From a virus, in the IMG/VR virus record IMGVR_UViG_3300027792_000292, positions 32,001 through 96,000 of that record: DNA of 64,000 nucleotides. One strand, written 5' to 3'. Below are positions 1-64,000 of this stretch, piece by piece. The position numbers and the translations under genes were made by a program. Numbering within the stretch: position 1 is the first letter of the stretch; each line of letters opens with the position of its first letter. The notes below the pieces were generated by a model. That model did no database searches and was not told where the DNA came from. It saw only the letters and a list, made by a program, of their open reading frames with translations.

Positions 1-2198
1 GCTATAAAGAAAGAGTAGTATCTGTAAGACCTTTAGCTTCTTTTTATGCTAGTTCTACATCTGCACTAACAGGAGAACTTATATCTTTTAATGGGCTAGG
101 TTCTACAGTAACGATAACTAATTGGGATTGGACTTTTGGAGATAGTACTTTTGGTACTGGTTCTACTATAGCAAAGTCATATGCAACAGCAGGAACATAT
201 AGCGTTACATTAAGAGTAACAGGTACAGATGGCTTAATAGATAGTCAGCAACAAATAAATTTAATTACTGTATATAATAATGTAACAGCAAATTTTACGT
301 TTACGCCACCAACTGGAAAGAATCCATTAGACGTAACCTTCACGGATACCTCTACAGGGAGTCCTACTTCTTGGGCGTGGGATTTTGGTAATGGGGACAC
401 GGCTTCGACACAGGGGCCTCATACTATTACATATTTAACTAATAACGTATATACTATTACTCTTACTGTTACAGGTCCTGGGCCTAGTAATACTAGTACT
501 AAAACAGCTACGATATCGATAAAACCAAAAGCTAACTTTATATTTACCCCCACGTCTGGGCCGTTACCTTTGGCTGTGGCTTTTACTGATGCTTCGTCTA
601 CTAATATCTCGACGTGGGATTGGGATTTTGGGGATAGCTTAGGTACCAGTAATCTGCAGAATCCAACCTATCAGTATACTGAAGTAGGGGAAAGGAATAT
701 TAGGCTTACAGTTACAGGGCCTGGAGGTAGTGATACCATAACTCTTGGTCCCATAATAATAGAATTTCCAGGAGATGCTTATTATGTTGATTTGAATATA
801 AATACCTCTGGAGGAATAGGTACCGCAAGTGACCCGCTTAATTATACAGAGTTTGTTAGTGCTACAGATGACACTTTACCTTATAAAATAAGAGGGGCAA
901 GGCTTCTTACTGAAACCGACCCCTACTATGTAGATAAGATAGGATTTACTTTAGATGCCTGGGATTATAGTTTATACGGTCCCTGGAGAATAAAGGCATC
1001 TGATCCTTCTCAGTCTACATTTGTTCTTAATATAAGTGATTGTTCAAATTTGATTCTTGAGACAGAGTTTGTAAATGAAGATGGTACAGCAGGGTTAGAG
1101 TTAGGTGTTCATGGGGTAGTCAAAACTACTAGCATAAGAGTAAAGGATAAATGTATTCTCACAATGATTGGGGATGCTACTTTTAATGGATCAAATATAA
1201 TTGCAGGCCCGAGTAACTTAATATTAAATTATGATATTGGGTATAAATCAGAATTTAATAATTGTTTCATGGATGTAAAAGATATAGGAGTAACAGGTTC
1301 ATTAAGTGAATCTCAATTCTCTATACAGCATAGTGTCTGTAATCATGGCGGAAAGAATAGATTTGGTTCGGAAGTAGAAGGAATAGCCTCTTATACTGGA
1401 GTACAATTCGGGTATGATAACCCGGAACCATGGCCCGCTTGGGATGCTGGTGTAACAGGCGGTGGTTTAACAGGGTTTAACCCTGATCCTACAAAGTGGG
1501 CAAAGTGGTCCATTTGGGGAAAGAGAATTGTTATTGGTTCTGAAGATTTCTCTTCTATTCCATCAGGCCCTTTTAATGAAACTAGACTTGGAATAGGAGA
1601 CTTCTATTTTGATGCCCAGCCGGAAGAGACTGTTTCAATTTCTAAGGAAGCTTTTATAAATGTTCTGGATAGGGGACTCAAGACTAGTACAAAATTTGTA
1701 GGTATTGGATGGATAAAAAATCCGTTAGTAGCAGAAGGTCATGTATTGTATCCTATGGTAGTTTCTGATCCATATGGAGATGTCTTAGATACAAATGCTT
1801 CTTTCAGGTTAGAGATAAAAAAAGAAGGAACAGATTTCAGGTTACAATTCTCTGGTTCTAAATCTAAGTTAATAGCTAAGACTATAGATATAAAACTTGA
1901 TGATAAGCAGTGGCATTTTATTAGTTATATTTGTTTAGATGATGACGGGCATATGATGTATTATGTAGATGGGGAAAGATTAGAAGCGGAAGATGGGTTA
2001 GATGATGAAGGTTTAGAGTTCTCCATAGCAAGAACAAAAGCAGTAAGAATAGGCGGTGGAAATGTATATTGCCCGTATCTTTATGAAACTAATACTGGAA
2101 TTAATCTGTATAATTGGAGAGTTGGTATAGGATTTACTATTCATCAACAATGGATTAAAGATTTAATGAGTATAGACAGATCAGACTTGGAGATATAA
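1..2198 (+). CDS. PKD-repeat virion/adhesin protein with beta-helix module and C-terminal LamG-like domain (5' partial)
   Basis: Frame of the 570 ORF is open back to base 3 and encodes more PKD repeats (WDWTFGD, WAWDFGNG, WDWDFGD); C-terminal DDKQWHF...YYVDG is LamG-like. Confidence 0.75.
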   Translation, partial: YKERVVSVRPLASFYASSTSALTGELISFNGLGSTVTITNWDWTFGDSTFGTGSTIAKSYATAGTYSVTLRVTGTDGLIDSQQQINLITVYNNVTANFTFTPPTGKNPLDVTFTDTSTGSPTSWAWDFGNGDTASTQGPHTITYLTNNVYTITLTVTGPGPSNTSTKTATISIKPKANFIFTPTSGPLPLAVAFTDASSTNISTWDWDFGDSLGTSNLQNPTYQYTEVGERNIRLTVTGPGGSDTITLGPIIIEFPGDAYYVDLNINTSGGIGTASDPLNYTEFVSATDDTLPYKIRGARLLTETDPYYVDKIGFTLDAWDYSLYGPWRIKASDPSQSTFVLNISDCSNLILETEFVNEDGTAGLELGVHGVVKTTSIRVKDKCILTMIGDATFNGSNIIAGPSNLILNYDIGYKSEFNNCFMDVKDIGVTGSLSESQFSIQHSVCNHGGKNRFGSEVEGIASYTGVQFGYDNPEPWPAWDAGVTGGGLTGFNPDPTKWAKWSIWGKRIVIGSEDFSSIPSGPFNETRLGIGDFYFDAQPEETVSISKEAFINVLDRGLKTSTKFVGIGWIKNPLVAEGHVLYPMVVSDPYGDVLDTNASFRLEIKKEGTDFRLQFSGSKSKLIAKTIDIKLDDKQWHFISYICLDDDGHMMYYVDGERLEAEDGLDDEGLEFSIARTKAVRIGGGNVYCPYLYETNTGINLYNWRVGIGFTIHQQWIKDLMSIDRSDLEI

Positions 2199-2199
2199 A

Positions 2200-5100
2200 A
2201 TGGCTATATATGTTGATATAAATTCTACCTATACAGGTTCTAATCATTCAGGATCTACATCTGACCCATGGTCTTGGACACAGTGGCTATCAGCTACTAA
2301 AAATACTATTTATTATTTTAGGGGCATGAGAAGTACAAGTTCATCTATATCTTATGGTACTAGCTCATATACTATAGATGCTTGGGATTTGAAGTTATAT
2401 GGGCCGTGGAAATTAACTGTTAATGATGCAAATTCAATAAATGCTAAATACATTAATGGGTACCTATCAGTCTCTAGTACTACTGATTTTAAGTTTTCTG
2501 AACTAACAAATTCTTTTATTGTTGTTCCTACCGCTGCCTTAGTAAATATAGCAGGTAGCGGGACTATAGCAAAATCTACTTTTAAGTGTGGTACTATTAC
2601 CTGTTTAGGTACTACATCAATTACTGACTCTATAATTAATGCCTCAATAACGTTACCCTCTGGAAATGTATTAAACGTATCTGATACAGTGACCGATAAG
2701 TCAGGACCCTCAACTTTTGTAATAGGTTCAGGAACTATAACTCTTACTGACATTATATATAATTGGTCCCCACCAGCGTATCCTACGTACTCTGACCCTG
2801 AGTTATCTAATTTTAATCTTTATGACGGCTATGGCGTAGGGTACCCATTAATATGGACGTATATATTACCTTATAAAAAATATGTATTTTTGAGTTCTAC
2901 GTACACTTCAGCAGGGCATGCAGGGACAATCTCAGATCCCTGGTCTTTTGTAGATTTTAGTTCGGGTATAAGAGATAATGGGGTGTACTATCTTAAGGGT
3001 CAGTATACCATAACATCTAATTTTACGAGTACAAAAACATTTAGTATGCGAGCTTGGGATGTAGGTCAGTACGGACCCTGGAGGATAAGAGGTTCCGCAA
3101 ACTCTTTCTCTGCTATAAATGTATCTTTATACGATGGTTACCTTGAGGGGACAAATGTTAGTTACTTAAATGCTACACGAATGTATATTTACACATCATC
3201 TGGTGTAGGAACTAATACAATTAGTAGCTCAGGTACCGTATCTCAGACAACATTAGTACATAAACAGGACCTGACTATTTCTATTGGCACTGTTACTATG
3301 AGTAATGTTGTTTTTTGGGGAATAGATACTGGCGATAATATCTCTGTATCACTAGGGGCCACTTTAAATATAGATACTTGTTATACAAATAAAACAAATA
3401 GAACAAGTTTATTTACTATATCAGGTACCGTTAATGATACAAATATAACATATAGTCAAGTCTTTTCTTCACTGCCTTTATGGACATCTACAGACCTAAG
3501 AGACTTTAATTTGAATAGCTTAGGTTCGGGGGTAGCATCAGAAAATAACTGGGCAAGCGGAAATAATTTTTACATTAGTTTAGAGGAGACCTCCACCGGA
3601 AATTCTGGAACTTACGGGGATCAGCGTATTGGATGGACTGAGCTACTAACTAAGCTTGGTACTACTCTGACAGCCGGAACAATATTTTACTGTAGAGGCA
3701 GTAGGACGCTATCAGCTAACCTTAGTTATACTGCGAGTGCTATATCTTTTAAGGCTTGGGATAAATCATCTTATGGTCCATGGAGAATAAAGACTAGTAC
3801 CTATACTTTGAATATCCCTTATATAAGTCTTTATGGCGGCCTCATAGATACAACAAGCAGTAGTAGTGCTACTATGTCTTCTCTTAGTGGGTGCTATATA
3901 ATAGGAGGAGCTGGAGATATACCTATACTAAAAGGTTATGCTGCTACTTCTATAACTCTGATTGATAGGACAACATTTGTTTTAACAGGAAAGCTACAAA
4001 TAGACCAACCTCCTTTGGTAGCTAGAACATACACCTTTACTAAATGTATAATGTATACTTCTGGAGGTGCGACATTCCTTGACTCAGACTCTGGGAATAC
4101 GGTAAATATCACAGATTGTATTACTAATAAATCGAACTTAGCTAATTTCACTAATTATACTCCAGCTGTTAATGCTACTAATCTGACCTATGGGTGGACT
4201 CCTCCTGTATCGTTACCTGCATGGAATGCCACTGATTTGTACTCCTATAAACTTGTAGGGACTTCTGATGCATCCGATTATGGATGTCAAGAATTTCCTA
4301 CTATATTATATGCGGATATTGCAGTAACAAATGATTTATCAGAATATAATGGTGAAGACTTTAATAATCCCGCATCTTTTCGTACAGTATACAGCCTACT
4401 ATCAACAATAGCACGGTCTTATATTTATTTAAAAGGAGCTAGAGATATAACTAGCGAGGTAGATTATGATGTCAATAATTTATCTTATCCTAATGCTAGT
4501 ACCACAGTATTAGCATGGGATAAAAGTTTATATGGCCCGTGGCAAATAAGGTCAGAAAGTATATCTAATAAAGGAATAAATTTAGTAGATGGTATAATGT
4601 ACTCTATAAATAATATATCTATATATGGGGTACATGAACAGTCTACTGATAGTATAAGTTATAAAGGTACGTTTTTTAATGCGGGATCGGCAGTTATAGT
4701 AGGTTCCGGGAGAAAAAATATAAAAGGCTGTAGTCTTATATCAAGTACAGTATCTACATCTTTTATAGAGGATGTACCAGATGATGTTCCCTATAATACA
4801 TACATAAATGATAACTTTAATGACGGGGCCGCTAATAGTTGGTGGGATTCCGAATTTAGAACAGGTCCCGATGCTTTTGAGATAGAGCAGTTTCCTCCGG
4901 GATCAGGTAACTACGTAGCAGTACAAAATAGTGATGACGACATAAGGCTCACCCCTGATGGAGTAAGCCTTACTGGTGACTTTGAATTAGAGATGGAAAT
5001 AATTTTTGGAGCTACCCAAACAGGTAATGTGTCAGAGCATCTGATGATTTTTAATGCCGGAACAAATGCTGAAATATTAGATTATTATTGGTCTGGCGGT

Positions 5101-7815
5101 TATCTACATTTTCACGGAAGTTCTGTATACCTACCAGCATCTCCCTACGGTAGCATCTTTATAAAATTGGTAAGAATAGGCTCAAGCATCTATGCTTATT
5201 ATTCTGATATTAATAGTACAAATAGCTGGACACTACACCCTGGAAGCGCCATAACTTATAGCGGCTCTTACTATGTTGGGATAAATGGAGCTGATAATAA
5301 CGGTATAGGAGAGTTTAACTTTTCAACAGAGGGTAGTGTACCTGGGGATACGCATAGTTTTCCATACGGCAGTGTAGATGGTGACTCTTATTTAGAAAAC
5401 ACAGTAATTGATACCTCCGCTGTAAGTATAGGGTCTTGGGAGTATGCTACTATAGATATTACCTCTTCTCTGTTCTCAACTTCTCAGTGGGTTGGGACAG
5501 GGATAACATATAGTGGAACTAATCAATATTCCTGGACAAAAGCAACATCTTGGCCTCTATGGGATGAGGAAGAAGTAAATAATAGAGATATATATGGTTA
5601 TGGGCAGTGGAGCAGCAATATAACTATTTCAGGTGATTCCTCATTATGGGTTTCTTATTCTGAGGGCTTATGGGGGGAACCTCGTTTGGGAGTAGGGGCT
5701 TTTTATTTTAGCTCTTTATTAGATTTCTCAGGTGACCCCTTATTAGGGTACTTCTCTCCAGGAGGTGCTGATAGGGTGCAGTTTACTATAATAGATGATG
5801 CAGGAGCTACTAGCTGGAGATGGGATTTTGGAGATGGGACAAGTATCTTAATAACAGACCCTTTACTAAAAAATGTAGCACATGATTACACTGCTGAGGG
5901 AGTCTATACTGTATCTCTAACGCTTAATGAAAATGCCTCATTAAGGGTAACTAAATATGGGTATATAGTATGTCTTAGAATTCTTGACCTTTCTGTAATA
6001 AGTAATCCTTTATTCTACTATGGTAATGTACCAGGAACTGGAGTAACTTTCCAATTTGGAGTGACTAATCCTACAAGGACATTAGATAATACTGTAGTTG
6101 CAGGGTATAACGGATTTCATTGGGACTTTGGAGATAGCTCTACACAGGAAGGTGTTACAGGACCTTTTCATAATTACAATACTTATAATACTTTTCAAGT
6201 TGCTCTTACTCTAAGAGATATAGGTATTTCTGGTATAGATTCTACTAAGCAGACAACTACATTTTTAAGAAATGTATCTATATTTAATTTATTGATACAA
6301 GTAACTCCTAATCTTGGTTTATTACCTCTTCCAGTTACTTTCACGGTAACTTCTGCTCCTGGATCATATGAGCCTGTAACCTGGAGATGGTTATTTAGAG
6401 ATTCTTCTGAGTCTAATACTAAGAATACATCACACACCTATACTACCGCAGGAGTATATGATGTGGTTTTGATAACTGATGAAGGGTTACCTACTCAGCA
6501 GATATTTAGTTCTGATCCTTTATATCCTGGAGTAACTCAAGTAGTATCTAATATGCGGGTAGTAGCATCTGGACTAAACGCTGATTTTGAAGTAATACCA
6601 TCACATGGCTATATTCCATTTACAGGGTCATTTAATGGCTCTCTATCACAAGGATCTATTACGGGATGGGAATGGATATTTGATGATGGGTCTTCACATT
6701 TATTTGGAGTAACGGCTCCAGTCCATGTTTATGGTACAGCGGACACTTATAGCCCTAGTTTAACTGTTTATGATATTTATGGTCTTATAAGTACTAAAAC
6801 AAAAACTTTAGATATTTTACCTAGTCTAGATATAAATATCTCTTTTGATACTACTTATGTCCCCAATAATGTTACATTTACACCCGTCAATGATGACTAT
6901 GCTGAGACGTGGGACTGGGAGCTGATACACACAGATAGCATATTAGGGGAATTAATAATAGATAGGAAGAATGCTGTTACTTCCTTGGATAAAGTCTTTG
7001 TGACAGGCTTAGCGGCTCCAACAAGCTACAAAATAAGACTTACTATAACTGATGATCTTAGTAATGTATACATAGTAAATAAAACATTTAGTGTTCCAGA
7101 GCACATAGCTATAGTAACAACTCCTACCCCTGCAACAGGTAAGAATCCACTTACTGTAGACTTCTCAACTACAGGAGCTGTATATAGTACGGTGACTACC
7201 TGGGAGTGGGATTTTACTGGAGATGGTATTTATGAAGCGACTACTGAAACAGCAAGTTATACCTATCTTATAGATGCTGTTTACTTAGCTTTTCTGCATC
7301 TTACCTGGAGACTTCAGGATATAGATGTGCCAGGAAAATCAGCGACAGTATCTTTGGATAAATATGTAGGAGTTCATGTTGTTCCAAATCTTTTATCAGT
7401 AAGTATAGAAGCTACCCCAGTTATAGGACAGAAAGACTTAGATGTGAACTTTGTCGGAATAGCTAATAATCCTATAGTCTCCTGGAATTGGGAATTAGAG
7501 GGGGTTGGGAATATAGGCTCAACTCAAGAGGTAAATTATACGTTTACAGAAATAGGGAGTTACATTGTAACCCTTACAGTTTCTGATTCTTTCGGGAATG
7601 GGCCTTTATCTACAAATGTCACAATAACAGTTTTATCAGGGGTTTCTACCCCAGATATAGCTCCTGGAGATGATACTTTTTTATCTCTGGGTGGTTCAGG
7701 GAATATTGTAACTCATGAAGGTAAGGGAGTAACATTAAGGATACCTATATATGAAACCAATCCAACACCTTTCGGGTTTACAAGAAGTTACGGGCCAACC
7801 ATAATATTTGATTAG
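2200..7815 (+). CDS. 1871-aa virion protein with four AWD-x3-YGPW modules and multiple PKD domains
   Basis: Repeated WxWDFGDG PKD motifs in the C-terminal third; Ser/Thr-rich repeated N-terminal modules. Confidence 0.75.
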   Translation: MAIYVDINSTYTGSNHSGSTSDPWSWTQWLSATKNTIYYFRGMRSTSSSISYGTSSYTIDAWDLKLYGPWKLTVNDANSINAKYINGYLSVSSTTDFKFSELTNSFIVVPTAALVNIAGSGTIAKSTFKCGTITCLGTTSITDSIINASITLPSGNVLNVSDTVTDKSGPSTFVIGSGTITLTDIIYNWSPPAYPTYSDPELSNFNLYDGYGVGYPLIWTYILPYKKYVFLSSTYTSAGHAGTISDPWSFVDFSSGIRDNGVYYLKGQYTITSNFTSTKTFSMRAWDVGQYGPWRIRGSANSFSAINVSLYDGYLEGTNVSYLNATRMYIYTSSGVGTNTISSSGTVSQTTLVHKQDLTISIGTVTMSNVVFWGIDTGDNISVSLGATLNIDTCYTNKTNRTSLFTISGTVNDTNITYSQVFSSLPLWTSTDLRDFNLNSLGSGVASENNWASGNNFYISLEETSTGNSGTYGDQRIGWTELLTKLGTTLTAGTIFYCRGSRTLSANLSYTASAISFKAWDKSSYGPWRIKTSTYTLNIPYISLYGGLIDTTSSSSATMSSLSGCYIIGGAGDIPILKGYAATSITLIDRTTFVLTGKLQIDQPPLVARTYTFTKCIMYTSGGATFLDSDSGNTVNITDCITNKSNLANFTNYTPAVNATNLTYGWTPPVSLPAWNATDLYSYKLVGTSDASDYGCQEFPTILYADIAVTNDLSEYNGEDFNNPASFRTVYSLLSTIARSYIYLKGARDITSEVDYDVNNLSYPNASTTVLAWDKSLYGPWQIRSESISNKGINLVDGIMYSINNISIYGVHEQSTDSISYKGTFFNAGSAVIVGSGRKNIKGCSLISSTVSTSFIEDVPDDVPYNTYINDNFNDGAANSWWDSEFRTGPDAFEIEQFPPGSGNYVAVQNSDDDIRLTPDGVSLTGDFELEMEIIFGATQTGNVSEHLMIFNAGTNAEILDYYWSGGYLHFHGSSVYLPASPYGSIFIKLVRIGSSIYAYYSDINSTNSWTLHPGSAITYSGSYYVGINGADNNGIGEFNFSTEGSVPGDTHSFPYGSVDGDSYLENTVIDTSAVSIGSWEYATIDITSSLFSTSQWVGTGITYSGTNQYSWTKATSWPLWDEEEVNNRDIYGYGQWSSNITISGDSSLWVSYSEGLWGEPRLGVGAFYFSSLLDFSGDPLLGYFSPGGADRVQFTIIDDAGATSWRWDFGDGTSILITDPLLKNVAHDYTAEGVYTVSLTLNENASLRVTKYGYIVCLRILDLSVISNPLFYYGNVPGTGVTFQFGVTNPTRTLDNTVVAGYNGFHWDFGDSSTQEGVTGPFHNYNTYNTFQVALTLRDIGISGIDSTKQTTTFLRNVSIFNLLIQVTPNLGLLPLPVTFTVTSAPGSYEPVTWRWLFRDSSESNTKNTSHTYTTAGVYDVVLITDEGLPTQQIFSSDPLYPGVTQVVSNMRVVASGLNADFEVIPSHGYIPFTGSFNGSLSQGSITGWEWIFDDGSSHLFGVTAPVHVYGTADTYSPSLTVYDIYGLISTKTKTLDILPSLDINISFDTTYVPNNVTFTPVNDDYAETWDWELIHTDSILGELIIDRKNAVTSLDKVFVTGLAAPTSYKIRLTITDDLSNVYIVNKTFSVPEHIAIVTTPTPATGKNPLTVDFSTTGAVYSTVTTWEWDFTGDGIYEATTETASYTYLIDAVYLAFLHLTWRLQDIDVPGKSATVSLDKYVGVHVVPNLLSVSIEATPVIGQKDLDVNFVGIANNPIVSWNWELEGVGNIGSTQEVNYTFTEIGSYIVTLTVSDSFGNGPLSTNVTITVLSGVSTPDIAPGDDTFLSLGGSGNIVTHEGKGVTLRIPIYETNPTPFGFTRSYGPTIIFD

Positions 7816-7823
7816 GATTAAGT

Positions 7824-8471
7824 ATGATAAGACCAAAAATAACAGTAATAGATGCTAAATCTACCCCATTAATTGCTGATAGTACAGTAAGAATAAGGGC
7901 TGCATCATTTGTCTATGAAAATAATTGGGTAAATTTTGAGGGCACCTTATTCAATGTTACTGACTATATATCAAGTGTAGTAGTATCCCCAAGGACTAGG
8001 TTCTTCATTAATAGGAATTATGCAGTTTATCTTGTCGTAGGTTTAACTAAAGATGGAGAAATTACAGTATTAGAGGGGCCTCAAGTAGATATTACAAAAC
8101 AAACTGTGATACCTGCTCCAGATACGTTCAATATTATCCCTTTGGTAGGCATCACCCTGATACAGGATGGAACGACCGATATGATTAACGGGTTTAAACC
8201 GTTAAAAGATACCAACGTAACTTTCTTCTCTGGGACTGGAAATGTAATTGATAAAAATAAACTTGGAGACCCTGGAATTGATAGCAATGATTTCGGGCAC
8301 ACAGGAGTTCAGGGGTTGACTGGAAGTGAAGGTACTAACGGCATTACGGGGTATGCAGGAGTAACGGGGCATAAAGGAAGAATGATTCCTGGAGATGTAG
8401 GTGACACAGGACTAAATGGTATGACAGGTATAAATTGGGCTATACATATCCCATTTAAGCTATTCTTTTAA
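7824..8471 (+). CDS. structural protein with collagen-like Gly-X-Y tract
   Basis: GHTGVQGLTGSEGTNGITGYAGVTG; N-domain paralogous to next ORF (LIQDG...G.KP). Confidence 0.65.
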   Translation: MIRPKITVIDAKSTPLIADSTVRIRAASFVYENNWVNFEGTLFNVTDYISSVVVSPRTRFFINRNYAVYLVVGLTKDGEITVLEGPQVDITKQTVIPAPDTFNIIPLVGITLIQDGTTDMINGFKPLKDTNVTFFSGTGNVIDKNKLGDPGIDSNDFGHTGVQGLTGSEGTNGITGYAGVTGHKGRMIPGDVGDTGLNGMTGINWAIHIPFKLFF

Positions 8472-8502
8472 CTAATAATCTAATAATAAAACAAGGCATA
8501 TT

Positions 8503-9405
8503 ATGGGTTTAAGTACAAGAAAAGAAGGGGACTTTACTACAATTACTAAAGACGCGACTGTTTATGGGGATAATATAGTCTTCATAAGAGGCGGCTCCGT
8601 AATAATTAATGATACATGGGTTCACTTTAATGACATTACTATTGATATAAAAAAAGCTATAGATGACTATATAAAAAGTAGTCCGAGACTATTTAATGCC
8701 AGAAAAGGTATCATATATATACTTATATGCATGACAGAATCAAGTTCTATAGTATTAGTTCCAAGTATTTCTTTTTTACAGACTACCTCAGGAGAGATAA
8801 GGTCTTTTCCAGATCTTTCAGGAAAACTTCCTCTTCTTATGGTAAAATTGATTCAGGATGGGTCTTTCGGTTTAACCGGGTACAATCCCATTACAAAAAA
8901 TGATATACAGATATATGATGGTTATGGTAATTTTACGTTAAAAGGAGATCTTGGGGATACTGGTGCTAAAGGAGATACTGGAGCTTTAGGGATAACAGGG
9001 GTACAGGGGCTAACAGGTCATGGGGGTATAACAGGAAATCCTGGGATAACAGGGATAGATGGTATCTCAGTTAAAGGTGTAACAGGGCATGTTGGTAATG
9101 CTGGAGATCGCATCCCGTGGTTTACTCCTGATCGTGTAGCCTTACCGATAGTAGACTTTATAGGTGCTCCTACTGGTGGAAATATAACATATACAGTTGC
9201 ATTTACTGATTTGTCTACTGGGAATCCTACAGAGTGGTTTTGGGATTTTGGAGATGGAGAATCGTCAACTGAACAAAATCCTGTTCACGAATACTATTTT
9301 CCAGATGTTTTAGATAATCCTATATTACATGATGTATATCTTAGAGTAGAGAATGAAGCTGGTTACGGAGAAGAGTTAAAGTTTGATTACATAGTTATAG
9401 CTTAA
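8503..9405 (+). CDS. structural protein, collagen-like tract plus PKD domain
   Basis: GDTGAKGDTGALGITG repeats; WFWDFGDG; paralogue of 7824 ORF. Confidence 0.7.
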   Translation: MGLSTRKEGDFTTITKDATVYGDNIVFIRGGSVIINDTWVHFNDITIDIKKAIDDYIKSSPRLFNARKGIIYILICMTESSSIVLVPSISFLQTTSGEIRSFPDLSGKLPLLMVKLIQDGSFGLTGYNPITKNDIQIYDGYGNFTLKGDLGDTGAKGDTGALGITGVQGLTGHGGITGNPGITGIDGISVKGVTGHVGNAGDRIPWFTPDRVALPIVDFIGAPTGGNITYTVAFTDLSTGNPTEWFWDFGDGESSTEQNPVHEYYFPDVLDNPILHDVYLRVENEAGYGEELKFDYIVIA

Positions 9406-9419
9406 AATAAACAGGTATT

Positions 9420-12400
9420 ATGAAAACTATATCTAATCTGAGCGAAACTGAAAAGCTAGGTAAGAGACGCTTTAAAAGTGGTATCGAGTTTGAGAAGCAG
9501 GTAAGAGACCTTACTGCTACTATACAAACTCGACTATTAAGTGTTTTGCCCAGTAATTATCCTAAGAATAATAGTACAAATTTAGGATTGATGTATAAGG
9601 CTATTGCTCATGAATTGGCGCTGCTTCAAACGTCTTTGTCTGATATAATTGAAGACCAATATCATACTACAACCAGAATAGAATACATATATCAAATCCT
9701 TGGGGATCTTCTTTTTCTTGGTTCGAAGTCCATCAACGAAAATCTTGCAGACACAGAATATAGAGACTTCTTAATAAAGGTAAGAAATGCCTATTTTGTA
9801 GGAAGCTCAAAAGATAACATAGAATCTTCTGTTTCGGACATACTTGGATTACCTGTTACCCTAAAAGAGTTATATCTTGAGTTAAGAAATCCAGAGACTT
9901 CCTATACATTAAAAGATACTAACAAGATGTTTTTTGACATCTTGATGGACTCGGTAACAGCCTCATCTAACATTGGTAATATGCTGGAAGATATAAGATT
10001 TTTTATCAATCTTATAAAGCCTGCTCATACCCTATATGATACAAGACTAATCTATACAGAATCTTTCGAAAATAATGATGGGGCCTGTGAACCAGTGTAT
10101 GATGATATTGAGATAACGGAAGATATATATGATACGGATAGAATGTATGTTATCACCTATCTTACTACAAAAATATCTCAACTGGAGATTGCCAGTGCTT
10201 TGCCCACTGGAGGAGTTATAGCAGAAATTGATACATTAAATAGGGTTATTATTTTTACAGATAACAGGATTTTAGTCTATAGGGTAAGCACAACAATAAT
10301 TCATAGGGATTTGTCAGATGTTGAAACAACAATTTCGGCAGATGACCTTGATGTAGGAGATTATTTAGAATTTGTAGGTACAGTAGATAGTAGCACAACA
10401 TCCTCCATCATAGATACGGATTGGCTATATACAGGGATTATTTCAGATATTAATGCAACTACTGAACTTGTAACTTTAGAAGATGGAAGTATTATTACAT
10501 ATAATGATGATACTTTAGCATATACAAGAGATGGAGCCGGGGAGCATAGAATAGAAGTAACTGACGTAGAAATAGGTCAGACTATCATATTCAGAGCAAA
10601 AAAGTACACAGATGAATTTCAGTTCTATAACGTCCCCACACAGGTTCAAAGTAACTACTATAAGCAATTTGATAGGGCTGTGGTAGAAAGACCTTTTTTC
10701 CAGGAGAATGTAAAAAAGGTCTTTGAAACGAGAGATGATATTGAAGAAGGATACCATGTTATTGTTGAAGACGGTATTGCTAAAGTAGTATTGGTTGATG
10801 GGAGATTTTACAAACAGTTAAACAAGAAAACTTATAAAAACGTAAAGATAACAAGGTACAGTTTATTTATAGACAATACCTATCAGGCTACTTTAAGTTA
10901 TGAAGAGCCGAATAATATTCAGGGCTTAGATGAAATAAAGAATACCTTCGCTGAAGACTATGGTTTTACAGGATTAAATGTTCCAAGTACTGACTACCAG
11001 ATAAAGATATATCATACAGGAGAACTAAAAGAATCATCTACTGACAGCGTGCTACAAACAAGCTATGATGATACAACCCATCTTTGCGACAGGCGTGCTG
11101 GGTGCTCTTTGCTCCCAATGTATGAAGATACCAGAAAGTACTGGACATGGCCTGACCTACAGCTTGTATCTGGATTCTTCAATAGCGTAGACCTTATTTA
11201 TGTATCTCCAGACATTTCAGGTCATAGTGTCCCAGGTTATTTTAGAATCTCAGATGATCCTAATAGCTATAGTGCCCCTATCCTGCCTATGTTTGGACCT
11301 TCAGGAGAATTAGCCACAGCAGCAGATTTGATTGTTTATCTCAATGGCTTAAAGGTAGAGGATGCCATAGATTCGGTTGATCCGTGGACAGGAATCATAT
11401 TCCTTAACTTCCTCCCACCATCAAACTCTAAAATCAGAGTGGATTATTACTACTCAAAGAGATATCCAGACCCAGTAAATTATACTGTATATGACCAGAA
11501 TAATTTAAAGTCTTATTATATAGATGAAACCGGAAATAAAGTATATAGAACTAAAAATTTGATACACCAAGATATAGGAGCCTCTTTTTCAATTATGCAG
11601 GGTCTTACTGGACCCTCTCCGAGACTTAGATGGCCTTTCCCAGTAAATGATCCGATGCTATTAGGGGATGATACTGATTATCAAATGAATCTTTTCCCTA
11701 TATTGAACAGGACAGGTCAACTTGCTTTTCCTGATGATATCTCTGTCTCTATCGGTTCAGTAGTAACTTCAAAACAAGTAAGCACCGCTATAGGATTAGA
11801 TGTAGTAGGAATGCCTAATATCCCAACAGGAATCACAGGTGGCGATACCATAGTAATAGATGCCACTAATTATTTGGATAATACACTTATATATAGTATT
11901 GTTGGACTTACAGGTATTGTTGGTATTACGGGCACTGAAGGGATAACCGGGGATATAGGAGTGGTTATCAATTCTCCTTTTCCTGTAGCATCCCAAACAC
12001 TATTTGAAAGCACTATAATAAGATACACTGGTGTTACAGGAGCCGTAGAAAGTGTAAGACCTCTACTTGGTCATGTAAAGATTAACTTTTTACCCCCATC
12101 AGGTTCAGTCCTGAAGTTTGAGTACTACTATACGCATTTTGAAAGAAAATATAGATTTCAGACAGATTACACAAATGATTATTCAAAAACATTAGACCCA
12201 GGGTGGCATTACCAAGACTCGGGGTCTTTACCAGATATTTCCTATGGTCCAAGGTTTGGGTATAGCTTAGTTTTGGATTATGGTGTCACAGGGATGAGAG
12301 ACCCTGTTATTGATTTTGAGATGTTGAAGAAAATAGGGTACCGCTATCGTGCTTTCAATCTGTCACACAGTGCTGTTCTTAATTCATCGGATACGCTTGA

Positions 12401-14102
12401 GAATGATACCTATGACAAGTCTGGATTAAGAGCCTCTCTTGGAACAGGATCAAACACGTTAGACCGTTATGATTTGACTTTCAGCCCAGAATATTTGACT
12501 GATACCGACCCGAATGTAGTGCTTAATGATAACTACCTAAAGAAAGATATTCCGGCAGCTACTCAGTTGTATCCTGGAACTCCTCCTTTCGTGAAGACTT
12601 TTACGGATGACGGTCATGCTAAACTATTTATACTTCCTGAAGGTGAAGATACCTATGTAGAAGCAGACCTTGTTCAGCATGATTTGAAAGCAGGATTTAC
12701 TATTATTGATTCAGACGAGTCTGGTCTAATAGACCATAATAAAGTATGTGCTTATCCGATAAATCAAAAGATTAACCTGTACTCAGATCTGAAGATAGAA
12801 GAGTTTAGTAATGGTGGTTTTGATGCCCCGATCTCAACAATAACCGAGGGAAGTAGAACCATACCTTTTAAAATGCTGATGATTGATCAGTACTATCCCA
12901 ATAGAGAAATGAGAGTAAATGACTATTTGGATTACATAAATAGAGTTCCTTTTGATATCCAGGAAGGACGAGCCAAAACATTAAATGGATCAAAGACTAT
13001 AAAGAGTATTGATAAAAACTGGCTTGTACTACATATAGGAGATCAAATAACTCTAAAGAATATACCTAAAAGGATTTGGAATACAACACTTAGAGAATAT
13101 GAAACGATTATAGAAGATGTTATTTATACGATAGTAGAGGTCATAGATAGTGCTACTATAAGACTGCATACTTCATTTAAAGAGGTAAGTGGTACATATG
13201 ACTATTCTATAACAAGACATGTAGTATTCAATGTAGATACGTATTTGAATAAAGTAACTAGGAACATAGTTTTTAAGGCAGGTAATCCTTTTACCTATGG
13301 ATTTACACAGTCCTACTTGGAGCATTTTCCTGGGTACAGTACAGGTGACACAGGTTTTGGTTTCCAGATGACTTTCACTGATTCTGACCCTGATCCGTAT
13401 CCGATGAATCCAAATAACCCCAATATAAATGGTTTTCCTGCGGGATCTCAACTTTTATCGTCTGAAATAATAAAAGAAAACGGCAAATCAGTATATTACC
13501 ATATTACAGGACATGCAGGTTTTACAGGGCCTAGCGGAGCGGTTGACTTAGGTATTACAGGACCCACCAATGAAACCAACCCTACAATAGTTGATGGGGA
13601 TGATAAGTACTTCATTCCTGGTGGAGAAACAGGATACTTTTTATCCTATAGTGAGGCTGAATACAGAGTACAATGGAGGAACTGGGATCAAGACATAATG
13701 ATAGTGAGTTTTGGTGGTTTAACAGGCCCTAATGCGGGAGTTATCATAGAAGATCCAATAAACATGTTGGATGATTACGCAGAAGGTTTAAGAAGAAGTT
13801 ATTGGAGTAATAGTTTGGGTTTTACGGGATTAGTTCATAACTTCTATTTTGGATCGGTTATAGAAACATCTAAGAACGAAAGTACGATTGTAAATACAGT
13901 AGATTACCCGGAGGGGTTGATTGTTCTTACTGATTCGGAAGCGGTAGAGATAGAAGACTTACTTAATCTATCTATAGATCCAACAGATGTTGTGTTAAAT
14001 CTTAATAACACCCAATATGCTTTGCGTACAAGGATAGTTAGGGAATTACTATTTGATAATACAGTAAGAGTAACTGAAATAAGAGAATTTGAGAGACCCT
14101 AA
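9420..14102 (+). CDS. large baseplate wedge/tail protein
   Basis: N-terminal DTEYRDFL...GS...I...ILG...IKPAHT resembles the P2 gpI/baseplate wedge signature; structural-gene context. Confidence 0.55.
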   Translation: MKTISNLSETEKLGKRRFKSGIEFEKQVRDLTATIQTRLLSVLPSNYPKNNSTNLGLMYKAIAHELALLQTSLSDIIEDQYHTTTRIEYIYQILGDLLFLGSKSINENLADTEYRDFLIKVRNAYFVGSSKDNIESSVSDILGLPVTLKELYLELRNPETSYTLKDTNKMFFDILMDSVTASSNIGNMLEDIRFFINLIKPAHTLYDTRLIYTESFENNDGACEPVYDDIEITEDIYDTDRMYVITYLTTKISQLEIASALPTGGVIAEIDTLNRVIIFTDNRILVYRVSTTIIHRDLSDVETTISADDLDVGDYLEFVGTVDSSTTSSIIDTDWLYTGIISDINATTELVTLEDGSIITYNDDTLAYTRDGAGEHRIEVTDVEIGQTIIFRAKKYTDEFQFYNVPTQVQSNYYKQFDRAVVERPFFQENVKKVFETRDDIEEGYHVIVEDGIAKVVLVDGRFYKQLNKKTYKNVKITRYSLFIDNTYQATLSYEEPNNIQGLDEIKNTFAEDYGFTGLNVPSTDYQIKIYHTGELKESSTDSVLQTSYDDTTHLCDRRAGCSLLPMYEDTRKYWTWPDLQLVSGFFNSVDLIYVSPDISGHSVPGYFRISDDPNSYSAPILPMFGPSGELATAADLIVYLNGLKVEDAIDSVDPWTGIIFLNFLPPSNSKIRVDYYYSKRYPDPVNYTVYDQNNLKSYYIDETGNKVYRTKNLIHQDIGASFSIMQGLTGPSPRLRWPFPVNDPMLLGDDTDYQMNLFPILNRTGQLAFPDDISVSIGSVVTSKQVSTAIGLDVVGMPNIPTGITGGDTIVIDATNYLDNTLIYSIVGLTGIVGITGTEGITGDIGVVINSPFPVASQTLFESTIIRYTGVTGAVESVRPLLGHVKINFLPPSGSVLKFEYYYTHFERKYRFQTDYTNDYSKTLDPGWHYQDSGSLPDISYGPRFGYSLVLDYGVTGMRDPVIDFEMLKKIGYRYRAFNLSHSAVLNSSDTLENDTYDKSGLRASLGTGSNTLDRYDLTFSPEYLTDTDPNVVLNDNYLKKDIPAATQLYPGTPPFVKTFTDDGHAKLFILPEGEDTYVEADLVQHDLKAGFTIIDSDESGLIDHNKVCAYPINQKINLYSDLKIEEFSNGGFDAPISTITEGSRTIPFKMLMIDQYYPNREMRVNDYLDYINRVPFDIQEGRAKTLNGSKTIKSIDKNWLVLHIGDQITLKNIPKRIWNTTLREYETIIEDVIYTIVEVIDSATIRLHTSFKEVSGTYDYSITRHVVFNVDTYLNKVTRNIVFKAGNPFTYGFTQSYLEHFPGYSTGDTGFGFQMTFTDSDPDPYPMNPNNPNINGFPAGSQLLSSEIIKENGKSVYYHITGHAGFTGPSGAVDLGITGPTNETNPTIVDGDDKYFIPGGETGYFLSYSEAEYRVQWRNWDQDIMIVSFGGLTGPNAGVIIEDPINMLDDYAEGLRRSYWSNSLGFTGLVHNFYFGSVIETSKNESTIVNTVDYPEGLIVLTDSEAVEIEDLLNLSIDPTDVVLNLNNTQYALRTRIVRELLFDNTVRVTEIREFERP

Positions 14103-14181
14103 GTATGAGTAGAAAAGTTTCATAAGTTATTTTAGAGGAATTTAAGAAGCTTAACATTCCTATTTAAAGTCTCACGTTCCC

Positions 14182-14196
14182 TAATAATCTACTAAT
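14182..14196 (+). promoter_or_regulatory. second (putative late) promoter motif TRATAATYTAHTART
   Basis: Copies at 8473, 14182, 33335, 37467, 42324 (+) and 43774-43788 (-), each just upstream of a gene. Confidence 0.6.
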
Positions 14197-14260
14197 GAAA
14201 AGTACTATTTATAGGTATAGGTTATTTTTGGTCATTTTTATAGAATAAAAAGGAAAAATT

Positions 14261-14842
14261 ATGAGTCTCTTAAAAGAAACCATAAAAGGGCTTAATAAGA
14301 TAGTTATGTCTATAGGATCAGCTATAAGGTATAAGGAACAAACCCCGCGATTAAAAGGGGAATTGTTTATTAAAGCCTATGAAAAAGGGGTATTAGTATA
14401 TGATTATAGGAAGCATAATATAATAGTAAATACTGCCTCCATTCTAATTGCGCGTCTGTTAAAAGACAATACTGAACCTACTAAAGGGATTTCATACCTA
14501 GCAGTCGGTAGCGGTGCTTCTGGTTGGAATCCGTTTGATCCTCCTGCTCCTACGACTTCCCAGACTCTTCTTGAGAGCGAATTTGAAAGAAAAGCAATAG
14601 GGTTATCGACCTTTGTGAACCCTGAAACTGGGGAACCTACGACAAGTGATACTAACATCGTAGATTATTCAGTAACTTTCGGAGAAGCAGAGGCGATAGG
14701 ACCGATCATGGAAATGTCTTTATTCGGAGGGGATGCTACTTCTGAACGTAATACAGGCGGGATGGTAAATTGGAGAACTTTTCCAGTTTTAAATAAGACT
14801 AATAGTATGACCCTAACAATTATTTTTAGAATAACATCATAA
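14261..14842 (+). CDS. tail-collar/fibre attachment-like structural protein
   Basis: ISYLAVGSG...P.P..SQT.L..EF.RK pattern typical of tail-fibre N-terminal domains. Confidence 0.55.
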   Translation: MSLLKETIKGLNKIVMSIGSAIRYKEQTPRLKGELFIKAYEKGVLVYDYRKHNIIVNTASILIARLLKDNTEPTKGISYLAVGSGASGWNPFDPPAPTTSQTLLESEFERKAIGLSTFVNPETGEPTTSDTNIVDYSVTFGEAEAIGPIMEMSLFGGDATSERNTGGMVNWRTFPVLNKTNSMTLTIIFRITS

Positions 14843-14843
14843 T

Positions 14844-15827
14844 ATGAAGCATTTGATTAAGAAATATTCCCTAAGCAGGTCCAACGTTATAGGACATGTC
14901 AGAGTTAATGACTCAGGTATCTGTATTATTGCTAAGGATAATGTCATTAGGACTATTGTTAATGGGTGTGATATATTTAATATACCAATGGATAAGAATG
15001 CTATAGATGTAGTAGCACATGTACTAGCTAATATAGTATTTCTACTTAATAAGGCTGAGGATAAGCCTAAGATAGTTATAATAACAGATGATTGGAATAC
15101 AGATGGTGAATACCCTTCTACAGAATTGTTAGATAAAACTATAAAGTATGTTAAACCGCAAGTACAAGAAAATAACTTAGTAATTAAGAAAAAGGAACAA
15201 GGAGAAAGAAATATAAGTCAATTTCTTTCTCCTAATTTTTCATCTGGAACACCTATATCCACAGATATCCTTAAAAGGAATTTAGAAGTTTTGAGTGGTA
15301 AGCTTAGAGGTGTTACCGCAGTACTTCAAGAGGGTACTGACTATGGGATGATGCTAACAAGAAGAAAACTAATAAATTCTATGTGGGGAGCTAAGCCCAC
15401 ACAATTGTTTTTAGAAAGTGCTCGATTGAAACTATCTGAAAACTCTGAAAGTACAGTAAAGCTGGATTTTTTTTGTGACCTGATTGATAAAGGTTTAAAT
15501 CAATTAGTTAGTAAAACAAGAGAACTGAGTAATGGTGAAAATATCAAATATATCTGTAACATATTGATTCCAGATATAATTAGTAATTATGAGGCTATTA
15601 AGAATATAATAATAAAAGGTGTAATAGCCCTGACTCCATTAATTTATTTAGATGAGATTTTTCAAAAAAATACTAGTTTTCCATCGAGTTGGTTTGTATC
15701 GGATGAGTTAATGGGTGACATAGTAAATTCATACGATAACCTAATTGCTTTTTTAGCAACGATACCAAAGATAGAATCAAGGGTAATATTTCCATTAGAT
15801 TTCTATAAGCACCAGATATCTCAGTAA
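14844..15827 (+). CDS. hypothetical protein
   Basis: 327-aa ORF tightly coupled to neighbours. Confidence 0.6.
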   Translation: MKHLIKKYSLSRSNVIGHVRVNDSGICIIAKDNVIRTIVNGCDIFNIPMDKNAIDVVAHVLANIVFLLNKAEDKPKIVIITDDWNTDGEYPSTELLDKTIKYVKPQVQENNLVIKKKEQGERNISQFLSPNFSSGTPISTDILKRNLEVLSGKLRGVTAVLQEGTDYGMMLTRRKLINSMWGAKPTQLFLESARLKLSENSESTVKLDFFCDLIDKGLNQLVSKTRELSNGENIKYICNILIPDIISNYEAIKNIIIKGVIALTPLIYLDEIFQKNTSFPSSWFVSDELMGDIVNSYDNLIAFLATIPKIESRVIFPLDFYKHQISQ

Positions 15828-15833
15828 TAGGAA

Positions 15834-18800
15834 ATGAAAATGAGTGATAACTTTGGAAATTTACAGAGCCGCGTTCTTGATGTAGACGGACGTAACCTGG
15901 ATAATGTTGTATTCCAGGAAACACGTCAGTGTCTTACATCTGAACTTAATCTAATAAATCAGATAGCCTCTCTTAAGCAGCAACAAGGACTTAAGGCTAT
16001 TATGCCTTCAGGCTGGTTAAAAGTTGATACAGTAGAAGATACCAATGCTTTAAATGCTATAGATTATACAACTGAGCAAAATTCTGAAGATAGAGCACGT
16101 AGTGGTCAAACTCTAACATCAAAAACATACGCAGCTAATAGCTTTAAACTTATATCTCGTAGCGATAGTAACGTGGCAGTTGTTAATGGGTGGCCTCTTG
16201 TAATTTCTGGTTCTAACTCTTCCGATGAGAATAATATTATCACTCTTCCACCACCTTCTGGTAGTAGCTATAGGTATGATTTGGTTTTCTTAGAAGTATG
16301 GAAAAAGCTTATAGGGGAAAATGATAACATATATCCTTATGGTAATACTCAGGCTATACCATTGACGGATAATGAGATAGTTTGGGATAGGCTTGGGTAT
16401 GAAACTACAAAAAGAGTACAGATACAGTATAGAATAAGAACTTACATAAGTTCTTACTATATAAATCCTGTAGATTTTGATGCATACCCTGAAGGACTTG
16501 GCTCTAGTATGGTTAAAGCTGTAGGAGGCAATAGCTCAGGAAGCTACACATCGTTAGCATTCTCCAATTTTGGCTCTGAAGATCCAGGTTTATATATTGC
16601 TGGTACAGGTTCTGATGATGATAAAGAAACATTGAATACTGTTGATGGATATGTTTACGCCATTCCTATGTACATTGTATATCGCAGAGCAGAATCCGAT
16701 TTTGGTTCCACGCAAACACATGGTGCCGGAATAAATCAATCAGAACTGATTACAGGTTTTAGGTCAGACAGACCAGATGCTCTATATCTAAATATAGTGA
16801 ATAACACGGATATTATTGATATAAGGCATCAGATAGTTACCTCAGGGCAACATTTAGATCTTATAGCAAGAAGAACATTTAGAAAGCTCGTAGCTGGAGA
16901 ACTCACCACTACAAAGAGTAAGGGTTTTGGAGTAAGCGGTGTCAGGGTTGTAAATTCTGGCGGCTCAAAACTTTTGAAACTTGAACAGGTTAACGGTAAT
17001 ACTATAGATGCTCCGAACATTGGAAGCGGGGTATCTGGTTCTGCTTTCAAGAAAAGAGTATATGCAAACTGTGCTATTACAAAAGATAACAATATTATTG
17101 CTGTTCCTGCAAATGGGCCCTCTGGAAGCTCTTGGATTGCAGAGCCTATTGCAGTATCTTCTTTTATTGATACTACAAATGGTACTGTTTCATCTTCTAA
17201 TAATTCTTTCTATGCCCCTGACCTTGGTGCTCCTGTTACTGGAATCACTTGTAACGGTACTACCGTAACTATTGATGCAGGTTCCAATATGATAGGGCAA
17301 TCAAGCACTGTAGTTCTTTATATGCAGTTTACCTATGAGTACAATGCCGGAAATAATGGATTAAAAGATGTTCCTAAAGAATTTTATGAGATATCAAAAG
17401 ATGTAAGAGTTCCTATAGCTACCCGAGATAATGATGTTTTATTGAGGTCTGATAATAGTTTGAACCCTTTACAGTTTGATACGAACGGTATTTGTATTTC
17501 AGACGCAGTGACTAATGAACAGGATTATGTTCATTATTGTGGCGGTCAATACACAGAAAACTATAATTTTGGGCATGACTTAGTTGTATTTAGAACATTA
17601 AATTCTGGAACCAGTATAAGTATAACATGTGACAATAAAAAACTAAATGGATATATTATACTTGGAGTGAAAAGTATTCAAGCTGAAGGAACCACAGGAT
17701 TTGGAGATTATAGGAATAATCTTGAGTTCACAATACAGAGAAGCACTACAGGCACCACAGTAGTCTATTCTATTGAAATAATCTCTACACTTCCAGCTAC
17801 TCCATGTAAGTTAAAGATAGCTTTGTATACTGGTTCAGGTGCATCTATAGCGGATTCAATAAAATTTTTTGAGATGTCAAAACAGGGTAGAGGAATCACT
17901 GACATTTATGAGATGATTGAAGTAACAGCAACAGCAGACGGAACTGGAAACTTTTGGATAGACACAGGTGACAAACCTATTATTGCGATAGCTTCCAGGA
18001 CATTAACACAAAGTGGATTTACGATTGGTAAGGCTTATGGATATTATACTGTAGGATCTTCGGAGACATTTACTGATTTATCTCGTTACACAACACTTAC
18101 TTTAGATGTTAATGAGAATCTTCCTGTATTAGAGACTCCTGAAGATGGTACGGATATTACATGGTTACCTACAAGAATTAAGCTTCATGCTGAAGATATT
18201 AATGCAGAGGGGGCTACAATAAAAGTTCCTGTATTAGTGCATAGCTATATATCCTCAGGTGAAAGTGCCTATAATATTTTTTATAAGCTAAATCCTTATC
18301 AGGGTATTTTGAATTCTGTGAAGTATGGTAGAATTGAAGCTGAAGCCCCAGCAATAATCACTTCAGAAGGTTCTGGTGCTATTACAGACTATACATATAC
18401 TACGGGTACCTGTGCTTTCTTAAAAGGTAGCAGAGACGTTGTTGGTACAAATACTTATTGGTCAAATAAGGTAAAAAATGGAGATTATATAAGAGTTACA
18501 TTAGGATCTTATTATTATCGTATACTTAGCGTAGATAGTGATACGCAGATTACTTTGGCTGAAACTTATGTACAAGATTCAGTTAGTACTCAATATGAGA
18601 TAATTAGATTAGATACTCCTGCTAACAACATATCTAACATAATAGATAGGATGCCGACTCATACTATTGAGGATTATACGGGTAAATCTTCCCCACTAAA
18701 TATTGTAACTTTGCCAGAAGCTTCTTTTTATGAAACGAGTCCAAAAGTACGAATACAGGACCCTCTCGATACAATCACGAATGATTTCATCTTGGGAAGT

Positions 18801-19139
18801 ACGTCAAAAACTAATAGTAGAGGGAGATATAATTTCTTGCTTACTTTAGGTAAAAATGATATTTTTAGACTTGGGGTTCAGACTCCTGAGATTTTTTACG
18901 AAAATAGCACAGCATGGACATCTGCACTAGGCACGAAGAAAGTTTTTCAGGCTTATCTATTTAATGATGCGATAATTACAAGTGGGAAAGCTAATGACCT
19001 AACAGGTAAAATATATCTTCTTGTTATAGGCAGTGAGAATAGCAGTAGTGGGCCAGAGACAAAGCTTAATAATACAAGTGAAACTGATGTAGTAGAACTA
19101 TTTGAATTAGAGGGTAGACCTATTATAAAGTCTATGTAA
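15834..19139 (+). CDS. large tail/baseplate structural protein
   Basis: VVFQ...LTSELN N-terminal motif seen in phage tail proteins; beta-rich S/T/G composition. Confidence 0.55.
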   Translation: MKMSDNFGNLQSRVLDVDGRNLDNVVFQETRQCLTSELNLINQIASLKQQQGLKAIMPSGWLKVDTVEDTNALNAIDYTTEQNSEDRARSGQTLTSKTYAANSFKLISRSDSNVAVVNGWPLVISGSNSSDENNIITLPPPSGSSYRYDLVFLEVWKKLIGENDNIYPYGNTQAIPLTDNEIVWDRLGYETTKRVQIQYRIRTYISSYYINPVDFDAYPEGLGSSMVKAVGGNSSGSYTSLAFSNFGSEDPGLYIAGTGSDDDKETLNTVDGYVYAIPMYIVYRRAESDFGSTQTHGAGINQSELITGFRSDRPDALYLNIVNNTDIIDIRHQIVTSGQHLDLIARRTFRKLVAGELTTTKSKGFGVSGVRVVNSGGSKLLKLEQVNGNTIDAPNIGSGVSGSAFKKRVYANCAITKDNNIIAVPANGPSGSSWIAEPIAVSSFIDTTNGTVSSSNNSFYAPDLGAPVTGITCNGTTVTIDAGSNMIGQSSTVVLYMQFTYEYNAGNNGLKDVPKEFYEISKDVRVPIATRDNDVLLRSDNSLNPLQFDTNGICISDAVTNEQDYVHYCGGQYTENYNFGHDLVVFRTLNSGTSISITCDNKKLNGYIILGVKSIQAEGTTGFGDYRNNLEFTIQRSTTGTTVVYSIEIISTLPATPCKLKIALYTGSGASIADSIKFFEMSKQGRGITDIYEMIEVTATADGTGNFWIDTGDKPIIAIASRTLTQSGFTIGKAYGYYTVGSSETFTDLSRYTTLTLDVNENLPVLETPEDGTDITWLPTRIKLHAEDINAEGATIKVPVLVHSYISSGESAYNIFYKLNPYQGILNSVKYGRIEAEAPAIITSEGSGAITDYTYTTGTCAFLKGSRDVVGTNTYWSNKVKNGDYIRVTLGSYYYRILSVDSDTQITLAETYVQDSVSTQYEIIRLDTPANNISNIIDRMPTHTIEDYTGKSSPLNIVTLPEASFYETSPKVRIQDPLDTITNDFILGSTSKTNSRGRYNFLLTLGKNDIFRLGVQTPEIFYENSTAWTSALGTKKVFQAYLFNDAIITSGKANDLTGKIYLLVIGSENSSSGPETKLNNTSETDVVELFELEGRPIIKSM

Positions 19140-19148
19140 GGTGGTAAT

Positions 19149-20342
19149 ATGGAAGTGTCTAAGGACCTTATTAGTAAAGTCATGAAGAATGTAATGGCGG
19201 CAGAGCCCACCGAAGAAACTAAAGGTACGCCCGCACAAATTGGTGGGGTTAAGTATTATTTCTATGATGTTGCCGTATATAAAGGAACCCCTTCTGATAT
19301 CAATTACGCTGACATCAACGAAACAATTACTAAGGCTACTGACGCAAATATTATCAAAGATTTGTTGGACCGCCTTGACAATGGCATTACCGGAAATGCT
19401 GATAACTTTGCATGGAAATACCTTGCTATTAAGAACAACAATTACAAGGGTAAGGTTGTTGTTTACTACTGTCCATTAGAATCAAGTGGCAAAAAAATGC
19501 AGAATCCAAAGCTTCTGTCAGCAGATGGTAGTATAGTGGACGCTAAAGAATTTGAAGACGCAAATAGCTTATACAAAGATATGGGAGGGGCTCAATACGC
19601 TATAGTAGATAAAGGAACTAATAGCTTCTTTGTTAAGGGGATGCCTAATGAATCAAATATCAAGCAGCTTCTAACAAGTAACTTGAAATTTCCTAATCAG
19701 ATGGGTTGGTCTGAGTTCAATAATGAGCAGGGTAACTACCGAATGTTTTTTCAGAATAGATTGGTAAAACCTGATTACAGTGAGCCCGAAGATGCTTTTA
19801 AATCCCCAGCAGACCTGAATAAGATTAAACAGATAGCAGACAAAAGAATACAGGAACTAGGGGTTAAAAAAGAACCGATACAGGTTAAAAAAGAACCAAT
19901 GACACCTTCTTTAGGAGATAAGATGAAGGAGGAAGAGTCACCAACAGGTAAAGGACCTATGACTATGGATAAGGCAAAAGAAAGATTTGCTACTAAGTTA
20001 GAGCAGGATGAAGAAGGGGTTTACTCTGGCGGCTCGGATGTAATGAAACAGTTAGTTAGTAAGATGAGGAAGACTATGAATACGTGGAATCACGGTAAGA
20101 AGGTAGCATTAAATGACGTACCTCTTTCTCAGGAGCTAGAGGAGACCGCCAAAGCACATAAGAATATTTCAAATAAATTGCGCCCTGTGGATAAACCAAA
20201 GTCCATTAGGGAAGATAACATATCAAAAGCATATCAAGATGCTGCAAATCAAGCTAAAACTATAACTGGTACAACCAAAAAATTAGCTTCGCAGAATAAA
20301 GGTCAAATAGCAAGAGTACTGAACAGTTTTTTAAAAAAGTAG
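19149..20342 (+). CDS. hypothetical protein (possibly virion-associated)
   Basis: 397-aa charged ORF ending the structural block. Confidence 0.55.
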   Translation: MEVSKDLISKVMKNVMAAEPTEETKGTPAQIGGVKYYFYDVAVYKGTPSDINYADINETITKATDANIIKDLLDRLDNGITGNADNFAWKYLAIKNNNYKGKVVVYYCPLESSGKKMQNPKLLSADGSIVDAKEFEDANSLYKDMGGAQYAIVDKGTNSFFVKGMPNESNIKQLLTSNLKFPNQMGWSEFNNEQGNYRMFFQNRLVKPDYSEPEDAFKSPADLNKIKQIADKRIQELGVKKEPIQVKKEPMTPSLGDKMKEEESPTGKGPMTMDKAKERFATKLEQDEEGVYSGGSDVMKQLVSKMRKTMNTWNHGKKVALNDVPLSQELEETAKAHKNISNKLRPVDKPKSIREDNISKAYQDAANQAKTITGTTKKLASQNKGQIARVLNSFLKK

Positions 20343-20421
20343 ATAAATTATTTTAGAGTTTTTGGAAATTATAAAAAAGTAAGTTGTCAGGGATAATTGT
20401 TGGCTGTGTGGTATTTTCTCC

Positions 20422-20450
20422 TTTAAAATTGTTTTACCACAGAGTATATT
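20422..20450 (+). promoter_or_regulatory. sigma70-type promoter class (also 28399, 32399, 39356, 43855, 46703, 54889, 61841)
   Basis: TT(G/T)(A/C)AN or TTGATC, then 17 bp, then TA(T/C)ATT in intergenic gaps upstream of non-structural genes. Confidence 0.65.
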
Positions 20451-20462
20451 ATCTCAGAGTTT

Positions 20463-22280
20463 TTGGAAAAAAGAGTCCCTGCTGTTGCGGGGCGTTTTGA
20501 ACTTAAAGATCGGTTTTTAGAGATGGGATTTGCACAAAAGCCTTCCAATTTTGAACTTATTAAAGACATTCGCCAAAGGAAAGACCTCAAGCTTAAACCC
20601 TGTGATTACATCAAAGGGGGAGTTGAACTTAGGTACTATCAAGTTGTAGGATGCCTTCATTTTCTTCTTCTTAGTCGAATGATCCTTGGGGACAGCGCCG
20701 GATTAGGTAAGACCCTGCAGTCAATCTCTGGGTACTCTTTCCTGCTTCAAAAAGACCCCTCCCTTAAGCTTCTTGTTGTTACAAACAAATCTGCGGTTAC
20801 TCAATGGCGGGATGAGTTCTTGCTGTTCTCAAAAGATATAACAGTCCACGCCCTGACCAATGAGTATGGAAAAGCTACCAATCAGGACCTCTATGCTCCG
20901 GTAGCAGAGCTTAGAGCTAAGAAAATACCTTACACCACTCTAACTGGCTTTGAAGCTCGTCAAGCACAATATAAGACCGTAAAAACGCAAGTCCTTGTAA
21001 GTAGCTATTACCCTCTTGAAGTAGACTACCAGTTTCTTATTGAAAACAGGTCACCATCTTTTGTAGTTGTTTTTGATGAAGCTCAGGCATTTAAGAATGA
21101 TGAAACTCAGGCATACTTAGGTGCTCAGCTAGTATCAAAGGCGGCTCAGCGTGTATATGGATTAAGCGCCACTATCATAAAGAATAAACTTGAAGAAGCG
21201 TATAATATCTTTAATATTATTGTTCCTGGTCTTTTTGGTAGCAAAGAAAAGTTCCTGAAGCAGTATACTAATCGTCAGCAGCTGAAAATAAAAAGAGGAA
21301 CCAGAATTGTTAAGCCTAAAAAGATTGTGTCCTATAAAAATTTGGATGAATTTAGAGACATAATAGAACCCTACTTTTTAATTAGGCGTACAAGACAAGT
21401 AGAGAGTGACCTACCTTCTTTGATTTCTAAAAGAATAGAATTAGAGATGTGTGAAAAGCAATCGGCTCTATATGCTGAAGCTTTATGTGGGGATGTATAT
21501 AGAAGGATAGTACAGAAGAAATACTTTGAATACAAAGAGAAAATAGATAATCAAACCGAGATTACAGACAAAGAACAAGAAAAGCTGGATAAGTTTGAAA
21601 AACAGTATGAGGAATCTACAGAAGAAGATTGTCAGTGGAAGAATAAGGTAGCTTCCCTTTCCTATCTTCAAATGATCTCTAACGGCCCCTGTTGGCTTGA
21701 GGGGGAAGACGGAGAAAGCTCCAAAGAACTGGAATTCAAAAGGCTTTTTGAGGAAGAGCTTTCTACAGAAAAAGTTATTATATTCACCCGCTTCGAATCA
21801 GGAATCTATCGTTTAGAAAAAATTCTGGACGACCTTGGATTAAAGCATGTTAAGGTAACTGGTACCTGTAAGCAAGCTGACCGTGATAAAGCCCGTTTGG
21901 ATTTTCAAGACCTTGAAAAAAATGTTACGGCTATCATAATCACCTTTGCTGGTTCTGCTGCTCTGAATCTTCAGAAAGCCAATGTCCTTCTTTTCTTTGA
22001 TACTCCTTGGAGTTATGGGGATCTGTATCAGACTATAGGACGAGCCCAGCGTATTGGAAGCCTTCATAAGCATATATACATACTGCACCTAGTAAATCAA
22101 GGAACAATAGACAATCATGTACTAAAAGTATTAAAAGGTAAAAAGGAACTTATCGCTGACGTTATGGGGGACATAGCTGAAGGGTCTTTAGAGTTCAATA
22201 AAGATATAGTTATGTTCCAAGATGATGAGAGTACTATTAACGCGCTGTTTGACTCAGTGTTTGAAAAAGAGGCAAAATGA
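20463..22280 (+). CDS. SNF2-family helicase/ATPase
   Basis: LGDSAGLGKT (motif I), DEAQ (II), SAT (III), QTIGRAQRIG (VI); true start may be ATG 20523. Confidence 0.9.
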   Translation: MEKRVPAVAGRFELKDRFLEMGFAQKPSNFELIKDIRQRKDLKLKPCDYIKGGVELRYYQVVGCLHFLLLSRMILGDSAGLGKTLQSISGYSFLLQKDPSLKLLVVTNKSAVTQWRDEFLLFSKDITVHALTNEYGKATNQDLYAPVAELRAKKIPYTTLTGFEARQAQYKTVKTQVLVSSYYPLEVDYQFLIENRSPSFVVVFDEAQAFKNDETQAYLGAQLVSKAAQRVYGLSATIIKNKLEEAYNIFNIIVPGLFGSKEKFLKQYTNRQQLKIKRGTRIVKPKKIVSYKNLDEFRDIIEPYFLIRRTRQVESDLPSLISKRIELEMCEKQSALYAEALCGDVYRRIVQKKYFEYKEKIDNQTEITDKEQEKLDKFEKQYEESTEEDCQWKNKVASLSYLQMISNGPCWLEGEDGESSKELEFKRLFEEELSTEKVIIFTRFESGIYRLEKILDDLGLKHVKVTGTCKQADRDKARLDFQDLEKNVTAIIITFAGSAALNLQKANVLLFFDTPWSYGDLYQTIGRAQRIGSLHKHIYILHLVNQGTIDNHVLKVLKGKKELIADVMGDIAEGSLEFNKDIVMFQDDESTINALFDSVFEKEAK

Positions 22281-22966
22281 TTTGTCCATACTGTAATGAT
22301 ACAGGTTTAGTCAGTAGAGATGCAACAATGAAGGATAGGTATGGTAACGTCATACTTAAACAAGAGTCTTTACCTTGTATTTGCGCTATAAATCCATCTA
22401 TAGACCAAAAATACAAATTACTATCCGGTCTTCCTGATGTGGTTCCTGAAGATATTAAGCGTACAGTCAAAGAGTTCACTTTTCAGAATTATAGAGTGTA
22501 CGGAGTACAAATTGAAGCATTTCTATATGCGCTAAAATGCTTTATAGCCTGTCCATTGTACTTCAACAAGACCTACTTAATAACTGACGGCTATAACATG
22601 GTTAAGAGTTTTCATACAGCAGACTCTGAGGGAAAAAGCCTGGAAAACGTACTTGATTATGACCTACTTGTTCTTGTAATCTCTAAAACTGATCCTCCTA
22701 TGGCTCCTTCGAAAGATGTAGTGTACAGAGTGATATATCGTAGAATACTTATGAAAAAGCCTGTGTGGGTTTTCAGCTCCGATGATACAACTTTTAAAAA
22801 CAGCAAAGAGTACACAGAGGCGCTTGATGAATTGTTAACTAAAGCTAATTTTTTAACAAAAACGATGGATGGGATAAAGTTCAAGAATATTATTTCTACG
22901 GCTGACATCAAGACATTAAGTATTCAAAACAGAGTAAAAGCTAATTCAGATCTAGGAAACATATGA
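22277..22966 (+). CDS. putative helicase loader (DnaC/DnaI-like, degenerate ATPase)
   Basis: CPYC..TG...PCIC Zn motif, YDLLVL, R...KKP; directly upstream of DnaB. Confidence 0.5.
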   Translation: MICPYCNDTGLVSRDATMKDRYGNVILKQESLPCICAINPSIDQKYKLLSGLPDVVPEDIKRTVKEFTFQNYRVYGVQIEAFLYALKCFIACPLYFNKTYLITDGYNMVKSFHTADSEGKSLENVLDYDLLVLVISKTDPPMAPSKDVVYRVIYRRILMKKPVWVFSSDDTTFKNSKEYTEALDELLTKANFLTKTMDGIKFKNIISTADIKTLSIQNRVKANSDLGNI

Positions 22967-24501
22967 TTACGTTAGATACAATATTCCGTTCTATAGTAAA
23001 TTGTAGGAATGCCCAAGGTAAGCCCACACTTACTCAGGATGATATGGTAAAGAATTTCCGTTCTTTACAGCAGATTATACCTAAACCTCCCGAGGACCCT
23101 GCTTACAAAATTCTCTATCATTTTCTTTTCAACTATTTAAAGAAGTGCGATGGTGGCGGATCTTTAGAGCTACCATCATATGAATACCTTAAAAAGTATT
23201 TTGAAGAGAAGGAGGGTAATGAAGCTGTGCTGGCAGCCCTGGAAAGAATCATCCAGGAAAGACCATGTGAGGGAGAAGAATTTAGAGCTATACTCAGGGA
23301 GTACCGTGATGACCAAAATCTGGATGACTTTGAAAAGATACTTACTGATGTAAATAAAATAGCTCGATTGGGGTTGGAGATTAATAATGGCAAGAAAAAG
23401 AGTAAGCTTCAAGGTATAGAATCTGCGATTGGTTTTTTTGCTCAGAAATCCAGGGATCTTAGAAAGACCTTGACCAAAATTACAACTGAGTCTCAAATTG
23501 TTAGTAGAAACGCTATTAATGAGGCAAAAGAGAAATATAAACAAAAAGAAACAACGCCAGATGGTGTGCTTGGTATACAGACAGGTATTTATGGAATAGA
23601 TAGATACAGTTATGGACTAGGTAGAGGTCAATTTATGATTGTTGGTGCTTTCACGGAGCATGGTAAAACAACTTTCTGCCTTAACATGGCCTATCAAGCT
23701 ATCATTTGTGGTTGGAATACTGCATTCATATCTCTTGAAATGTCCCATGATGAAATTAAAGAAAAGATATACACCCTTCATACATGTAACCCTAAGTTTA
23801 GAGATAAATACCCACATCTAAAACATGTCAGTGGTAAAGTTGATATTAATAACGTAGCTAATGGATTATTAAGCCCTGATGAAAAGGAATTGTATTTCAA
23901 AGCATTGGATGACTTGGGGGAGGGTGAAAATGAAGCATACGGAAACTTCTATCTGTGGCAACCGGAAAGTACAATAACCACAATAAGTGATATTGAATTT
24001 AAGCTTTTGGATATACAACAGCAATTCAAAGCTAATGATAGGGACCTTGATTTTGTAGTTATTGATTATTTAAGTCTTCTTGGAATAGATAGAACCGATA
24101 AGACTAACGATCATAACCAAGATTTGAACAACACTATTAAAGCTACCAAACGTTTATGTCTTACGTTCAATAATGGTAAGGGCGTAGCTCTTTTATCCCC
24201 ATTTCAGATTAGTCGTGGGGCGTTTAAAGAAGCTTCAAAAAATGAAGGTAAATACGATTCTACTGCACTTTCAAATGCTCACGAGGCTGAGCGCTCAGCG
24301 GATATCGTATTAACTTTATGGGTAGATGAAGAAATGCGTAATAGTGGAGTTACAAGGATACAGAACTTGAAAAATAGACGTAACAGACACTTTCCAGCTA
24401 CCACTGCTAATGTAAATAAGATGTCTGGATTCATAACCGATCATATCAATATAAGTGAGACAGATCCAGTCAAAGTTGTTGGGGAAATGTATGGTATATG
24501 A
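22963..24501 (+). CDS. dnaB: DnaB-like replicative helicase
   Basis: GAFTEHGKT Walker A, FISLEM, VVIDYL, ERSAD, KNR. Confidence 0.85.
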   Translation: MITLDTIFRSIVNCRNAQGKPTLTQDDMVKNFRSLQQIIPKPPEDPAYKILYHFLFNYLKKCDGGGSLELPSYEYLKKYFEEKEGNEAVLAALERIIQERPCEGEEFRAILREYRDDQNLDDFEKILTDVNKIARLGLEINNGKKKSKLQGIESAIGFFAQKSRDLRKTLTKITTESQIVSRNAINEAKEKYKQKETTPDGVLGIQTGIYGIDRYSYGLGRGQFMIVGAFTEHGKTTFCLNMAYQAIICGWNTAFISLEMSHDEIKEKIYTLHTCNPKFRDKYPHLKHVSGKVDINNVANGLLSPDEKELYFKALDDLGEGENEAYGNFYLWQPESTITTISDIEFKLLDIQQQFKANDRDLDFVVIDYLSLLGIDRTDKTNDHNQDLNNTIKATKRLCLTFNNGKGVALLSPFQISRGAFKEASKNEGKYDSTALSNAHEAERSADIVLTLWVDEEMRNSGVTRIQNLKNRRNRHFPATTANVNKMSGFITDHINISETDPVKVVGEMYGI

Positions 24502-25055
24502 AAAGTATAGATGATGTAAAAGCAGAGATTAATAAGTACGTAAGACTTGGAAATATACTTAGAGAGACTGGGTATTTACGAACAGACATGGAAGAGGAAC
24601 AGTTTTCATGCCCGTTTCATGGAAAAGATTCAAAGCCCAGCGCCCGATATTATAGGGTCACTGATTCCTGTTATTGCTTTACATGTCATCAGGCGTGGGA
24701 TTTGTACTCATACCTGATGCAGCGGGATACCGCCACTTTTAAAGAAGTGATAAATACGCTTATTAAGCATTACAAGATTGATTTGTCAAGACTACCTGAG
24801 GCTATAGTTTCTGCTGGTAGTAAGTCATTCACAGGGAAAAGAGATACAGGAGTAAATGAGGAAAAGCTTTTTATTATCAAAGCTGGAACGATGATTTCAG
24901 GGATGAGAGGTAAGGTAGAAATAGAGAAGTATAGAAGGATAGTATTTGCTTATATGCTTCTAAAATATTCGACATCAGATGATATGTTTAGAGAAAAGGC
25001 ACTGAAACTCAAAGAAGTTTTGGTACGACTTTATAGGGAGATATTAAATGGCTAG
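24498..25055 (+). CDS. stand-alone CHC2 zinc-finger (primase Zn-binding domain) protein
   Basis: CPFHGKDSKPS...CYCFTC; no TOPRIM domain. Confidence 0.8.
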   Translation: MKSIDDVKAEINKYVRLGNILRETGYLRTDMEEEQFSCPFHGKDSKPSARYYRVTDSCYCFTCHQAWDLYSYLMQRDTATFKEVINTLIKHYKIDLSRLPEAIVSAGSKSFTGKRDTGVNEEKLFIIKAGTMISGMRGKVEIEKYRRIVFAYMLLKYSTSDDMFREKALKLKEVLVRLYREILNG

Positions 25056-27579
25056 GACAGAACAAAAAGACAGTTTGCTGACCAAAGAATTAGACCTATT
25101 TGTAGAACATAATGTAAAGGATATACTAGACCTTCATCCGTGGATGTCCGATAAAACATTTAGACTCCTTACAAAACAAAAAGAAATAGAAGAATATATA
25201 GAAAGATGCATACAGAGCGGGATATGTGCTTTAGACTTAGAGACTACAGGTTTAAATACTAGGATAATAAATGGTAAACCTGTTATTAATTTAGTAGGTA
25301 TTTGTTTAGCATGCTCTGACAAAGAGGGTATTTATATCCCAGTAGGACATACAGGATACACTGATAATGTACCTCTGGACATCGCAGTGTATATGTTAAA
25401 GATTTTATGCAACTCAGAGTGTATTCTAATTTTTCACAACTTTAAGTATGATGGTGAGGTACTTAGGGGTTTGGGGATTATTATAGAGGATGAGAATAAG
25501 ATAGAAGATACCCTTCTTCTTGCCGCAGTTGATGATGCTTCTAGAAAACAAAAAGGTCTTAAATATCTTTCTGAGAATCTTGTCGGTCGCCCCATGCTTG
25601 AGATTAACAATCTTGGTGTAGAATCCTCAAAGAAAAAGGTAGCTGCTTTCTCTGAGGTATCCCCGAAGAAAGCAGTCATATATGGAGGTAGTGATGCCAT
25701 GAACACGTATGCTCTTTTCTTTAACTTAAAGAAGAGCCTGGATCAGCAAGACCCTACAGGCTCAGAAGGCCCTTGGAGAGTTTATAAGAGGATTGAGAAG
25801 CCAGCATTATTTGTTGTTATGGATATGGAAAGAAATTTAGTTAGAATAAATGTTGAGAAACTAAATAAAATAAAAGAAGAGATTATAGATAGGATGAAGG
25901 AATGTGCCTCTAATATTTTGAAGTTAGCAGGTAGAGAGTTTGATATAAATAGTCCTAAGCAACTTGGGGAAATACTTTTCAATGAAATGAAGATTAAATA
26001 TCCATTAAAGGAAAAGAATGCCAATGGTACCTATTCAACTGATGTTGAGACTCTTGAATTGGTACAGAAGGCTAATCCCATTATTTCTTATATATTGAAC
26101 TACCGCTCTTACCAAAAGACCTTATCTACTTATGTAGAGAACTTCCTTAATAATGTAGATAGAAATGGGGAGGTAAAATTCCAACTAAATCAGGTACAAG
26201 CAGAGACGGGGCGTTTCTCTGCCTCGGGTGGTAGTGGGTATGGAATTGATGGGTACTGTGGGGTAAACTGTCAGAACATAAGTACCTATGACCCGGATGA
26301 TCCCACATCATTTGATTTAAGAGATGCAGTAGAAGCTCATGATGGGTTTGTAATAGTAGCAGTAGACTATAGCGGGGAAGAATTACGCATTGCAGCTAAC
26401 CTATCTAAAGAACCAAACTGGATAAAAGAATTTTTACAGGGTACTGGTGATATTCATACGATAACCGCACGAGCGGCTTTAGGTAAACAAGACCTTACCA
26501 AGAAGGAGAGAGGGATTGGTAAGACGTTAAACTTCCAAACTTTGTATGGTGGAGGCCCAGGAAGTTTTGCTGCTAAAGCTGGAATCACTATAGAATCAGC
26601 TAAGAAATTACAAGCTAACTTTTTCAAAGCTAACCCTACTTTGAGAAGGTGGATGGATGATGAGACAAAGATTACAAAGAGGCGTATGTTCAGTAGAACT
26701 GCTTTAGGCAGAAGACGTAATCTAAAGCATTTCTATATGGCTGATGATAGTTATACCCAATCTAAAGGGGATCGTTGTGCTATAAATAGTGCCATACAAG
26801 GATGTGGAGCAGATATTATTAAGCTTGCTCTATACAGAGTATGGAAATGGATAAATAAGAACGGGTACCAGAATGATATCAAGATTCTTCTTCCGGTACA
26901 TGATGAAATAGTTTATGAGATGAGGGAAGATAAATTAGATTTTTTGATCCCAGAGATTGTAAACATTATGCAACTGAGGGATGTAACTGACCGTCTAGGG
27001 TGGGAAGTCCCACTAGTTGTAGATGCTGAATACGGGAAGACTTGGAAAGTTGAACATGACTTTTTCAAAGAAAAGGCAAAACAGGAAAAAACAAAGGAGG
27101 CGACACCACAGCAACCAAAACAGGATAATGATAGTCAACCTGAGAAGGTAGTAACTACATATGAACCAGCTCAGCCTCAGGTTTCAGGTAGTAATGAAGG
27201 GACTGTAATATCAGCCCAGAACGAAGTTACTTATAATTTTAGTATCTCAATCAGGGATGAACTACTAAAAGCTGCCCCAAAAGTTACAGAATTAAAAGAA
27301 GAGAATGATCCAGTAGAAAGTGCCACGTTTGAAGGAAAAAGTTTAAAGGAATGCGTGGACAAAGAAGATTTCTTTGTCTATACTATTTTTAAAGTCGATT
27401 TTGTCGTATCAGAACAGTTTACTACAGTTATGAAACTATTGGTTTACGGAGATAGTTCTTTTATAGGGCATAAGAAAAGGATAAAGGTAAAGGATCAAGA
27501 TGGAAAGATCATCTATACGAGTAGCACGCCTGTATCCATAGATGCCTTTGTAGCGCTCTGTACGTGGCTTAATCTGTAG
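25048..27579 (+). CDS. polA: family A DNA polymerase with 3'-5' exonuclease
   Basis: DLETTG, HNFKYD, ETGRFS, DYSGEELR, KTLNF..LYG, VHDE. Confidence 0.93.
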   Translation: MARTEQKDSLLTKELDLFVEHNVKDILDLHPWMSDKTFRLLTKQKEIEEYIERCIQSGICALDLETTGLNTRIINGKPVINLVGICLACSDKEGIYIPVGHTGYTDNVPLDIAVYMLKILCNSECILIFHNFKYDGEVLRGLGIIIEDENKIEDTLLLAAVDDASRKQKGLKYLSENLVGRPMLEINNLGVESSKKKVAAFSEVSPKKAVIYGGSDAMNTYALFFNLKKSLDQQDPTGSEGPWRVYKRIEKPALFVVMDMERNLVRINVEKLNKIKEEIIDRMKECASNILKLAGREFDINSPKQLGEILFNEMKIKYPLKEKNANGTYSTDVETLELVQKANPIISYILNYRSYQKTLSTYVENFLNNVDRNGEVKFQLNQVQAETGRFSASGGSGYGIDGYCGVNCQNISTYDPDDPTSFDLRDAVEAHDGFVIVAVDYSGEELRIAANLSKEPNWIKEFLQGTGDIHTITARAALGKQDLTKKERGIGKTLNFQTLYGGGPGSFAAKAGITIESAKKLQANFFKANPTLRRWMDDETKITKRRMFSRTALGRRRNLKHFYMADDSYTQSKGDRCAINSAIQGCGADIIKLALYRVWKWINKNGYQNDIKILLPVHDEIVYEMREDKLDFLIPEIVNIMQLRDVTDRLGWEVPLVVDAEYGKTWKVEHDFFKEKAKQEKTKEATPQQPKQDNDSQPEKVVTTYEPAQPQVSGSNEGTVISAQNEVTYNFSISIRDELLKAAPKVTELKEENDPVESATFEGKSLKECVDKEDFFVYTIFKVDFVVSEQFTTVMKLLVYGDSSFIGHKKRIKVKDQDGKIIYTSSTPVSIDAFVALCTWLNL

Positions 27580-27608
27580 AAGATGTTCGCAAATTTTTGG
27601 AGTAAACA

Positions 27609-28226
27609 ATGCAAGTAGTTAATACGGTGGAAGATTTTAAGAGGTATAATGAGAATGATTTACGATCATTTATGGCGTACAAGACTGGTATCTATAACAG
27701 GGACCTTCATGATGAGGCTATTCAGGAGTTCTATGTAAAGCTGATCGAGACAAGAGCCTTGGAAACTTTTGATCCCAACTATGAAAATAAACCTAGGAGA
27801 TTTGACTCTTACATACTTACGCTTTTTTGTTATTTAATGCCAGAGTTAAAGAAAAATAACCATAGGGCACGTTACTCTATGGTTACAAAAGTGAATGTTG
27901 GGCACCATTCTCCCAAAATGGTGGATATCTGGGAGTTTGTAAGTAAGGAAGATTTGAATTCAGAGTTTGCGGTGAGTCATACATATTCTGCATCTGCATT
28001 AGAAATGCGACAGGATGATGAAATTAATCTCTACACTCAAGACTTTATAGAGTACCTAAGAAGGACCGAGCCTAAAAAAAAGGCTGATAGGATGATAGAG
28101 TACCTCACACGAAAATTACAAGGTTGTAATGGTACTGATATAGCACATATGTTAGGTTTATCTAATAACATGGTCAAGTTTATCAAAAGAGATTTGTACG
28201 AGGCTTTTAATGACTGGAATAAATAA
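27609..28226 (+). CDS. phage sigma-70/ECF-like factor
   Basis: Region-2-like DEAIQEFYVKL...FD....F.SY and C-terminal HTH G....DIAHMLGLS...V. Confidence 0.6.
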   Translation: MQVVNTVEDFKRYNENDLRSFMAYKTGIYNRDLHDEAIQEFYVKLIETRALETFDPNYENKPRRFDSYILTLFCYLMPELKKNNHRARYSMVTKVNVGHHSPKMVDIWEFVSKEDLNSEFAVSHTYSASALEMRQDDEINLYTQDFIEYLRRTEPKKKADRMIEYLTRKLQGCNGTDIAHMLGLSNNMVKFIKRDLYEAFNDWNK

Positions 28227-28417
28227 TGATAGACCATAAGAAATATAAGTCCTTGAGTTATGAAGAGACAATAATTATGATTGAAGAACTGAAGAAAAAT
28301 TTAGAGAAATATAACTCTGGGAGGATAGATCTGCCTGAAGATTTTTCCTATCGAGATGCAATAGTCACTTTGGGCTATTTAAGAAATCGAGCACGTAGTT
28401 TAAAATCAAAGCGCTAA
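28226..28417 (+). CDS. small hypothetical protein
   Basis: Start overlaps the previous stop (TAATG). Confidence 0.5.
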   Translation: MIDHKKYKSLSYEETIIMIEELKKNLEKYNSGRIDLPEDFSYRDAIVTLGYLRNRARSLKSKR

Positions 28418-28502
28418 ATAGTACATTATCGTGGTGCGTAATGCATATCACTACGAAGGGGTTGGTAAAGGGACTACCAATAACCTTCGCAAAGGAGTTT
28501 AT

Positions 28503-29270
28503 ATGAAGATCACATTTTTGGGTAGTGGATCAGCCTCTGGAACAGAAAACTTTCATAGCAATATTCTTATTGAGACTGAGAAGGTCAGGCTCCTATTTGA
28601 TTGTGGAGATGACTGCAGATGGGCGCTTAAAGAGAAAAAAATGTCTGTGATGGACATTGATGCTATCTATATATCCCATCTTCATGGGGATCACACTCAT
28701 GGCCTGGAAAATGTAGCTTTCTGTACCTATTTTGGAAGAGTAGTGCATGGTGGTAGGAAGGTAAAGCTTATAGCACAGGACCAACTTATGAAGGACTTAT
28801 GGGAGCATACCTTGAGTGGTGGGCTCAGGTCAATTCAGATGATAGACTGTACTCTTGATACTTTCTTTGAGCCTATGCCGATACCAAGTAATGGCTCTTT
28901 CATCTTAGACGAAAAGGGATACAAGTTTGATCTTATTCAAACTATCCATGTGATCTCTGACCGGAGTTTTGTAAAGTCTTTTGGATTGAAGTTTCGTACA
29001 GACAAGAACATGGTTTTCATTACTTCTGATACTCAGTGGGCACCACACCAACTGAGAGACTTTATGATTACTTCTGATGTTGTTTTTCAGGACTGTGAAA
29101 CATCAAAATATCCATCTGGGGTGCATGCTCACTATGAAGATCTTGTGGCATTGCCTGATGAACTCAAATCTAAAATGTGGTTATACCACTACAATGATGG
29201 TCCTCTTCCTGATGCTAAAGCAGCAGGATTCCTAGGATTTGTTACTAAAGGGCAACAGTTCGATTTATAA
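28503..29270 (+). CDS. MBL-fold hydrolase (RNase Z/phosphodiesterase-like)
   Basis: MKITFLGSG, DCG, SHLHGDH, TSDT, HAH, YHY; RBS AAGGAG before ATG 28503. Confidence 0.85.
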   Translation: MKITFLGSGSASGTENFHSNILIETEKVRLLFDCGDDCRWALKEKKMSVMDIDAIYISHLHGDHTHGLENVAFCTYFGRVVHGGRKVKLIAQDQLMKDLWEHTLSGGLRSIQMIDCTLDTFFEPMPIPSNGSFILDEKGYKFDLIQTIHVISDRSFVKSFGLKFRTDKNMVFITSDTQWAPHQLRDFMITSDVVFQDCETSKYPSGVHAHYEDLVALPDELKSKMWLYHYNDGPLPDAKAAGFLGFVTKGQQFDL

Positions 29271-29295
29271 ATAACATATTGGATAAGGAGTAGAG

Positions 29296-31143
29296 ATGAA
29301 AATTCTAAAGAATGCAGGTACTTTTGAAGTACTAACTAAGCCTGAGAATGTTATAGGTGACATAGCAGCAGCAGCCCGTACCTGTTATCAGTCTCAAGAT
29401 AAAGCAAGTCCTGAGAACGATATTAAGCTAGTTAAGAATCTTATCACTCGGGGTCATACGCCCATGTTGGAATTTTCGGACATCACGGTAAGATTTAATG
29501 GGGTATCTAGGGGTTTCTGCTATGATGATGCTACGGAGGTTTTGACAGATGGGGGGTGGAAATATTTTAAAGATACGACTAATAAAGATAATTTTGCTAC
29601 AATAAATATGAGAACTTTTAAAGTGGAGTATCAAAAGAGAATAGATTATGTAGAAGAGGAATGGAATGCTCCGTTAATTTATGGTAAGTCTACACAAGTT
29701 GATTTTGCTGTTACACCTAACCATAGAATGCTCTATTTTCATTATGATTCTAGGATTGATAGAAAATGGAAAATAGATAGCGCCGATAGTATTTATAATA
29801 AGAGAGTAAAGTTTAAGCGAGCTTTTCCATCGTGGGAGGGTAAGAAGATACTTTTATCTTTGGAAAGGTTTGATATTAACTCTGTTTGGTTTGCTAAATT
29901 TATAGGGTTATATGTAACAGATGGATCTTCTTGTAAGAGCAAAGATTCTGGCGGGAGAGTAACCATAAGTCAAACAAAAGAGTCAGGAAAAAAATATATT
30001 GAGGAGGTACTAAACAACTTAGCTGTTGAGATAAAATATGATGATCATGAGTATAGAATAAATAACACAAAGCTATATCATTTTCTAAAGAAACATTTCG
30101 TTTCTGAGTCCACTAAATCTTATAATGGTAAATTCCCTAAGTGGTTGTTAGAAGCTCCTGTTAAATATCTAAGAGCTTTTATAGAAGCAGCTATAGTAGG
30201 CGATGGGAATATACATAGGGTTAATGGGCACAGGGTGATATATTCATCTAATAAGGATTATGCTGATGGGTTTCAAGAAATTTTATCTAAAATTGGTATA
30301 TCCTCTAGTATTAGAGTTGATAATAGAGTAGGGGATAAACGTTTTCTAAATGGTACTATTATAGAAAATAAAGTAGTTGGTTATATAGTCTCCATAAATG
30401 ATAAGACTGATGAGCACTTATTTAATAAGAAGCTGTGGAGTAGAAAATTATATAAAGGCAAAGTTTATTGTGTGACAGTACCTAATGGAACTCTGTATGT
30501 AAGAAGAAATGGCAAACCTATGTGGTCTGGCAACACACATGAGATGGTCCGACATCGACTAGCAAGTTATGCTCAGGAGTCTACTCGTTATGTGGATGAG
30601 AAGGACTTTGAGTTTATAGTCCCGCCACATAGAGATGAAAATGAATGTATTATTAGCCTTGATGACATAGCTAAACTTCCGTATATTCACGGGAACACAC
30701 CAAATAATAACTTTAGTTTTTATACTTGTCTTGATATCATAGGTAAGATGTATAGGAAGTTTAGAGACATAGGATGGAAGCCAGAAGACGTTAGACAGAT
30801 ACTCCCTACAGCTATTCAGGCTCAGATAGTTGTTAAAGCTAACATTGCCGAATGGCGACATATCTTTTTTCGTAGGTGTGATAAGTTTGCACATTGGGAG
30901 ATACGTGTGGTGATGATTGAACTTCTGAAGTGGTGTCAAAATAATATCCCTGTAGTGTTTGATGATTTTAAATTTTTTAAAACTAATGAAGGCTTGGAGT
31001 ACGCAACAATGGTATTGTCTTCAACACAATTAGCTGAAAAAATCATTTATTACACAGACATTTTTGATTTTAAAGATGTTGTATGTAAATTGGATGAGGC
31101 TACAAGAAATGAATTATTAAAGGCATTGAATAGCCCTGAATAG
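29296..31143 (+). CDS. thyX: flavin-dependent thymidylate synthase interrupted by an intein
   Basis: GHTPMLE, SRGF|...|THEMVRHR...QESTRY, AHWEIR. Confidence 0.9.
   Translation: MKILKNAGTFEVLTKPENVIGDIAAAARTCYQSQDKASPENDIKLVKNLITRGHTPMLEFSDITVRFNGVSRGFCYDDATEVLTDGGWKYFKDTTNKDNFATINMRTFKVEYQKRIDYVEEEWNAPLIYGKSTQVDFAVTPNHRMLYFHYDSRIDRKWKIDSADSIYNKRVKFKRAFPSWEGKKILLSLERFDINSVWFAKFIGLYVTDGSSCKSKDSGGRVTISQTKESGKKYIEEVLNNLAVEIKYDDHEYRINNTKLYHFLKKHFVSESTKSYNGKFPKWLLEAPVKYLRAFIEAAIVGDGNIHRVNGHRVIYSSNKDYADGFQEILSKIGISSSIRVDNRVGDKRFLNGTIIENKVVGYIVSINDKTDEHLFNKKLWSRKLYKGKVYCVTVPNGTLYVRRNGKPMWSGNTHEMVRHRLASYAQESTRYVDEKDFEFIVPPHRDENECIISLDDIAKLPYIHGNTPNNNFSFYTCLDIIGKMYRKFRDIGWKPEDVRQILPTAIQAQIVVKANIAEWRHIFFRRCDKFAHWEIRVVMIELLKWCQNNIPVVFDDFKFFKTNEGLEYATMVLSSTQLAEKIIYYTDIFDFKDVVCKLDEATRNELLKALNSPE
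29518..30534 (+). mobile_element. 339-aa intein with LAGLIDADG homing endonuclease
   Basis: Begins CYDDATEVLT, TPNH block B, GLYVTDG and AIVGDG motifs, ends VYCVTVPNG...WSGN before Thr. Confidence 0.9.
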
Positions 31144-31148
31144 TCACT

Positions 31149-31250
31149 AAATGAGACGGCTGGGGATGAAACATCAGCGTAGTTGTGCAGTACCCCACCG
31201 TAAAAAAGGTACAGAGGTAGGCGCACCTCTTTCCCCAGCTAGTCTCATTT
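31149..31250. other. GC-rich multibranch structured intergenic element
   Basis: AAATGAGAC-GGCTGGGGA/TCCCCAGCT-A-GTCTCATTT enclosing GTACC/GGTAC and AGAGGT/ACCTCT hairpins. Confidence 0.55.
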
Positions 31251-31269
31251 CTTACACATAGGAGATAAC

Positions 31270-32397
31270 ATGCTAACTGATTTAGATGAGATATTGATGG
31301 ATGAATCCGTCGTTGAGAAAAAACAAGAAGAAGAACCAATTACACCAGTTACTCCCTCAGGCACAATAGAGCCCGATGATGAGGCTATTAAATTAGCTGT
31401 AAGATTGGAAGGTTGGAATAAATCATGTAGAGACTTATTCCTTGATCTTAGAGCTATTAATTTTGAAGCTACAGATGAGGATATGAAGCTGGAGTTTAAA
31501 GACAAAAATTTTTATGATAAGCCTATATATTTTAAAATGGACCCAGATGATAACAAATCAGATAAGATTACACTCTCAAGAAAACAGCTATGCAAATTAA
31601 TTGGCATCCCTTATAACTTCTTCATGAGTAATAGACCTACCATGAGGGTTGATATATTTAAGGCATGGCAAGCTAGCTTAGGGGCAGAGGATAACAAAGG
31701 TAAATGCTTATCTAGAATTAGAGAATCAAAAGAGTGCTGTATAATACGTGCTCTAGTTCCTGATACGTACTCCCCTATTCAGAATCATGAGATAATCAAG
31801 TTGGTGAATGAGACTATAAATGTTCCATATAAACTAGAAATGGTATCAGGGGATGAACGAGATGACCTTGTTATGCACGCACGATTTATATTTGGAGATA
31901 CCTTTGAGGTTATCGGTCAAAAGGTATGCCTGGGCTTTGCTATTACTGCCTCAGAGTTTGGGGAGAGTCCTTTAATTGTAGATTCTTTTCTATATCATAT
32001 TGAAAGTAAAACGGCATACTTTGCGACATACGGTAAGGAACCCTACTTCAAATCCAAATATGAGGGCATCCAGCCTAAAACCTTCAAAGAGTTACTTCCT
32101 GCTATGATAAAGCGAATGCAGGAAGAATCAGGTGAGTATAAAGAGAGAATAGAGTCCATAAGCGGTAAAGTAATCCCTTTAGATGAGTGTCTTAAATTGA
32201 AAGACTGGAAGGGGCTTCCCGGAAAGTTTAAGAAAGCTATCTTTCAAGAGGCATATAAAAATGAAGAAGTAATGGCTAATACTTTCGGGTTTGCTATGCA
32301 TATGTCTCTTATGGCAAAAGACTATGACATTCATAAGCGCGTAGAAATCGAGAGAGCCACAGGTAGATACCTTAATCTTGTTTTCAGCAAGCAATAA
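31270..32397 (+). CDS. DUF932-like phage protein
   Basis: QLCKLIGIP...IRAL....YSPIQN pattern; family assigned from memory. Confidence 0.45.
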   Translation: MLTDLDEILMDESVVEKKQEEEPITPVTPSGTIEPDDEAIKLAVRLEGWNKSCRDLFLDLRAINFEATDEDMKLEFKDKNFYDKPIYFKMDPDDNKSDKITLSRKQLCKLIGIPYNFFMSNRPTMRVDIFKAWQASLGAEDNKGKCLSRIRESKECCIIRALVPDTYSPIQNHEIIKLVNETINVPYKLEMVSGDERDDLVMHARFIFGDTFEVIGQKVCLGFAITASEFGESPLIVDSFLYHIESKTAYFATYGKEPYFKSKYEGIQPKTFKELLPAMIKRMQEESGEYKERIESISGKVIPLDECLKLKDWKGLPGKFKKAIFQEAYKNEEVMANTFGFAMHMSLMAKDYDIHKRVEIERATGRYLNLVFSKQ

Positions 32398-32440
32398 CTT
32401 GAATATTTTATTTTAAAAAAGTATATTAGGAGAATAGGTC

Positions 32441-32971
32441 ATGGAAACTGCGGTTACAGAAAAAGTCCAAATAGATAATAAGCCTCTTATAGATGTTCTT
32501 CCTATAGCTATTTTGAACAATGTTCTTAATGAGCTATATGAAAAAAGAAGTCCAGAGGGGTACCCTGAAGTTACCAGGATGGTTGATACGCAAAAGTACA
32601 CCATCAAGGCTACAGACTACGACCTTAATAAAGTCATGTCTAACGCAAGTAGGTCATGTAAGATGTGTTCTTATGGCAAAGGATATTATGTAAGTTATAT
32701 AGCAAAAGCTAAGTATCCTAACCCATCATGATTTATGACTTTTAAGCCTGAGATGGAAGTACCGGAAGGGTTACCAGAGGAACAGTATAAGTTGCTCTTG
32801 GAGATGGCGAAGAAGAGGCATACTGAGAGTCCTAACTGGAAAGTTCTTAATGTGTGTAGTTGTGCAGTAAAGAATACCTTGAAGAAAAATAGAGATGTTG
32901 TTTCCAATACACAGGGTAATATTTTTATAATGTTGAATTACGAAGTAACTGAAACAGGGGGTAATATTTGA
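32441..32971 (+). CDS. Zn-finger protein split by an in-frame TGA (ORFs 32441-32731 and 32735-32971)
   Basis: CCA TCA TGA TTT ATG in one frame; CKMC before and CSC after the stop. Confidence 0.5.
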
Positions 32972-33118
32972 TTACTATGACTCGTGCGGAGAAGAGAGAT
33001 TCTGAATTTCAGCTTATTTACAAGGAGTTTATGAGCAAGGGAGAACGTCCTAATGTGTCCCTGCGAGAAACTCGTAGAATTATAAAAGAAAAAAGAATTA
33101 GAGCTAAGATATACTGAA

Positions 33119-33337
33119 ATGAAATACATAGTAAAACTTTGGCAACCTTCAGGCATGTGTTATTCTTATTGTATAACTAAAGATAAGATAATCACACTAA
33201 ATGACGGTATTGAAATACAGACATTATTTGAAATATCTAATTTTGGGGTTCTTCATATTATAGATGACTCTGGAATAGAAATATATAGTAACGGTATTTA
33301 TTTTATAACATCTGAGGAAGGGCGCTATGAATATTGA
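33119..33337 (+). CDS. small hypothetical protein
   Basis: 72-aa ORF. Confidence 0.45.
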   Translation: MKYIVKLWQPSGMCYSYCITKDKIITLNDGIEIQTLFEISNFGVLHIIDDSGIEIYSNGIYFITSEEGRYEY

Positions 33338-33516
33338 TAATCTATTAGTATCTACTAAGTAATAGAAAGGTCTGTCACTAAAGAGAAAAAGAAAAAATTA
33401 AAATTAGTTACTATTACCTAAAGGGGTACATAAATAAATATAGAAAGCTTTCTGAGGGATCAGAGGTACTAGTAAGTGCTTTACTAAGAATAACTTTTAC
33501 AGAATATTTTGAAAAA

Positions 33517-34521
33517 ATGAGAAAAAATTATAAAAATTTAGAACGAAATTATTATTGTAGCTATTGTAGCAAAGCAGTAGCTAATTTAACTCGTTTGGTA
33601 CATCACACTGTTAGATGCATAAAAGGCCCTGGAGGAGACAAAGCCTTTGAGGAGTTTTATGTACAATATTATAAATATAAAAAAGAAGACTTTATAAAAG
33701 ACTATACTATTTTTAAGAAAGGTTTGATGACGATAAGTGCAGAAAAAAATATACCTTTTAAAGTTCTTGATTTTTTAGCTATTTATTATAAGATTAAAAG
33801 AACAAAAAAAGAAAGTAGCATAATATCTATACAAAATACTAAAAATACAATAAAAAATAGATATAGTGTAGATAATCCTTTAGATATACCTAATGTACGT
33901 ATAAGTATTGATAACAAGAAACGATATGCTAAATCTTCTATTTCTATGAAGCAGGTGTGGTCAGATAAGATATACAGAAAAAATACTATTATTAAAATAA
34001 AAAAAAGTTTACAAGATAGATATGGAGTTGATAACATATTTTCATTAAAAGAATATCAAGATAAAGCAAAAGAGTCTATAATAAACAGGTTTGGTGTAGA
34101 TAATATTTCAAAGTCAGAGTATAAGAGAAATATTTTAGCTAGTAGGAAGTTAAGAACCTTATTAGAGGATGTCGGATATAAAGCATATAAAAATAGAGTG
34201 AGGCAGTTAACTAAAAAACACATAATAAGTGTACTTGAATCATGGAAGGCTTATAATCCTATATGTTACTATACTGGAGAGCAACTTTTGAATGTAGATG
34301 GGTCACACTTATCCGATAGACTAATGTATCCTACTATAGACCATAAGGTTAGTGTACTATTTGGATATCTAAATGACATACCAGTAGAAATAATAAGTAG
34401 TTTAAAAAATTTGTGTGTATGCTCAAGGAAGATTAATAGTATAAAAAGTCAGCTAACTGAAGAAGAGTTTTACATAAAAAAACCAAAAAATATAACATTT
34501 TTAAAGGATCTGTTTAAATGA
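33517..34521 (+). CDS. free-standing HNH homing endonuclease-like protein
   Basis: RY(S/G)VDN repeats, CYYTG...TIDHK...NL....R.IN..K; overlaps the ligase start. Confidence 0.7.
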   Translation: MRKNYKNLERNYYCSYCSKAVANLTRLVHHTVRCIKGPGGDKAFEEFYVQYYKYKKEDFIKDYTIFKKGLMTISAEKNIPFKVLDFLAIYYKIKRTKKESSIISIQNTKNTIKNRYSVDNPLDIPNVRISIDNKKRYAKSSISMKQVWSDKIYRKNTIIKIKKSLQDRYGVDNIFSLKEYQDKAKESIINRFGVDNISKSEYKRNILASRKLRTLLEDVGYKAYKNRVRQLTKKHIISVLESWKAYNPICYYTGEQLLNVDGSHLSDRLMYPTIDHKVSVLFGYLNDIPVEIISSLKNLCVCSRKINSIKSQLTEEEFYIKKPKNITFLKDLFK

Positions 34522-36497
34522 CTAATTTTAAAATTGAAGAAGCTATAATTCAGCTAAATAAATATGACGATGCCTATTATAATGGGGAGTCTATTATCTC
34601 AGACAACGCCTATGATGCTTTTAAAAAAAGCATATTAGATATTTTGCCTGAAGATCATATATTAAGGCATAAAGTTGGTCATATAACATCTTCAGCATGG
34701 CCAAAGAAATCTCATAAAATATTTATGGGTTCTCAGAATAAGGTGTCAGATGAGAATAGCATAATAGAATGGGTAGAGAGCATATATGAAAAACTTAAAA
34801 ATAGAAATATTAAGTTTATAGTACAGTATAAAATAGACGGGCTATCCCTAGGTTGCTATTATAAAAAGGGTGTAATTCAAGATGTACTAACTAGGGGGGA
34901 TGGTTTTTCTGGGGAGTCGATTGTAAATAATGCTATAAATTTTAGAGAGCTGCCATATTCCTTAGCAGTACTAAAAGATATTAATGTAAGAGGTGAAGGA
35001 TATTTATTAAATAAATATTTTGATATTATTCAAAAAAGGACACAAAATAAATATAAAAACGCAAGAAATGCTGTATCTGGTATATGCCGTAGGTTAGACG
35101 GCGATTGTTCTCATTTTGTAGATGTTTTCGCATTTGATATAAATGCTGAGGTTAAAACTGAAACAGAAAAAATTGAAGTTCTTAAAAAGTTAGGCTTTAA
35201 TGTTGTACCGACTATAAGTTGCAGTACAATAGATGATATTTTAAAAATATATAGAGATGTACGGGATAATAAAAGAAAAAATTTATTATTCGGGATAGAC
35301 GGGCTAGTTTTAAAGGTTGATAATTTAGATTTTCAAAAAGAACTTGGTATAGAGCATAACAGACCAGTAGCCCAAATAGCTTTAAAATTTGACTCCGAAG
35401 AAGAAACAACTACTATAGAAGATATAAGATTACAGGTAGGTAGGACGGGGAAGATTGTACCTATCGCTATTCTAACCCCCGTAGAACTTATGGGAAGTAC
35501 GGTAAAGAAAGCTTCTCTTCATAATTTTAGATATATAGAAGAATGTCAGATTGGAATAGGTGCTGTAGTATCTATAGAAAAATGCGGAGATATAATTCCA
35601 CAAGTTTCAGATTTAGTTTTAGCAGGTAAAAATTATATAAAACCAGAAGTATGTCCCTCTTGTGGGAAACCTGTTGATGATGATGGAGTGAATCTTTGGT
35701 GTAAGAATAAAAGCTGTAAAGAAAAAGAAATTAATCGTATAAATTATTGGATGAGTGTTTTAGATATAAAAGGCTTCTCTAATAAGTTTATAGAGAAATT
35801 ATGGGATTTAGGGAAAATTAATTGTGCGGGAGACTTATACAAGCTTAAACCAGAAGATTTTGAAGAGGTAGCGGGTATTGGTTCTAAAACCATAAAGAAT
35901 TTTTTTAAAGTACTTGAAGATACCTCCGAGATGTATCTTGAAACTTTTATAAGAGCCCTAGGAATTTCTTCTTGCTCTGTATCTACTTCCGCTACTCTTG
36001 TTCACAATTTTAAAGATTGGGATACTATAAAAAACATAAAACCTGAAGATTTAGCAAAAATACCTGGATACGGGATTTCATCTGCTACAACTATTTGTGA
36101 GGATATGAGAGAGATTTTTGATATGGCAGATGAACTATTATCTGTGATTAAAATTAAACATAAAAAAATAGGTAGCCTAAATAATAAGTCTTTTTGTGCT
36201 ACAGGTGCTTTTAATAGCATGTCACGTAAATCTTTTCAAGACTTAGTTACTGAAAATGGTGGTATAGCTAAAAATGATGTAGGTAAAGGATTAGATTATT
36301 TAGTTTCAAATGATAGTAACTCTGGATCTTCAAAAAATGAAAAAGCCAAAAAATTCGGAGTAAAAGTTATCAGTGAAAAGGACTTTATGGCTTTAGTAGG
36401 TACTACTGTTGAGGCCAAAGCAGAAGAGAAAAAAGAGAAAGAAAAAAAAGATAGCGGAGTAGCATTGGTGTATAATAATATCTTTGAGGAAGATTGA
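34518..36497 (+). CDS. ligA: NAD-dependent DNA ligase
   Basis: YKIDG, TRGDG, VRGE, DGLVLK, VGRTG, CPSC Zn finger, HhH, BRCT. Confidence 0.95.
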   Translation: MTNFKIEEAIIQLNKYDDAYYNGESIISDNAYDAFKKSILDILPEDHILRHKVGHITSSAWPKKSHKIFMGSQNKVSDENSIIEWVESIYEKLKNRNIKFIVQYKIDGLSLGCYYKKGVIQDVLTRGDGFSGESIVNNAINFRELPYSLAVLKDINVRGEGYLLNKYFDIIQKRTQNKYKNARNAVSGICRRLDGDCSHFVDVFAFDINAEVKTETEKIEVLKKLGFNVVPTISCSTIDDILKIYRDVRDNKRKNLLFGIDGLVLKVDNLDFQKELGIEHNRPVAQIALKFDSEEETTTIEDIRLQVGRTGKIVPIAILTPVELMGSTVKKASLHNFRYIEECQIGIGAVVSIEKCGDIIPQVSDLVLAGKNYIKPEVCPSCGKPVDDDGVNLWCKNKSCKEKEINRINYWMSVLDIKGFSNKFIEKLWDLGKINCAGDLYKLKPEDFEEVAGIGSKTIKNFFKVLEDTSEMYLETFIRALGISSCSVSTSATLVHNFKDWDTIKNIKPEDLAKIPGYGISSATTICEDMREIFDMADELLSVIKIKHKKIGSLNNKSFCATGAFNSMSRKSFQDLVTENGGIAKNDVGKGLDYLVSNDSNSGSSKNEKAKKFGVKVISEKDFMALVGTTVEAKAEEKKEKEKKDSGVALVYNNIFEED

Positions 36498-36573
36498 TTA
36501 GTATACCTTGTTACAAACTTAATTTATTTTCTTATAAAAGTAAAAATAATTAAACACGTTCTGGAGGAAAAAG

Positions 36574-37461
36574 ATGATTAAACTAAAAGATATTTCAATA
36601 TCAGACATAAACATGAGAGATATTGGTACAGAAGATTTAGATATAAAAGAACTAGAAAATTCTATATGTAACATGGGCCTACTTAGTAGGATCATTCTTA
36701 AAAAAAACGGAGAGCACATAGAGCTTATTACCGGGGCTCGAAGGTTACGAGCTTTGATAGGTATAAGAGGAGAGATGGGAGAACTTGAAGATTCTGAATA
36801 TATCTTCTTTGACAAATTATCAGAAATGGAATTGTTCTGTGTATCCCTTGATGAAAATACTAAAAGAAAAAATTTATCCCCCTTTGAGTTATGCAAAGCT
36901 ATTTTATGGTTAAATAATCACGGTAAAAAAGATAAAGAGATTGCTGAGATCCTTGGAGTTACCCCTCATAGGCTAAAAAGGCTTAGCCAACTAAGTGCCG
37001 ATAAGAATAAAATGTTACCTGAGATAATAGATGAGTTAAAGAAGAGTAATGGAAAAATTAATGACCTTCATTGGGATAAGATGCGGGAAGTAGAAGATCG
37101 AGAGGTTGTTAAGGATGTTTATGAGCAGATAGTAGAGAAAGAGTTGCCTCCTAGAGACGTACCTCAAATAGTTAATGCTGTACAGAAGGCTAGGAAAGCA
37201 GAGGAGGAGGCAACAGCACCGCCCCCTGCTTCTGATGTCGCCAAGTTAGATGGGGCTCCTGAAGACGTTGGAGGCCCTATAGTTTACTCTCATAAGGGAG
37301 ACCTATTACTTATTGAGGAGAGCGGTAAGATGAAGTTCCAAGTTATCGGTAAAGGTGAAGATAGTGAAGTTCCAGTAGACCAGTATTTGGAATATTTAAG
37401 GCATCCAGACAAATTCAAATGTAAGGTTAAATTGGAGTTAAAGTTTATTCCCATAGAATAA
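36574..37461 (+). CDS. ParB/Srx-like domain protein with HTH
   Basis: L..SI...GLL..I...LITGARRLRA...EN..R.NL. Confidence 0.8.
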   Translation: MIKLKDISISDINMRDIGTEDLDIKELENSICNMGLLSRIILKKNGEHIELITGARRLRALIGIRGEMGELEDSEYIFFDKLSEMELFCVSLDENTKRKNLSPFELCKAILWLNNHGKKDKEIAEILGVTPHRLKRLSQLSADKNKMLPEIIDELKKSNGKINDLHWDKMREVEDREVVKDVYEQIVEKELPPRDVPQIVNAVQKARKAEEEATAPPPASDVAKLDGAPEDVGGPIVYSHKGDLLLIEESGKMKFQVIGKGEDSEVPVDQYLEYLRHPDKFKCKVKLELKFIPIE

Positions 37462-37542
37462 ATCTCTAATAATCTATTAATTAAGAGCATACTTACATAA
37501 AGATTAAGTATGCCTCTCATTTTTTTATAATTGGAGATATTT

Positions 37543-38862
37543 ATGGCTGATTATACCTCTCCTTATGCTGATATACCATCTTATGGTAAGGGTCCTAAGT
37601 CCCTTTACTCAACAAATAATGAGGAGATCTTTGAGGTAATTCTTAATGTCCCTCAAATGGATGACGATGATGAGTGGGGTAAAACGGAGACTATTGCATT
37701 ACGCCAGATTATTGATAGAGTTACTACTATTGTTCAGGAAGTGGAAGATCCTAATGCTACGGGTACTAGTGGATTAGTGAACCAGGTTACTGCCCTTAGA
37801 AGAGTTATTCTATTAGATAATAATGTATTCACATCTGGTATTACAAATGGTTGTTCATTAAGTATAGGTAGCACCCAAATATCCTCAACCGTAGCGGCTT
37901 TTGGAGGGTCAGTCACAGCACTGGGTACTGTATCCGCTGTAGGATCTTTAAATAGTGGATCAGGATTAAATATTACTGGTAGTAGCATACTATGGGGTGA
38001 CCTAACTGCTTGCGGTAATGTTAGTACCTATGGTATTAGCGTAAATGGTCCTTTAAATGTGGTAGATGGTGATGGTGGTAGTGCAGCATTAAGCATTGCA
38101 GGACCTATAGCTGGAGAGTCTGTAACCGCTGGATCAGGAAGATTTAATTATCTTGTAACAGAAGATCCGGGAACTAGTACCTTTTGTGGTAATGTTCGTG
38201 TAGAAAGCGTTGCTGGATTACCTGATGATACAGGGAGTCTTACAGTTGATAAACAAATTACTACGGGGTCTTTAACTGCTACTTCTGTAATTGCTGGAGT
38301 AGCGTCATTTAGTGCTATTTCAGTAGCCGAGGCCGATCAGGATACTAGTACTTTTTTCGGGGCAGTTAATATAGTTAAAGTTACTGGTGTTCCTGATACT
38401 GGGTTTCTTACTGTAGAAGATACATTGACGACTCTTGCTCTTAATGTACTAGATGTGTCTCATTTCTATGGTGTATCAAACTTTTGTGGGTCTGTATTCA
38501 TAGGGACTGATGGGATTACTAATACAGTAACACATAAAGGGAACTACATATTGAGTAATGGATACGCTACCATACCAATTATAGCTGGAAATACAAGTTT
38601 TAGTAATAACGTAACTATAACTGGTACGTTAAATCTTGATGCTCTAGCTTGGACACAGACTATAGCTCCTTCTGTAAGTGGGGGGTATTCTTTAGGTAGT
38701 GCGGACTCAGCTTATTTAGGAGTTTACCTGACAGATAGAAATAGTGCGGTACCTAATCCCTATCTTTTCTTTTTCTATCAAGGTGCTACTACACCATATC
38801 TTGGAGTGAGGATTGGTGCTACAAACTATTATGTTGCGCTGACTAATTTAAGTCCGGCATAA
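37543..38862 (+). CDS. tail fibre/beta-helix structural protein
   Basis: G/T/S/V-rich repeats; GGAG RBS before ATG 37543. Confidence 0.55.
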   Translation: MADYTSPYADIPSYGKGPKSLYSTNNEEIFEVILNVPQMDDDDEWGKTETIALRQIIDRVTTIVQEVEDPNATGTSGLVNQVTALRRVILLDNNVFTSGITNGCSLSIGSTQISSTVAAFGGSVTALGTVSAVGSLNSGSGLNITGSSILWGDLTACGNVSTYGISVNGPLNVVDGDGGSAALSIAGPIAGESVTAGSGRFNYLVTEDPGTSTFCGNVRVESVAGLPDDTGSLTVDKQITTGSLTATSVIAGVASFSAISVAEADQDTSTFFGAVNIVKVTGVPDTGFLTVEDTLTTLALNVLDVSHFYGVSNFCGSVFIGTDGITNTVTHKGNYILSNGYATIPIIAGNTSFSNNVTITGTLNLDALAWTQTIAPSVSGGYSLGSADSAYLGVYLTDRNSAVPNPYLFFFYQGATTPYLGVRIGATNYYVALTNLSPA

Positions 38863-38878
38863 AATATAACACATCATA

Positions 38879-39325
38879 TTGAAGGAGATTCAGATGAAGA
38901 TTAAGAATGGTTTTATTGCAGATCCAAATTTCAAAGTAGCTTTTCAGTCCCTGTTCTCAAGACCTGTGACAGCTAAACAGTGCTTGGAACTAAATCAGTC
39001 TGCCGATGAACTTGATTCCCATTTAAGAATTATACTAAAATCTAAGTTCCAGATAATGGAAAAATACGGAAAAAAAGACGAATCTGGTAAGCTGATGACG
39101 GAAGCTAATGGAGATGTATTATTTCCTAATGCTGAGGTTAAAGAAAAATGCGCAAAAGAAGTAATGGAGATACTTAATGAAGAATATGATATCCCACTCA
39201 CATCTAAAATTATTATGTTCGAGGATGAGATTATTCTTCCAGTACATTATAGTCTTTTGAGGGATTTGATAGAAATCAAAGAACGTCCAAAATTGCCAGA
39301 TGCTAAGGTAGAAGTTAAAGTATAA
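38879..39325 (+). CDS. putative tail-fibre chaperone
   Basis: EKYGKKDESGK...E...L...E pattern of fibre-adjacent chaperones; follows the fibre gene. Confidence 0.45.
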   Translation: MKEIQMKIKNGFIADPNFKVAFQSLFSRPVTAKQCLELNQSADELDSHLRIILKSKFQIMEKYGKKDESGKLMTEANGDVLFPNAEVKEKCAKEVMEILNEEYDIPLTSKIIMFEDEIILPVHYSLLRDLIEIKERPKLPDAKVEVKV

Positions 39326-39353
39326 AGAGAGGGGGAAATCCCCCTCTCTTTTT
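39324..39353 (+). terminator. intrinsic terminator
   Basis: AAAGAGAGGGGG-AAAT-CCCCCTCTCTTTTT. Confidence 0.85.
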
Positions 39354-39490
39354 ACTTGATCCATAATTCTAAAAGTTGTATATTAGTTTTATAACCGAAC
39401 ATGCAGGTTGAAACGCATGTGTGGAAGAGACCATCACTCCCAGGTTTCAAAATCGGTAACTGTAGAATGTTGCCAAATTTGGAGGTTAGT

Positions 39491-40438
39491 ATGTCTGACG
39501 TATCTGTTTTTATGTCCCGCGTTATTGAAGTTTCTCGCATCCTCAAAGTTACAGAATCGGAAATCCTTGAAGCTCTGCAAGAAGAAGGCATTGAAGACAA
39601 CGATGAGGGTTTGATGCTATTGGATGCAGAAACCACATCAGAAGATTATCTGGCAGAATGCATTAAGACCGCATTAGAAAGTCCGAAGTACAACAGAAAA
39701 GTCCCATTACTCAAGTTGAGAGCAGCTGCCGCTATTCTTAAAGGTAAGAATCCATTTGCAAAGCCTGAAATGGCTACTAAAGAGGTACCCGAGGGAACTC
39801 TCACGAGTACTATAGTAGAGGCACTCAAAGCCCAACGCCCAATCGAACAACTGAAAGATAAAGAGCTTATCGAACTCTTTCAGGAAGATCGAGATGATAA
39901 AATTGCTCAAGAGTTAAATCGTAGAGCCAATGGTCTTCCCTTCATCGTACTTGCTCCAGGTAAGACAAATGCTGGGCAGGAGAAGATCAATATAGATGCT
40001 ACTGCCGATTTGCTTAAGAGAGCACGTAAAGGTGCGGCTCAGCAAAACATAGTAATAGAAGAGGGCTCGGTCCCAGTCTATAAGATTTCTGAACTTGACC
40101 CGGAATCTTTAGTGAATGAAGTGTGTTCTATTTGCGAAGAGAGAGACTTATACAGAGGTTACTGTGATAAATGTAATATGCTCTTTACAGGACTCAGTGA
40201 TGATGTAAAGAAGTTCATGATACTTGTTGCAAGATCCTCAGGGTTTAGTCGCAAAACGGCATCAGACAGAAAAAGCTTGTATGAGACAGCTAAGAAAGGT
40301 CTCGAAGCTCTAATGTCAGAATGGCCTACAGTAACGAAAGAGTTTAAGAGACTCCAAGCTATTGATGAACTTCCGAAGTTTCGAAGAGCGAGAAGTACTC
40401 CCAGTATTCTCAAAGATCCATTCTATATTGCAAAATAA
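39491..40438 (+). CDS. hypothetical protein with CxxC...CxxC
   Basis: GGAGG RBS before ATG 39491; promoter at 39356. Confidence 0.6.
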   Translation: MSDVSVFMSRVIEVSRILKVTESEILEALQEEGIEDNDEGLMLLDAETTSEDYLAECIKTALESPKYNRKVPLLKLRAAAAILKGKNPFAKPEMATKEVPEGTLTSTIVEALKAQRPIEQLKDKELIELFQEDRDDKIAQELNRRANGLPFIVLAPGKTNAGQEKINIDATADLLKRARKGAAQQNIVIEEGSVPVYKISELDPESLVNEVCSICEERDLYRGYCDKCNMLFTGLSDDVKKFMILVARSSGFSRKTASDRKSLYETAKKGLEALMSEWPTVTKEFKRLQAIDELPKFRRARSTPSILKDPFYIAK

Positions 40439-40498
40439 TTCATAGGGGCCTTTATAGACCCCCTTCAAATTTCAAAAAAAAAATAACGAGGAGATAAT

Positions 40499-41707
40499 AT
40501 GAGTATGCTAAATGCGTCTGTTTTTTCCATAACTCCTCATATGCAAAGAGTTATGGATATCAATGGTTGTTATGCTTCAATAATGAGGGCAGAAAAGAAA
40601 CAAGAAGAGAGTAGTGATGGGTTACCCTCAGGTATACCTATACCAGTTCTTCCTGTAGATTACCTGAAAGATCGCCCCAAGGAATGGGTTGGCGGAGAGG
40701 GGTCTTACGTAGTACCTGTAGATTCTGATTGGGGTCTTTGGTTCAATTGGACTATGAATAATCCAATGGATACATCTGTTCTCGTTTCAGTAAAAGGGAT
40801 GAATCCATTGACCGGACAGAAAATAAATGGGTACACTCTTGAAGAGACTGGGAATGAATGCCCTATTCATAAGACTCCTTTTAAGAGGGGCAAGCTTTGT
40901 ACTGAGTGTGGATTTAAGTGGCCATCACAGAATTTTATTTCAGCCCCCAACCCACTTTATCTCGATGGTTTTAGACAAGCAGATGGAAATGTTCGTCAGT
41001 TCTTCTTCACTGAAGATATGGCACGTTCAATACCAGAGTTGGTAATTGGTAAAGAAGATACTGTGCCAGCGTTTGGATTCTGCTTTTATCGAAGAAAGAA
41101 GTATGAGATAACGTATGAGGGAGGGAATAGATGTAAGAACGAATTTCCAAAAATTCAAGATATAAATGTAAGTTACCTAATAGGAGAAACAGGCGCACTA
41201 TGTACTTCCTGTGATTCTTTAGAATACGAACGTAGAACTTCTGGAGCCAGGCTCAGAGGCGGTGGCGTAGGGTCTACGAAGCGTTTTGGGCATCTATATA
41301 GTAAAGGACTCAGTAGTAGCTACGAGGCTTCCTATAGTACTTTATGTTGTGCTGCTGATGCCTCAGTTTCTTCATCAGAGCCAGAATTAAGGGCTTTCTA
41401 TGCGGATTCTGATGTAGCACATACTATCAATCTTGTAGACTCCTTTAGTGATGCTATAGAAGACCGTAGCGAAGTAAGGCTATATAAAAGTGCTGATGTG
41501 GGTATCGGCGCTGGAGCTAGGATAAAACAGGACTTCATAAAATCTATAGTTCCTTTAGAGGATTGGAAGGAAAAACCCGAAGGTACACTCAGGTTATATT
41601 TTGTCTTCCAGGAACAGTTTGAGGCTATGGCTGAAGCAGGCTTTAACGACCTTAGCGGAGCTAAGGAAGGATATTTGGTAAATCTTCCCGTAGGAGGTAG
41701 CAAATGA
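40499..41707 (+). CDS. conserved hypothetical protein (LP.G.P.PV..VD / GIGAGA.IKQ family) with Zn ribbon
   Basis: 402-aa ORF; CPIH...CTECG insert. Confidence 0.6.
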   Translation: MSMLNASVFSITPHMQRVMDINGCYASIMRAEKKQEESSDGLPSGIPIPVLPVDYLKDRPKEWVGGEGSYVVPVDSDWGLWFNWTMNNPMDTSVLVSVKGMNPLTGQKINGYTLEETGNECPIHKTPFKRGKLCTECGFKWPSQNFISAPNPLYLDGFRQADGNVRQFFFTEDMARSIPELVIGKEDTVPAFGFCFYRRKKYEITYEGGNRCKNEFPKIQDINVSYLIGETGALCTSCDSLEYERRTSGARLRGGGVGSTKRFGHLYSKGLSSSYEASYSTLCCAADASVSSSEPELRAFYADSDVAHTINLVDSFSDAIEDRSEVRLYKSADVGIGAGARIKQDFIKSIVPLEDWKEKPEGTLRLYFVFQEQFEAMAEAGFNDLSGAKEGYLVNLPVGGSK

Positions 41708-42309
41708 ATAAAGTAGATTTGTTATTTATAGTAGATATAACAGGATCTATGGGGAATCTTATTACAGAAGCAAAAAGAAGGATGAAGGATATTTTAGATA
41801 GGATAGTTAAAGAATATAATATCGATTTAAAAGTTGGGTTAAGCTTTTATAGAGATCACCCATCGCAGGAAAGCACCTTTGTTACTGTTACATATGACTT
41901 AGATGATGTTGGTAAGACTGTAAAAGTGTTTGATACAGTTACAGCTTCAGGTGGAGGAGATACACCAGAAGCAGGTTTAGATGGAATTATTGATGGTATA
42001 AGTGACATGAAGTGGAGAGAGGGTTCCAGAAGAGTAGCTTTTCTTATTGGGGATGCTCCACTACACGGTATGTATGGTGATGAGGGTTGCTGTATGTGTG
42101 GGAAGACTTGGGGAGATGCTATTTCTATAGCACAGTCTAAAGAAGTTACTATTTATTCTATCGTGTTAGGCGGAAATAGTGAAGCTCAGGATAATTTCAA
42201 AACATTAGCTATTTTTTCTGGTGGCCTTTATATCAAGACGGAAGATGCTATTGGTGCTATTTTTAATACACTAAAAGTTACTATGGAAGACCTTTCTATA
42301 AAAAGATAA
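41704..42309 (+). CDS. vWA domain protein
   Basis: DITGSM MIDAS, GGGDTPE, LIGDAP. Confidence 0.85.
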   Translation: MNKVDLLFIVDITGSMGNLITEAKRRMKDILDRIVKEYNIDLKVGLSFYRDHPSQESTFVTVTYDLDDVGKTVKVFDTVTASGGGDTPEAGLDGIIDGISDMKWREGSRRVAFLIGDAPLHGMYGDEGCCMCGKTWGDAISIAQSKEVTIYSIVLGGNSEAQDNFKTLAIFSGGLYIKTEDAIGAIFNTLKVTMEDLSIKR

Positions 42310-42388
42310 TTACTTTTAGAGTGTAATAATTTATTAATACGGGATGCTTCTAAAAGGAAGTGTCCCGTATTTTTTAAGGAGACTTAAT

Positions 42389-43174
42389 ATGGAATTATTA
42401 ATATCCATGTTAGATAAAGTAGCTAATGCTATCCAAGCTGAAGGATTACTCAAAGAGGCAGAGATGATAGATATAGTTTCAAATACTTTAGATATTTTGA
42501 ATAAGAAATGTAGTTGGTGTGGTGGTTTTCATGGTCAGTGGCAGGGGCCTGATCCTAAAAAAGGGGATAAGGTAAAAGCTGTCAAAAAAGGTGGTTTGTC
42601 AGCTCCCTATGCCGATGGTACTTTTGAAGTTTCTAAAGTTATCTCTAATTTTAGAGGCACGGATAGACCTGGAGTTGAAGCTGTTGGAAGTTCTGGCTTA
42701 GAATATTTTCCTTTAGATTGTTGTACTAATGCTATAGCAAAAGAAGCTTCAAAAAAGAAGAAAAAGTGGATTCCTAAAAAGTTAGAAGAAGGTCGTCTTA
42801 GTAAGTATAAGAAGCCAGGTGAGAGCCTGGCTGACGCGGCTCATAGGGCGCTTAAATCAGACGATCATAGTCTTCGTGGCGCTGGGAGTTTATATTTGAA
42901 TGTATTTCATAAGAAAGAAGCTGTAGAGCTTTCTGAGGTAGAACGCACAGACTTTGTATTTGCAGCTAACAATCCTAAAGTAAAAGATAAAAGAGGGCAT
43001 TTTCCTATACCAGATAAAGCTCATGGTCAGAATGCTTTAGCTAGAGTTAATCAATACGGTTCAGTACCATCTTGGTATGACGGTTCTCTGGAGGACTTAA
43101 AGAAGACTGTTGTAGATAAGGTTGAGGCTAGGTTTCCAACGATGGAAATAGAAGAAGAGAAGTTTGATAAATAA
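42389..43174 (+). CDS. hypothetical, probably virion-associated protein
   Basis: LDKVANAIQAEGLLKEAEMID N-terminus, HFPIPDKAH..NALAR C-domain; preceded by late-type motif. Confidence 0.5.
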   Translation: MELLISMLDKVANAIQAEGLLKEAEMIDIVSNTLDILNKKCSWCGGFHGQWQGPDPKKGDKVKAVKKGGLSAPYADGTFEVSKVISNFRGTDRPGVEAVGSSGLEYFPLDCCTNAIAKEASKKKKKWIPKKLEEGRLSKYKKPGESLADAAHRALKSDDHSLRGAGSLYLNVFHKKEAVELSEVERTDFVFAANNPKVKDKRGHFPIPDKAHGQNALARVNQYGSVPSWYDGSLEDLKKTVVDKVEARFPTMEIEEEKFDK

Positions 43175-43305
43175 TCTTGATGACCATACTTCTTAGTGGA
43201 AGTTATAGGCAGACTTTAGAATACCCTATAAATATTTTGAATACGAGGAAACATTCAAAATACAGTGCCCAGATTGCATCGTCGAAGAATCCGGGCAGCT
43301 ATAGT

Positions 43306-43722
43306 CTATTTTTTTGTAATTTTTTTCTGCATAGCTTTGGCTTTCGCAGCTTTTATTTTTATTCCAGCTTCTTTAGCTTTAGCATTTTTTACATCATTAG
43401 AGATACCTATATTGTGTTTAATCTCCTCGTAAGCTCCACGTACAGCTCCGCTAACAACATCCATATGAGCATGCTCAAGCACAAACAGCTCTTTTTTATC
43501 CGGGAAAAATCTTTGATATGCACAAGCATTCAAAAACAAAGAGCCTTCCATAAGTTCATGATGTAGATAATCCAAAAAAGTTTCTGTATCGTAATCTTTA
43601 TTTATGTATATTTTCTTGTTTCCGATATCACACTCTCCACCAAATCCTATCTCTTCTGGTCTCCCCTCTCTAATGCAAGTCCAAGTATTACCGAATAAGG
43701 TAAATGAACATTGTGTTTTCAT
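43306..43722 (-). CDS. hypothetical protein, HExxE metallopeptidase-like
   Basis: GEC......IYI.........YLHHELME; RBS GGAAGGG; the only convincing minus-strand gene. Confidence 0.6.
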   Translation of the reverse strand: MKTQCSFTLFGNTWTCIREGRPEEIGFGGECDIGNKKIYINKDYDTETFLDYLHHELMEGSLFLNACAYQRFFPDKKELFVLEHAHMDVVSGAVRGAYEEIKHNIGISNDVKNAKAKEAGIKIKAAKAKAMQKKITKK

Positions 43723-43901
43723 AATAGTTCCTTCCAGGCAGAGTTTAGTAGCTTAATTAATAAACCGTCACTAATTAGTAGATTATCACCATTTATACGG
43801 CCATAATCTATTCATACATAACTACAATTAATTGGCCGTAGATAAAATATTTACTTTAAGATACAACTGTAAGTTATTATATTACATTAATATTTTAAAA
43901 T

Positions 43902-45074
43902 TTGAGAGGAGATTCTATGAGACCTCGTACAAAAAGTTCTAATCCTAAACATCAAATTCTGGCCCGTCCTGATGTGGAAACCGAGGAAGAGGCTGACATT
44001 GATAGCGGTATCTTAAGGCTTCAAGATGAGAATCATAAGCTACGGTCTAAACTGAAAGACTTACAAAGAGAGAGCACTCTTTTCAAATCTCTTGCTGCGA
44101 TCATTAAAGACCAAGCCCCCTTCTCTACTTTTGCCCCTTGTAAATTACCGAAGATAACTAGAAAAGTCACTGAGTCTGCAATGCTCGTTCTCTCCGATAG
44201 TCATGGAGACCAGGAGATCCTAGGTAAGAGAGTTCAGAGTCTGGAAGAATATAATTTTGATGTCGCTTGTCGTAGAGCTGAGAGAATAGTTGATACTACT
44301 ATAAGTCATCTAATTGACAATCTGAAAGGATATACTTTCGAGCGGCTATACATAGCCGGGCTTGGAGATTATGTTAATGGTGAGATTCATTCAGCACTTG
44401 AGCACTCCAAATGGAAAAATGCAATGAAGAATGCTATGGGCATGGGCGAATTAATGGCTATGATGATCACGGATTTATCTCGTTATTTTCCTGAGATAGT
44501 TTTCTGTTCAGTTTCAGGTAATCATGGTAGAAAAAGTATAAAGAAGGATTATAGAGGAGCGCAGGATAATTGGGACTATCTTGTAGGTATGCACACAGCT
44601 ACAAGACTAAAGCCTCTTATAGAAGAGGGAAGAGTAAAGATACACATACCAGATTCTTGGTCTATGGGGTTGAGTGTTTATAATTGGAATTTCGTATTAA
44701 ATCACGGAGATGATATAAAGAGCTGGAATAGTCTCCCATGGTATGGGATTGAAAGAAAAACAAGAAGATTAAATGCTATTGGTTCAATAACTGGTAAAAT
44801 GCCAAATTACTTTTTATTTGGACACTTTCATAATATGGCTACTCAACAGCATACCACAGGAGAGACTCTCATCAATGGTAGCTGGAATGCTACCGATGAG
44901 TTTGCCTTGGAAGGATTAGGAGCATACTCCGAACCTTTTCAGTGGTTATTTGGTATTCACCCAAAATATGGGATAACCTGGAGACTTCCAGTAAAGTTAA
45001 GAGTTCCTAATTGGGCAGATGCTGAAAGTAAATCAGGACGTTATAACATAAGTCTATTTGAAGATTTTGAGTGA
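43902..45074 (+). CDS. calcineurin-like metallophosphoesterase
   Basis: SDSH, LGD, GNHG, HGD, GHFH; start may be ATG 43917. Confidence 0.85.
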   Translation: MRGDSMRPRTKSSNPKHQILARPDVETEEEADIDSGILRLQDENHKLRSKLKDLQRESTLFKSLAAIIKDQAPFSTFAPCKLPKITRKVTESAMLVLSDSHGDQEILGKRVQSLEEYNFDVACRRAERIVDTTISHLIDNLKGYTFERLYIAGLGDYVNGEIHSALEHSKWKNAMKNAMGMGELMAMMITDLSRYFPEIVFCSVSGNHGRKSIKKDYRGAQDNWDYLVGMHTATRLKPLIEEGRVKIHIPDSWSMGLSVYNWNFVLNHGDDIKSWNSLPWYGIERKTRRLNAIGSITGKMPNYFLFGHFHNMATQQHTTGETLINGSWNATDEFALEGLGAYSEPFQWLFGIHPKYGITWRLPVKLRVPNWADAESKSGRYNISLFEDFE

Positions 45075-45255
45075 TACTATGTATAAATTTATTAAGAAAA
45101 TCAAAAATGTCTTTGTTCCTCTCCAGGCTACTATACTTCTATTCAACCTGGAGACATAGTACTTGTACTAAAGGATGGTAAACCATACGGAGTTTGTGGA
45201 TCGGTTTATGCTACGTAGGTTGATATGTCAAGACAAATAGAATATAAAAAATCAC

Positions 45256-45284
45256 TTGATCTTAAATAAGTGAAATGGTATATT
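45256..45284 (+). promoter_or_regulatory. sigma70-type promoter for RNA unit 1
   Basis: TTGATC-17-TATATT. Confidence 0.75.
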
Positions 45285-45307
45285 AGTAGTACGATCTTTG
45301 ATAAAAT

Positions 45308-45456
45308 GGGTTCTGCACTCTGACAGATAATGGATGCGTACATTTGCATTTGCATTTAGCTCAGTCGGTAGAGCTGAGGAATAATAATCCTTTGGTCGGC
45401 GGTTCAACTCCGCTAGTGCATTCCTTTCTATCGCATCTGCGACTTGTGCAGAACCC
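45308..45456 (+). ncRNA. scaffold RNA unit 1 carrying tRNA-like cloverleaf (anticodon AAT)
   Basis: GGGTTCTGCAC/GTGCAGAACCC outer stem; GATGCG/CGCATC inner stem; cloverleaf 45351-45420 without CCA. Confidence 0.8.
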
Positions 45457-45470
45457 TTTTAAAATTTTTC

Positions 45471-45499
45471 TTGATCATTGAATACCGAAATGGTATATT
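45471..45499 (+). promoter_or_regulatory. sigma70-type promoter for RNA units 2-3
   Basis: TTGATC-17-TATATT. Confidence 0.75.
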
Positions 45500-45535
45500 A
45501 GTGTTACTCAAGTGAAACTTGGAAAGTTCTTTGAA

Positions 45536-45662
45536 AGATACGAAGCATACTCAAACCCTTGATGCATACATTATAGCTCATTGGTAGAGCGTTTGCCATT
45601 TAAGCAAAAGGTACGGTTCAAATCCGTTCGTCCCGCATTAGTAACTCGTGTGCTTTGTATCT
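45536..45662 (+). ncRNA. scaffold RNA unit 2 carrying D, anticodon and T arms without acceptor stem
   Basis: AGATACGAAGCATAC/GTGTGCTTTGTATCT; GCTC-ATTGGTA-GAGC; TTTGC-CATTTAA-GCAAA; ACGG-TTCAAAT-CCGT. Confidence 0.8.
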
Positions 45663-45766
45663 ATATATTTCGAGAGTTCTCGCTACTCAACGACCACGGA
45701 TTAAAAGACGTATACGAAGAGTAAAGGGTCTCTCGACTGAAAATAAGTTTTTTGATAATAGATCTT

Positions 45767-45914
45767 TGACATGAGTTACACTCCAACTTTTGATGCGTAC
45801 ATTTGCTTTTTCGTCCAATTGGTAGGACATTACTCTGATAAAGTGATTGTTGGGGGTTCAAGTCCCTCAAAAGCAGCCCAAAACTCGCATTATCAACTTG
45901 TGTAACTCATGTCA
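45767..45914 (+). ncRNA. scaffold RNA unit 3 carrying a complete tRNA-Ile(GAT)-like cloverleaf
   Basis: Perfect 15-bp outer stem TGACATGAGTTACAC/GTGTAACTCATGTCA followed by a U tract. Confidence 0.8.
45804..45876 (+). tRNA. tRNA-Ile(GAT)-like, embedded in unit 3
   Basis: TGCTTTT/AAAAGCA acceptor, GTCC/GGAC D stem, loop CTGATAA, GGGGG-TTCAAGT-CCCTC; G73 then CCCA is atypical, so it may be a mimic. Confidence 0.55.
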
Positions 45915-45922
45915 TTTTTTTC

Positions 45923-45951
45923 TTGATCTTTAATTACCAAAAAGGTATATT
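45923..45951 (+). promoter_or_regulatory. sigma70-type promoter for RNA units 4-7
   Basis: TTGATC-17-TATATT. Confidence 0.75.
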
Positions 45952-45982
45952 AGAATACAGACCTGAAAAGGTCAAGCTCTTT

Positions 45983-46158
45983 GAAAGATAGAAGCACTCT
46001 CTAATTTTGGATGCATACATTGGTTCAAGCGTTTGCTAACTAAAGCAAAAGATTGTTCGTTCAAGTCGAACTTCCCCCACCAAGTAGATTTTAATGTCTA
46101 CTTGGTGGGGGAAAAGCTTAATAAAAAAAGCATTTATAACTTGAGTGTTTCTTCTTTC
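45983..46158 (+). ncRNA. scaffold RNA unit 4 carrying tRNA circularly permuted in the D loop
   Basis: Order GGTTC-AAGC, anticodon arm TTTGC/GCAAA, T arm GTTCG-TTCAAGT-CGAAC, TTCCCCC-A-CCA, hairpin linker, GGGGGAA, AA, GCTT. Confidence 0.75.
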
Positions 46159-46196
46159 ATTCGTTCCTTGTCCCTATGTAATAGGGGTTGTTCTAT

Positions 46197-46336
46197 GAAA
46201 AGTATCTTCTAACAGTTAGGGCGTACATTATCCTGTAAAGATAAACGCCTGGGCATTAAGCGCTCAGGCATCTGTATTCCTTCCGCCTTAGCGCGGCTGG
46301 GATATAGCACACGCATTGATTACTCGGATACTTCTC
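46197..46336 (+). ncRNA. scaffold RNA unit 5 with Tyr(GTA)-like anticodon hairpin
   Basis: AAGTATCT/GGATACTT outer stem; GGCGTACATT...CGCATT-GATT-ACTC; TTATC-CTGTAAA-GATAA; GCCTGGGC/GCTCAGGC arm. Confidence 0.7.
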
Positions 46337-46356
46337 TTGTCATACTCTTTGAAATT

Positions 46357-46483
46357 ATAGTGTATTTATCCTCTAATGCTGAGGGCTTACATTTTCTACG
46401 GTTGAAAAACAAGCCTAAGCGCACTCCCGTTTGGTGGGAGGAAGCGATGGGTCGAGCACTTAGGACTCGGATAAATACATTAT
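46357..46483 (+). ncRNA. scaffold RNA unit 6 with degenerate cargo
   Basis: ATAGTGTATTTATCC/GGATAAATACATTAT; GGCTTACATT...GCACT-TAGG-ACTC; CTCCC/GGGAG hairpin. Confidence 0.7.
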
Positions 46484-46502
46484 TATATAATTACTATGAG
46501 TA

Positions 46503-46651
46503 TAAGTCTCATCTTCTAACTTTTGATGCGTACATTGTCATGCTGGTTCGAATCCAGTCGCTCTTTTCGGAGAGCGTAGCCGAATGGTAAGGCACCCGTT
46601 TAAGGAACAGGAACAAAACAAACTTCGCATTAGTAACTTGGATGGGATTTA
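46503..46651 (+). ncRNA. scaffold RNA unit 7 carrying tRNA permuted at the variable loop (YrlA-like T-acceptor-D order)
   Basis: GCTGG-TTCGAAT-CCAGT, CGCTCTT-TTCG-GAGAGCG, TA, GCC-GAATGGTAA-GGC, CCCGT-TTAAGGA-ACAGG. Confidence 0.8.
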
Positions 46652-46653
46652 TT

Positions 46654-46689
46654 AAGAGCCGGGATTCGAAAGGATTCCGGCTCTTTTTT
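46654..46689 (+). terminator. intrinsic terminator ending the RNA array
   Basis: AAGAGCCGGGATTC-GAAA-GGATTCCGGCTCTT-TTTT. Confidence 0.85.
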
Positions 46690-46804
46690 ATTAAATAATT
46701 ATTTTCAATTATTTATGTCAAATAGTATATTACTCTGAACATTGAATATTAGCCTATAAGTGATAATTGGTAAATTAGTACCACAATGTAAGAGGAGGTT
46801 CAAG

Positions 46805-47062
46805 ATGGCAAGTGTGCATATTCGTTACGATGGTAGTACCAGGGAAGTCGATTTCGAAAATATTTTTCCAGAAGATCGACTTACAGCTATAGGGATTGCC
46901 AATACCGCGCAGGTTAACTCACGCAACGTGAGCGCCGATAACGTCAAGACTGCCGTAGCGCAGTATCTCGATATCGGATTGGGAGAACTTGATGGGTATA
47001 ACGTCGAGTTCCATAAGAACGGAAACATCACCGTTCGCCCTGATGCTGTATTTGGGAAGTAA
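46805..47062 (+). CDS. ubiquitin-like (beta-grasp) protein, C-terminus PDAVFG-K
   Basis: 85 aa, AGGAGG RBS, strand-strand-helix-strand pattern, penultimate Gly; JAB and E1 nearby. Confidence 0.6.
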   Translation: MASVHIRYDGSTREVDFENIFPEDRLTAIGIANTAQVNSRNVSADNVKTAVAQYLDIGLGELDGYNVEFHKNGNITVRPDAVFGK

Positions 47063-47132
47063 GTTGTCCAACTCGGGCCTATAAATTAAGGCCCTCAAAC
47101 CTGATAATATAATACTTAAAAGGAGAAACTCC

Positions 47133-48731
47133 ATGAATCGTCAGCGTAACACTCAAACTGTTTCCGCGCCACAAATACCACAGGTTGAACAGGACATCCG
47201 TGTTCAAATGCTCAATAGCTTCATGTCCTGTCCACATCGTGATACTGATGCGATCAGGAAGATACATGAGGATCTGCGACAGCGTGACCCTTCATTCTAC
47301 TCTCATCTTGCTGCCTGGTATGAGAAGAATGGCGAACTTCGCGACCACAAGGAAGTATTCATTTCTATGTTGATCGTAGACCCCTATCTCGATAACCGTG
47401 AGGTTGGTCTTGCCCTGTGGCAGAAAGCTGTGCCTTTCATGAAGACCCGTATCCTTGGTTTCATTAAGGGTAAGAAGGTCAAGATTCGTGAGAAGACAAA
47501 TCAGACACGCCAAGTTGGAAAGAAGAAAATTCCGGTAGTAAACGTGACCGAGAAAGTTGTGGGCCTTTTTAAGAACGTGCCCTCAGCGTTCAAGACTGAG
47601 GTGGTACACTATCTAAAGTGGTTAGAGACCGACCCTGAGCGTTTTGATGGTGTGGCTATGCGCAACTCTGAGGATTTGAGGACGCTCTACGCTTCCTTGA
47701 AAATCCCTCACTCAAAGAGAGTGCAACAAATCCTTTGGGAGAAGAAGTACCCAAAGGAGAGTAAGTTGAATGTTTTCAAGGAGATTACGGATGCGAAGTC
47801 TCCTGAAGAAGCAGCAACGCTCATTGTTAAGAATAAGGTTCCGTATACTACGGCAGTAGGTCTCATTGAGAAGATGACCCCCTCCATCTTGGTTGCTCTC
47901 ATCAATAATATGAGTTCCCAGGAAGTTATTAACAACATTGCTTCTCTTCAGGAGAGTGGTGCATTAGATAACCCTGATACTAAGGCTATGGTTGAAAAGA
48001 AGCTTAAGCAGGCTGAGACCGCAAAGAATGTTACAGCCTTGAAGTCTAAAGCAGCGATTAATACAGGTCGTATCAAGGATGAGGCTGTCGTGGCGCAACT
48101 TGATAAGATTGCAGATGTACAAATAAAGAGCAAAGGTATCATTATGGCTTCTACAGCGATCTTTGTAGATCGCTCTGGATCGATGAGCATTGCTATTGAG
48201 TCAGGGAAGCATTGTGCAGCGATGGTATCCGGTGCTACAGAAGCTCCTTTGTATGTGGTTGCCTTTGATACGCTTCCAATGGAAATCTATCCAGTGTCCG
48301 CACGTCCAAAGGACAGGACCACTACCATGACCGACTGGGAAAGGGCATTTAAGCCTGTGCGCGATGGTGGTTCGACTTCTATGGGATGTGCTTTGGAGTA
48401 TCTGCGTCAAAAGAAGATGTACGTTGAGCAGATTGTTGTTATTACTGATGAGGGTGAGAATGCAACCCCCATGTTCACTGATGTCTATACTCGGTACTCC
48501 GAGGAGATGAAGGTGAAGCCTCATGTGGTTATCATCCGTACACCAAATTCAGGTCATACTTTCAGCACAAACCTGAAGAGGGCTGGTATTAGTTATGATG
48601 TATACACTCCTAATGGGTCAGACTACTATGGTTTACCAGGATTGATTCCACTTCTTGCCCGAACATCGAAGCTGGACCTTCTTATGGAGATCATGGATAC
48701 TCCGCTTCCTACACGTAGGCAGTGGAAGTAA
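47133..48731 (+). CDS. TROVE/Ro60-like helical domain plus vWA protein
   Basis: N-terminal DP.FY.HLA.WY...G..RD helical region; C-terminal vWA DRSGS, GGST, ITDE; size typical of Ro60. Confidence 0.65.
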   Translation: MNRQRNTQTVSAPQIPQVEQDIRVQMLNSFMSCPHRDTDAIRKIHEDLRQRDPSFYSHLAAWYEKNGELRDHKEVFISMLIVDPYLDNREVGLALWQKAVPFMKTRILGFIKGKKVKIREKTNQTRQVGKKKIPVVNVTEKVVGLFKNVPSAFKTEVVHYLKWLETDPERFDGVAMRNSEDLRTLYASLKIPHSKRVQQILWEKKYPKESKLNVFKEITDAKSPEEAATLIVKNKVPYTTAVGLIEKMTPSILVALINNMSSQEVINNIASLQESGALDNPDTKAMVEKKLKQAETAKNVTALKSKAAINTGRIKDEAVVAQLDKIADVQIKSKGIIMASTAIFVDRSGSMSIAIESGKHCAAMVSGATEAPLYVVAFDTLPMEIYPVSARPKDRTTTMTDWERAFKPVRDGGSTSMGCALEYLRQKKMYVEQIVVITDEGENATPMFTDVYTRYSEEMKVKPHVVIIRTPNSGHTFSTNLKRAGISYDVYTPNGSDYYGLPGLIPLLARTSKLDLLMEIMDTPLPTRRQWK

Positions 48732-48743
48732 CGAGATAGGGGT

Positions 48744-48768
48744 GGGCTTCATCAGAAGCCCCTCTTTT
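48744..48768 (+). terminator. hairpin/terminator after the TROVE-like gene
   Basis: GGGCTTC-ATCA-GAAGCCC-CTCTTTT. Confidence 0.55.
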
Positions 48769-48785
48769 CTATTTAAGAGGATAAT

Positions 48786-49649
48786 ATGAACGACGTACTA
48801 GCACTTATCAAAAAGATGGGGGAGAAAGAAGATACTATTACTAAGAGTATCTTTATATCTCCTATATATGGGAATGAGTATGTCGTTACTCGTATCAATG
48901 GGTTAGTTCATAAGTTGGGGGTACCCGACTCTACTAAGCCAGGTTGGTACAAGTTGAAGGCTTGTAATTTTAAAAGAGCCAAAGTAGTTGGTAACGCAGA
49001 CTTCATTGAAGTTGAAGAGTATCTCAAGATGCTCACGAAGATACGAGTGATATTAGTCTACAAAAAAGACGAATTGTACTTTGGTGTTCCTTTGAAAAAC
49101 AATTCAGCTGGCTTTGGCGTGTCAGATCTTATCCCGATATATTTAACATCTGATGATCTTGTAGGACCATTTGAGAAGGTCGTTTGCGGTTTTGACGGGG
49201 CTAACCTCTGGTACTATCAGAATGATATCTCTGCTGATCCTGCCAGGACGGAGTATTTAAGGGAGAGCTTTGATAAGTTTGTTCGACCAGATAAGGTACA
49301 GTATACAGGATTAACTCTTGAGGAGAAGATAGCTTACACTCTCAGATTCAATTTGGATAAGAAAGCCAGAGAGTCTTTGAAGGAAGTACTTATACAGAAA
49401 GATGTAGAGTTTGCTGGTGGTGAGTTTGTGAAGTTCGTAGAAAGAAATGATCACTACAGCGTCACCTATAAGATAGGTGGAAATCAATATACGAGTTATG
49501 TAACTAAAGATGAGAGTCATCATGTACTTACTGCAGGGGTATGTTTAAATGGTCACGATAGAGACTATGATTTGACTTCTCTAATAACGGTTCTAAGAGA
49601 AGGACAGAGAAGGGGTCTTATTCATAGATATAACAATACTACAGAATAG
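48786..49649 (+). CDS. conserved hypothetical, candidate divergent E2 conjugating enzyme
   Basis: C-terminal HVLTAGVCLNG...DLTSLITVL resembles the UBC active-site G.(I/V)CL segment. Confidence 0.4.
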   Translation: MNDVLALIKKMGEKEDTITKSIFISPIYGNEYVVTRINGLVHKLGVPDSTKPGWYKLKACNFKRAKVVGNADFIEVEEYLKMLTKIRVILVYKKDELYFGVPLKNNSAGFGVSDLIPIYLTSDDLVGPFEKVVCGFDGANLWYYQNDISADPARTEYLRESFDKFVRPDKVQYTGLTLEEKIAYTLRFNLDKKARESLKEVLIQKDVEFAGGEFVKFVERNDHYSVTYKIGGNQYTSYVTKDESHHVLTAGVCLNGHDRDYDLTSLITVLREGQRRGLIHRYNNTTE

Positions 49650-49657
49650 GAGTAGCT

Positions 49658-49837
49658 ATGGATATTCTTACAGAAGAAGAGCGTGCCAAGTTAGAAGAGC
49701 AGGGTTGGATTATAACAAGTGAAAGCCCTCTTGAAATACGGCATGAAGAGAGTGATTCTTTCGCATCTAATGTGGCAGCAGAGATGCTTATACAGGTATT
49801 ATTGGAAGAGGATGAAGAAGAGGACTCTGAGGAATGA
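49658..49837 (+). CDS. small acidic protein (59 aa, not in ORF track)
   Basis: AGGAG RBS; MDILTEEERAKLEEQGW...ESPLEIRH; overlaps the next start. Confidence 0.55.
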   Translation: MDILTEEERAKLEEQGWIITSESPLEIRHEESDSFASNVAAEMLIQVLLEEDEEEDSEE

Positions 49838-50445
49838 CGGTATATGTTATAGGACCTAAAGATAGAAAACGGATGATAGAGTTTAAAGCTAAGAACATTC
49901 CTATAGTGAATACAACATCCTCCGCAAAGGGATGTTGGTCTATGTTATTGAGTCCTTTTTATCTTGGGCCTGTATATTTGTATGGAGGGTATTCTGCCTG
50001 TAAGATGGAAAGCGCATGGCAGTATAGTAAGGTATACTCCAGTTATATGGATGCTGAAGGAAATCCTACCCCAGCATATTTTGAATGGGCGATGGAAGGG
50101 TGGAAGAGTAAAATAGCAGTCAGGTACCCTATGGGTAAAGAGGCTAAGCCAGAGTACATATGGTGGGATGGTGAGAAGTTAGATTATGTAGCTGCGAGAA
50201 AGAAAGTCTATGCTCCTTTATACATAAAGTGCGTAGTGCCTAAAATATCTTTCACTAAGCTAAAGGAAATGAGGGACAGTAATACCGACATAGTACTTTG
50301 GGATTTTGATGGCTATGATTATATTTCATTAGGTATGACTTTGAGAGATGTACTAAACGATCCGAATCGTAAGATGGGGCATGCTTTTATTTTGGCAATA
50401 CTTTTAACAATGAAAAAAGAAGAAATTTTAGATATACTGAGTTAA
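49834..50445 (+). CDS. DUF6939/NADAR-like protein
   Basis: LSPF...ESAWQYSK...LDY..AR..VY.P.Y...L.DFD...GHA. Confidence 0.45.
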   Translation: MTVYVIGPKDRKRMIEFKAKNIPIVNTTSSAKGCWSMLLSPFYLGPVYLYGGYSACKMESAWQYSKVYSSYMDAEGNPTPAYFEWAMEGWKSKIAVRYPMGKEAKPEYIWWDGEKLDYVAARKKVYAPLYIKCVVPKISFTKLKEMRDSNTDIVLWDFDGYDYISLGMTLRDVLNDPNRKMGHAFILAILLTMKKEEILDILS

Positions 50446-50446
50446 T

Positions 50447-50620
50447 ATGGGAAAAATAATAAAGAATATATGGAGACTGTGGGCTAAGGCGTTAGGTCAG
50501 AAAGCATCGGATGATGATAAAGAAGCAGATATAGTAGCCATTATAAGAACAGTCATAGCTTTAGTTTACATCATAACAAACATAGTCATAGTAGCCGGAG
50601 TTATTAAGCACTGGTATTAA
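50447..50620 (+). CDS. small phage membrane protein (57 aa, not in ORF track)
   Basis: WRLWAKALGQK...EAD.VA.IRT followed by a TM helix. Confidence 0.55.
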   Translation: MGKIIKNIWRLWAKALGQKASDDDKEADIVAIIRTVIALVYIITNIVIVAGVIKHWY

Positions 50621-50788
50621 TAGGGGGTGACCGTGAATTTAAGTAAATCAGACTTTGAAGTATTGGACTGCCCAGATGGTATAGTATACCAAGACGGAAC
50701 TAAATATGAGTTTACGTCAGAAGAAAAGTTAAAAGAAACAGAAAAGATAAAAGAAGCTACTAAGCACACAAGAATGAAAGACTGAAAC

Positions 50789-51145
50789 ATGAATGAAAAG
50801 TGTTGGTTTATCTTCGGTAAGAAGGTAAAGAATACATACATCGGATGGTTGAAGTATAGCTCTGAGGGAAATCCAGTAAGTGTAAGTTTTAATTGGTCAG
50901 ATGCAGCAAAGAAGAATCTTCTTGGATTTCATCACACACATCCTGATGGCTGTTTATGGTTTTCTTCAAGAGATGATAAGACAATGAAAGCTTGGGCCAG
51001 GGCAGAGGGAAAACCCCTTATCTGCTCAGTAAGAAGTAGTGGGAAAGATGCAGCAGCGATATGGAAGAGAATGGAAGATAAAAGTGTAGGGCATCTACCG
51101 CTACATGTAATGATAAAAGGTAACCTATTTATGGCATGGGAATAA
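50789..51145 (+). CDS. JAB/JAMM metalloprotease
   Basis: N-terminal E-x-C..IFG and GFHHTHP-x6-S-x2-D JAMM motif. Confidence 0.8.
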   Translation: MNEKCWFIFGKKVKNTYIGWLKYSSEGNPVSVSFNWSDAAKKNLLGFHHTHPDGCLWFSSRDDKTMKAWARAEGKPLICSVRSSGKDAAAIWKRMEDKSVGHLPLHVMIKGNLFMAWE

Positions 51146-51378
51146 GTTATTACTATGCCATACTTGGTGTAAATAGTGTAATACCCTTATTGAAAGGTAT
51201 AGAAGTGAAAATTGAGTCAACTGGTTACTTAATAAAAACAGTTAAATACAAAGGTAAAATCTATCCACCATTGTCTATATTTCGTTGGATCGATTATTTA
51301 CCTGGTAATCAAGTTAAGATACAAATTGATGCGGACATCATAATTGTACATAGCACATCCATTCATATAGGAGGATAA
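51136..51378 (+). CDS. hypothetical protein
   Basis: 80-aa ORF between coupled genes. Confidence 0.4.
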   Translation: MGISYYYAILGVNSVIPLLKGIEVKIESTGYLIKTVKYKGKIYPPLSIFRWIDYLPGNQVKIQIDADIIIVHSTSIHIGG

Positions 51379-51380
51379 TT

Positions 51381-52289
51381 ATGGAAAGATCAACTATTCG
51401 GAGACAGCTACATAAAACTGTACGAGAATGGATTAACAGTATCACAGATGTCAAAGTAAAAGAAGCTTGCGAGGCAGATGTGTTAGTTGCAGGTGGATGT
51501 ATCTCTTCAATATTGTTAAAGGAAAAAGTTAACGACTATGATGTATATTTTCGAACAAAAGAAACCGCGAGCCTCGTAGTAGCTTATTATGTTAACTTAT
51601 TTAAAAGCACCTTTCCTACTGCTACACATATAACAGGAAAACCAATCGAAATTTTTACGGATGGTCCAAATATCATAATAAAATCTGCAGGGGTTGCCTC
51701 AGCTACAAGTTCAGATACGCCTTATCAGTACTTTGAAACTGCACCAGAAGATAACGCAGCGGAGTACTTGGATGTAGCGGTAAATGCTAAAATTCCAAAA
51801 GATTTACCTCCATATACTCCTATTTTCTTGTCTGGTAATGCTGTTACCTTGACCAATAGTATTCAATTGGTTACTCGATTTTATGGTGACATTGATTATG
51901 TCAAAACCACCTTTGATTTTGAGCATACAAAATGCATTTATGACTTTGCTGCCAATCGACTGCATTTACCTGAAAATTCGTTATATGCTATTTTAACTCG
52001 ATCATTAATCTATACAGGATCAGCATATCCCATTTGTTCAATGATCAGAACAAATAAGTTTATCCAACGAGGCTGGTCGATTAATGCAGGTAACTATTTA
52101 AAGATTGCTTTCGATATTAACAGTTTAAATCTTAACTCTTTAAATACACTTAGAGATCAACTCATAGGTGTAGATGTAGCATATTTTCAAGAATTGTTGG
52201 AAGTTTTAAAGAAGGATATTACACAAACACCTGGTAAAGTTATATCAGCTACGTATATTGCGGAGCTGTTGGATCGTCTATTCGCATAG
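51381..52289 (+). CDS. nucleotidyltransferase (CCA/poly(A) polymerase head-like)
   Basis: VAGGC......VNDYDVYF, IQL, FDF motifs. Confidence 0.65.
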   Translation: MERSTIRRQLHKTVREWINSITDVKVKEACEADVLVAGGCISSILLKEKVNDYDVYFRTKETASLVVAYYVNLFKSTFPTATHITGKPIEIFTDGPNIIIKSAGVASATSSDTPYQYFETAPEDNAAEYLDVAVNAKIPKDLPPYTPIFLSGNAVTLTNSIQLVTRFYGDIDYVKTTFDFEHTKCIYDFAANRLHLPENSLYAILTRSLIYTGSAYPICSMIRTNKFIQRGWSINAGNYLKIAFDINSLNLNSLNTLRDQLIGVDVAYFQELLEVLKKDITQTPGKVISATYIAELLDRLFA

Positions 52290-52297
52290 GAGTACAT

Positions 52298-52936
52298 ATG
52301 AAGACCTTTGTACATGAGGAAGTTTACCGGGGTAAGGAAACCCTGGATAAGATTGCAAAAGCTAAGTTCACTATTTGCGGGCTCGGAGCTATCGGCTCAA
52401 ACCTTGTGATGAACATGGCTCGTCAGAGTTTCACGAATTTCACGGTTATTGATTTTGACCGTATAGAGGATCACAATCGTCATACACAAATTTGGGGTGC
52501 AAAAGAAGTCGGTCAGATGAAGGCTGCTATGATGCAGCGCCGAATGTACGATGAGATGGGTTTGAAGATTCAGATAGAGCCAAAGAAGTTAGATGAGGCC
52601 AACATTAAGAAGCTTGTACAGAAGGACACTATTGTGATAGATGGTTTTGACAATACTGAAGCTCGTGGTCTTGTGACTACGTTCTGTACTGAGAACAAGA
52701 TTCAATGCTTGCACATAGGGATGCGTCAGGACTACGCAGAGGTTATCTGGAATGAAAACTACATAGTCCCTAAGAAGCACGGAAAAGATATCTGTGAGTA
52801 TCCCCTTGCCAGGAATATTATTCTGTTGGCAGTGGCTGTGGGTACAGAAACTATTCTTCGCTATGTGGATACTGGGGTAAAAGAGAACTATGCAATCACC
52901 CTAAAAGACTGCAATATCTCTAAGCTGGAGTATTAA
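52298..52936 (+). CDS. ThiF/E1-like adenylating enzyme
   Basis: GLGAIG, DFDRIE.HN..TQ, K, DGFDN..AR, DICEY. Confidence 0.9.
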   Translation: MKTFVHEEVYRGKETLDKIAKAKFTICGLGAIGSNLVMNMARQSFTNFTVIDFDRIEDHNRHTQIWGAKEVGQMKAAMMQRRMYDEMGLKIQIEPKKLDEANIKKLVQKDTIVIDGFDNTEARGLVTTFCTENKIQCLHIGMRQDYAEVIWNENYIVPKKHGKDICEYPLARNIILLAVAVGTETILRYVDTGVKENYAITLKDCNISKLEY

Positions 52937-53037
52937 GAGTTTGATATTTTTTTATAACTAAAAGAAAATCAATGAGTTACACAAGGTAATGTCGTATAAT
53001 GGACGTTGGTTGCAATAAATTTTTCACTGGAGGTTAT

Positions 53038-53256
53038 ATGCAGCAGATTTTATCACACATTCAGAACGCTAGATTAGCCTTAAGTGTTGGGGATATAGGT
53101 AGTGCAGAAACGGCACTTAGTTGTGCTGCTAAACTGGTGGAAGAAAAATTTACAACAACCAACAACGAAAGTGCGCCATGCTGTCAAGTTACAAGGGTTG
53201 CAAATATAAGTGGCTTGGGTTGGAAAACGTGTCCTCGTTGCAGTAAGTCGCTGTAG
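53038..53256 (+). CDS. small Cys-rich cassette ORF
   Basis: GGAGG RBS, ATG 53038; reads into an attC-like hairpin. Confidence 0.5.
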   Translation: MQQILSHIQNARLALSVGDIGSAETALSCAAKLVEEKFTTTNNESAPCCQVTRVANISGLGWKTCPRCSKSL

Positions 53257-53334
53257 CACAGCGCACATTTCGCACACGTTGTAGTCAATTTGGCGCGCTT
53301 TGAAATTATAAGCCGCCGCAAAGAAAGGAAAATC

Positions 53335-53598
53335 ATGAGCAAGCAGTCTGATGCAAAGCTGGTCCAGTCGTGGCGAAAGAAATTTGAGTGGCCAGTGTGT
53401 GGCAACTGTACAAATTTCAAGTTTGATCGCGTTGACAACGGTTATGGGTATATGCAGGAAAAGGAGCTTCGTTGCTCTATTGGTGGTTTCAAGGTTGGGC
53501 GTATGGACACATGCAAAAGGCATGCGGCGGCGGGAAATCAAGGAGGCGCGCCAAACAGCCTACAACAAATGCATGGCAAAATAATCGCAGCAATGTAG
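53335..53598 (+). CDS. small Cys-rich cassette ORF
   Basis: AAGGA RBS, ATG 53335; CGNC...C...C..H. Confidence 0.5.
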   Translation: MSKQSDAKLVQSWRKKFEWPVCGNCTNFKFDRVDNGYGYMQEKELRCSIGGFKVGRMDTCKRHAAAGNQGGAPNSLQQMHGKIIAAM

Positions 53599-54376
53599 GA
53601 AGTGGTTTGTAGGCGATTACTTCGCCATGCATCGGACGTTGGTTGCAATTCACTCTTTTAAGAATAGATAGGCGGTTTGCTAATGCGTTTAATAAAAGTT
53701 TTGTGTTGTAGACGATGCCCTTATTTTGTAGAAAATAGCCACAACACTCAGTACCCTCACAGTTCTGCTTGTGGGTATCTAATTGCAGGTCGGAGAACTT
53801 TGATACTAAGTAATACAGATAAAATTCAGGATTGGTGTCCTCTCGATACTCCGCAAACCGCAGGATTTGTGGAAGCGAGCAAACAGAAACGTCAGCCCCG
53901 TGCTGTTCGGTTGAAGACTCCCACATTTCTGAAACAGAAACGTCAGCATAGGGCAAACGTTATGCGCAAGTTTAAAAATTCTTGTATCATAGGCGGTGAA
54001 AAATGAACATTTATCCCATGTTGCGTAGACGTTATAAGAAATGCTTACTATCTTGAACTTTATAGGTAGGAGCAAGAATGGAGTAAATATGGCGAAATGT
54101 GAATCTGAGTGCTGGTATCTATATCCCCACCGTTTAACTAACCGTGAAGGTTATAGGTGTCACTGTCCTCCACGGTGTCCAGCACACTGTGGTAATTGTA
54201 AAACAGACTGTAAAGTTTCTAAGACCTACGGATGGTGTATAAAATTTGAAATGAAAGATGCGCCCACAGAATAATAAGGAAATGGTGGCGCAAAGCCTAA
54301 ATCGTGAGTACACTATTTCACTAATTATCAAGCTATAGTGTAAATAAGTTATATTTTTTATATAAGGAGGTACGGC

Positions 54377-54790
54377 ATGTCAGATAACTGTGAGTGTGAA
54401 TATTGTATTAACCAAGATAAGAGGGACAAATGCTGGGTGTCTGAGAGGGTTGATACACTTAAATCTAAGGTGACAGAACTTACAGCTACCAACAGCGCTA
54501 TAAGCCACAGCCTACAACAGATAAAGGCTGAAATTGCCGCTATAGCTAATAGGCTTGAGTATTGCCACAATCCGGGCAGTAATGATCAGCTTTCAGACAT
54601 TATCGAAGAGATGCGGCAACTATCAGCCGACAACAGTAGTATGGATGTCCTTAAGCCAAGAGCAAGATCATGTACTACCTGCCGTTACCACCTTAAGGAT
54701 AGAAATAAATGCTCAGATTGTTGTCAATCTTGCTATTCTAATTGGGAGCCCTGTCAACAGCCAAAGAATAATGAGAACAGTGGACAATGA
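54377..54790 (+). CDS. Cys-rich hypothetical protein containing attC-like remnants
   Basis: AAGGAGG RBS; CxCxxC and CxxC motifs. Confidence 0.55.
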   Translation: MSDNCECEYCINQDKRDKCWVSERVDTLKSKVTELTATNSAISHSLQQIKAEIAAIANRLEYCHNPGSNDQLSDIIEEMRQLSADNSSMDVLKPRARSCTTCRYHLKDRNKCSDCCQSCYSNWEPCQQPKNNENSGQ

Positions 54791-55011
54791 GCAGCTTGCC
54801 CTGATAGTTGTTATAGGTTGGCCTGTTATGGCGGTAATCACAAGTATTGTAAGTAACTTTTTTATTTAGGTAAGATTCCTCTTTTCTTTTTAAACTATAC
54901 CTGCCAATTAGTATATTATTGAGTATTTAATATAACTACAGGAATGTTTAAAAATGCCTAAACTAAATATAGTAGGAAAGACTTTTGGGAGACTAACTAA
55001 GGAATATAGTT

Positions 55012-55887
55012 ATGTCTAAAATATTTTTGGCATATCCAATCGCAAAGGATTGCAACTTAAGATGCTATTACTGTTATCATACAGAGCACTTCGAATCCAA
55101 CTTTGAAGAGAAACAAAGATTCACCTTCAAAGATTATGTACGTTTCCGAGATACCCATTTGAGCGATGCCTCTGAAATCATTGTGCATTTTCACGGTGGA
55201 GAACCCTTTATCCCAGGCAACTCAAACACTATCTGTTCCTTCCTGAGAAGTACACGATTGGAGAAGGCAGACCTGCTTACGAACGGGCTACAGGATAGAG
55301 CGAACTATGAAAAGCTTCTACCTTTGAAAGATCGGATACATAGAGTAGGATTCACTTTTCATAGGCAGATCATAGGCGGGGTCAAATCTTATATACAGAA
55401 ATATGAAGACAACGTAAAGTGGCTACATAGTCAGGGTATTCCAGTTTATGTGAAAGAGCTAATGTTCCCAAAGCTGAGAGATGATATTTTGAGTTATAAA
55501 CGTTATTGGAAATCTCTTGGGATACCATACAAGATACAAGACTTCCGTGGATCGGATAGAGGATTCAGTAGAGAGGCTTATGGGGATTATACTCCCTTAG
55601 ATATCCTTCTTGTGGATTCTGAGTACAAGCACGGAGGAGAATTCTGTTCTTGTATGAAGGGGTATAAGAATGTTCTAATACGCGGGGGATGGATGAGCGG
55701 CCAAATAATAGCGTGTTTTGAAGACCCTAAGTGTATCGGATCGCTATTAGATAATACATATAATCCAAACTATAAAATATGTAGAGATACTAATTTAGGT
55801 AGAATAAATGTCACAGGAGTACCGGAAGTATATCTTGGGGCATATGAAAGAGATTTACCAAAGCCTAAGTATTGTGGGCAGGACTAA
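55012..55887 (+). CDS. radical SAM protein
   Basis: CNLRCYYC, GGEP, TNG; C-terminal Cys. Confidence 0.9.
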   Translation: MSKIFLAYPIAKDCNLRCYYCYHTEHFESNFEEKQRFTFKDYVRFRDTHLSDASEIIVHFHGGEPFIPGNSNTICSFLRSTRLEKADLLTNGLQDRANYEKLLPLKDRIHRVGFTFHRQIIGGVKSYIQKYEDNVKWLHSQGIPVYVKELMFPKLRDDILSYKRYWKSLGIPYKIQDFRGSDRGFSREAYGDYTPLDILLVDSEYKHGGEFCSCMKGYKNVLIRGGWMSGQIIACFEDPKCIGSLLDNTYNPNYKICRDTNLGRINVTGVPEVYLGAYERDLPKPKYCGQD

Positions 55888-55888
55888 T

Positions 55889-56311
55889 ATGATATTAAAT
55901 AATGAAGACACAGAATATTTGAAAGAGCTGTCTGTAAGATGGGGTTTGAAATATCGTGAGCCGATTACGATAGGGACGTACCGATGGTATCTATTTATGT
56001 ACACAAACTTATACGATTGTTTACCTGAGTATAAGATAGATGATAGGGATAGAAGAATTTTAACGAGTATATTTATAAAGCTTAAGCCAGAACATAAGCT
56101 TACTTGGATAAGGCATAAGCTTTATGAAGCCTCTGAGGATATAGAAAATATTAAAGAGGAAGAAATGAACTCTACTGTTATAGGTCAATTAACCAATATT
56201 AGGGAATTTAGAGTAGCTTTATTTCTAATGTACTGTTTGGAAACTAAAGATTACATTTTAGATGATTATGTTTTAGATACTTTCAAATATTTAGAAAAGT
56301 ATAGGAGCTAA
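55889..56311 (+). CDS. hypothetical protein
   Basis: ATG just after the radical SAM stop. Confidence 0.5.
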   Translation: MILNNEDTEYLKELSVRWGLKYREPITIGTYRWYLFMYTNLYDCLPEYKIDDRDRRILTSIFIKLKPEHKLTWIRHKLYEASEDIENIKEEEMNSTVIGQLTNIREFRVALFLMYCLETKDYILDDYVLDTFKYLEKYRS

Positions 56312-56312
56312 C

Positions 56313-56960
56313 ATGGAGTACCAATTTGATTTCTCAACTAAGTTTGAGTTCTGGAATCATGACCATTGGGAAAATTTTGAAGAGATAGTTACACGATTCT
56401 CTGGGAGAGAGAATCTTAATTTCCTTGAGATAGGTGTTTGTGAAGGGTGGACAACGACTAAACTATTAGATAGTGTATTAACAGAAGATGGTTGTACCAT
56501 ACATTGTATTGATCCTGATCCTTCCCCCCTATTTGAGCAGAATATGAAGGAGCATTCTGGGAGATATGTTCTGTATAAAGATTACTCAATTAACGTACTA
56601 CCGAGGCTTTTACAGATAGGGTCAAAATTTGATTTAGTTTATGTAGATGGAGATCACACAGCCTTCGCTGTATTGGAGGATATGGTTTTGTCCTGGAAGC
56701 TTCTAAAGAAGGGTGGACTTCTTCTTGTGGATGACTATGAGATGAAGATAAAGGACCAGTGGTTCTATAAATGCCATAAAGAATTCAAGGATACGCCACG
56801 TCTTTTGTTCATTCATCCTATGGTAGCTATAAGTGCGTTTATGACCATATACAGAGGCTGTTACGAACTATGTATAAATAATTACCAGATAGGTTTGATA
56901 AAAACGGTAGACCTATGTGAGCAGAACATAAATAGCGGTGACGGGCTAACAACATATTGA
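56313..56960 (+). CDS. class I SAM methyltransferase (Methyltransf_24-like)
   Basis: LEIGVCEG, IDP, FDLVYVDGDH, LKKGG...DDY. Confidence 0.85.
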   Translation: MEYQFDFSTKFEFWNHDHWENFEEIVTRFSGRENLNFLEIGVCEGWTTTKLLDSVLTEDGCTIHCIDPDPSPLFEQNMKEHSGRYVLYKDYSINVLPRLLQIGSKFDLVYVDGDHTAFAVLEDMVLSWKLLKKGGLLLVDDYEMKIKDQWFYKCHKEFKDTPRLLFIHPMVAISAFMTIYRGCYELCINNYQIGLIKTVDLCEQNINSGDGLTTY

Positions 56961-56967
56961 GGGTGAT

Positions 56968-57303
56968 ATGTTTTCTAAAGGTTTGATGAAAAGTAATGGT
57001 ATTGATATCACTATAAAAAGTAATCCTGGGCATGTATTATCCCCCGATGACTGGACTATGGTATTGGATGTTAAATTTGGAAAAATCAGCCCAGAAGCTT
57101 ATAAGATGTATTATTTAGAGTTACTCAAAAAAAGATGGGTAACACGTAAAGACGAATTTGTGACGCTAGCTCGACAAGGGGCTGAGCAGGATATACTTTT
57201 AAAGTGTTATTGTCCAAAGACGGATACTTTCTGCCATGCTTTCTTAGCGGCTAAGTTCATGAACAACTTGATAGATAAAATAAGGCAAACTGGGAATTCT
57301 TAA
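56968..57303 (+). CDS. DUF4326/DUF488-like protein
   Basis: LKCYCP...FCHA motif. Confidence 0.45.
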   Translation: MFSKGLMKSNGIDITIKSNPGHVLSPDDWTMVLDVKFGKISPEAYKMYYLELLKKRWVTRKDEFVTLARQGAEQDILLKCYCPKTDTFCHAFLAAKFMNNLIDKIRQTGNS

Positions 57304-57390
57304 GATGCCTGATAGCCCTCTGCTTTTGAAAATTTGAATTAGATTTTTCATTTCTTATTACAAAAAGTATATTAGAGAGATTCTTATTTT

Positions 57391-57669
57391 ATGAATAACG
57401 AGTTAAGTTGTCAGATATGTAGAAGGAGTACTCCAAAGCCTTATCAAGAAAAGCATCATCTAAAGCCGTGCCGAGATAGCTTAACTATAGATGTATGTTG
57501 CGATTGTGGGGACCAGATACATAATATGTTTGAGAACTACATCATCAGGAAAGAGCTTGATACGTTAGAAAAGCTCCTTGCTAATGATGGCATAAAGAAG
57601 TGGATAAAGTTTATTAGGAAGAAGACAGAGTTTAGTACAATTTGTATGAAACAAAAAAAGAAGCGTTAG
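57391..57669 (+). CDS. small HNH-type endonuclease
   Basis: CQIC...HHL.P...C.DC...IH. Confidence 0.65.
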   Translation: MNNELSCQICRRSTPKPYQEKHHLKPCRDSLTIDVCCDCGDQIHNMFENYIIRKELDTLEKLLANDGIKKWIKFIRKKTEFSTICMKQKKKR

Positions 57670-57855
57670 AATGAATAGAGGTGGTGGGCTAATAAGCGGG
57701 TATGGGCAACGGCAAATGGAGAGAGATGTTGTAGAACATATTCATCCAAGAGAACTTGGCAAATGGGTAAATCACAAGTGGCAGTTTGAGGATAATGAAG
57801 CTTTATACAGGGAAAGATGTGGAGAGGCTTACTACGAATTGGAGAAAGAAAAAAA

Positions 57856-58085
57856 TGATAGTGGAGTCAGCAATACGTAAGGATGGTATTGTATATAAGG
57901 GACGTAGGCATAATAATATTCTATGTGATACCTCTCGTCCCTTTGGTTTTTTGAAAAATGGAGAACAAGGTTTTGTAACGGATATGGGAAACTTTCTTTC
58001 TCGTAGGGCAGCGGCTGAACATGCTTTCGAGTGTGGTCAGTTGAAGGAGAAAAAGAGAATCTTATGCAGTGAAGATCTTTGGTAA
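57856..58085 (+). CDS. conserved small phage protein
   Basis: G.RH...QGFVT..G.F.SR..A...L.SEDLW. Confidence 0.5.
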
Positions 58086-58581
58086 AGACCTAATGGAAGA
58101 AATAAAATATAGGAAACCAAGTTATTTTCACTATTTGGCGAACAAACTAATCTTTGGTGATAATAACGCAGTAACAGGAGATACATTCAAGATATATACT
58201 TATGAGCCTCATAGAGAAGGATTAGAAGTTACAGAGATTATTTATAGTTATTTAGGTAGATTTAGAATTTTGGAGATAGGGAGTATCGGATACTTAAGGT
58301 CCTTACATATAGAGGGTAATGGGATAGCTAATATAATAGGTTTATTTTTAAAAATTAAAGAAACGGAATATAGAGTATATGATACTCTATTTTCTAATGT
58401 GAATTTTGAAAGATATGATGAAAATTTTAAAAGGGTAGCACAGCGTGCCATAGTTTCAGTATCTATGCTTATTGAGGCTATGGAAACAAAGTCATTTTAT
58501 AACATACCAATGATAGTAAATGACTTACCAGAAATAGCACAGCTACTAATACTTTATCGTGAGAACTGGACAAAGGAATAG
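58069..58581 (+). CDS. hypothetical protein
   Basis: 170-aa ORF. Confidence 0.5.
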   Translation: MKIFGKDLMEEIKYRKPSYFHYLANKLIFGDNNAVTGDTFKIYTYEPHREGLEVTEIIYSYLGRFRILEIGSIGYLRSLHIEGNGIANIIGLFLKIKETEYRVYDTLFSNVNFERYDENFKRVAQRAIVSVSMLIEAMETKSFYNIPMIVNDLPEIAQLLILYRENWTKE

Positions 58582-58591
58582 GAGTTAAATA

Positions 58592-59710
58592 ATGCTTGAG
58601 ATACTTAAATTTTTAAATGAGCATCCTTATGATTGGAAGCAGGTTCTGGAAGCAGAACCATATTGTATGACCATACGGGAGAAGGGTAACTTTGTACTTT
58701 TTATGTACAATCAAATCGAATCCGATTTCAATATTCCTTTAGTACAGGAATGCCGTGGAATCGTATTAGAGAAGGATACCTGGAAAGTTCTATGTTTTCC
58801 TTTTACCAAATTCTGGAATGCCGGGGAATCCAAGGCAGCGGTACTTGATTGGGGCTCTGCGCGAGTACAGGAGAAAATAGATGGTTCCATGATAAAGCTT
58901 TGGTGGTACGAACCAGAGTGGAGAGTATCTACCATGTCCATGATAGATGCAAAAGATTGTACCTTACAGAACGATTTAGATGTCAGATACAATACTTTCT
59001 ATGATTTGTTTATGGAAGGCGCAAATAAAAGAGCTTTAGACTTTGAAGCTTTAAATAAAGATTATACGCATATGTTTGAGTTAGTAGGACCTTACAATCG
59101 AGTGGTTGTGCCATATAAAGACATTGCTATAACCCACACGGGAACTAGAGATAACAGAACTCTCGAAGAGTTAGATATCGACCTTGGGGTTCCTAAGCCT
59201 AAGTCTTATGGGTTCAAGGCCCCAGAAGATGTTCTGGCTATGGCAGCTGCCTTGCCTTTCTCTGAAGAGGGCTATGTGGTTGTAGATGCTAATTGGAATC
59301 GAATAAAAATCAAAGGCCCGGCCTATGTAGCTGTGCATCACCTCAAAAATAATGGTGACATAAATAAGAAAAGGGCTTTAGCGCTTGTCATGCTTAATGA
59401 GCAGGAAGAGTTCCTGTCCTATTTCCCGGAGTACAAAACATACTTCGATGTTATCACTGATGCTTTCAATACCTATTTAGGTAAGGTAAAAGCTGATATA
59501 GATTCTATTGAGGGAAAGGTATTTGAAACCAGGAAGGAATATGCTCTAACTGTTAAGGGTATGACTAACTCCGCCCTTATGTTCTTTATTATGGACGGTA
59601 GAGTTAAGAAGGAAGATTGGGAAAAGCATATACGTTCTTTGCCCTCAGATAAAGTAGTAGAGTATCTACATTTAAAAAATATAAAAGAGTCATTGGAGGT
59701 AAAAGAGTAA
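58592..59710 (+). CDS. T4 Rnl1-like RNA ligase
   Basis: ECRG, PFTKFWN, EKIDGS, FEL, EGYVV, RIKIK. Confidence 0.88.
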   Translation: MLEILKFLNEHPYDWKQVLEAEPYCMTIREKGNFVLFMYNQIESDFNIPLVQECRGIVLEKDTWKVLCFPFTKFWNAGESKAAVLDWGSARVQEKIDGSMIKLWWYEPEWRVSTMSMIDAKDCTLQNDLDVRYNTFYDLFMEGANKRALDFEALNKDYTHMFELVGPYNRVVVPYKDIAITHTGTRDNRTLEELDIDLGVPKPKSYGFKAPEDVLAMAAALPFSEEGYVVVDANWNRIKIKGPAYVAVHHLKNNGDINKKRALALVMLNEQEEFLSYFPEYKTYFDVITDAFNTYLGKVKADIDSIEGKVFETRKEYALTVKGMTNSALMFFIMDGRVKKEDWEKHIRSLPSDKVVEYLHLKNIKESLEVKE

Positions 59711-59860
59711 TGGCTAAGTGTCCTTATGAAGATTGTATGCGTCATAGAGATTGTACTATACTGGATATAACAGGGAAAATTCCAAAGTCAAAAGACAAAT
59801 GTTCCTATTATACTAAAGAGTCACATAAAAAGGCGGATAACTTAAAGAAGGAGGAATAAT

Positions 59861-60235
59861 ATGGGATACTCAGTTTATGATTGGTTCGATGATCTCTTAG
59901 CTCCGAAACTCAAAGAAGTCTTAGAAACTTTTGAAAAAAATGAGGATGAAAAGGATAACTCTTGCGACCTAAACAAAGTGAGCGTGTACTCTTATGATGT
60001 TTTTATAAAAGCACTAAAAGACGCGCTTAGAGGGCACCATGACGAAAGATTTACCTCTCAAATGCTTCATTTGATTTTAAATCCTGAAGAGGAAGAGATG
60101 GATTTGATAGAGGGTGTGAAGAAGGCTTTTTATATGCTTACTTCTTGTGGTGAGACTCTTCATAAGATAGAATACAGAAAAGACGCAGCTACAACAGTTG
60201 TTGCTAATTATCAAGACTTTGAAAGTGAGGAGTAA
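59861..60235 (+). CDS. hypothetical protein
   Basis: GAGG RBS, 124 aa. Confidence 0.55.
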   Translation: MGYSVYDWFDDLLAPKLKEVLETFEKNEDEKDNSCDLNKVSVYSYDVFIKALKDALRGHHDERFTSQMLHLILNPEEEEMDLIEGVKKAFYMLTSCGETLHKIEYRKDAATTVVANYQDFESEE

Positions 60236-60405
60236 GAATGGGTAAAGGAAGCGATAGGAGACCAATGGATGAAGAACGTTGTAGCCATGAAGAGTTCAGA
60301 AAAAGATGGGACCGTATCTTTAGTTCCAGTATATCAGAAAAAACTGAAAAAGATAATCTGCTGGAAGGTAATGAAGATAAGAAGAAATCATAAATAGGAG
60401 GAAGT

Positions 60406-60777
60406 ATGTCCTGGGAGATACTCGGACTTATTATTGTATTAATCATAGGTATTATGTTATTTGTTTTTCGTAAGAATCCTTTTGTAGAGAAATATTGGAA
60501 ATATGCTATCATATTGGTTCCTGCAACTGTTGTCTTGATTCTTATATTGGTAAATAAAAGAAAAGGCGATCAAGGCAGGCAGCATGGCCAAGCGGACGCT
60601 CTTACTGGGGCTATTAGTAAAATTAGAGATGACCTTACAGAAACTAATCACATAGCGGCAATTAAAACAGCAGCCGCTAAGACTGAGCAAGCTCAGGTAG
60701 TTAAGAAGCTGGAAGATATTAAGCAAATAGAGGATCAAAAAGAAAGGCTCAAACAATTAGCGGATATGTTGGGGTAA
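60406..60777 (+). CDS. membrane protein, two TM helices plus coiled coil
   Basis: Hydrophobic segments at about aa 4-21 and 33-49. Confidence 0.6.
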   Translation: MSWEILGLIIVLIIGIMLFVFRKNPFVEKYWKYAIILVPATVVLILILVNKRKGDQGRQHGQADALTGAISKIRDDLTETNHIAAIKTAAAKTEQAQVVKKLEDIKQIEDQKERLKQLADMLG

Positions 60778-60779
60778 CC

Positions 60780-61034
60780 ATGAAACTAAATAAGAAAGAA
60801 AAGTATTATTCTATTGTATGTACTGATGGGCCAGAAGATGATGGATATTGGATGGCGCATGAGGGGTCACTAAGGAAAGCAAGAGTAGAGTACAAGAAAG
60901 CTTCAAAACACTTTTTGAAGGATAAAGGAGGATTTATTGGTAGTAAACCAGAAATTCTCCTTGTTAAAGTAGAAAAAATAGAGAAAATAACTATATTGAA
61001 CTCTATACCACTTAAAAAGATGGGTGAGGTATAA
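60780..61034 (+). CDS. hypothetical protein
   Basis: 84-aa ORF. Confidence 0.45.
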   Translation: MKLNKKEKYYSIVCTDGPEDDGYWMAHEGSLRKARVEYKKASKHFLKDKGGFIGSKPEILLVKVEKIEKITILNSIPLKKMGEV

Positions 61035-61082
61035 ATAATATTCGGCAAATATTGTAAGAAATAAAAAGTTTAAGGAGATAAA

Positions 61083-61289
61083 ATGTACATATCAGAAGTA
61101 ATCGCTAAGTTATCGGATATTCAAAAACAACATGGGGACCTTATTTGTGTAGTGAGGGCAGATCATGAATATTGGGGATGTGTTGATTCAGTATTTGATG
61201 AGTCTTCTTTATATGTTAAAGAAAATTGCCAACCTGATGGCCCTAAAAGCGGAAAATCCGAAAAAGGTGTTGTTTTTTATGCAGATTAA
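61083..61289 (+). CDS. hypothetical protein
   Basis: AAGGAG RBS; M.ISEVI..L......HGD common phage N-terminus. Confidence 0.55.
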   Translation: MYISEVIAKLSDIQKQHGDLICVVRADHEYWGCVDSVFDESSLYVKENCQPDGPKSGKSEKGVVFYAD

Positions 61290-61304
61290 ACTTCGAACAG
61301 CAGC

Positions 61305-61826
61305 GTGAGGCATATGTTAAAATATATATTGATATCATTAATCATGCTCTATTTCATAGGGTGCTCTCCCAAACAAACTATCAATGAACCGTACAGCTTC
61401 ATGCCTAAGTACATGAATCTAGATAGTATAGGATTATCGCTACCCGCACTCCCGGATAGTTTAGCTAACAAAAACGCTTTGGGGTACAAAGCAAAGCCTC
61501 TCTTTGGTGGTAAATACATAGAAGGAAAAGATACTTCTATGTTGCCTCCTGGAGTCCTTATCAGTGAAAAGAATGCAGTACAATATATCTTCTATGAAGC
61601 AGCTTATAAAAGAGTCAGCCTTGAATTAGACTATTCTAAGTTTCTATGTAAGGACTATTATGATAAGTCTTTAGCAGCTGAGAAGCTGTACCAGGGTGAA
61701 ATCAAGAGGCTCAGAAAAGAAGTAAAGCGCTCTTGGGCAGAACAGAATATCCCCTACATAGCTTTCATTTGTGGTATTACTTCAGCTATTCTTACGGAAT
61801 GGGCAGTTTTACATGTTTCTAAATAG
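61305..61826 (+). CDS. lipoprotein with C-terminal TM helix (spanin-like architecture)
   Basis: Signal peptide ending FIG-C; coiled coil; C-terminal IPYIAFICGITSAILTEWAVL. Confidence 0.5.
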   Translation: MRHMLKYILISLIMLYFIGCSPKQTINEPYSFMPKYMNLDSIGLSLPALPDSLANKNALGYKAKPLFGGKYIEGKDTSMLPPGVLISEKNAVQYIFYEAAYKRVSLELDYSKFLCKDYYDKSLAAEKLYQGEIKRLRKEVKRSWAEQNIPYIAFICGITSAILTEWAVLHVSK

Positions 61827-61902
61827 TGAAATTATTTCAATTTAAAAAGTTATAACCAAATAGTACATTACATAGCTATTCTTTATACAAAGAAAGGGAT
61901 TT

Positions 61903-63660
61903 ATGGATACTGTAAAGAACTCCTCCTTGAATAGAACCTCTGTAGCAGATACGTTTTTTTCTCAAATAAAACAAACTTTGGATAAAAAAAGAAAGGCTGC
62001 AAAAAGGGGGAAGACCTTGGCATCCTTATTTGGCGAGCTTAGAAAAAGAGAGGATAGTGATGATGAGAAAGTAGCAGAAAACCATATTTCCCCTACTTCT
62101 AAATCAAATAAAATTTTAGCCCTTGCTAACTTTCTTCTTGAAGAATACGGCGGACCTCGATTCCTAATAGAATTAGCGGATACTGTCTTAGACTTTGCTG
62201 GTGAGCTACTTCCAGAGAAGAAAAAGTACCAATCCATTGTTGACGCTTTGAAATATACACTTCCTGGTACTATTGCTACGTATGACCTATATAAGAGGGT
62301 TAATAAGTTTCTAAATAGGCAAGATAAAAATACTACATATGATGACCAGCTATTTAAGATTCTAACGTTACTTGGTCTTTCTTTAGAGAACTATGATTAC
62401 ATAGCTAGTTATGATGTAGATAAAATTGGAAGAGAGGTAGTCGCTTGGATATTGAATAAGCCTAAAACAGAAGGGTTTAAGATACTGGGGTATTTTGGGA
62501 CTACACTTGAACCTATAGATCCAAAGTCTTTGGGGGAGAAGACCACTGAGGTATTCATATTAATAGAGATTGGTAATACAAAACTTGTATGGTATCTTGA
62601 GGTAAAGAACAATGACTTCGGTATTATTTTATACCAGTCTTCTATATACGGAATAGCTGATAAGACTATATCTAAAAAGAAGACTATAGAATTTAGGATT
62701 TCTATTATAAAGGAATTTATTAAGAGTTTTGATATCAAGAACAATGTTCTGATATACAAGACCGGGTTGATACCTAGAGAAAGGATAGTTATCGAAGAGG
62801 GCATTAATCAATTTGATGTTCACGGGTTAGCTACTGAGATAAGGAAGGTTCTTGCTATAGGGAAGAAGAGAGGCTATGCTTTAGTTGGTCTCCCTGGGAC
62901 AGGTAAGACTTCTATAGTGCTGAAGCTGGAGGATATGATTAGAGAATACCCCTTTATTTATTTATCTCCTTCTGAATTTGAGTATAAAGAAGAAATTAAA
63001 GAAGTTTTTTCTATTATACGTTGTATACAGCCTTGTATTGTAGTTCTTGAGGATTTAGATTCCTACAATTTTAAATCAAAGACAGAGAGACTAGGTATTT
63101 TCCTTAACGAAATAGACGCTGTACGTGGGGACCTGAATGTCGCTTTTATAGCATCAGTAAACGATACTAGTAATGTTCATTATTCTTTGATAAATCGTCC
63201 AGGGCGTTTTGACCAAGTTATGATGATACATCCTCCTTTGGAACAAACTGAGGTCTATCAAATCATGAGAACAAAGTTTCATAAAGAACTAAGGCAGTTT
63301 CACAAAGAGGCATCGGAATGTTTTTTAGTATCTTGGGAGGATATTAATAAAGACCTATTACAGAAGGCACTAACTAATAGATTGACTCAAGTAGATGTAT
63401 GTGATATTATTGAGAGATGCTTGCTTGAATCTACATCTATAGATAATAACCTGATAGAAAAAAGTTTGAATGCTTTGCTTTCTACTAAGAAAGCTATAAA
63501 AGAGTGCAACTTCAAGGACCAAGACCCAAATAGTGTTATTATTATTGAGGCTGAAGATAATGGTATAACTGAGGCTCCTTGTCAGGCTATAAATACAAGG
63601 GAATATGCCGAAGAACAAGCATCAGAAGAAGCAGAGATCCAATCAATTTTTAGTAAATAG
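61903..63660 (+). CDS. AAA+ ATPase
   Basis: GLPGTGKT, VVLEDLD, NRPGRFD. Confidence 0.88.
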   Translation: MDTVKNSSLNRTSVADTFFSQIKQTLDKKRKAAKRGKTLASLFGELRKREDSDDEKVAENHISPTSKSNKILALANFLLEEYGGPRFLIELADTVLDFAGELLPEKKKYQSIVDALKYTLPGTIATYDLYKRVNKFLNRQDKNTTYDDQLFKILTLLGLSLENYDYIASYDVDKIGREVVAWILNKPKTEGFKILGYFGTTLEPIDPKSLGEKTTEVFILIEIGNTKLVWYLEVKNNDFGIILYQSSIYGIADKTISKKKTIEFRISIIKEFIKSFDIKNNVLIYKTGLIPRERIVIEEGINQFDVHGLATEIRKVLAIGKKRGYALVGLPGTGKTSIVLKLEDMIREYPFIYLSPSEFEYKEEIKEVFSIIRCIQPCIVVLEDLDSYNFKSKTERLGIFLNEIDAVRGDLNVAFIASVNDTSNVHYSLINRPGRFDQVMMIHPPLEQTEVYQIMRTKFHKELRQFHKEASECFLVSWEDINKDLLQKALTNRLTQVDVCDIIERCLLESTSIDNNLIEKSLNALLSTKKAIKECNFKDQDPNSVIIIEAEDNGITEAPCQAINTREYAEEQASEEAEIQSIFSK

Positions 63661-63707
63661 TCTACTGCTATTTGGAGAACTTTTGATTAACGTATATAAG
63701 AGTAAGG

Positions 63708-64000
63708 ATGGTAAAAATGAATGACAGGTTAAAACGCTATGAGTTAGTTACCGATGTGTGCCTACCTAGGCGAATACCGATAATTGCAAGATTAGATGGG
63801 AAGGCATTCCATACTTATACACAAGGAATGAAGCGTCCTTTTGATGAAGATTTTAGGAGCATAATGGAGTATACAGCATATAGATGCTGTAAGCTTGTCG
63901 AAGGCTGTAGATTTGGTTATACACAATCAGATGAGATATCTTTGTTACTTGTAGATTATGCCACTCACGATACAGAAGCTTGGTTCGATTATAGACTATC
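63708..64000 (+). CDS. Thg1-like tRNA(His) guanylyltransferase/3'-5' polymerase (3' partial, not in ORF track)
   Basis: Translated by hand: MVKMNDRLKRYE...IIARLDGKAFHTYT...KRPFD...GYTQSDEISL...AWFD. Confidence 0.88.
   Translation, partial: MVKMNDRLKRYELVTDVCLPRRIPIIARLDGKAFHTYTQGMKRPFDEDFRSIMEYTAYRCCKLVEGCRFGYTQSDEISLLLVDYATHDTEAWFDYRL

What the first reader, a model, noticed from the sequence alone, without database searches (positions are those of the whole stretch)
45351..46611. tRNA cargos are grafted onto the scaffold in four different topologies
Seen: units 1 and 3 hold complete cloverleaves joined at the acceptor ends. Unit 2 has D, anticodon and T arms, with the scaffold replacing the acceptor stem. 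Unit 4 is circularly permuted in the D loop, its acceptor (TTCCCCC-A-CCA/GGGGGAA) closed by a hairpin. Unit 7 is permuted at the variable loop, in the order T arm, acceptor closed by UUCG, D arm, anticodon arm. Known: YrlA has the T-acceptor-D order but lacks the anticodon arm. Inference: tRNA genes were captured repeatedly and independently. The elbow and anticodon arm are kept while the aminoacylation end is blocked or removed, so these look like mimics rather than translational tRNAs.
Basis: partly seen in the sequence, partly recalled or inferred. Interest (0 to 1): 0.85.

Follow-up and report, generated by a model that had tools for sequence, protein, structure and literature searches.

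The report
Phage Y-RNA array displaying rearranged tRNAs
A large phage carries seven small RNA genes in a row that share one conserved stem "handle"; five of them show a tRNA-shaped part joined to the handle at four different points, next to a gene for a Ro60-like RNA-binding ring protein, so this looks like a many-membered, modular version of the known Ro60/Y-RNA particles.

Summary
Observation confirmed. Units 1 and 3 are full tRNAs (Rfam 53.8 and 60.9 bits). Unit 2 is a tRNA without an acceptor stem (41.3 bits, model 7-64). ARAGORN calls units 4 and 7 tRNA only after in-silico re-permutation (2/35 and 122/128 joins; 0/500 shuffles each).

Unit 7's order (T arm, closed acceptor, D arm, anticodon arm) recurs in 8 units of 7 other phage loci, and all six helices covary (31/35 pairs). 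Unit 4's type recurs in 3 loci, but its D stem and its 'ACCA' are not conserved.

The shared handle lies upstream of a gene whose predicted fold is Ro60 (TROVE+vWA). A strict scan finds handles upstream of that gene in 16/21 loci and nowhere else in them.

Best reading: a Y-RNA-like array in which the handle docks Ro60 and the tRNA body is the displayed part.

'Independent captures' and 'blocked ends' are only partly supported. The types are old and keep their order. About half of the scaffolded full tRNAs encode CCA. A 7-bp closed acceptor is an RNase P substrate in M. smegmatis YrlA.

The handles lack the YrlA motif and fail Rfam YrlA. This scan noted the same kind of array on other DNA before; I found no paper describing it.

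The parts
45256..45284 (+). sigma-70-like promoter candidate before unit 1 (TTGATC-17-TATATT, TG before the -10)
   Evidence: The number of promoter-like sites in the region is not above shuffles (6 against a mean of 7.2), so these are consensus matches only. The same promoter-plus-leader block is repeated before units 2 and 4 (families D3, D6, D9).
45305..45459 (+). Unit 1: handle with a complete tRNA at the apex (cargo 45350-45422, anticodon loop AUAAUAA, reading aat)
   Evidence: Rfam tRNA 53.8 bits, ARAGORN, fold, scaffold scan with a basal stem of 14 bp.
45471..45499 (+). promoter candidate before unit 2
   Evidence: repeat D3.
45536..45662 (+). Unit 2: handle with a tRNA body lacking the acceptor stem (D, anticodon and T arms at 45573-45628)
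   Evidence: Rfam tRNA 41.3 bits, model 7-64 only. No ARAGORN call. Fold. Same type at L002 about 4480-4610 and L005 about 4570-4690.
45767..45914 (+). Unit 3: handle with a complete tRNA at the apex (45804-45876, anticodon gat)
   Evidence: Rfam tRNA 60.9 bits, ARAGORN 45803-45880 ending in CCA in its register, basal stem of 15 bp.
45923..45951 (+). promoter candidate before unit 4
   Evidence: repeat D3.
45988..46162 (+). Unit 4: handle joined on the D side of a tRNA-like body. TACATT-GG, arm 46032-46049, T arm 46055-46071, 17-bp closed acceptor hairpin 46072-46113, AA-GCTT 46114-46119.
   Evidence: ARAGORN after re-permutation, 2 of 35 joins. 0 of 500 shuffles. Counterpart units in L004, L006 and L007.
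46200..46333 (+). Unit 5: same handle, cargo of three hairpins that is not tRNA-like
   Evidence: Fold. Handle repeats D1, D2, D11. ARAGORN 0 of 86 circular permutations of the cargo.
46357..46483 (+). Unit 6: same handle, cargo that is not tRNA-like
   Evidence: Fold. Basal stem of 15 bp. ARAGORN 0 of 62 circular permutations.
46502..46652 (+). Unit 7: handle joined at the variable-loop position. T arm 46542-46558, acceptor closed by UUCG 46559-46576, D arm 46579-46593, anticodon-like arm 46595-46611.
   Evidence: Partial Rfam YrlA match of 24.7 bits. ARAGORN after re-permutation, 122 of 128 joins. 0 of 500 shuffles. Covariation in 9 units.
46654..46685 (+). intrinsic-terminator-like hairpin (14-bp stem, T run) that closes the array
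46805..47062 (+). 85-aa ORF ending VFGK, directly before the Ro60-like gene; a similar small ORF sits in the same place in L001, L002 and L005
   Evidence: ORF list. No Pfam, PHROG or NCBIfam hit. Counterparts read.
47063..47108 (+). closed copy of the handle's internal-loop module in the 5' UTR of the Ro60-like gene (outer 6-bp stem, loop CAACUC / UCAAACCU, 6-bp capped hairpin)
   Evidence: Fold -17.8 kcal/mol, z -2.61, 2 of 200 shuffles as good. Similar elements by eye before the gene in L001 and L007 (printout).
47133..48731 (+). Ro60-like protein (TROVE-type helical ring plus vWA domain), 532 aa
   Evidence: AlphaFold2 model with pLDDT 83.3 and pTM 0.76. The first 12 listed Foldseek PDB hits are all Ro60/TROVE, E 1e-11 to 2.3e-9. 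Pfam TROVE is not detected by sequence. phrog_850 'RNA-binding protein' 2e-6.

Best explanation
The stretch is an array of seven phage-encoded Y-RNA-like small RNAs that belong with the Ro60-like ring protein encoded just downstream.

Each RNA has two modules. The first is a conserved 'handle'. It consists of a sequence-variable basal helix, a small internal loop with conserved letters (5' side YCUAAC-like, 3' side RACUY), and an inner helix (GAUGCG:CGCAUU in this phage). A 5' junction UACAUU and an A-rich 3' junction follow. The second module is a variable cargo.

Inferred: the handle is the docking site of the Ro60-like protein, and a closed copy in that gene's own 5' UTR suggests feedback. 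In five units the cargo is a tRNA body. It is joined to the handle at the acceptor ends (units 1, 3), in place of the acceptor stem (unit 2), on the D-arm side with the acceptor closed (unit 4), or at the variable-loop position with the acceptor closed (unit 7).

Inferred: these are positions from which an extra helix can leave a tRNA without breaking the L shape. The particle would then show a tRNA-shaped surface (elbow plus anticodon-type loop) to tRNA-recognising factors while it is tethered to Ro60, as Y RNAs tether Ro60 to partners.

The four join types are old, conserved unit types and not captures made in this phage. They can be turned into one another by circular permutation: the unit 4 type is the rotated form of tRNAs that carry a closed handle in the D region in more distant phages.

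Whether some units are then opened or released by RNase P and 3' trimming is open.
For: Shown:
- Seven units share the handle.
- The handle's two helices covary in 9 related units: 7 of 7 basal pairs and 7 of 9 inner pairs have compensatory changes.
- The downstream ORF folds as Ro60: the first 12 listed PDB hits are all Ro60/TROVE.
- With a strict scan, 48 handle units lie within 4.5 kb upstream of the Ro60-like gene in 16 of 21 non-duplicate loci (window included). None lies in the other 350,920 scanned bases of those loci.
- The handle sequence differs between protein clades: TACATT where identity to the window's protein is 52% or more, TACAAAC at about 40%.
- The cargo topologies are verified.
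- The unit 7 type has all six helices supported, including a 5-bp anticodon arm with 5 of 5 covarying pairs. 7 of the 9 anticodon loops have the form CU-NNN-AA (read).
- The unit 4 type recurs in L004, L006 and L007.
- Closed handles sit inside tRNAs in L001, L018 and L019. In-silico excision gives tRNA calls in 116, 31, 64, 67, 18 and 117 of 180 variants for 6 of 15 modules tried, and the native stretches give none. Rfam tRNA spans one such 127-nt gene at 50.6 bits.
- A handle-like hairpin lies in the Ro60 5' UTR.

From the literature (passages read): Y RNAs are encoded next to Ro60, bind it through the terminal stem, and carry a tRNA-like T-acceptor-D module (PMC4201824; bioRxiv 10.1101/312249). 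Phage Ro60 binds phage-encoded Y-like RNAs (PMC12135203).
Against: - No binding, expression or processing data exist. The only RNA-library signal is short contigs of a relative about 90% identical over parts of the array, and these may be DNA carry-over.
- The handle has no GNCGAA/CGAA motif in any 5' strand. The only two + strand matches in the array lie in a T arm and a D arm.
- Rfam YrlA is far below its threshold in the window (24.7 against 69 bits) and absent at E<=0.05 in five related loci.
- The protein is Ro60-like by predicted fold only. Pfam TROVE does not see it.
- 14 of 29 scaffolded tRNAs encode CCA, which fits release as real tRNAs as well as display.
- My strict scanner misses 3 of the 7 window units and finds none in 5 of 21 loci.
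- The D stem of unit 4 is not conserved.
Confidence: 0.6

Rival explanations
1. Processing cassette. The handle is a leader-trailer helix of pre-tRNAs. Units 1 and 3, and their counterparts elsewhere, are cut by RNase P at the 5' end. At the 3' end an endonuclease cuts in the A-rich linker, followed by trimming. Ordinary, chargeable tRNAs are released. The Ro60-like protein at most chaperones or times this, and units 2, 4-7 are decayed or regulatory by-products.
For: - Units 1 and 3 pass the Rfam tRNA threshold over the full model.
- 14 of 29 scaffolded tRNAs end in CCA, and 12 of these are followed by an A-rich tract. No such tract follows any of the 38 unscaffolded tRNAs of the same loci, 22 of which end in CCA.
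- They are the only ARAGORN tRNAs in the 131-kb record.
- RNase E cutting just after an encoded CCA is textbook for E. coli (abstract of PMC2190699, seen in the listing).
Against: - The same handle carries cargos that can never be tRNAs (units 5, 6; unit 2 without an acceptor; empty handles in L001, L015/L016, L018, L019).
- The handle's internal loop is conserved in sequence, which a mere processing helix does not need.
- Closed acceptors are capped by stable tetraloops (UUCG, GCAA, GAAA types).
- 15 of 29 scaffolded tRNAs lack CCA.
- The record is only about 24% complete, so 'only tRNAs' says little.
Confidence: 0.2
2. Splicing and permuted-gene system. The handle is a recognition motif for an endonuclease plus ligase. 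Closed handles would be introns. Open handles of permuted units (4, 7) would be cut and ligated to give circular intermediates, which RNase P then opens, as for the permuted tRNA genes of a red alga and some archaea.
For: - The set of forms seen in this family matches the forms handled by one motif in archaeal and algal tRNA processing, as summarised in the discussion of bioRxiv 10.1101/312249 (passages read). The forms are a handle inside a tRNA, a handle as leader-trailer, and permuted bodies with a closed acceptor.
- Excising closed handles in silico restores tRNA calls for 6 of 15 modules.
Against: - The handle is not a bulge-helix-bulge. It has a 6x5-nt internal loop between helices of 6-9 and 9-15 bp.
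- Unit 2 and several closed-handle units have no acceptor or no D stem to restore: 9 of 15 excisions give 0-5 calls of 180.
- No RtcB was found in the record, although the record is about 24% complete.
- No bacterial splicing endonuclease is known (stated in 10.1101/312249).
- The Ro60 link is left unexplained.
Confidence: 0.08
3. No function. The array is a decaying tRNA cluster with rearranged pseudogenes, and the shared flanks are remnants of tandem duplication.
For: The units are tandem and share flanks. Several anticodon loops are non-canonical: A33 in unit 2, and 8 nt in unit 4.
Against: - Compensatory changes keep all helices in distant relatives (31 of 35 pairs; covariation 0.779 against 0.11-0.17 with slid partners).
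- The association with one gene family holds across loci at 40-60% protein identity.
- DNA pieces in three other runs were identical, with 0 other letters.
Confidence: 0.03

Closest known systems
YrlA-type bacterial and phage Y RNAs with Rsr/Ro60 (Rfam RF02553; Chen et al. 2014, PMC4201824; Wang et al. 2018, bioRxiv 10.1101/312249)
   Same: - Small RNAs encoded beside a Ro60 gene.
- A terminal stem plus a tRNA-like module.
- Unit 7 has the T arm, closed acceptor and D arm in YrlA order, and gives a partial RF02553 match.
- A conserved UA(Y) follows the stem, where YrlA has YUAY.
- Several Y RNAs per locus.
   Different: - The handle has no GNCGAAN0-1G motif and a different conserved internal loop.
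- RF02553 is not reached.
- Unit 7 and its 8 relatives keep a covarying anticodon stem-loop, which YrlA lacks, so the handle leaves from the variable-loop position and not from the anticodon stem.
- Other units carry whole tRNAs, an acceptor-less tRNA or a D-side graft.
- There are seven units here and more in some relatives.
- Sequence models do not recognise the protein as TROVE.
Mycobacterium smegmatis YrlA (PMC4201824, section 8 passages read)
   Same: A 7-bp closed 'acceptor' in a Y RNA, as in units 4 and 7.
   Different: [quoted passage not shown] Here nothing is known about processing.
Thermus phage phiLo Ro60 with Yrl1/Yrl2 (PMC12135203, passages read; PDB 9kop, 9l5y among the fold hits)
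   Same: A phage-encoded Ro60 with Y-like RNAs encoded upstream of the gene.
   Different: The phiLo RNAs were picked by a CGAA motif in a large internal bulge, and in the passages I read they are not described as tRNA-shaped. Two RNAs, not seven.
Circularly permuted, split and intron-bearing tRNA genes of Cyanidioschyzon and some archaea (as summarised in 10.1101/312249; details otherwise recalled)
   Same: tRNA bodies transcribed in rotated order with a closed acceptor; one recurring helix motif at the break point.
   Different: Those use a bulge-helix-bulge motif and a splicing endonuclease and end as normal tRNAs. Here the motif is different, the context is a bacterial-type phage (sigma-70-like promoters and an intrinsic terminator), and some cargos can never become tRNAs.
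Class II tRNAs (Ser, Leu, Tyr) with a long variable arm (textbook knowledge, recalled)
   Same: In unit 7 and its relatives the handle leaves the body where the long variable arm leaves. L004 and L006 even combine a Ser-type D arm with a GCU loop.
   Different: The arm is a 30-plus-bp open helix that carries the RNA's own 5' and 3' ends, and the acceptor is closed.

Membership tests
Y RNA / YrlA (RF02553) | Encoded next to a Ro60 (TROVE) gene | tested here: met
   ORF 47133-48731 is Ro60-like by predicted fold, though not by Pfam. The array ends 450 nt upstream of it.
Y RNA / YrlA (RF02553) | Terminal stem carrying the GNCGAAN0-1G (CGAA) motif in its 5' strand | tested here: not met
   GNCGAA on the + strand of the array occurs only at 46065 (T arm of unit 4) and 46579 (D arm of unit 7). 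None is in a handle.
Y RNA / YrlA (RF02553) | Rfam covariance model at or above the gathering score (69 bits) | tested here: not met
   24.7 bits, model 30-81 only, for unit 7. No YrlA match at E<=0.05 in L001, L004, L006, L016 or L019.
Y RNA / YrlA (RF02553) | tRNA-like module in the order T arm, closed acceptor, D arm | tested here: met
   Unit 7 only. Units 1-4 have other orders.
Y RNA / YrlA (RF02553) | Bound by Ro60 in vivo or in vitro | not testable with these tools
   The only evidence is co-occurrence.
tRNA (RF00005) | Full cloverleaf at or above the gathering score (29 bits) | tested here: met
   Met by units 1 and 3 over the full model, and by unit 2 for positions 7-64 only. Units 4 and 7 do not meet it in native order.
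tRNA (RF00005) | Free, processed acceptor end with CCA; aminoacylation | not testable with these tools
   The DNA shows N-CCA after unit 3 in ARAGORN's register and TCC after unit 1. Maturation is unknown.
Permuted or intron-bearing tRNA genes processed through a bulge-helix-bulge motif | Two 3-nt bulges around a 4-bp helix at the break point | tested here: not met
   The consensus handle is a helix, a 6x5-nt loop and a helix of 6-9 bp.
Permuted or intron-bearing tRNA genes processed through a bulge-helix-bulge motif | Ligase or endonuclease partner present | tested here: inconclusive
   No RtcB (PF01139) in the 131-kb record, but the record is estimated at 24% complete. The host is unknown.

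The most novel reading that the evidence does not exclude
One protein-docking handle has been fused, over evolutionary time, to complete four-armed tRNA bodies at every structurally permissive site, in open and in closed (circularly permuted) forms. These sites are the acceptor end, the D side and the variable arm. The result is a phage 'tRNA display' platform. Ro60-tethered tRNA look-alikes with varied anticodon-type loops would act intact, as decoys, sensors or tethers for host tRNA-targeting factors such as anticodon nucleases or modification and charging enzymes. The unit 7 type would be the missing four-armed intermediate between tRNA and classical YrlA.
Probability: 0.3. Interest if true: 0.9.

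Novelty: new variant of a known kind. Interest (0 to 1): 0.75.

Why it matters
Ro60 and Y RNAs are conserved from bacteria to humans, yet what the tRNA-like half of bacterial Y RNAs is for remains unknown.

This family offers many natural variants of that half on one constant handle: whole tRNAs, an acceptor-less tRNA, two circular permutations, non-tRNA cargos and empty handles. They occur in hundreds of large phages (480 protein relatives at E<=0.001). That makes the question testable: which cargos bind which host factors, and does Ro60 need the handle?

The family also gives a four-armed form that bears on how Y RNAs arose from tRNAs.

In practice, tRNA finders miss three of the five tRNA-shaped genes here, and they call the other two ordinary tRNAs.

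Tried and rejected
- Pfam, NCBIfam and a PDB sequence search of the 532-aa ORF gave nothing useful. Only the predicted fold identified it.
- A single-protein scan of viral contigs found no relative. The alignment-based scan did.
- My first loose handle scanner gave many false hits at 7-8-bp basal stems. I replaced it with a strict one, which is conservative: it misses units 2, 4 and 5 of the window.
- The first CCA count looked at the wrong positions and printed 1 of 21. I redid it.
- A pattern scan for more units of the unit 4 type gave 15 stretches. Only 2 were real, and both were on contigs already held. That type therefore rests on 4 units.
- An automatic check for a handle in the 5' UTR of the Ro60-like gene in 20 loci was invalid, because my estimate of the ORF starts was off. 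It printed 1 of 20. I use only the window's fold and what can be read by eye for L001 and L007.
- Neighbouring ORFs 51381-52289 and 43902-45074 gave no PDB sequence match.
- RtcB and Pfam TROVE searches of the record were negative, but the record is about 24% complete.
- Sequencing runs: three DNA runs hold identical pieces. One metatranscriptome run holds contigs about 90% alike over parts of the array. Contigs cannot show transcription, ends or processing, so I draw nothing from covered or uncovered parts.
- The decoy-panel idea was not tested beyond one pair of loci.
- Literature searches found no description of handle-tagged or multiply permuted tRNA-Y RNAs in phages. Supplements were closed, and the supplementary tables and figures of Chen 2014 (phage YrlA lists, alignments) may bear on this.
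- The review PMC10870794 is not held.
Full report
WHAT IS THERE

The window is bases 32001-96000 of a single 131,126-base virus record. CheckV rates the record as about 24% complete, so it is a piece of a much larger phage.

Between 45305 and 46652 on the + strand lie seven tandem units with the same outer architecture. Each has:
- a basal helix of 9-15 bp whose sequence differs from unit to unit;
- a small internal loop with conserved letters (5' side TCTAAC-like, 3' side AACTT/AACTC-like);
- an inner helix (GATGCG with CGCATT in most units);
- the hexamer TACATT, and then a cargo of 60-100 nt.

Three sigma-70-like promoter candidates stand before units 1, 2 and 4. They are consensus matches only, because the count of such sites is not above shuffles. 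A strong terminator-like hairpin follows unit 7.

THE FOUR TOPOLOGIES

Units 1 and 3 hold complete tRNAs. Rfam scores them at 53.8 and 60.9 bits over the whole model, and ARAGORN reads anticodons aat and gat.

Unit 2 matches the tRNA model only from position 7 to 64, at 41.3 bits. The D, anticodon and T arms are present, but the two strands that lead to the handle cannot pair, so the handle's inner helix stands where the acceptor stem would be. ARAGORN finds nothing there in any circular permutation (0 of 68).

Unit 4 reads TACATT, GG, a stem-loop, a canonical T arm, then TTCCCCC-A-CCA. This runs into a perfect 17-bp hairpin whose other strand ends in GGGGGAA, followed by AA-GCTT. When the piece from GGGGGAA to GCTT is placed in front of the piece that begins near GG, ARAGORN draws a cloverleaf in 2 of 35 join variants. 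It does so in 0 of 500 dinucleotide shuffles of that construct. The anticodon-position loop has 8 nt (or 6 nt on a 6-bp stem), and the D stem has 3-4 pairs.

Unit 7 reads T arm, 7-bp acceptor closed by UUCG, D arm with a 3-bp stem, then a 5-bp arm with a 7-nt loop. Re-joined at the variable-loop position, it is called tRNA-Leu(aag) in 122 of 128 join variants, against 0 of 500 shuffles. In native order it gives a partial match to Rfam YrlA (24.7 bits, E 0.02, model 30-81 of 114, gathering score 69).

Units 5 and 6 carry the same handle, but no circular permutation of their cargos is tRNA-like (0 of 86 and 0 of 62).

The observation therefore stands. The weakest point is the D-loop description of unit 4.

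THE NEIGHBOUR GENE

The 532-aa ORF at 47133-48731 has no Pfam, NCBIfam or PDB sequence match. Its only sequence hit is a weak one to phrog_850 'RNA-binding protein' over its C-terminal part.

It has 480 relatives at E<=0.001 among the 8000 candidates scored. An AlphaFold2 model from 39 of them has pLDDT 83.3 and pTM 0.76. Its first 12 listed Foldseek matches in the PDB are all Ro60/TROVE structures: Xenopus, human, Deinococcus Rsr and the Thermus phage phiLo protein (E 1e-11 to 2.3e-9, TM 0.51-0.63). vWA domains follow. The ORF is a Ro60-like ring protein that sequence models miss.

RELATIVES

A tblastn search of deposited phages found one relative, in the huge phage LR756511.1 (41% identity; locus L001). 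An alignment-based scan of viral contigs gave 22 more loci.

Almost all have tRNA calls just upstream of the gene on the same strand, and reading them shows the same handle. In loci where the protein is 52% or more identical, the 5' junction is TACATT. In the clade at about 40% identity it is TACAAAC, with loop letters CC(A/T)AC and RACTTGGAC.

A strict scan required the junction motif, a perfect basal helix of 8 bp or more (or a capped hairpin), the ACTY loop letters and an inner helix. It finds 48 units within 4.5 kb upstream of the gene in 16 of 21 non-duplicate loci, the window included. It finds none in the remaining 350,920 scanned bases of the same loci. The scan is conservative. It misses 3 of the window's 7 units, and it misses loci such as L007, where units are plain by eye.

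EACH TOPOLOGY IS A CONSERVED TYPE

The unit 7 type (T arm first) occurs in L001, L004, L006, L007, L011, L016 (twice) and L019.

On an unguided MAFFT alignment of the 9 units, RNAalifold predicts the basal helix, inner helix, T arm, closed acceptor, D arm and anticodon arm. Of its 35 pairs, 31 show compensatory change. Counting pairs on that structure gives the following:
- 90.8% of cells are paired, against 66.3% in shuffles (0 of 500 reach it) and 32-45% when partners are slid.
- The covariation score is 0.779, against 0.11-0.17 with slid partners.
- The anticodon arm has 5 of 5 covarying pairs.

The structure was derived from the same alignment, which favours it somewhat. Seven of the 9 loops read CU-NNN-AA. 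In L004 and L006 a Ser-type D arm goes with a GCU loop, and the handle leaves exactly where a class II variable arm would (the class II comparison is recalled knowledge).

The unit 4 type (TACAT-GG, a stem-loop, T arm, long closed acceptor) occurs in L004, L006 and L007. The consensus supports the handle, the T arm and the long hairpin. The GCTT/AAGC D stem exists only in the window. The stem-loop at the anticodon position varies in loop size. The window's ACCA is GCTA in L006 and GTTA in L004.

The unit 2 type (no acceptor) occurs in L002 and L005. Whole tRNAs at the apex are common.

A fifth form is absent from the window. In L001, L011, L012, L018 and L019 the handle is a closed hairpin, often capped GAAA, that lies inside a tRNA's D region, while the acceptor ends are free. 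Cutting it out in silico gives ARAGORN tRNA calls in 116, 31, 64, 67, 18 and 117 of 180 variants for 6 of the 15 modules tried, and 0-5 of 180 for the other 9. The native stretches give none. Rfam's tRNA model spans one such 127-nt gene at 50.6 bits. The unit 4 type is the circular permutation of this form.

In L004, L006 and the window, the D-side unit precedes the T-first unit, and the T-first unit is the last before the Ro60-like operon.

The topologies are real. They are old unit types shared by phages whose Ro60-like proteins are 55-59% identical, or about 40% for the T-first type. They are not captures made in this genome.

The five cargo cores of the window are 42-64% identical, and units 2 and 4 are closest because they share the anticodon stem. 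That does not decide between deep divergence and separate origins.

The claim that the charging end is blocked is weaker than it looks, for three reasons:
- Of 29 non-duplicate ARAGORN tRNAs that begin next to the junction motif, 14 end in CCA, and 12 of these run into an A-rich linker. None of the 38 unscaffolded tRNAs of the same loci does so. The rule that defines 'scaffolded' is loose and includes a few doubtful cases.
- Unit 3 ends N-CCA in ARAGORN's register, and unit 1 does not.
- M. smegmatis YrlA, with its 7-bp closed acceptor, is cut by RNase P and receives CCA in vivo, and both halves stay on Rsr (PMC4201824, section 8 passages).

Units 4 and 7, both with 7-bp acceptors, could be opened in the same way.

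MECHANISM, WITH SHOWN AND INFERRED STEPS KEPT APART

Shown:
- the shared, covarying handle;
- the Ro60-like fold of the neighbour;
- the exclusive co-occurrence of the two;
- the four join types;
- a closed handle-like hairpin (47063-47108; z -2.61) in the 5' UTR of the Ro60-like gene, with similar elements by eye in L001 and L007 (printout).

Inferred:
- The handle docks the ring protein, as the terminal stem of a Y RNA does (PMC4201824; PMC12135203).
- The UTR copy lets the protein sense its own level.
- The tRNA body is displayed intact to tRNA-recognising factors.
- The join sites are the places where a tRNA tolerates an extra helix.

I put this at 0.6.

The main rival is release of ordinary tRNAs from units 1 and 3 (0.2). 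It is favoured by the CCA-plus-A-rich junction, and disfavoured by non-tRNA and empty cargos on the same handle and by the conserved loop letters.

A splicing or permuted-gene pathway (0.08) fits the repertoire of forms. It does not fit the motif, which is not a bulge-helix-bulge. It also does not fit the cargos that lack an acceptor or a D stem.

Decay without function (0.03) is contradicted by the covariation.

COMPARISON WITH WHAT IS KNOWN

It works like a Y RNA system, and unit 7 is YrlA-like. As a member of YrlA it fails two tested features: the GNCGAA motif is absent from every handle, and the Rfam score is not reached.

It differs from YrlA in keeping a full anticodon arm, in carrying whole and otherwise-joined tRNAs, and in unit number.

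In the held library I found no paper that describes this. Supplements were closed, and the phage tables of Chen 2014 may list related RNAs.

Earlier notes of this same scan describe the same kind of handle-tagged array beside Ro60-like genes on other DNA. They are unchecked AI notes. They agree with my reading but are not independent evidence.

VERDICT

This is a new variant of a known kind, with interest 0.75.

Noticed in passing
window 47063-47108: A closed, handle-like hairpin (outer stem, loop CAACUC/UCAAACCU, capped inner stem) lies in the 5' UTR of the Ro60-like gene, about 25 nt before its ribosome-binding site. Similar elements are visible before the gene in L001 (about 5925-5965) and L007. 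This suggests possible autoregulation.
   Followed up: partly
window 46200-46333 and 46357-46483: Units 5 and 6 carry the same handle but cargos of two or three hairpins that are not tRNA-like in any circular permutation. L002 and L005 also have a non-tRNA unit. What these cargos mimic is unknown.
   Followed up: partly
L004 5001-5077 against L006 5035-5110: Two counterpart whole-tRNA units differ at 7 of 17 positions of the anticodon arm (loops read taa and att) but at only 3 of 60 positions elsewhere (Fisher p 0.0006). The T-first units of the same two loci differ at 1 of 17. This may mean fast change of the anticodon arm in some units.
   Followed up: partly
window 46805-47062; L001 4157-4392; L002 about 5690-5942; L005 about 5677-5937: A small ORF of about 80-85 aa ending in ...FG or ...FGK always sits between the RNA array and the Ro60-like gene. 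Downstream in the window are a weak JAB-peptidase match and a ThiF/E1-type adenylyltransferase. Together these may form a ubiquitin-like set.
   Followed up: no
window 45350-45422; L006 5035-5110; L008 3465-3540: Several scaffolded tRNAs have A at the first anticodon position (aat, att), which is unusual for bacterial-type tRNAs. L010 and L013 carry scaffolded tRNAs with a tca (opal-reading) anticodon, and L021 has one with the junction motif at its start.
   Followed up: no
L010 5421-5500: A unit whose cargo seems to be a T arm alone between the two handle strands. Empty handles (cargo about 17-28 nt) occur in L001, L015/L016, L018 and L019.
   Followed up: no
window 45452-45540, 45904-45990, 46339-46354: The promoter-like block and a short leader ending in CTCTTTGAAAGATA are repeated before units 2 and 4 and in part before unit 6 (families D3, D6, D9). 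This suggests that the array grew by duplication of promoter-plus-unit blocks.
   Followed up: no
whole record (G000): The 131-kb record is rated about 24% complete, so the phage may be several hundred kb. Relatives of the protein lie on contigs of 200-570 kb. Two relatives carry the source label 'Candidatus Nanoarchaeia archaeon', although the window has bacterial-type promoters and terminators.
   Followed up: no
window 45252-45750, 45915-46036, 46405-46589: A freshwater-sediment metatranscriptome run (X12) holds short contigs about 90% identical to parts of the array. One of its differences (45566 A>G) turns an A.C mismatch in the inner helix of unit 2 into G-C. This is not proof of transcription.
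   Followed up: partly

Follow-up and report, generated by a model that had tools for sequence, protein, structure and literature searches.

Tandem Y-RNA-like units with tRNA-like heads beside a divergent Ro60-fold gene in giant-phage DNA: candidate anticodon mimics

What use might a giant phage have for a row of RNAs that imitate tRNAs, several of them down to the anticodon arm, next to a gene for a Ro60-like protein? The question is raised by a 64,000-nucleotide stretch of viral DNA (the window), in which seven tandem Y-RNA-like units lie on the plus strand at 45308-46652 and the 3′ end of the array stands 481 nt upstream of a gene for a protein with the Ro60 fold. The reading that we tentatively prefer, as possible but short of probable, is a Y-RNA array serving a divergent phage Ro60, with the anticodon loop as the specificity element and a decoy or inhibitor role for the units. 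The units are described here from DNA and contig sequence, and the expression of the array and its binding to Ro60 are presumed; contigs from RNA libraries could derive from DNA, and they cannot reveal transcription or RNA ends.

All seven units are predicted to fold on one plan, in which a long stem formed by the 5′ and 3′ ends leads to a conserved helix and then to a variable head. The strands of the helix are GAUGCG-UACAUU and CGCAUU..AACUYG; among related units GC and AU pairs replace one another in it, and the motifs GC.UACA and ACU are invariant. The 5′ motif GATGCRTACATT has five exact copies in the 64 kb, every one of them within the array. The heads of U1, U2, U3 and U7 are tRNA-like with a complete anticodon arm, supported by covariation, and U4, in which an anticodon arm and a T arm are retained, shows a partial likeness; only four or five of the seven units are tRNA-like, and U5 and U6 are not. 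The array and its flanks are laid out as follows:

45256 to 45284, plus strand: P1, promoter-like site ahead of U1 (TTGATC, 17-nt spacer, TATATT; a consensus match only)
45308 to 45456, plus strand: U1, Y-stem unit with a direct tRNA-like head at 45350-45424
45536 to 45662, plus strand: U2, Y-stem unit with D, anticodon and T arms in its head and no acceptor stem
45767 to 45914, plus strand: U3, Y-stem unit with a direct, complete tRNA-like head at 45804-45876
45982 to 46159, plus strand: U4, Y-stem unit whose predicted fold comprises an anticodon-type arm at 46032-46049, a T arm at 46055-46071 and a long hairpin at 46072-46114
46197 to 46336, plus strand: U5, Y-stem unit whose head is predicted to form three hairpins and is not tRNA-like
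46357 to 46483, plus strand: U6, Y-stem unit with a non-tRNA-like head and a predicted hairpin at 46391-46407
46502 to 46652, plus strand: U7, Y-stem unit with a permuted tRNA-like head
46654 to 46685, plus strand: terminator-like hairpin, 14 pairs and then a T run, closing the array

Identical copies of P1 stand ahead of U2 (45471-45499) and of U4 (45923-45951); promoter matches in the array region are no more numerous than in shuffled sequence. A blastn search with the array matched only pieces common to ordinary tRNA genes, the Rfam Y_RNA family (RF00019) gave zero matches to it at E<=10, and no unit in the array reached the Rfam gathering score for YrlA (RF02553).

Three of the units, U1, U2 and U3, give cloverleaf matches above the Rfam tRNA (RF00005) cut-off of 29 bits. 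U1 scores 53.8 bits, is called by ARAGORN and reaches 90.9 bits with model R1, in whose training set it stood; its anticodon arm (45376-45392) presents the loop AUAAUAA, with A34, at 45381-45387 on a GAGGA/UCCUU stem, and the tail past its acceptor stem reads U-CCU, not CCA. U2, which was outside the training set, scores 41.3 bits with the Rfam model (positions 7-64) and 55.6 bits with R1; its loop CAUUUAA (45597-45603, stem UUUGC/GCAAA) is of the Lys-UUU type with A33, and is found on other stems in two related loci, L111 and L121. U3 (60.9 bits, an ARAGORN call, and 105.1 bits with R1, again as a member of the training set) carries CUGAUAA at 45835-45841 on a UUACU/AGUGA stem and has the tail G-CCC-AAAAC. 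In U7 the head begins with the T arm and goes on with a closed acceptor hairpin, the D arm, a full anticodon arm (46595-46611) and an A-rich linker, a permuted fold with compensatory change in 19 of 22 pairs over nine relatives. The U7 loop, UUAAGGA at 46600-46606 on a CCCGU/ACAGG stem with four of five pairs formed, also stands at L119:828; model R2, trained with U7, gives 98.1 bits, and the unit is the only one in the array to match Rfam YrlA (24.7 bits, E=0.02, positions 30-81, below the cut-off of 69). U4, which has neither a D arm nor an acceptor stem, has homologues in L007 and L126, and its 8-nt loop UAACUAAA at 46037-46044 sits on a UUUGC/GCAAA stem.

The first hairpin of U5 (46228-46244, 5 bp) presents the loop CUGUAAA at 46233-46239. 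That loop as a relic of tRNA-Tyr was set aside, since U5 has no D or T arm and no relative among the fetched loci; it matches neither a tRNA nor a CM. U6 likewise has neither a D arm nor a T arm, nor a relative among the fetched loci. A preliminary description of this DNA had given every unit a different anticodon-like loop. Six of the loops it quoted, those of U1 to U5 and U7, are indeed present; the TTGAAAA that it read in U6 shares bases with the 3′ strand of a UUUUC/GAAAA hairpin, and in the best fold the loop of that hairpin is UACGGUU at 46396-46402 (UACCAUU in a ~90% relative from sequencing run X12). The word anticodon-like suits U1 to U4 and U7, where the loops occupy anticodon-arm positions, whereas the likeness in U5 and U6 is one of shape only.

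The protein side of the locus is made up of these genes:

46805 to 47062, plus strand: conserved small ORF (85 aa) lying between array and Ro gene, with the C-terminal end ..RPDAVFGK
47133 to 48731, plus strand: divergent Ro60/Rsr orthologue of 532 aa, an alpha-helical repeat ring plus a VWA domain
48786 to 49649, plus strand: conserved 287-aa protein, encoded after the Ro gene
58592 to 59710, plus strand: RNA ligase of the T4 RnlA (Rnl1) family, ~12 kb downstream, given for context

By its predicted fold the 532-aa protein is a Ro60/TROVE ring, as the preliminary description had supposed. The AF2 model has a pLDDT of 81.8, and its top 12 Foldseek matches in the PDB were all Ro60, Rsr or TROVE proteins (E to 6.5e-11, TM 0.52-0.65), with full-length matches to 9kop, 2nvo, 1yvr and 9nfa at E 6.5e-11 to 1.8e-8. 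The residues D346, S348 and S350 of the VWA DxSxS (MIDAS) motif are invariant in 37 sequences. The Pfam TROVE profile found nothing in the protein at E<=5 and only weak VWA matches were returned, and the precomputed Pfam entries of 120 listed relatives named only VWA-type families (PF13519 or PF05762), on nine of them. More than 480 Ro60 relatives were found in all; a single Ro protein as query on viral contigs found no relative, and tblastn against a phage collection gave LR756511.1 as the only one. A 402-aa ORF at 40499-41707 was considered as a second, split Ro and ruled out, because hhalign found no relation to the Ro profile.

The 85-aa ORF has a homologue at L001 4155-4391, ending FG, and family searches with it gave no match. 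A homologue of the 287-aa protein (283-299 aa) lies downstream of Ro in 7 of 12 relatives whose ORFs were scanned; its own AF2 model (pLDDT 54.7) is too poor for use, and an atlas search gave no match. The ligase was recognised by Pfam RNA_lig_T4_1 (E=3.4e-12), PHROG 562 and TIGR02308 (62.4 bits, below the cut-off of 242), and is the only neighbour that NCBIfam named. Rnl2- and Tpt1-type genes adjoin Ro in one distant relative, no ligase stands beside Ro in 11 of the 12 relatives scanned, and neither RtcB nor RtcA was found in the window; as a sign of nuclease context, the ligase ~12 kb away and the Rnl2/Tpt1-type genes are circumstantial.

Comparable arrays adjoin the Ro60 gene in related loci, and 54 of 65 non-redundant loci together hold 123 tRNA-like units. 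In class A the tRNA head is direct (unpermuted) and the Y stem departs from the acceptor end; in class B the head is permuted and the Y stem leaves at the variable-loop position. Compensatory pair changes affect 20 of 23 pairs of the cloverleaf plus anticodon stem in class A and 19 of 22 in class B. A search of viral contigs with the DNA pattern of the Y helix returned 93 stretches; at least three copies of the motif occurred in 7 of 80 fetched loci, and the three examined were chance matches in coding regions.

The anticodon stem covaries over 5 bp and 106 of the 123 units carry a 7-nt loop, which has the geometry of a canonical one (Y32 in 98/106, U33 in 84/106, R37 in 104/106, A38 in 97/106) and displays 33 different triplets. 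When the loops are compared with those of 70 conventional tRNAs that two relatives within the same phage family encode, 30 of 106 are identical to a conventional loop, against a null of 16.5 +/- 3.7; counted as distinct loops the enrichment is modest (17/64 against 9.8 expected), and a further 31 distinct loops are one base off a conventional one. A34, which the preliminary description had called atypical, occurs in 27 of 106 units and in 3 of the 70 conventional tRNAs. Position 33 is not U in 22 of 106. Leu, Ser or Tyr triplets occur in 17 class-A units, in every case on a body whose variable region is 4-5 nt, while conventional tRNAs for Leu, Ser and Tyr have lengths of 83-89 nt; the triplets do not fit the bodies that bear them. 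Manipulation of T-box riboswitches was set aside as a purpose: T-box specifier codons mostly call for G34, which is found in only 15 of 106 loops.

The anticodon is also the least conserved part of the unit, and the expectation that these loops would vary fastest among homologous arrays was borne out. Over 20 independent pairs of close relatives, 26 of 48 sites at positions 34-36 are different, compared with 11/64 in the loop flanks, 30/200 in the anticodon stem, 57/675 in other stems and 120/1101 at other unpaired sites, which is ~0.1 differences per site elsewhere; the 'rest of unit' values for the pairs L146/L147 and L148/L151 come out too high owing to shifts in the model alignment, and these loci differ by 7 and 18 bases overall. 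One body bears UAU, CAA, CUU or GCA among close relatives. In the window's own lineage, the ~90% relative in run X12 has the U4 loop swapped with its stem unchanged, the same UUUGC/GCAAA stem bearing CUGAAAA there and in L126, and the U2 head (45573-45633) shows zero differences between the two. Pieces from runs X2, X3 and X4 are identical to the window and so are uninformative on loop variation; some sequencing runs left parts of the stretch without cover.

Are the class-A units, then, simply pre-tRNAs chaperoned by Ro60, from which RNase P and 3′ trimming would free tRNAs that end in CCA, have unusual loops resistant to nucleases and supplement translation, with the Y stem as a by-product bound by Ro60 or as a timing device? 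N-CCA and then an A-rich single strand, as in real pre-tRNAs, is encoded by 39 of the 58 class-A units with a full acceptor stem, and we count this against the decoy reading; a single-stranded UACAUU leader precedes position +1, and Rfam tRNA scores rise to 60-70 bits. Published precedents are the YrlA of M. smegmatis, described as cut by RNase P and given CCA (PMC4201824), and phage tRNAs whose altered anticodon loops are proposed to evade nucleases (PMC10264068). The window units, however, read CCC or CCU or are without an acceptor stem, class B has its acceptor stem sealed, and full conventional sets already exist in relatives (31-47 matches in three near-complete ones, nearly all clustered away from the array). 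In real tRNAs the anticodon is presumably conserved, and a triplet that changes more than any other part of its unit, and takes four forms on one body, is the reverse of what true tRNAs would lead one to expect; the class-I bodies under Leu, Ser and Tyr triplets and the many A34 and non-U33 loops speak against translation as well. We regard this explanation as unlikely.

Two observations speak against simple diversification of the loops. When set, in the pairs that allow it, against 4-fold sites of the Ro gene, the anticodons show 23 of 45 changes where ~17 of 45 are expected, and because this is near the synonymous rate, most of the change can be put down to an absence of constraint. Among pairs with a 4-fold divergence of at most 0.1, three events fall in 19 loops where ~0.9 would be expected, a result no more than suggestive; the rate evidence for diversification is modest. 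Some loops, moreover, are deeply conserved. Such drift would suit a generic tRNA-shaped tether, whose L-shape, elbow and arm geometry bring a shape-reading partner (PNPase, RNase P, or a CCA-adding or modification enzyme) to Ro60 while the triplet has no function. Complexes of Ro60, Y RNA and PNPase have been described both in D. radiodurans and for the Ro60 of a Thermus phage (PMC4201824, PMC12135203), and conservation in YrlA is reported to centre on the elbow (10.1101/312249). Against this, the same loops recur among deeply diverged relatives on different, unrelated stems (12 units with CUAUUAA, 4 with CUCUUAA, 4 with CUUCUAA and 3 with CAUUUAA; UUAAGGA is found in 2), the loops of real tRNAs are enriched, and the canonical anticodon loop needs explaining, because published YrlA works without one. 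In addition L121 and L122 differ by 8 bases in 6382, all of them in one anticodon arm and including two compensated stem pairs, their 6.4-kb loci being otherwise identical. On balance we give the tether, too, a low probability.

For the L121/L122 patch, mutagenesis of the DGR type was ruled out because the 8 changes are not adenine-specific, and gene conversion from a visible paralogue because neither loop occurs in other units of the array. A separate cluster of differences, at 4156-4164 between L137 and L138, is situated downstream of the Ro gene; it resembles an inverted hairpin segment.

That every unit in an array differs in its loop, as the preliminary description had it, is true of the window and of each of the 41 related arrays of at least two units, with no duplicate loop in any of them. 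In a permutation test the zero duplicates observed compare with a mean of 1.8 (P=0.13), so that distinctness within arrays does not go beyond what high loop diversity alone would give.

Exposed loops with U-turn geometry that are sequence-specific could also act as guides, their triplets pairing with host tRNAs through anticodon loops that are complementary, or with loops in other RNAs, and so leading to decay by Ro60 and an exonuclease, or to sequestration; Ro60 with Y RNA is reported to specialise PNPase for the decay of structured RNA (PMC4201824). Few of the sequences complementary to the commonest triplets (complements AUU, UGA, UCU) are standard anticodons in bacteria, and many loops coincide with those of real tRNAs and not with the complements of these. 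We consider guides a very improbable explanation.

We return to Ro60-mounted anticodon mimics as the preferred reading. The ends of each unit would close into the long stem, and the conserved helix with its bulge would be the docking site for Ro60, whose binding to the Y stems is suggested by gene adjacency and shape; the docked RNA would then present its variable head. The heads of U1, U2, U3 and U7, and in part that of U4, would be whole-tRNA mimics with a complete anticodon arm, in which the loop may be the specificity element: of canonical shape, a copy of a real loop or a one-base variant (often at 33 or 34), mismatched to its body and quickly exchanged between relatives. Tethered to Ro60, such mimics would be unable to serve translation and might instead act as decoys or competitive inhibitors that engage host readers of the anticodon loop, among which defence nucleases or modifiers that target tRNA are the likeliest; bound or nicked RNA could perhaps be passed to Ro60-associated decay or repair. 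U5 and U6 would be non-tRNA Y RNAs with other partners. A decoy or bait role of this kind is a plausible hypothesis; loops with A34 or R33 match no host tRNA and hence would not be faithful decoys.

A bolder version is somewhat doubtful, less likely in our view than the general reading. It holds that giant phages keep a library of tRNA mimics mounted on Ro60, with a constant body and with the anticodon arm as a cassette swapped whole between near-identical genomes, the loop either copying a host tRNA or carrying a purine at 33 or A34 that would turn the unit into an uncleavable trap. Positions 33 and 34 are ones that we take to adjoin the cut site of some anticodon nucleases, such as PrrC on tRNA-Lys.

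How does the family compare with known systems, in so far as the parts of the papers cited here describe them? YrlA (RF02553; Chen 2014, PMC4201824; Wang 2018, 10.1101/312249) also adjoins the Ro60 gene, sometimes with more than one copy per locus, and has a long stem from its 5′ and 3′ ends and a tRNA-mimic head of T arm, closed acceptor hairpin and D arm, to which U7 fits at model positions 30-81. As described there (10.1101/312249), it has neither an anticodon loop nor a free CCA, and its Ro-binding stem continues the anticodon stem. The window family, in contrast, keeps a complete anticodon arm, with the Y stem exiting at the variable-loop position (class B) or the acceptor end (class A); class A is unpermuted and often encodes CCA, arrays reach seven units, and no unit scores at the Rfam cut-off. 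The Ro60 of Thermus phage phiLo (PMC12135203; PDB 9KOP, 9L5Y) likewise has Y-like RNAs upstream of its gene and is the best structural match to the window protein, as well as its only sequence-profile match in the PDB, a weak one (E=0.24). Its two RNAs, Yrl1 and Yrl2, are defined by a CGAA motif and described as stem-bulge-stem, and tRNA-like heads or anticodon arms go unmentioned in the part of that report used here; its proposed role is to hijack host PNPase (PMC12135203).

Phage Bas63 encodes a Ro60-like protein, gp130, beside annotated tRNA genes, some of which, its authors suggest, may be Y RNAs, and this protein counters a defence system (PMC11482910). The target differs: it is 'ppl', with an ATPase and a PHP domain, for which DNA degradation is proposed, not tRNA (PMC11482910). 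By tblastn gp130 shows no sequence relation to the window protein. A T5 tRNA directed against PARIS, again a phage-encoded tRNA-shaped RNA, reportedly belongs with the nuclease-evading phage tRNAs. Phage tRNAs of that kind are described as tRNA-shaped, with anticodon loops altered at or near cleavage sites in ways predicted to evade nucleases (van den Berg 2023, PMC10264068); they are free, functional decoders that replace cleaved host tRNAs, whereas the units of the window family are embedded in Y stems, mismatched to their bodies and often bear A34 or R33. The rsr-yrlBA-rtcBA operon (Hughes 2020, PMC7790460) similarly ties Ro60 and a tRNA-like Y RNA to tRNA damage, although it is bacterial, regulated by RtcR and described with one YrlA that is without an anticodon loop.

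Inhibition of an anticodon nuclease by YrlA's tRNA-like domain, through competition, is already in print as a proposal (PMC7790460). A Y RNA with a complete anticodon arm is new relative to published YrlA, which is without that loop, so that nothing had pointed to anticodon-reading partners. Since the present family offers whole-tRNA heads, a clear specificity element and natural loop-swap variants, the decoy or inhibitor idea is directly testable with known tRNA-targeting defence nucleases. If it were true, the arrays would be an evolvable, RNA-based counter-defence panel against tRNA-targeting immunity, and a Y-RNA effector head would have its first assigned function. The Ro60 clade of the window protein is invisible to Pfam, and tRNA scanners will report units of this kind as odd tRNA genes, with A34 or stop anticodons, calls from which phage tRNA content, or a change in the genetic code, can be wrongly estimated.

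The seven tandem Y-RNA-like units of the array (U1 to U7) lie just ahead of a gene for a Ro60-type protein, in a window with a G+C content of 37% that also encodes a DNA polymerase A, a DnaB-type helicase, a primase, ThyX, an NAD-dependent ligase and an Rnl1-family RNA ligase. The source virus record, of which the window covers positions 32001-96000, is 131 kb long and 24% complete by CheckV. The two central features are:

45308-46652, plus strand: seven tandem units, all with a common fold plan (RNAfold)
47133-48731, plus strand: Ro60-type ORF of 532 aa, from its predicted fold and MIDAS residues

In the RNAfold structures of U1-U7, a basal stem of 10-15 pairs joins the 5′ end to the 3′ end, an internal loop follows, then a short helix (5′ strand GAUGCG then UACAUU; 3′ strand CGCAUU then AGUAACUYG), and innermost sits a variable head. 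The 12-mer GATGCRTACATT has five exact copies in the 64 kb, all within the array. Three identical promoter-like sites (TTGATC, 17-nt spacer, TATATT) stand ahead of U1, U2 and U4, and a terminator-like hairpin of 14 pairs lies 3′ of U7. The heads of U1, U2 and U3 score 53.8, 41.3 and 60.9 bits as tRNAs in Rfam and are the only tRNA matches in the whole 131-kb record; ARAGORN reads U1 as Ile-AAU and U3 as Ile-GAU, and the bases at the CCA position are CCU in U1 and CCC in U3. U7 presents a T arm, a closed acceptor hairpin and a D arm, in that order, and its tRNA-like core matches Rfam YrlA at 24.7 bits (E=0.02), short of the cut-off of 69. The head of U4 retains an anticodon-type arm and a T arm but nothing else tRNA-like, while those of U5 and U6 form three hairpins each without a D or T arm, and no relatives of these two units were found among the fetched loci. 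The anticodon-like loops quoted in the preliminary description for U1, U2, U3, U4, U5 and U7 lie where it had placed them; the loop TTGAAAA that it had proposed for U6 instead coincides partly with the 3′ side of a hairpin, UUUUC/GAAAA, that has UACGGUU as its loop in the RNAfold structure.

The protein beside the array had been called a TROVE protein, and structure prediction bears this out, even though a Pfam search of the 532-aa ORF gave no TROVE match and only weak VWA matches. Its relatives number more than 480, are around 520 aa long and occur on contigs as large as 470 kb. A PDB profile search with 37 relatives gave a single weak match, to a Thermus phage TROVE protein (E=0.24). An AlphaFold model from the same 37-sequence alignment (pLDDT 81.8) had as its best 12 Foldseek matches in the PDB nothing but Ro60/Rsr/TROVE structures, all in full-length alignments (E 6.5e-11 to 1.8e-8, TM 0.52-0.65), and the MIDAS residues D346, S348 and S350 do not vary in the alignment. 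On this predicted structure the protein is a divergent Ro60 orthologue, by which, we infer, the array RNAs are bound, presumably at the short helix that bears the UACAWW and RACUYG motifs.

For comparison, related loci were fetched from viral contigs (16), from a deposited 595-kb uncultured phage (one) and from metagenome contigs (80 of 487), and in most of them clusters of the 5′ motif adjoin the Ro gene. The units of the first 14 loci, inspected individually, fall into two topologies. In class A the head is a direct, unpermuted tRNA; its acceptor stem and the Y helix (the short conserved helix) stand opposite each other across an internal loop, with UACAWW in one strand and N-CCA-AAAA in the opposite one. 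In class B the tRNA is permuted, running from a T arm through a sealed acceptor hairpin, a D arm and a complete anticodon arm to an A-rich linker, and the Y helix departs from the tRNA at the variable-loop position. RNAalifold found compensatory changes at 20 of 23 pairs in class A (15 units) and at 19 of 22 in class B (9 units), in both cases including all five anticodon-stem pairs. Covariance models built from these alignments gave 137 class-A and 68 class-B matches across 92 sources; after removal of 24 redundant loci, of overlapping matches, of matches without the Y motif, and of those with fewer than four anticodon-stem or T-stem pairs or with loops outside 4-12 nt, the census held 123 units from 54 loci. 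In the most distant relatives (about 42% Ro identity), class-B units mostly lack the anticodon arm. Published YrlA is an RNA without an anticodon loop or a free CCA, whose Ro-binding stem extends the anticodon stem (10.1101/312249), whereas the present family keeps a complete anticodon arm and adds the class-A topology, both of which are therefore new features. Our searches of the openly accessible literature turned up neither giant-phage Ro60 arrays, nor Y RNAs that retain the complete anticodon arm, nor hypervariable Y-RNA anticodons; a jumbo-phage survey notes ROT/TROVE proteins in a few phages, together with a tRNA-like partner (PMC7824862).

Some units depart from the common plan. The array of the 595-kb relative (L001, 1760-5270) is longer and nested, with GAAA-tetraloop-closed Y stems within tRNA-like RNAs and the unit motif GUCCCC..AGCWUACAAAC / ..ACUUGGAC; one Rfam tRNA match there (1789-1915, 50.6 bits), for instance, is 127 nt long, and at 2706-2969 a Y stem encloses a highly structured 264-nt head with no Rfam match at E<=0.1. 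One class-A unit elsewhere (L008, 3821-3940) has a 10-nt tandem duplication in the anticodon arm that gives a 17-nt loop.

Loops of 7 nt are present in 106 of the 123 units, and these look like anticodon loops: Y32 in 98, U33 in 84, a purine at 37 in 104 and A38 in 97, with 33 triplets and 64 distinct loops among them. The control set comprised 70 conventional tRNAs, with 57 distinct loops and all 20 amino acids represented, drawn from the main clusters in two near-complete relatives. Among the 106 Y-embedded loops, 30 have an exact counterpart in this set, against 16.5 +/- 3.7 (maximum 33 in 2000 trials) when positions are sampled independently; counted as distinct loops, 17 of 64 are shared against 9.8 expected, and 31 more lie one base away, often at position 33 or 34. 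U33 is found in 64 of the 70 control tRNAs, and A34 in 3 of 70 compared with 27 of the 106 Y-embedded units. The bodies tell another story. All 86 class-A units have a variable region of 4-6 nt, and the 17 that carry Leu, Ser or Tyr triplets are no exception; the control tRNAs for these three amino acids are 83-89 nt long; locus L016 contains both an 84-nt tRNA-Leu(UAG) and a 75-nt Y-embedded "Leu(UAG)". These are thus anticodon loops grafted onto a single body type, which argues against ordinary decoding. It also counts against the class-A units being Ro60-chaperoned pre-tRNAs, an explanation that we consider unlikely, although N-CCA is encoded in 39 of the 58 class-A units that form five or more of the 6 modelled acceptor pairs, which is a real tRNA gene feature and speaks against a non-decoding role. 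Stop-type anticodons also occur: a CUA (amber) tRNA in the conventional tRNA cluster of a relative (L195, 3117-3190), and a UCA triplet in three Y-embedded units.

The rate of loop change was assessed by comparing each class-A unit with its nearest relative, in 20 independent pairs whose divergence outside the loop did not exceed 25%.

Table. Sites differing between paired class-A units. The counts were taken from greedily chosen pairs in model-fitted alignments, not from a tree, and cover 80 of 487 metagenome relatives; both loop rows omit 4 of the 20 pairs, with unequal or non-7-nt loops.
Anticodon positions 34-36: 26/48
Loop positions 32, 33, 37 and 38: 11/64
Anticodon stem: 30/200
Other stems: 57/675
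Other unpaired positions: 120/1101

The preliminary description had proposed to check whether the anticodon loops vary fastest among homologous arrays. This holds for the triplet relative to the other parts of the unit, the remainder of the RNA changing four to five times more slowly. Set against a synonymous clock the difference is slight: at 4-fold degenerate sites of the Ro gene the same locus pairs diverge by 0 to 0.70, and in the 15 pairs with both values we observed 23 triplet changes of 45 where about 17 were expected from those sites, so that the triplet roughly keeps pace with synonymous change or slightly outruns it. Where 4-fold divergence is at most 0.1, 5 of 57 anticodon sites have changed, in 3 events among 19 loops against about 0.9 expected, an excess that is only suggestive. 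The same stem, AUUUC/GAAAU, carries the loops CUUAUAA, CUCAAAA, CUCUUAA, UUGCAAA and a 6-nt UUUACA. Loci L121 and L122 have identical Ro genes and 8 differences in 6382 aligned bases, all at 3947-3965; this patch is positions 26-44 of one unit, its anticodon arm, which reads AUCGA-UAAUCAA-UCGAU in one and AUUGA-UUUCUAA-UCAAU in the other. The substitutions show no adenine specificity, and the two loops are absent from the other units of that array. Between L150 and L152 one of 19 differences in 6677 bases falls in a loop (UUAAUAC vs UUAACAC); in these loci, 99.7% identical, a small ORF between the array and Ro (2640-2850) holds 6 of the 19. Downstream of Ro in another pair, otherwise 99.6% identical, 8 of 9 adjacent bases differ in a manner resembling a short inversion (L137 4156-4164, L138 5666-5674).

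A triplet drifting near the synonymous rate is what one would see if the heads were a generic tRNA-shaped tether. Certain loops recur, however: CUAUUAA in 12 units, which among them have at least 10 different stems; CUCUUAA, CUUCUAA and CUUGAGA in four units apiece; the U2 loop CAUUUAA in three units, with both topologies represented; and the U7 loop UUAAGGA a second time, in the unit at position 828 of L119. For some unit types at least, then, the sequence of the loop is of consequence, which speaks against a functionless triplet and leaves the tether an improbable account. In the window's own lineage, pieces identical to the window come from three DNA runs of two other studies and are uninformative on loop variation. 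Contigs of a relative about 90% identical came from one metatranscriptome (X12), an RNA library in which such contigs can derive from DNA. In this relative the U2 head (45573-45633) has no listed differences; in U4, CUGAAAA follows the stem in place of the window's UAACUAAA with the 3′ stem unchanged, and the U6 hairpin loop is UACCAUU rather than UACGGUU. CUGAAAA likewise sits on a UUUGC/GCAAA stem in L126 (59% Ro identity).

The units are best read as Y RNAs docked on Ro60; their heads would imitate whole tRNAs, and specificity would reside in the anticodon loop. The likeliest role among those considered, which we propose tentatively and with some doubt, is that they engage host proteins able to read such loops, chiefly defence nucleases or modifiers that target tRNAs, and act on them as decoys or competitive inhibitors. 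It draws on the loop statistics, on the mismatch between loops and bodies, on the purine-33 and A34 variants of real loops, and on the literature. Hughes 2020 puts YrlA forward as a possible competitive inhibitor of an anticodon nuclease (PMC7790460), the gene for a Ro60-like protein of phage Bas63 adjoins annotated tRNA genes and the protein counters a defence system (PMC11482910), and loop changes in phage tRNAs are predicted to evade nucleases (PMC10264068). That the units are loop-loop guides seems to us very improbable. Neighbouring genes lend the decoy reading weak support: the Rnl1-family ligase lies 12 kb downstream of the array, and an Rnl2-type ligase and Tpt1 adjoin Ro in one distant relative.

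Conserved neighbours of Ro are a protein of about 290 aa and, a few genes further, a ThiF-type E1. An 85-aa conserved ORF between the array and Ro (46805-47062) ends in ..RPDAVFGK, and its L001 homologue (4155-4391) in ..FG; 4-6 kb downstream are a weak, below-cut-off JAB-type peptidase match and a ThiF-type E1 (50789-51145; 52298-52936), and ThiF genes likewise lie downstream of Ro in L007, L009, L143 and L161. Together these genes may represent a ubiquitin-like or sulfur-carrier system tied to the Ro locus. After ThiF in L007 (8783-10664) come a P-loop kinase (AAA_33) and a PARP-like protein with WGR and PARP regulatory domains. Elsewhere in the window, a metallo-beta-lactamase-fold protein that matches the anti-Pycsar Apyc1 family (28431-29270, E=4.4e-24, above the cut-off) is, by sequence, likely a counter-defence gene, and a 615-aa ThyX ORF (29296-31143) contains an interrupting LAGLIDADG-type domain, suggestive of an intein or homing-endonuclease insertion. 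Mobile elements also seem to insert around the Ro/array locus: a HEARO/omega-type RNA lies beside the array in L006 (3121-3306, 90.2 bits), and TnpB/Cas12f-like ORFs adjoin the Ro gene in L016 (8242-8865) and L129 (6195-7541 and 8620-10227).
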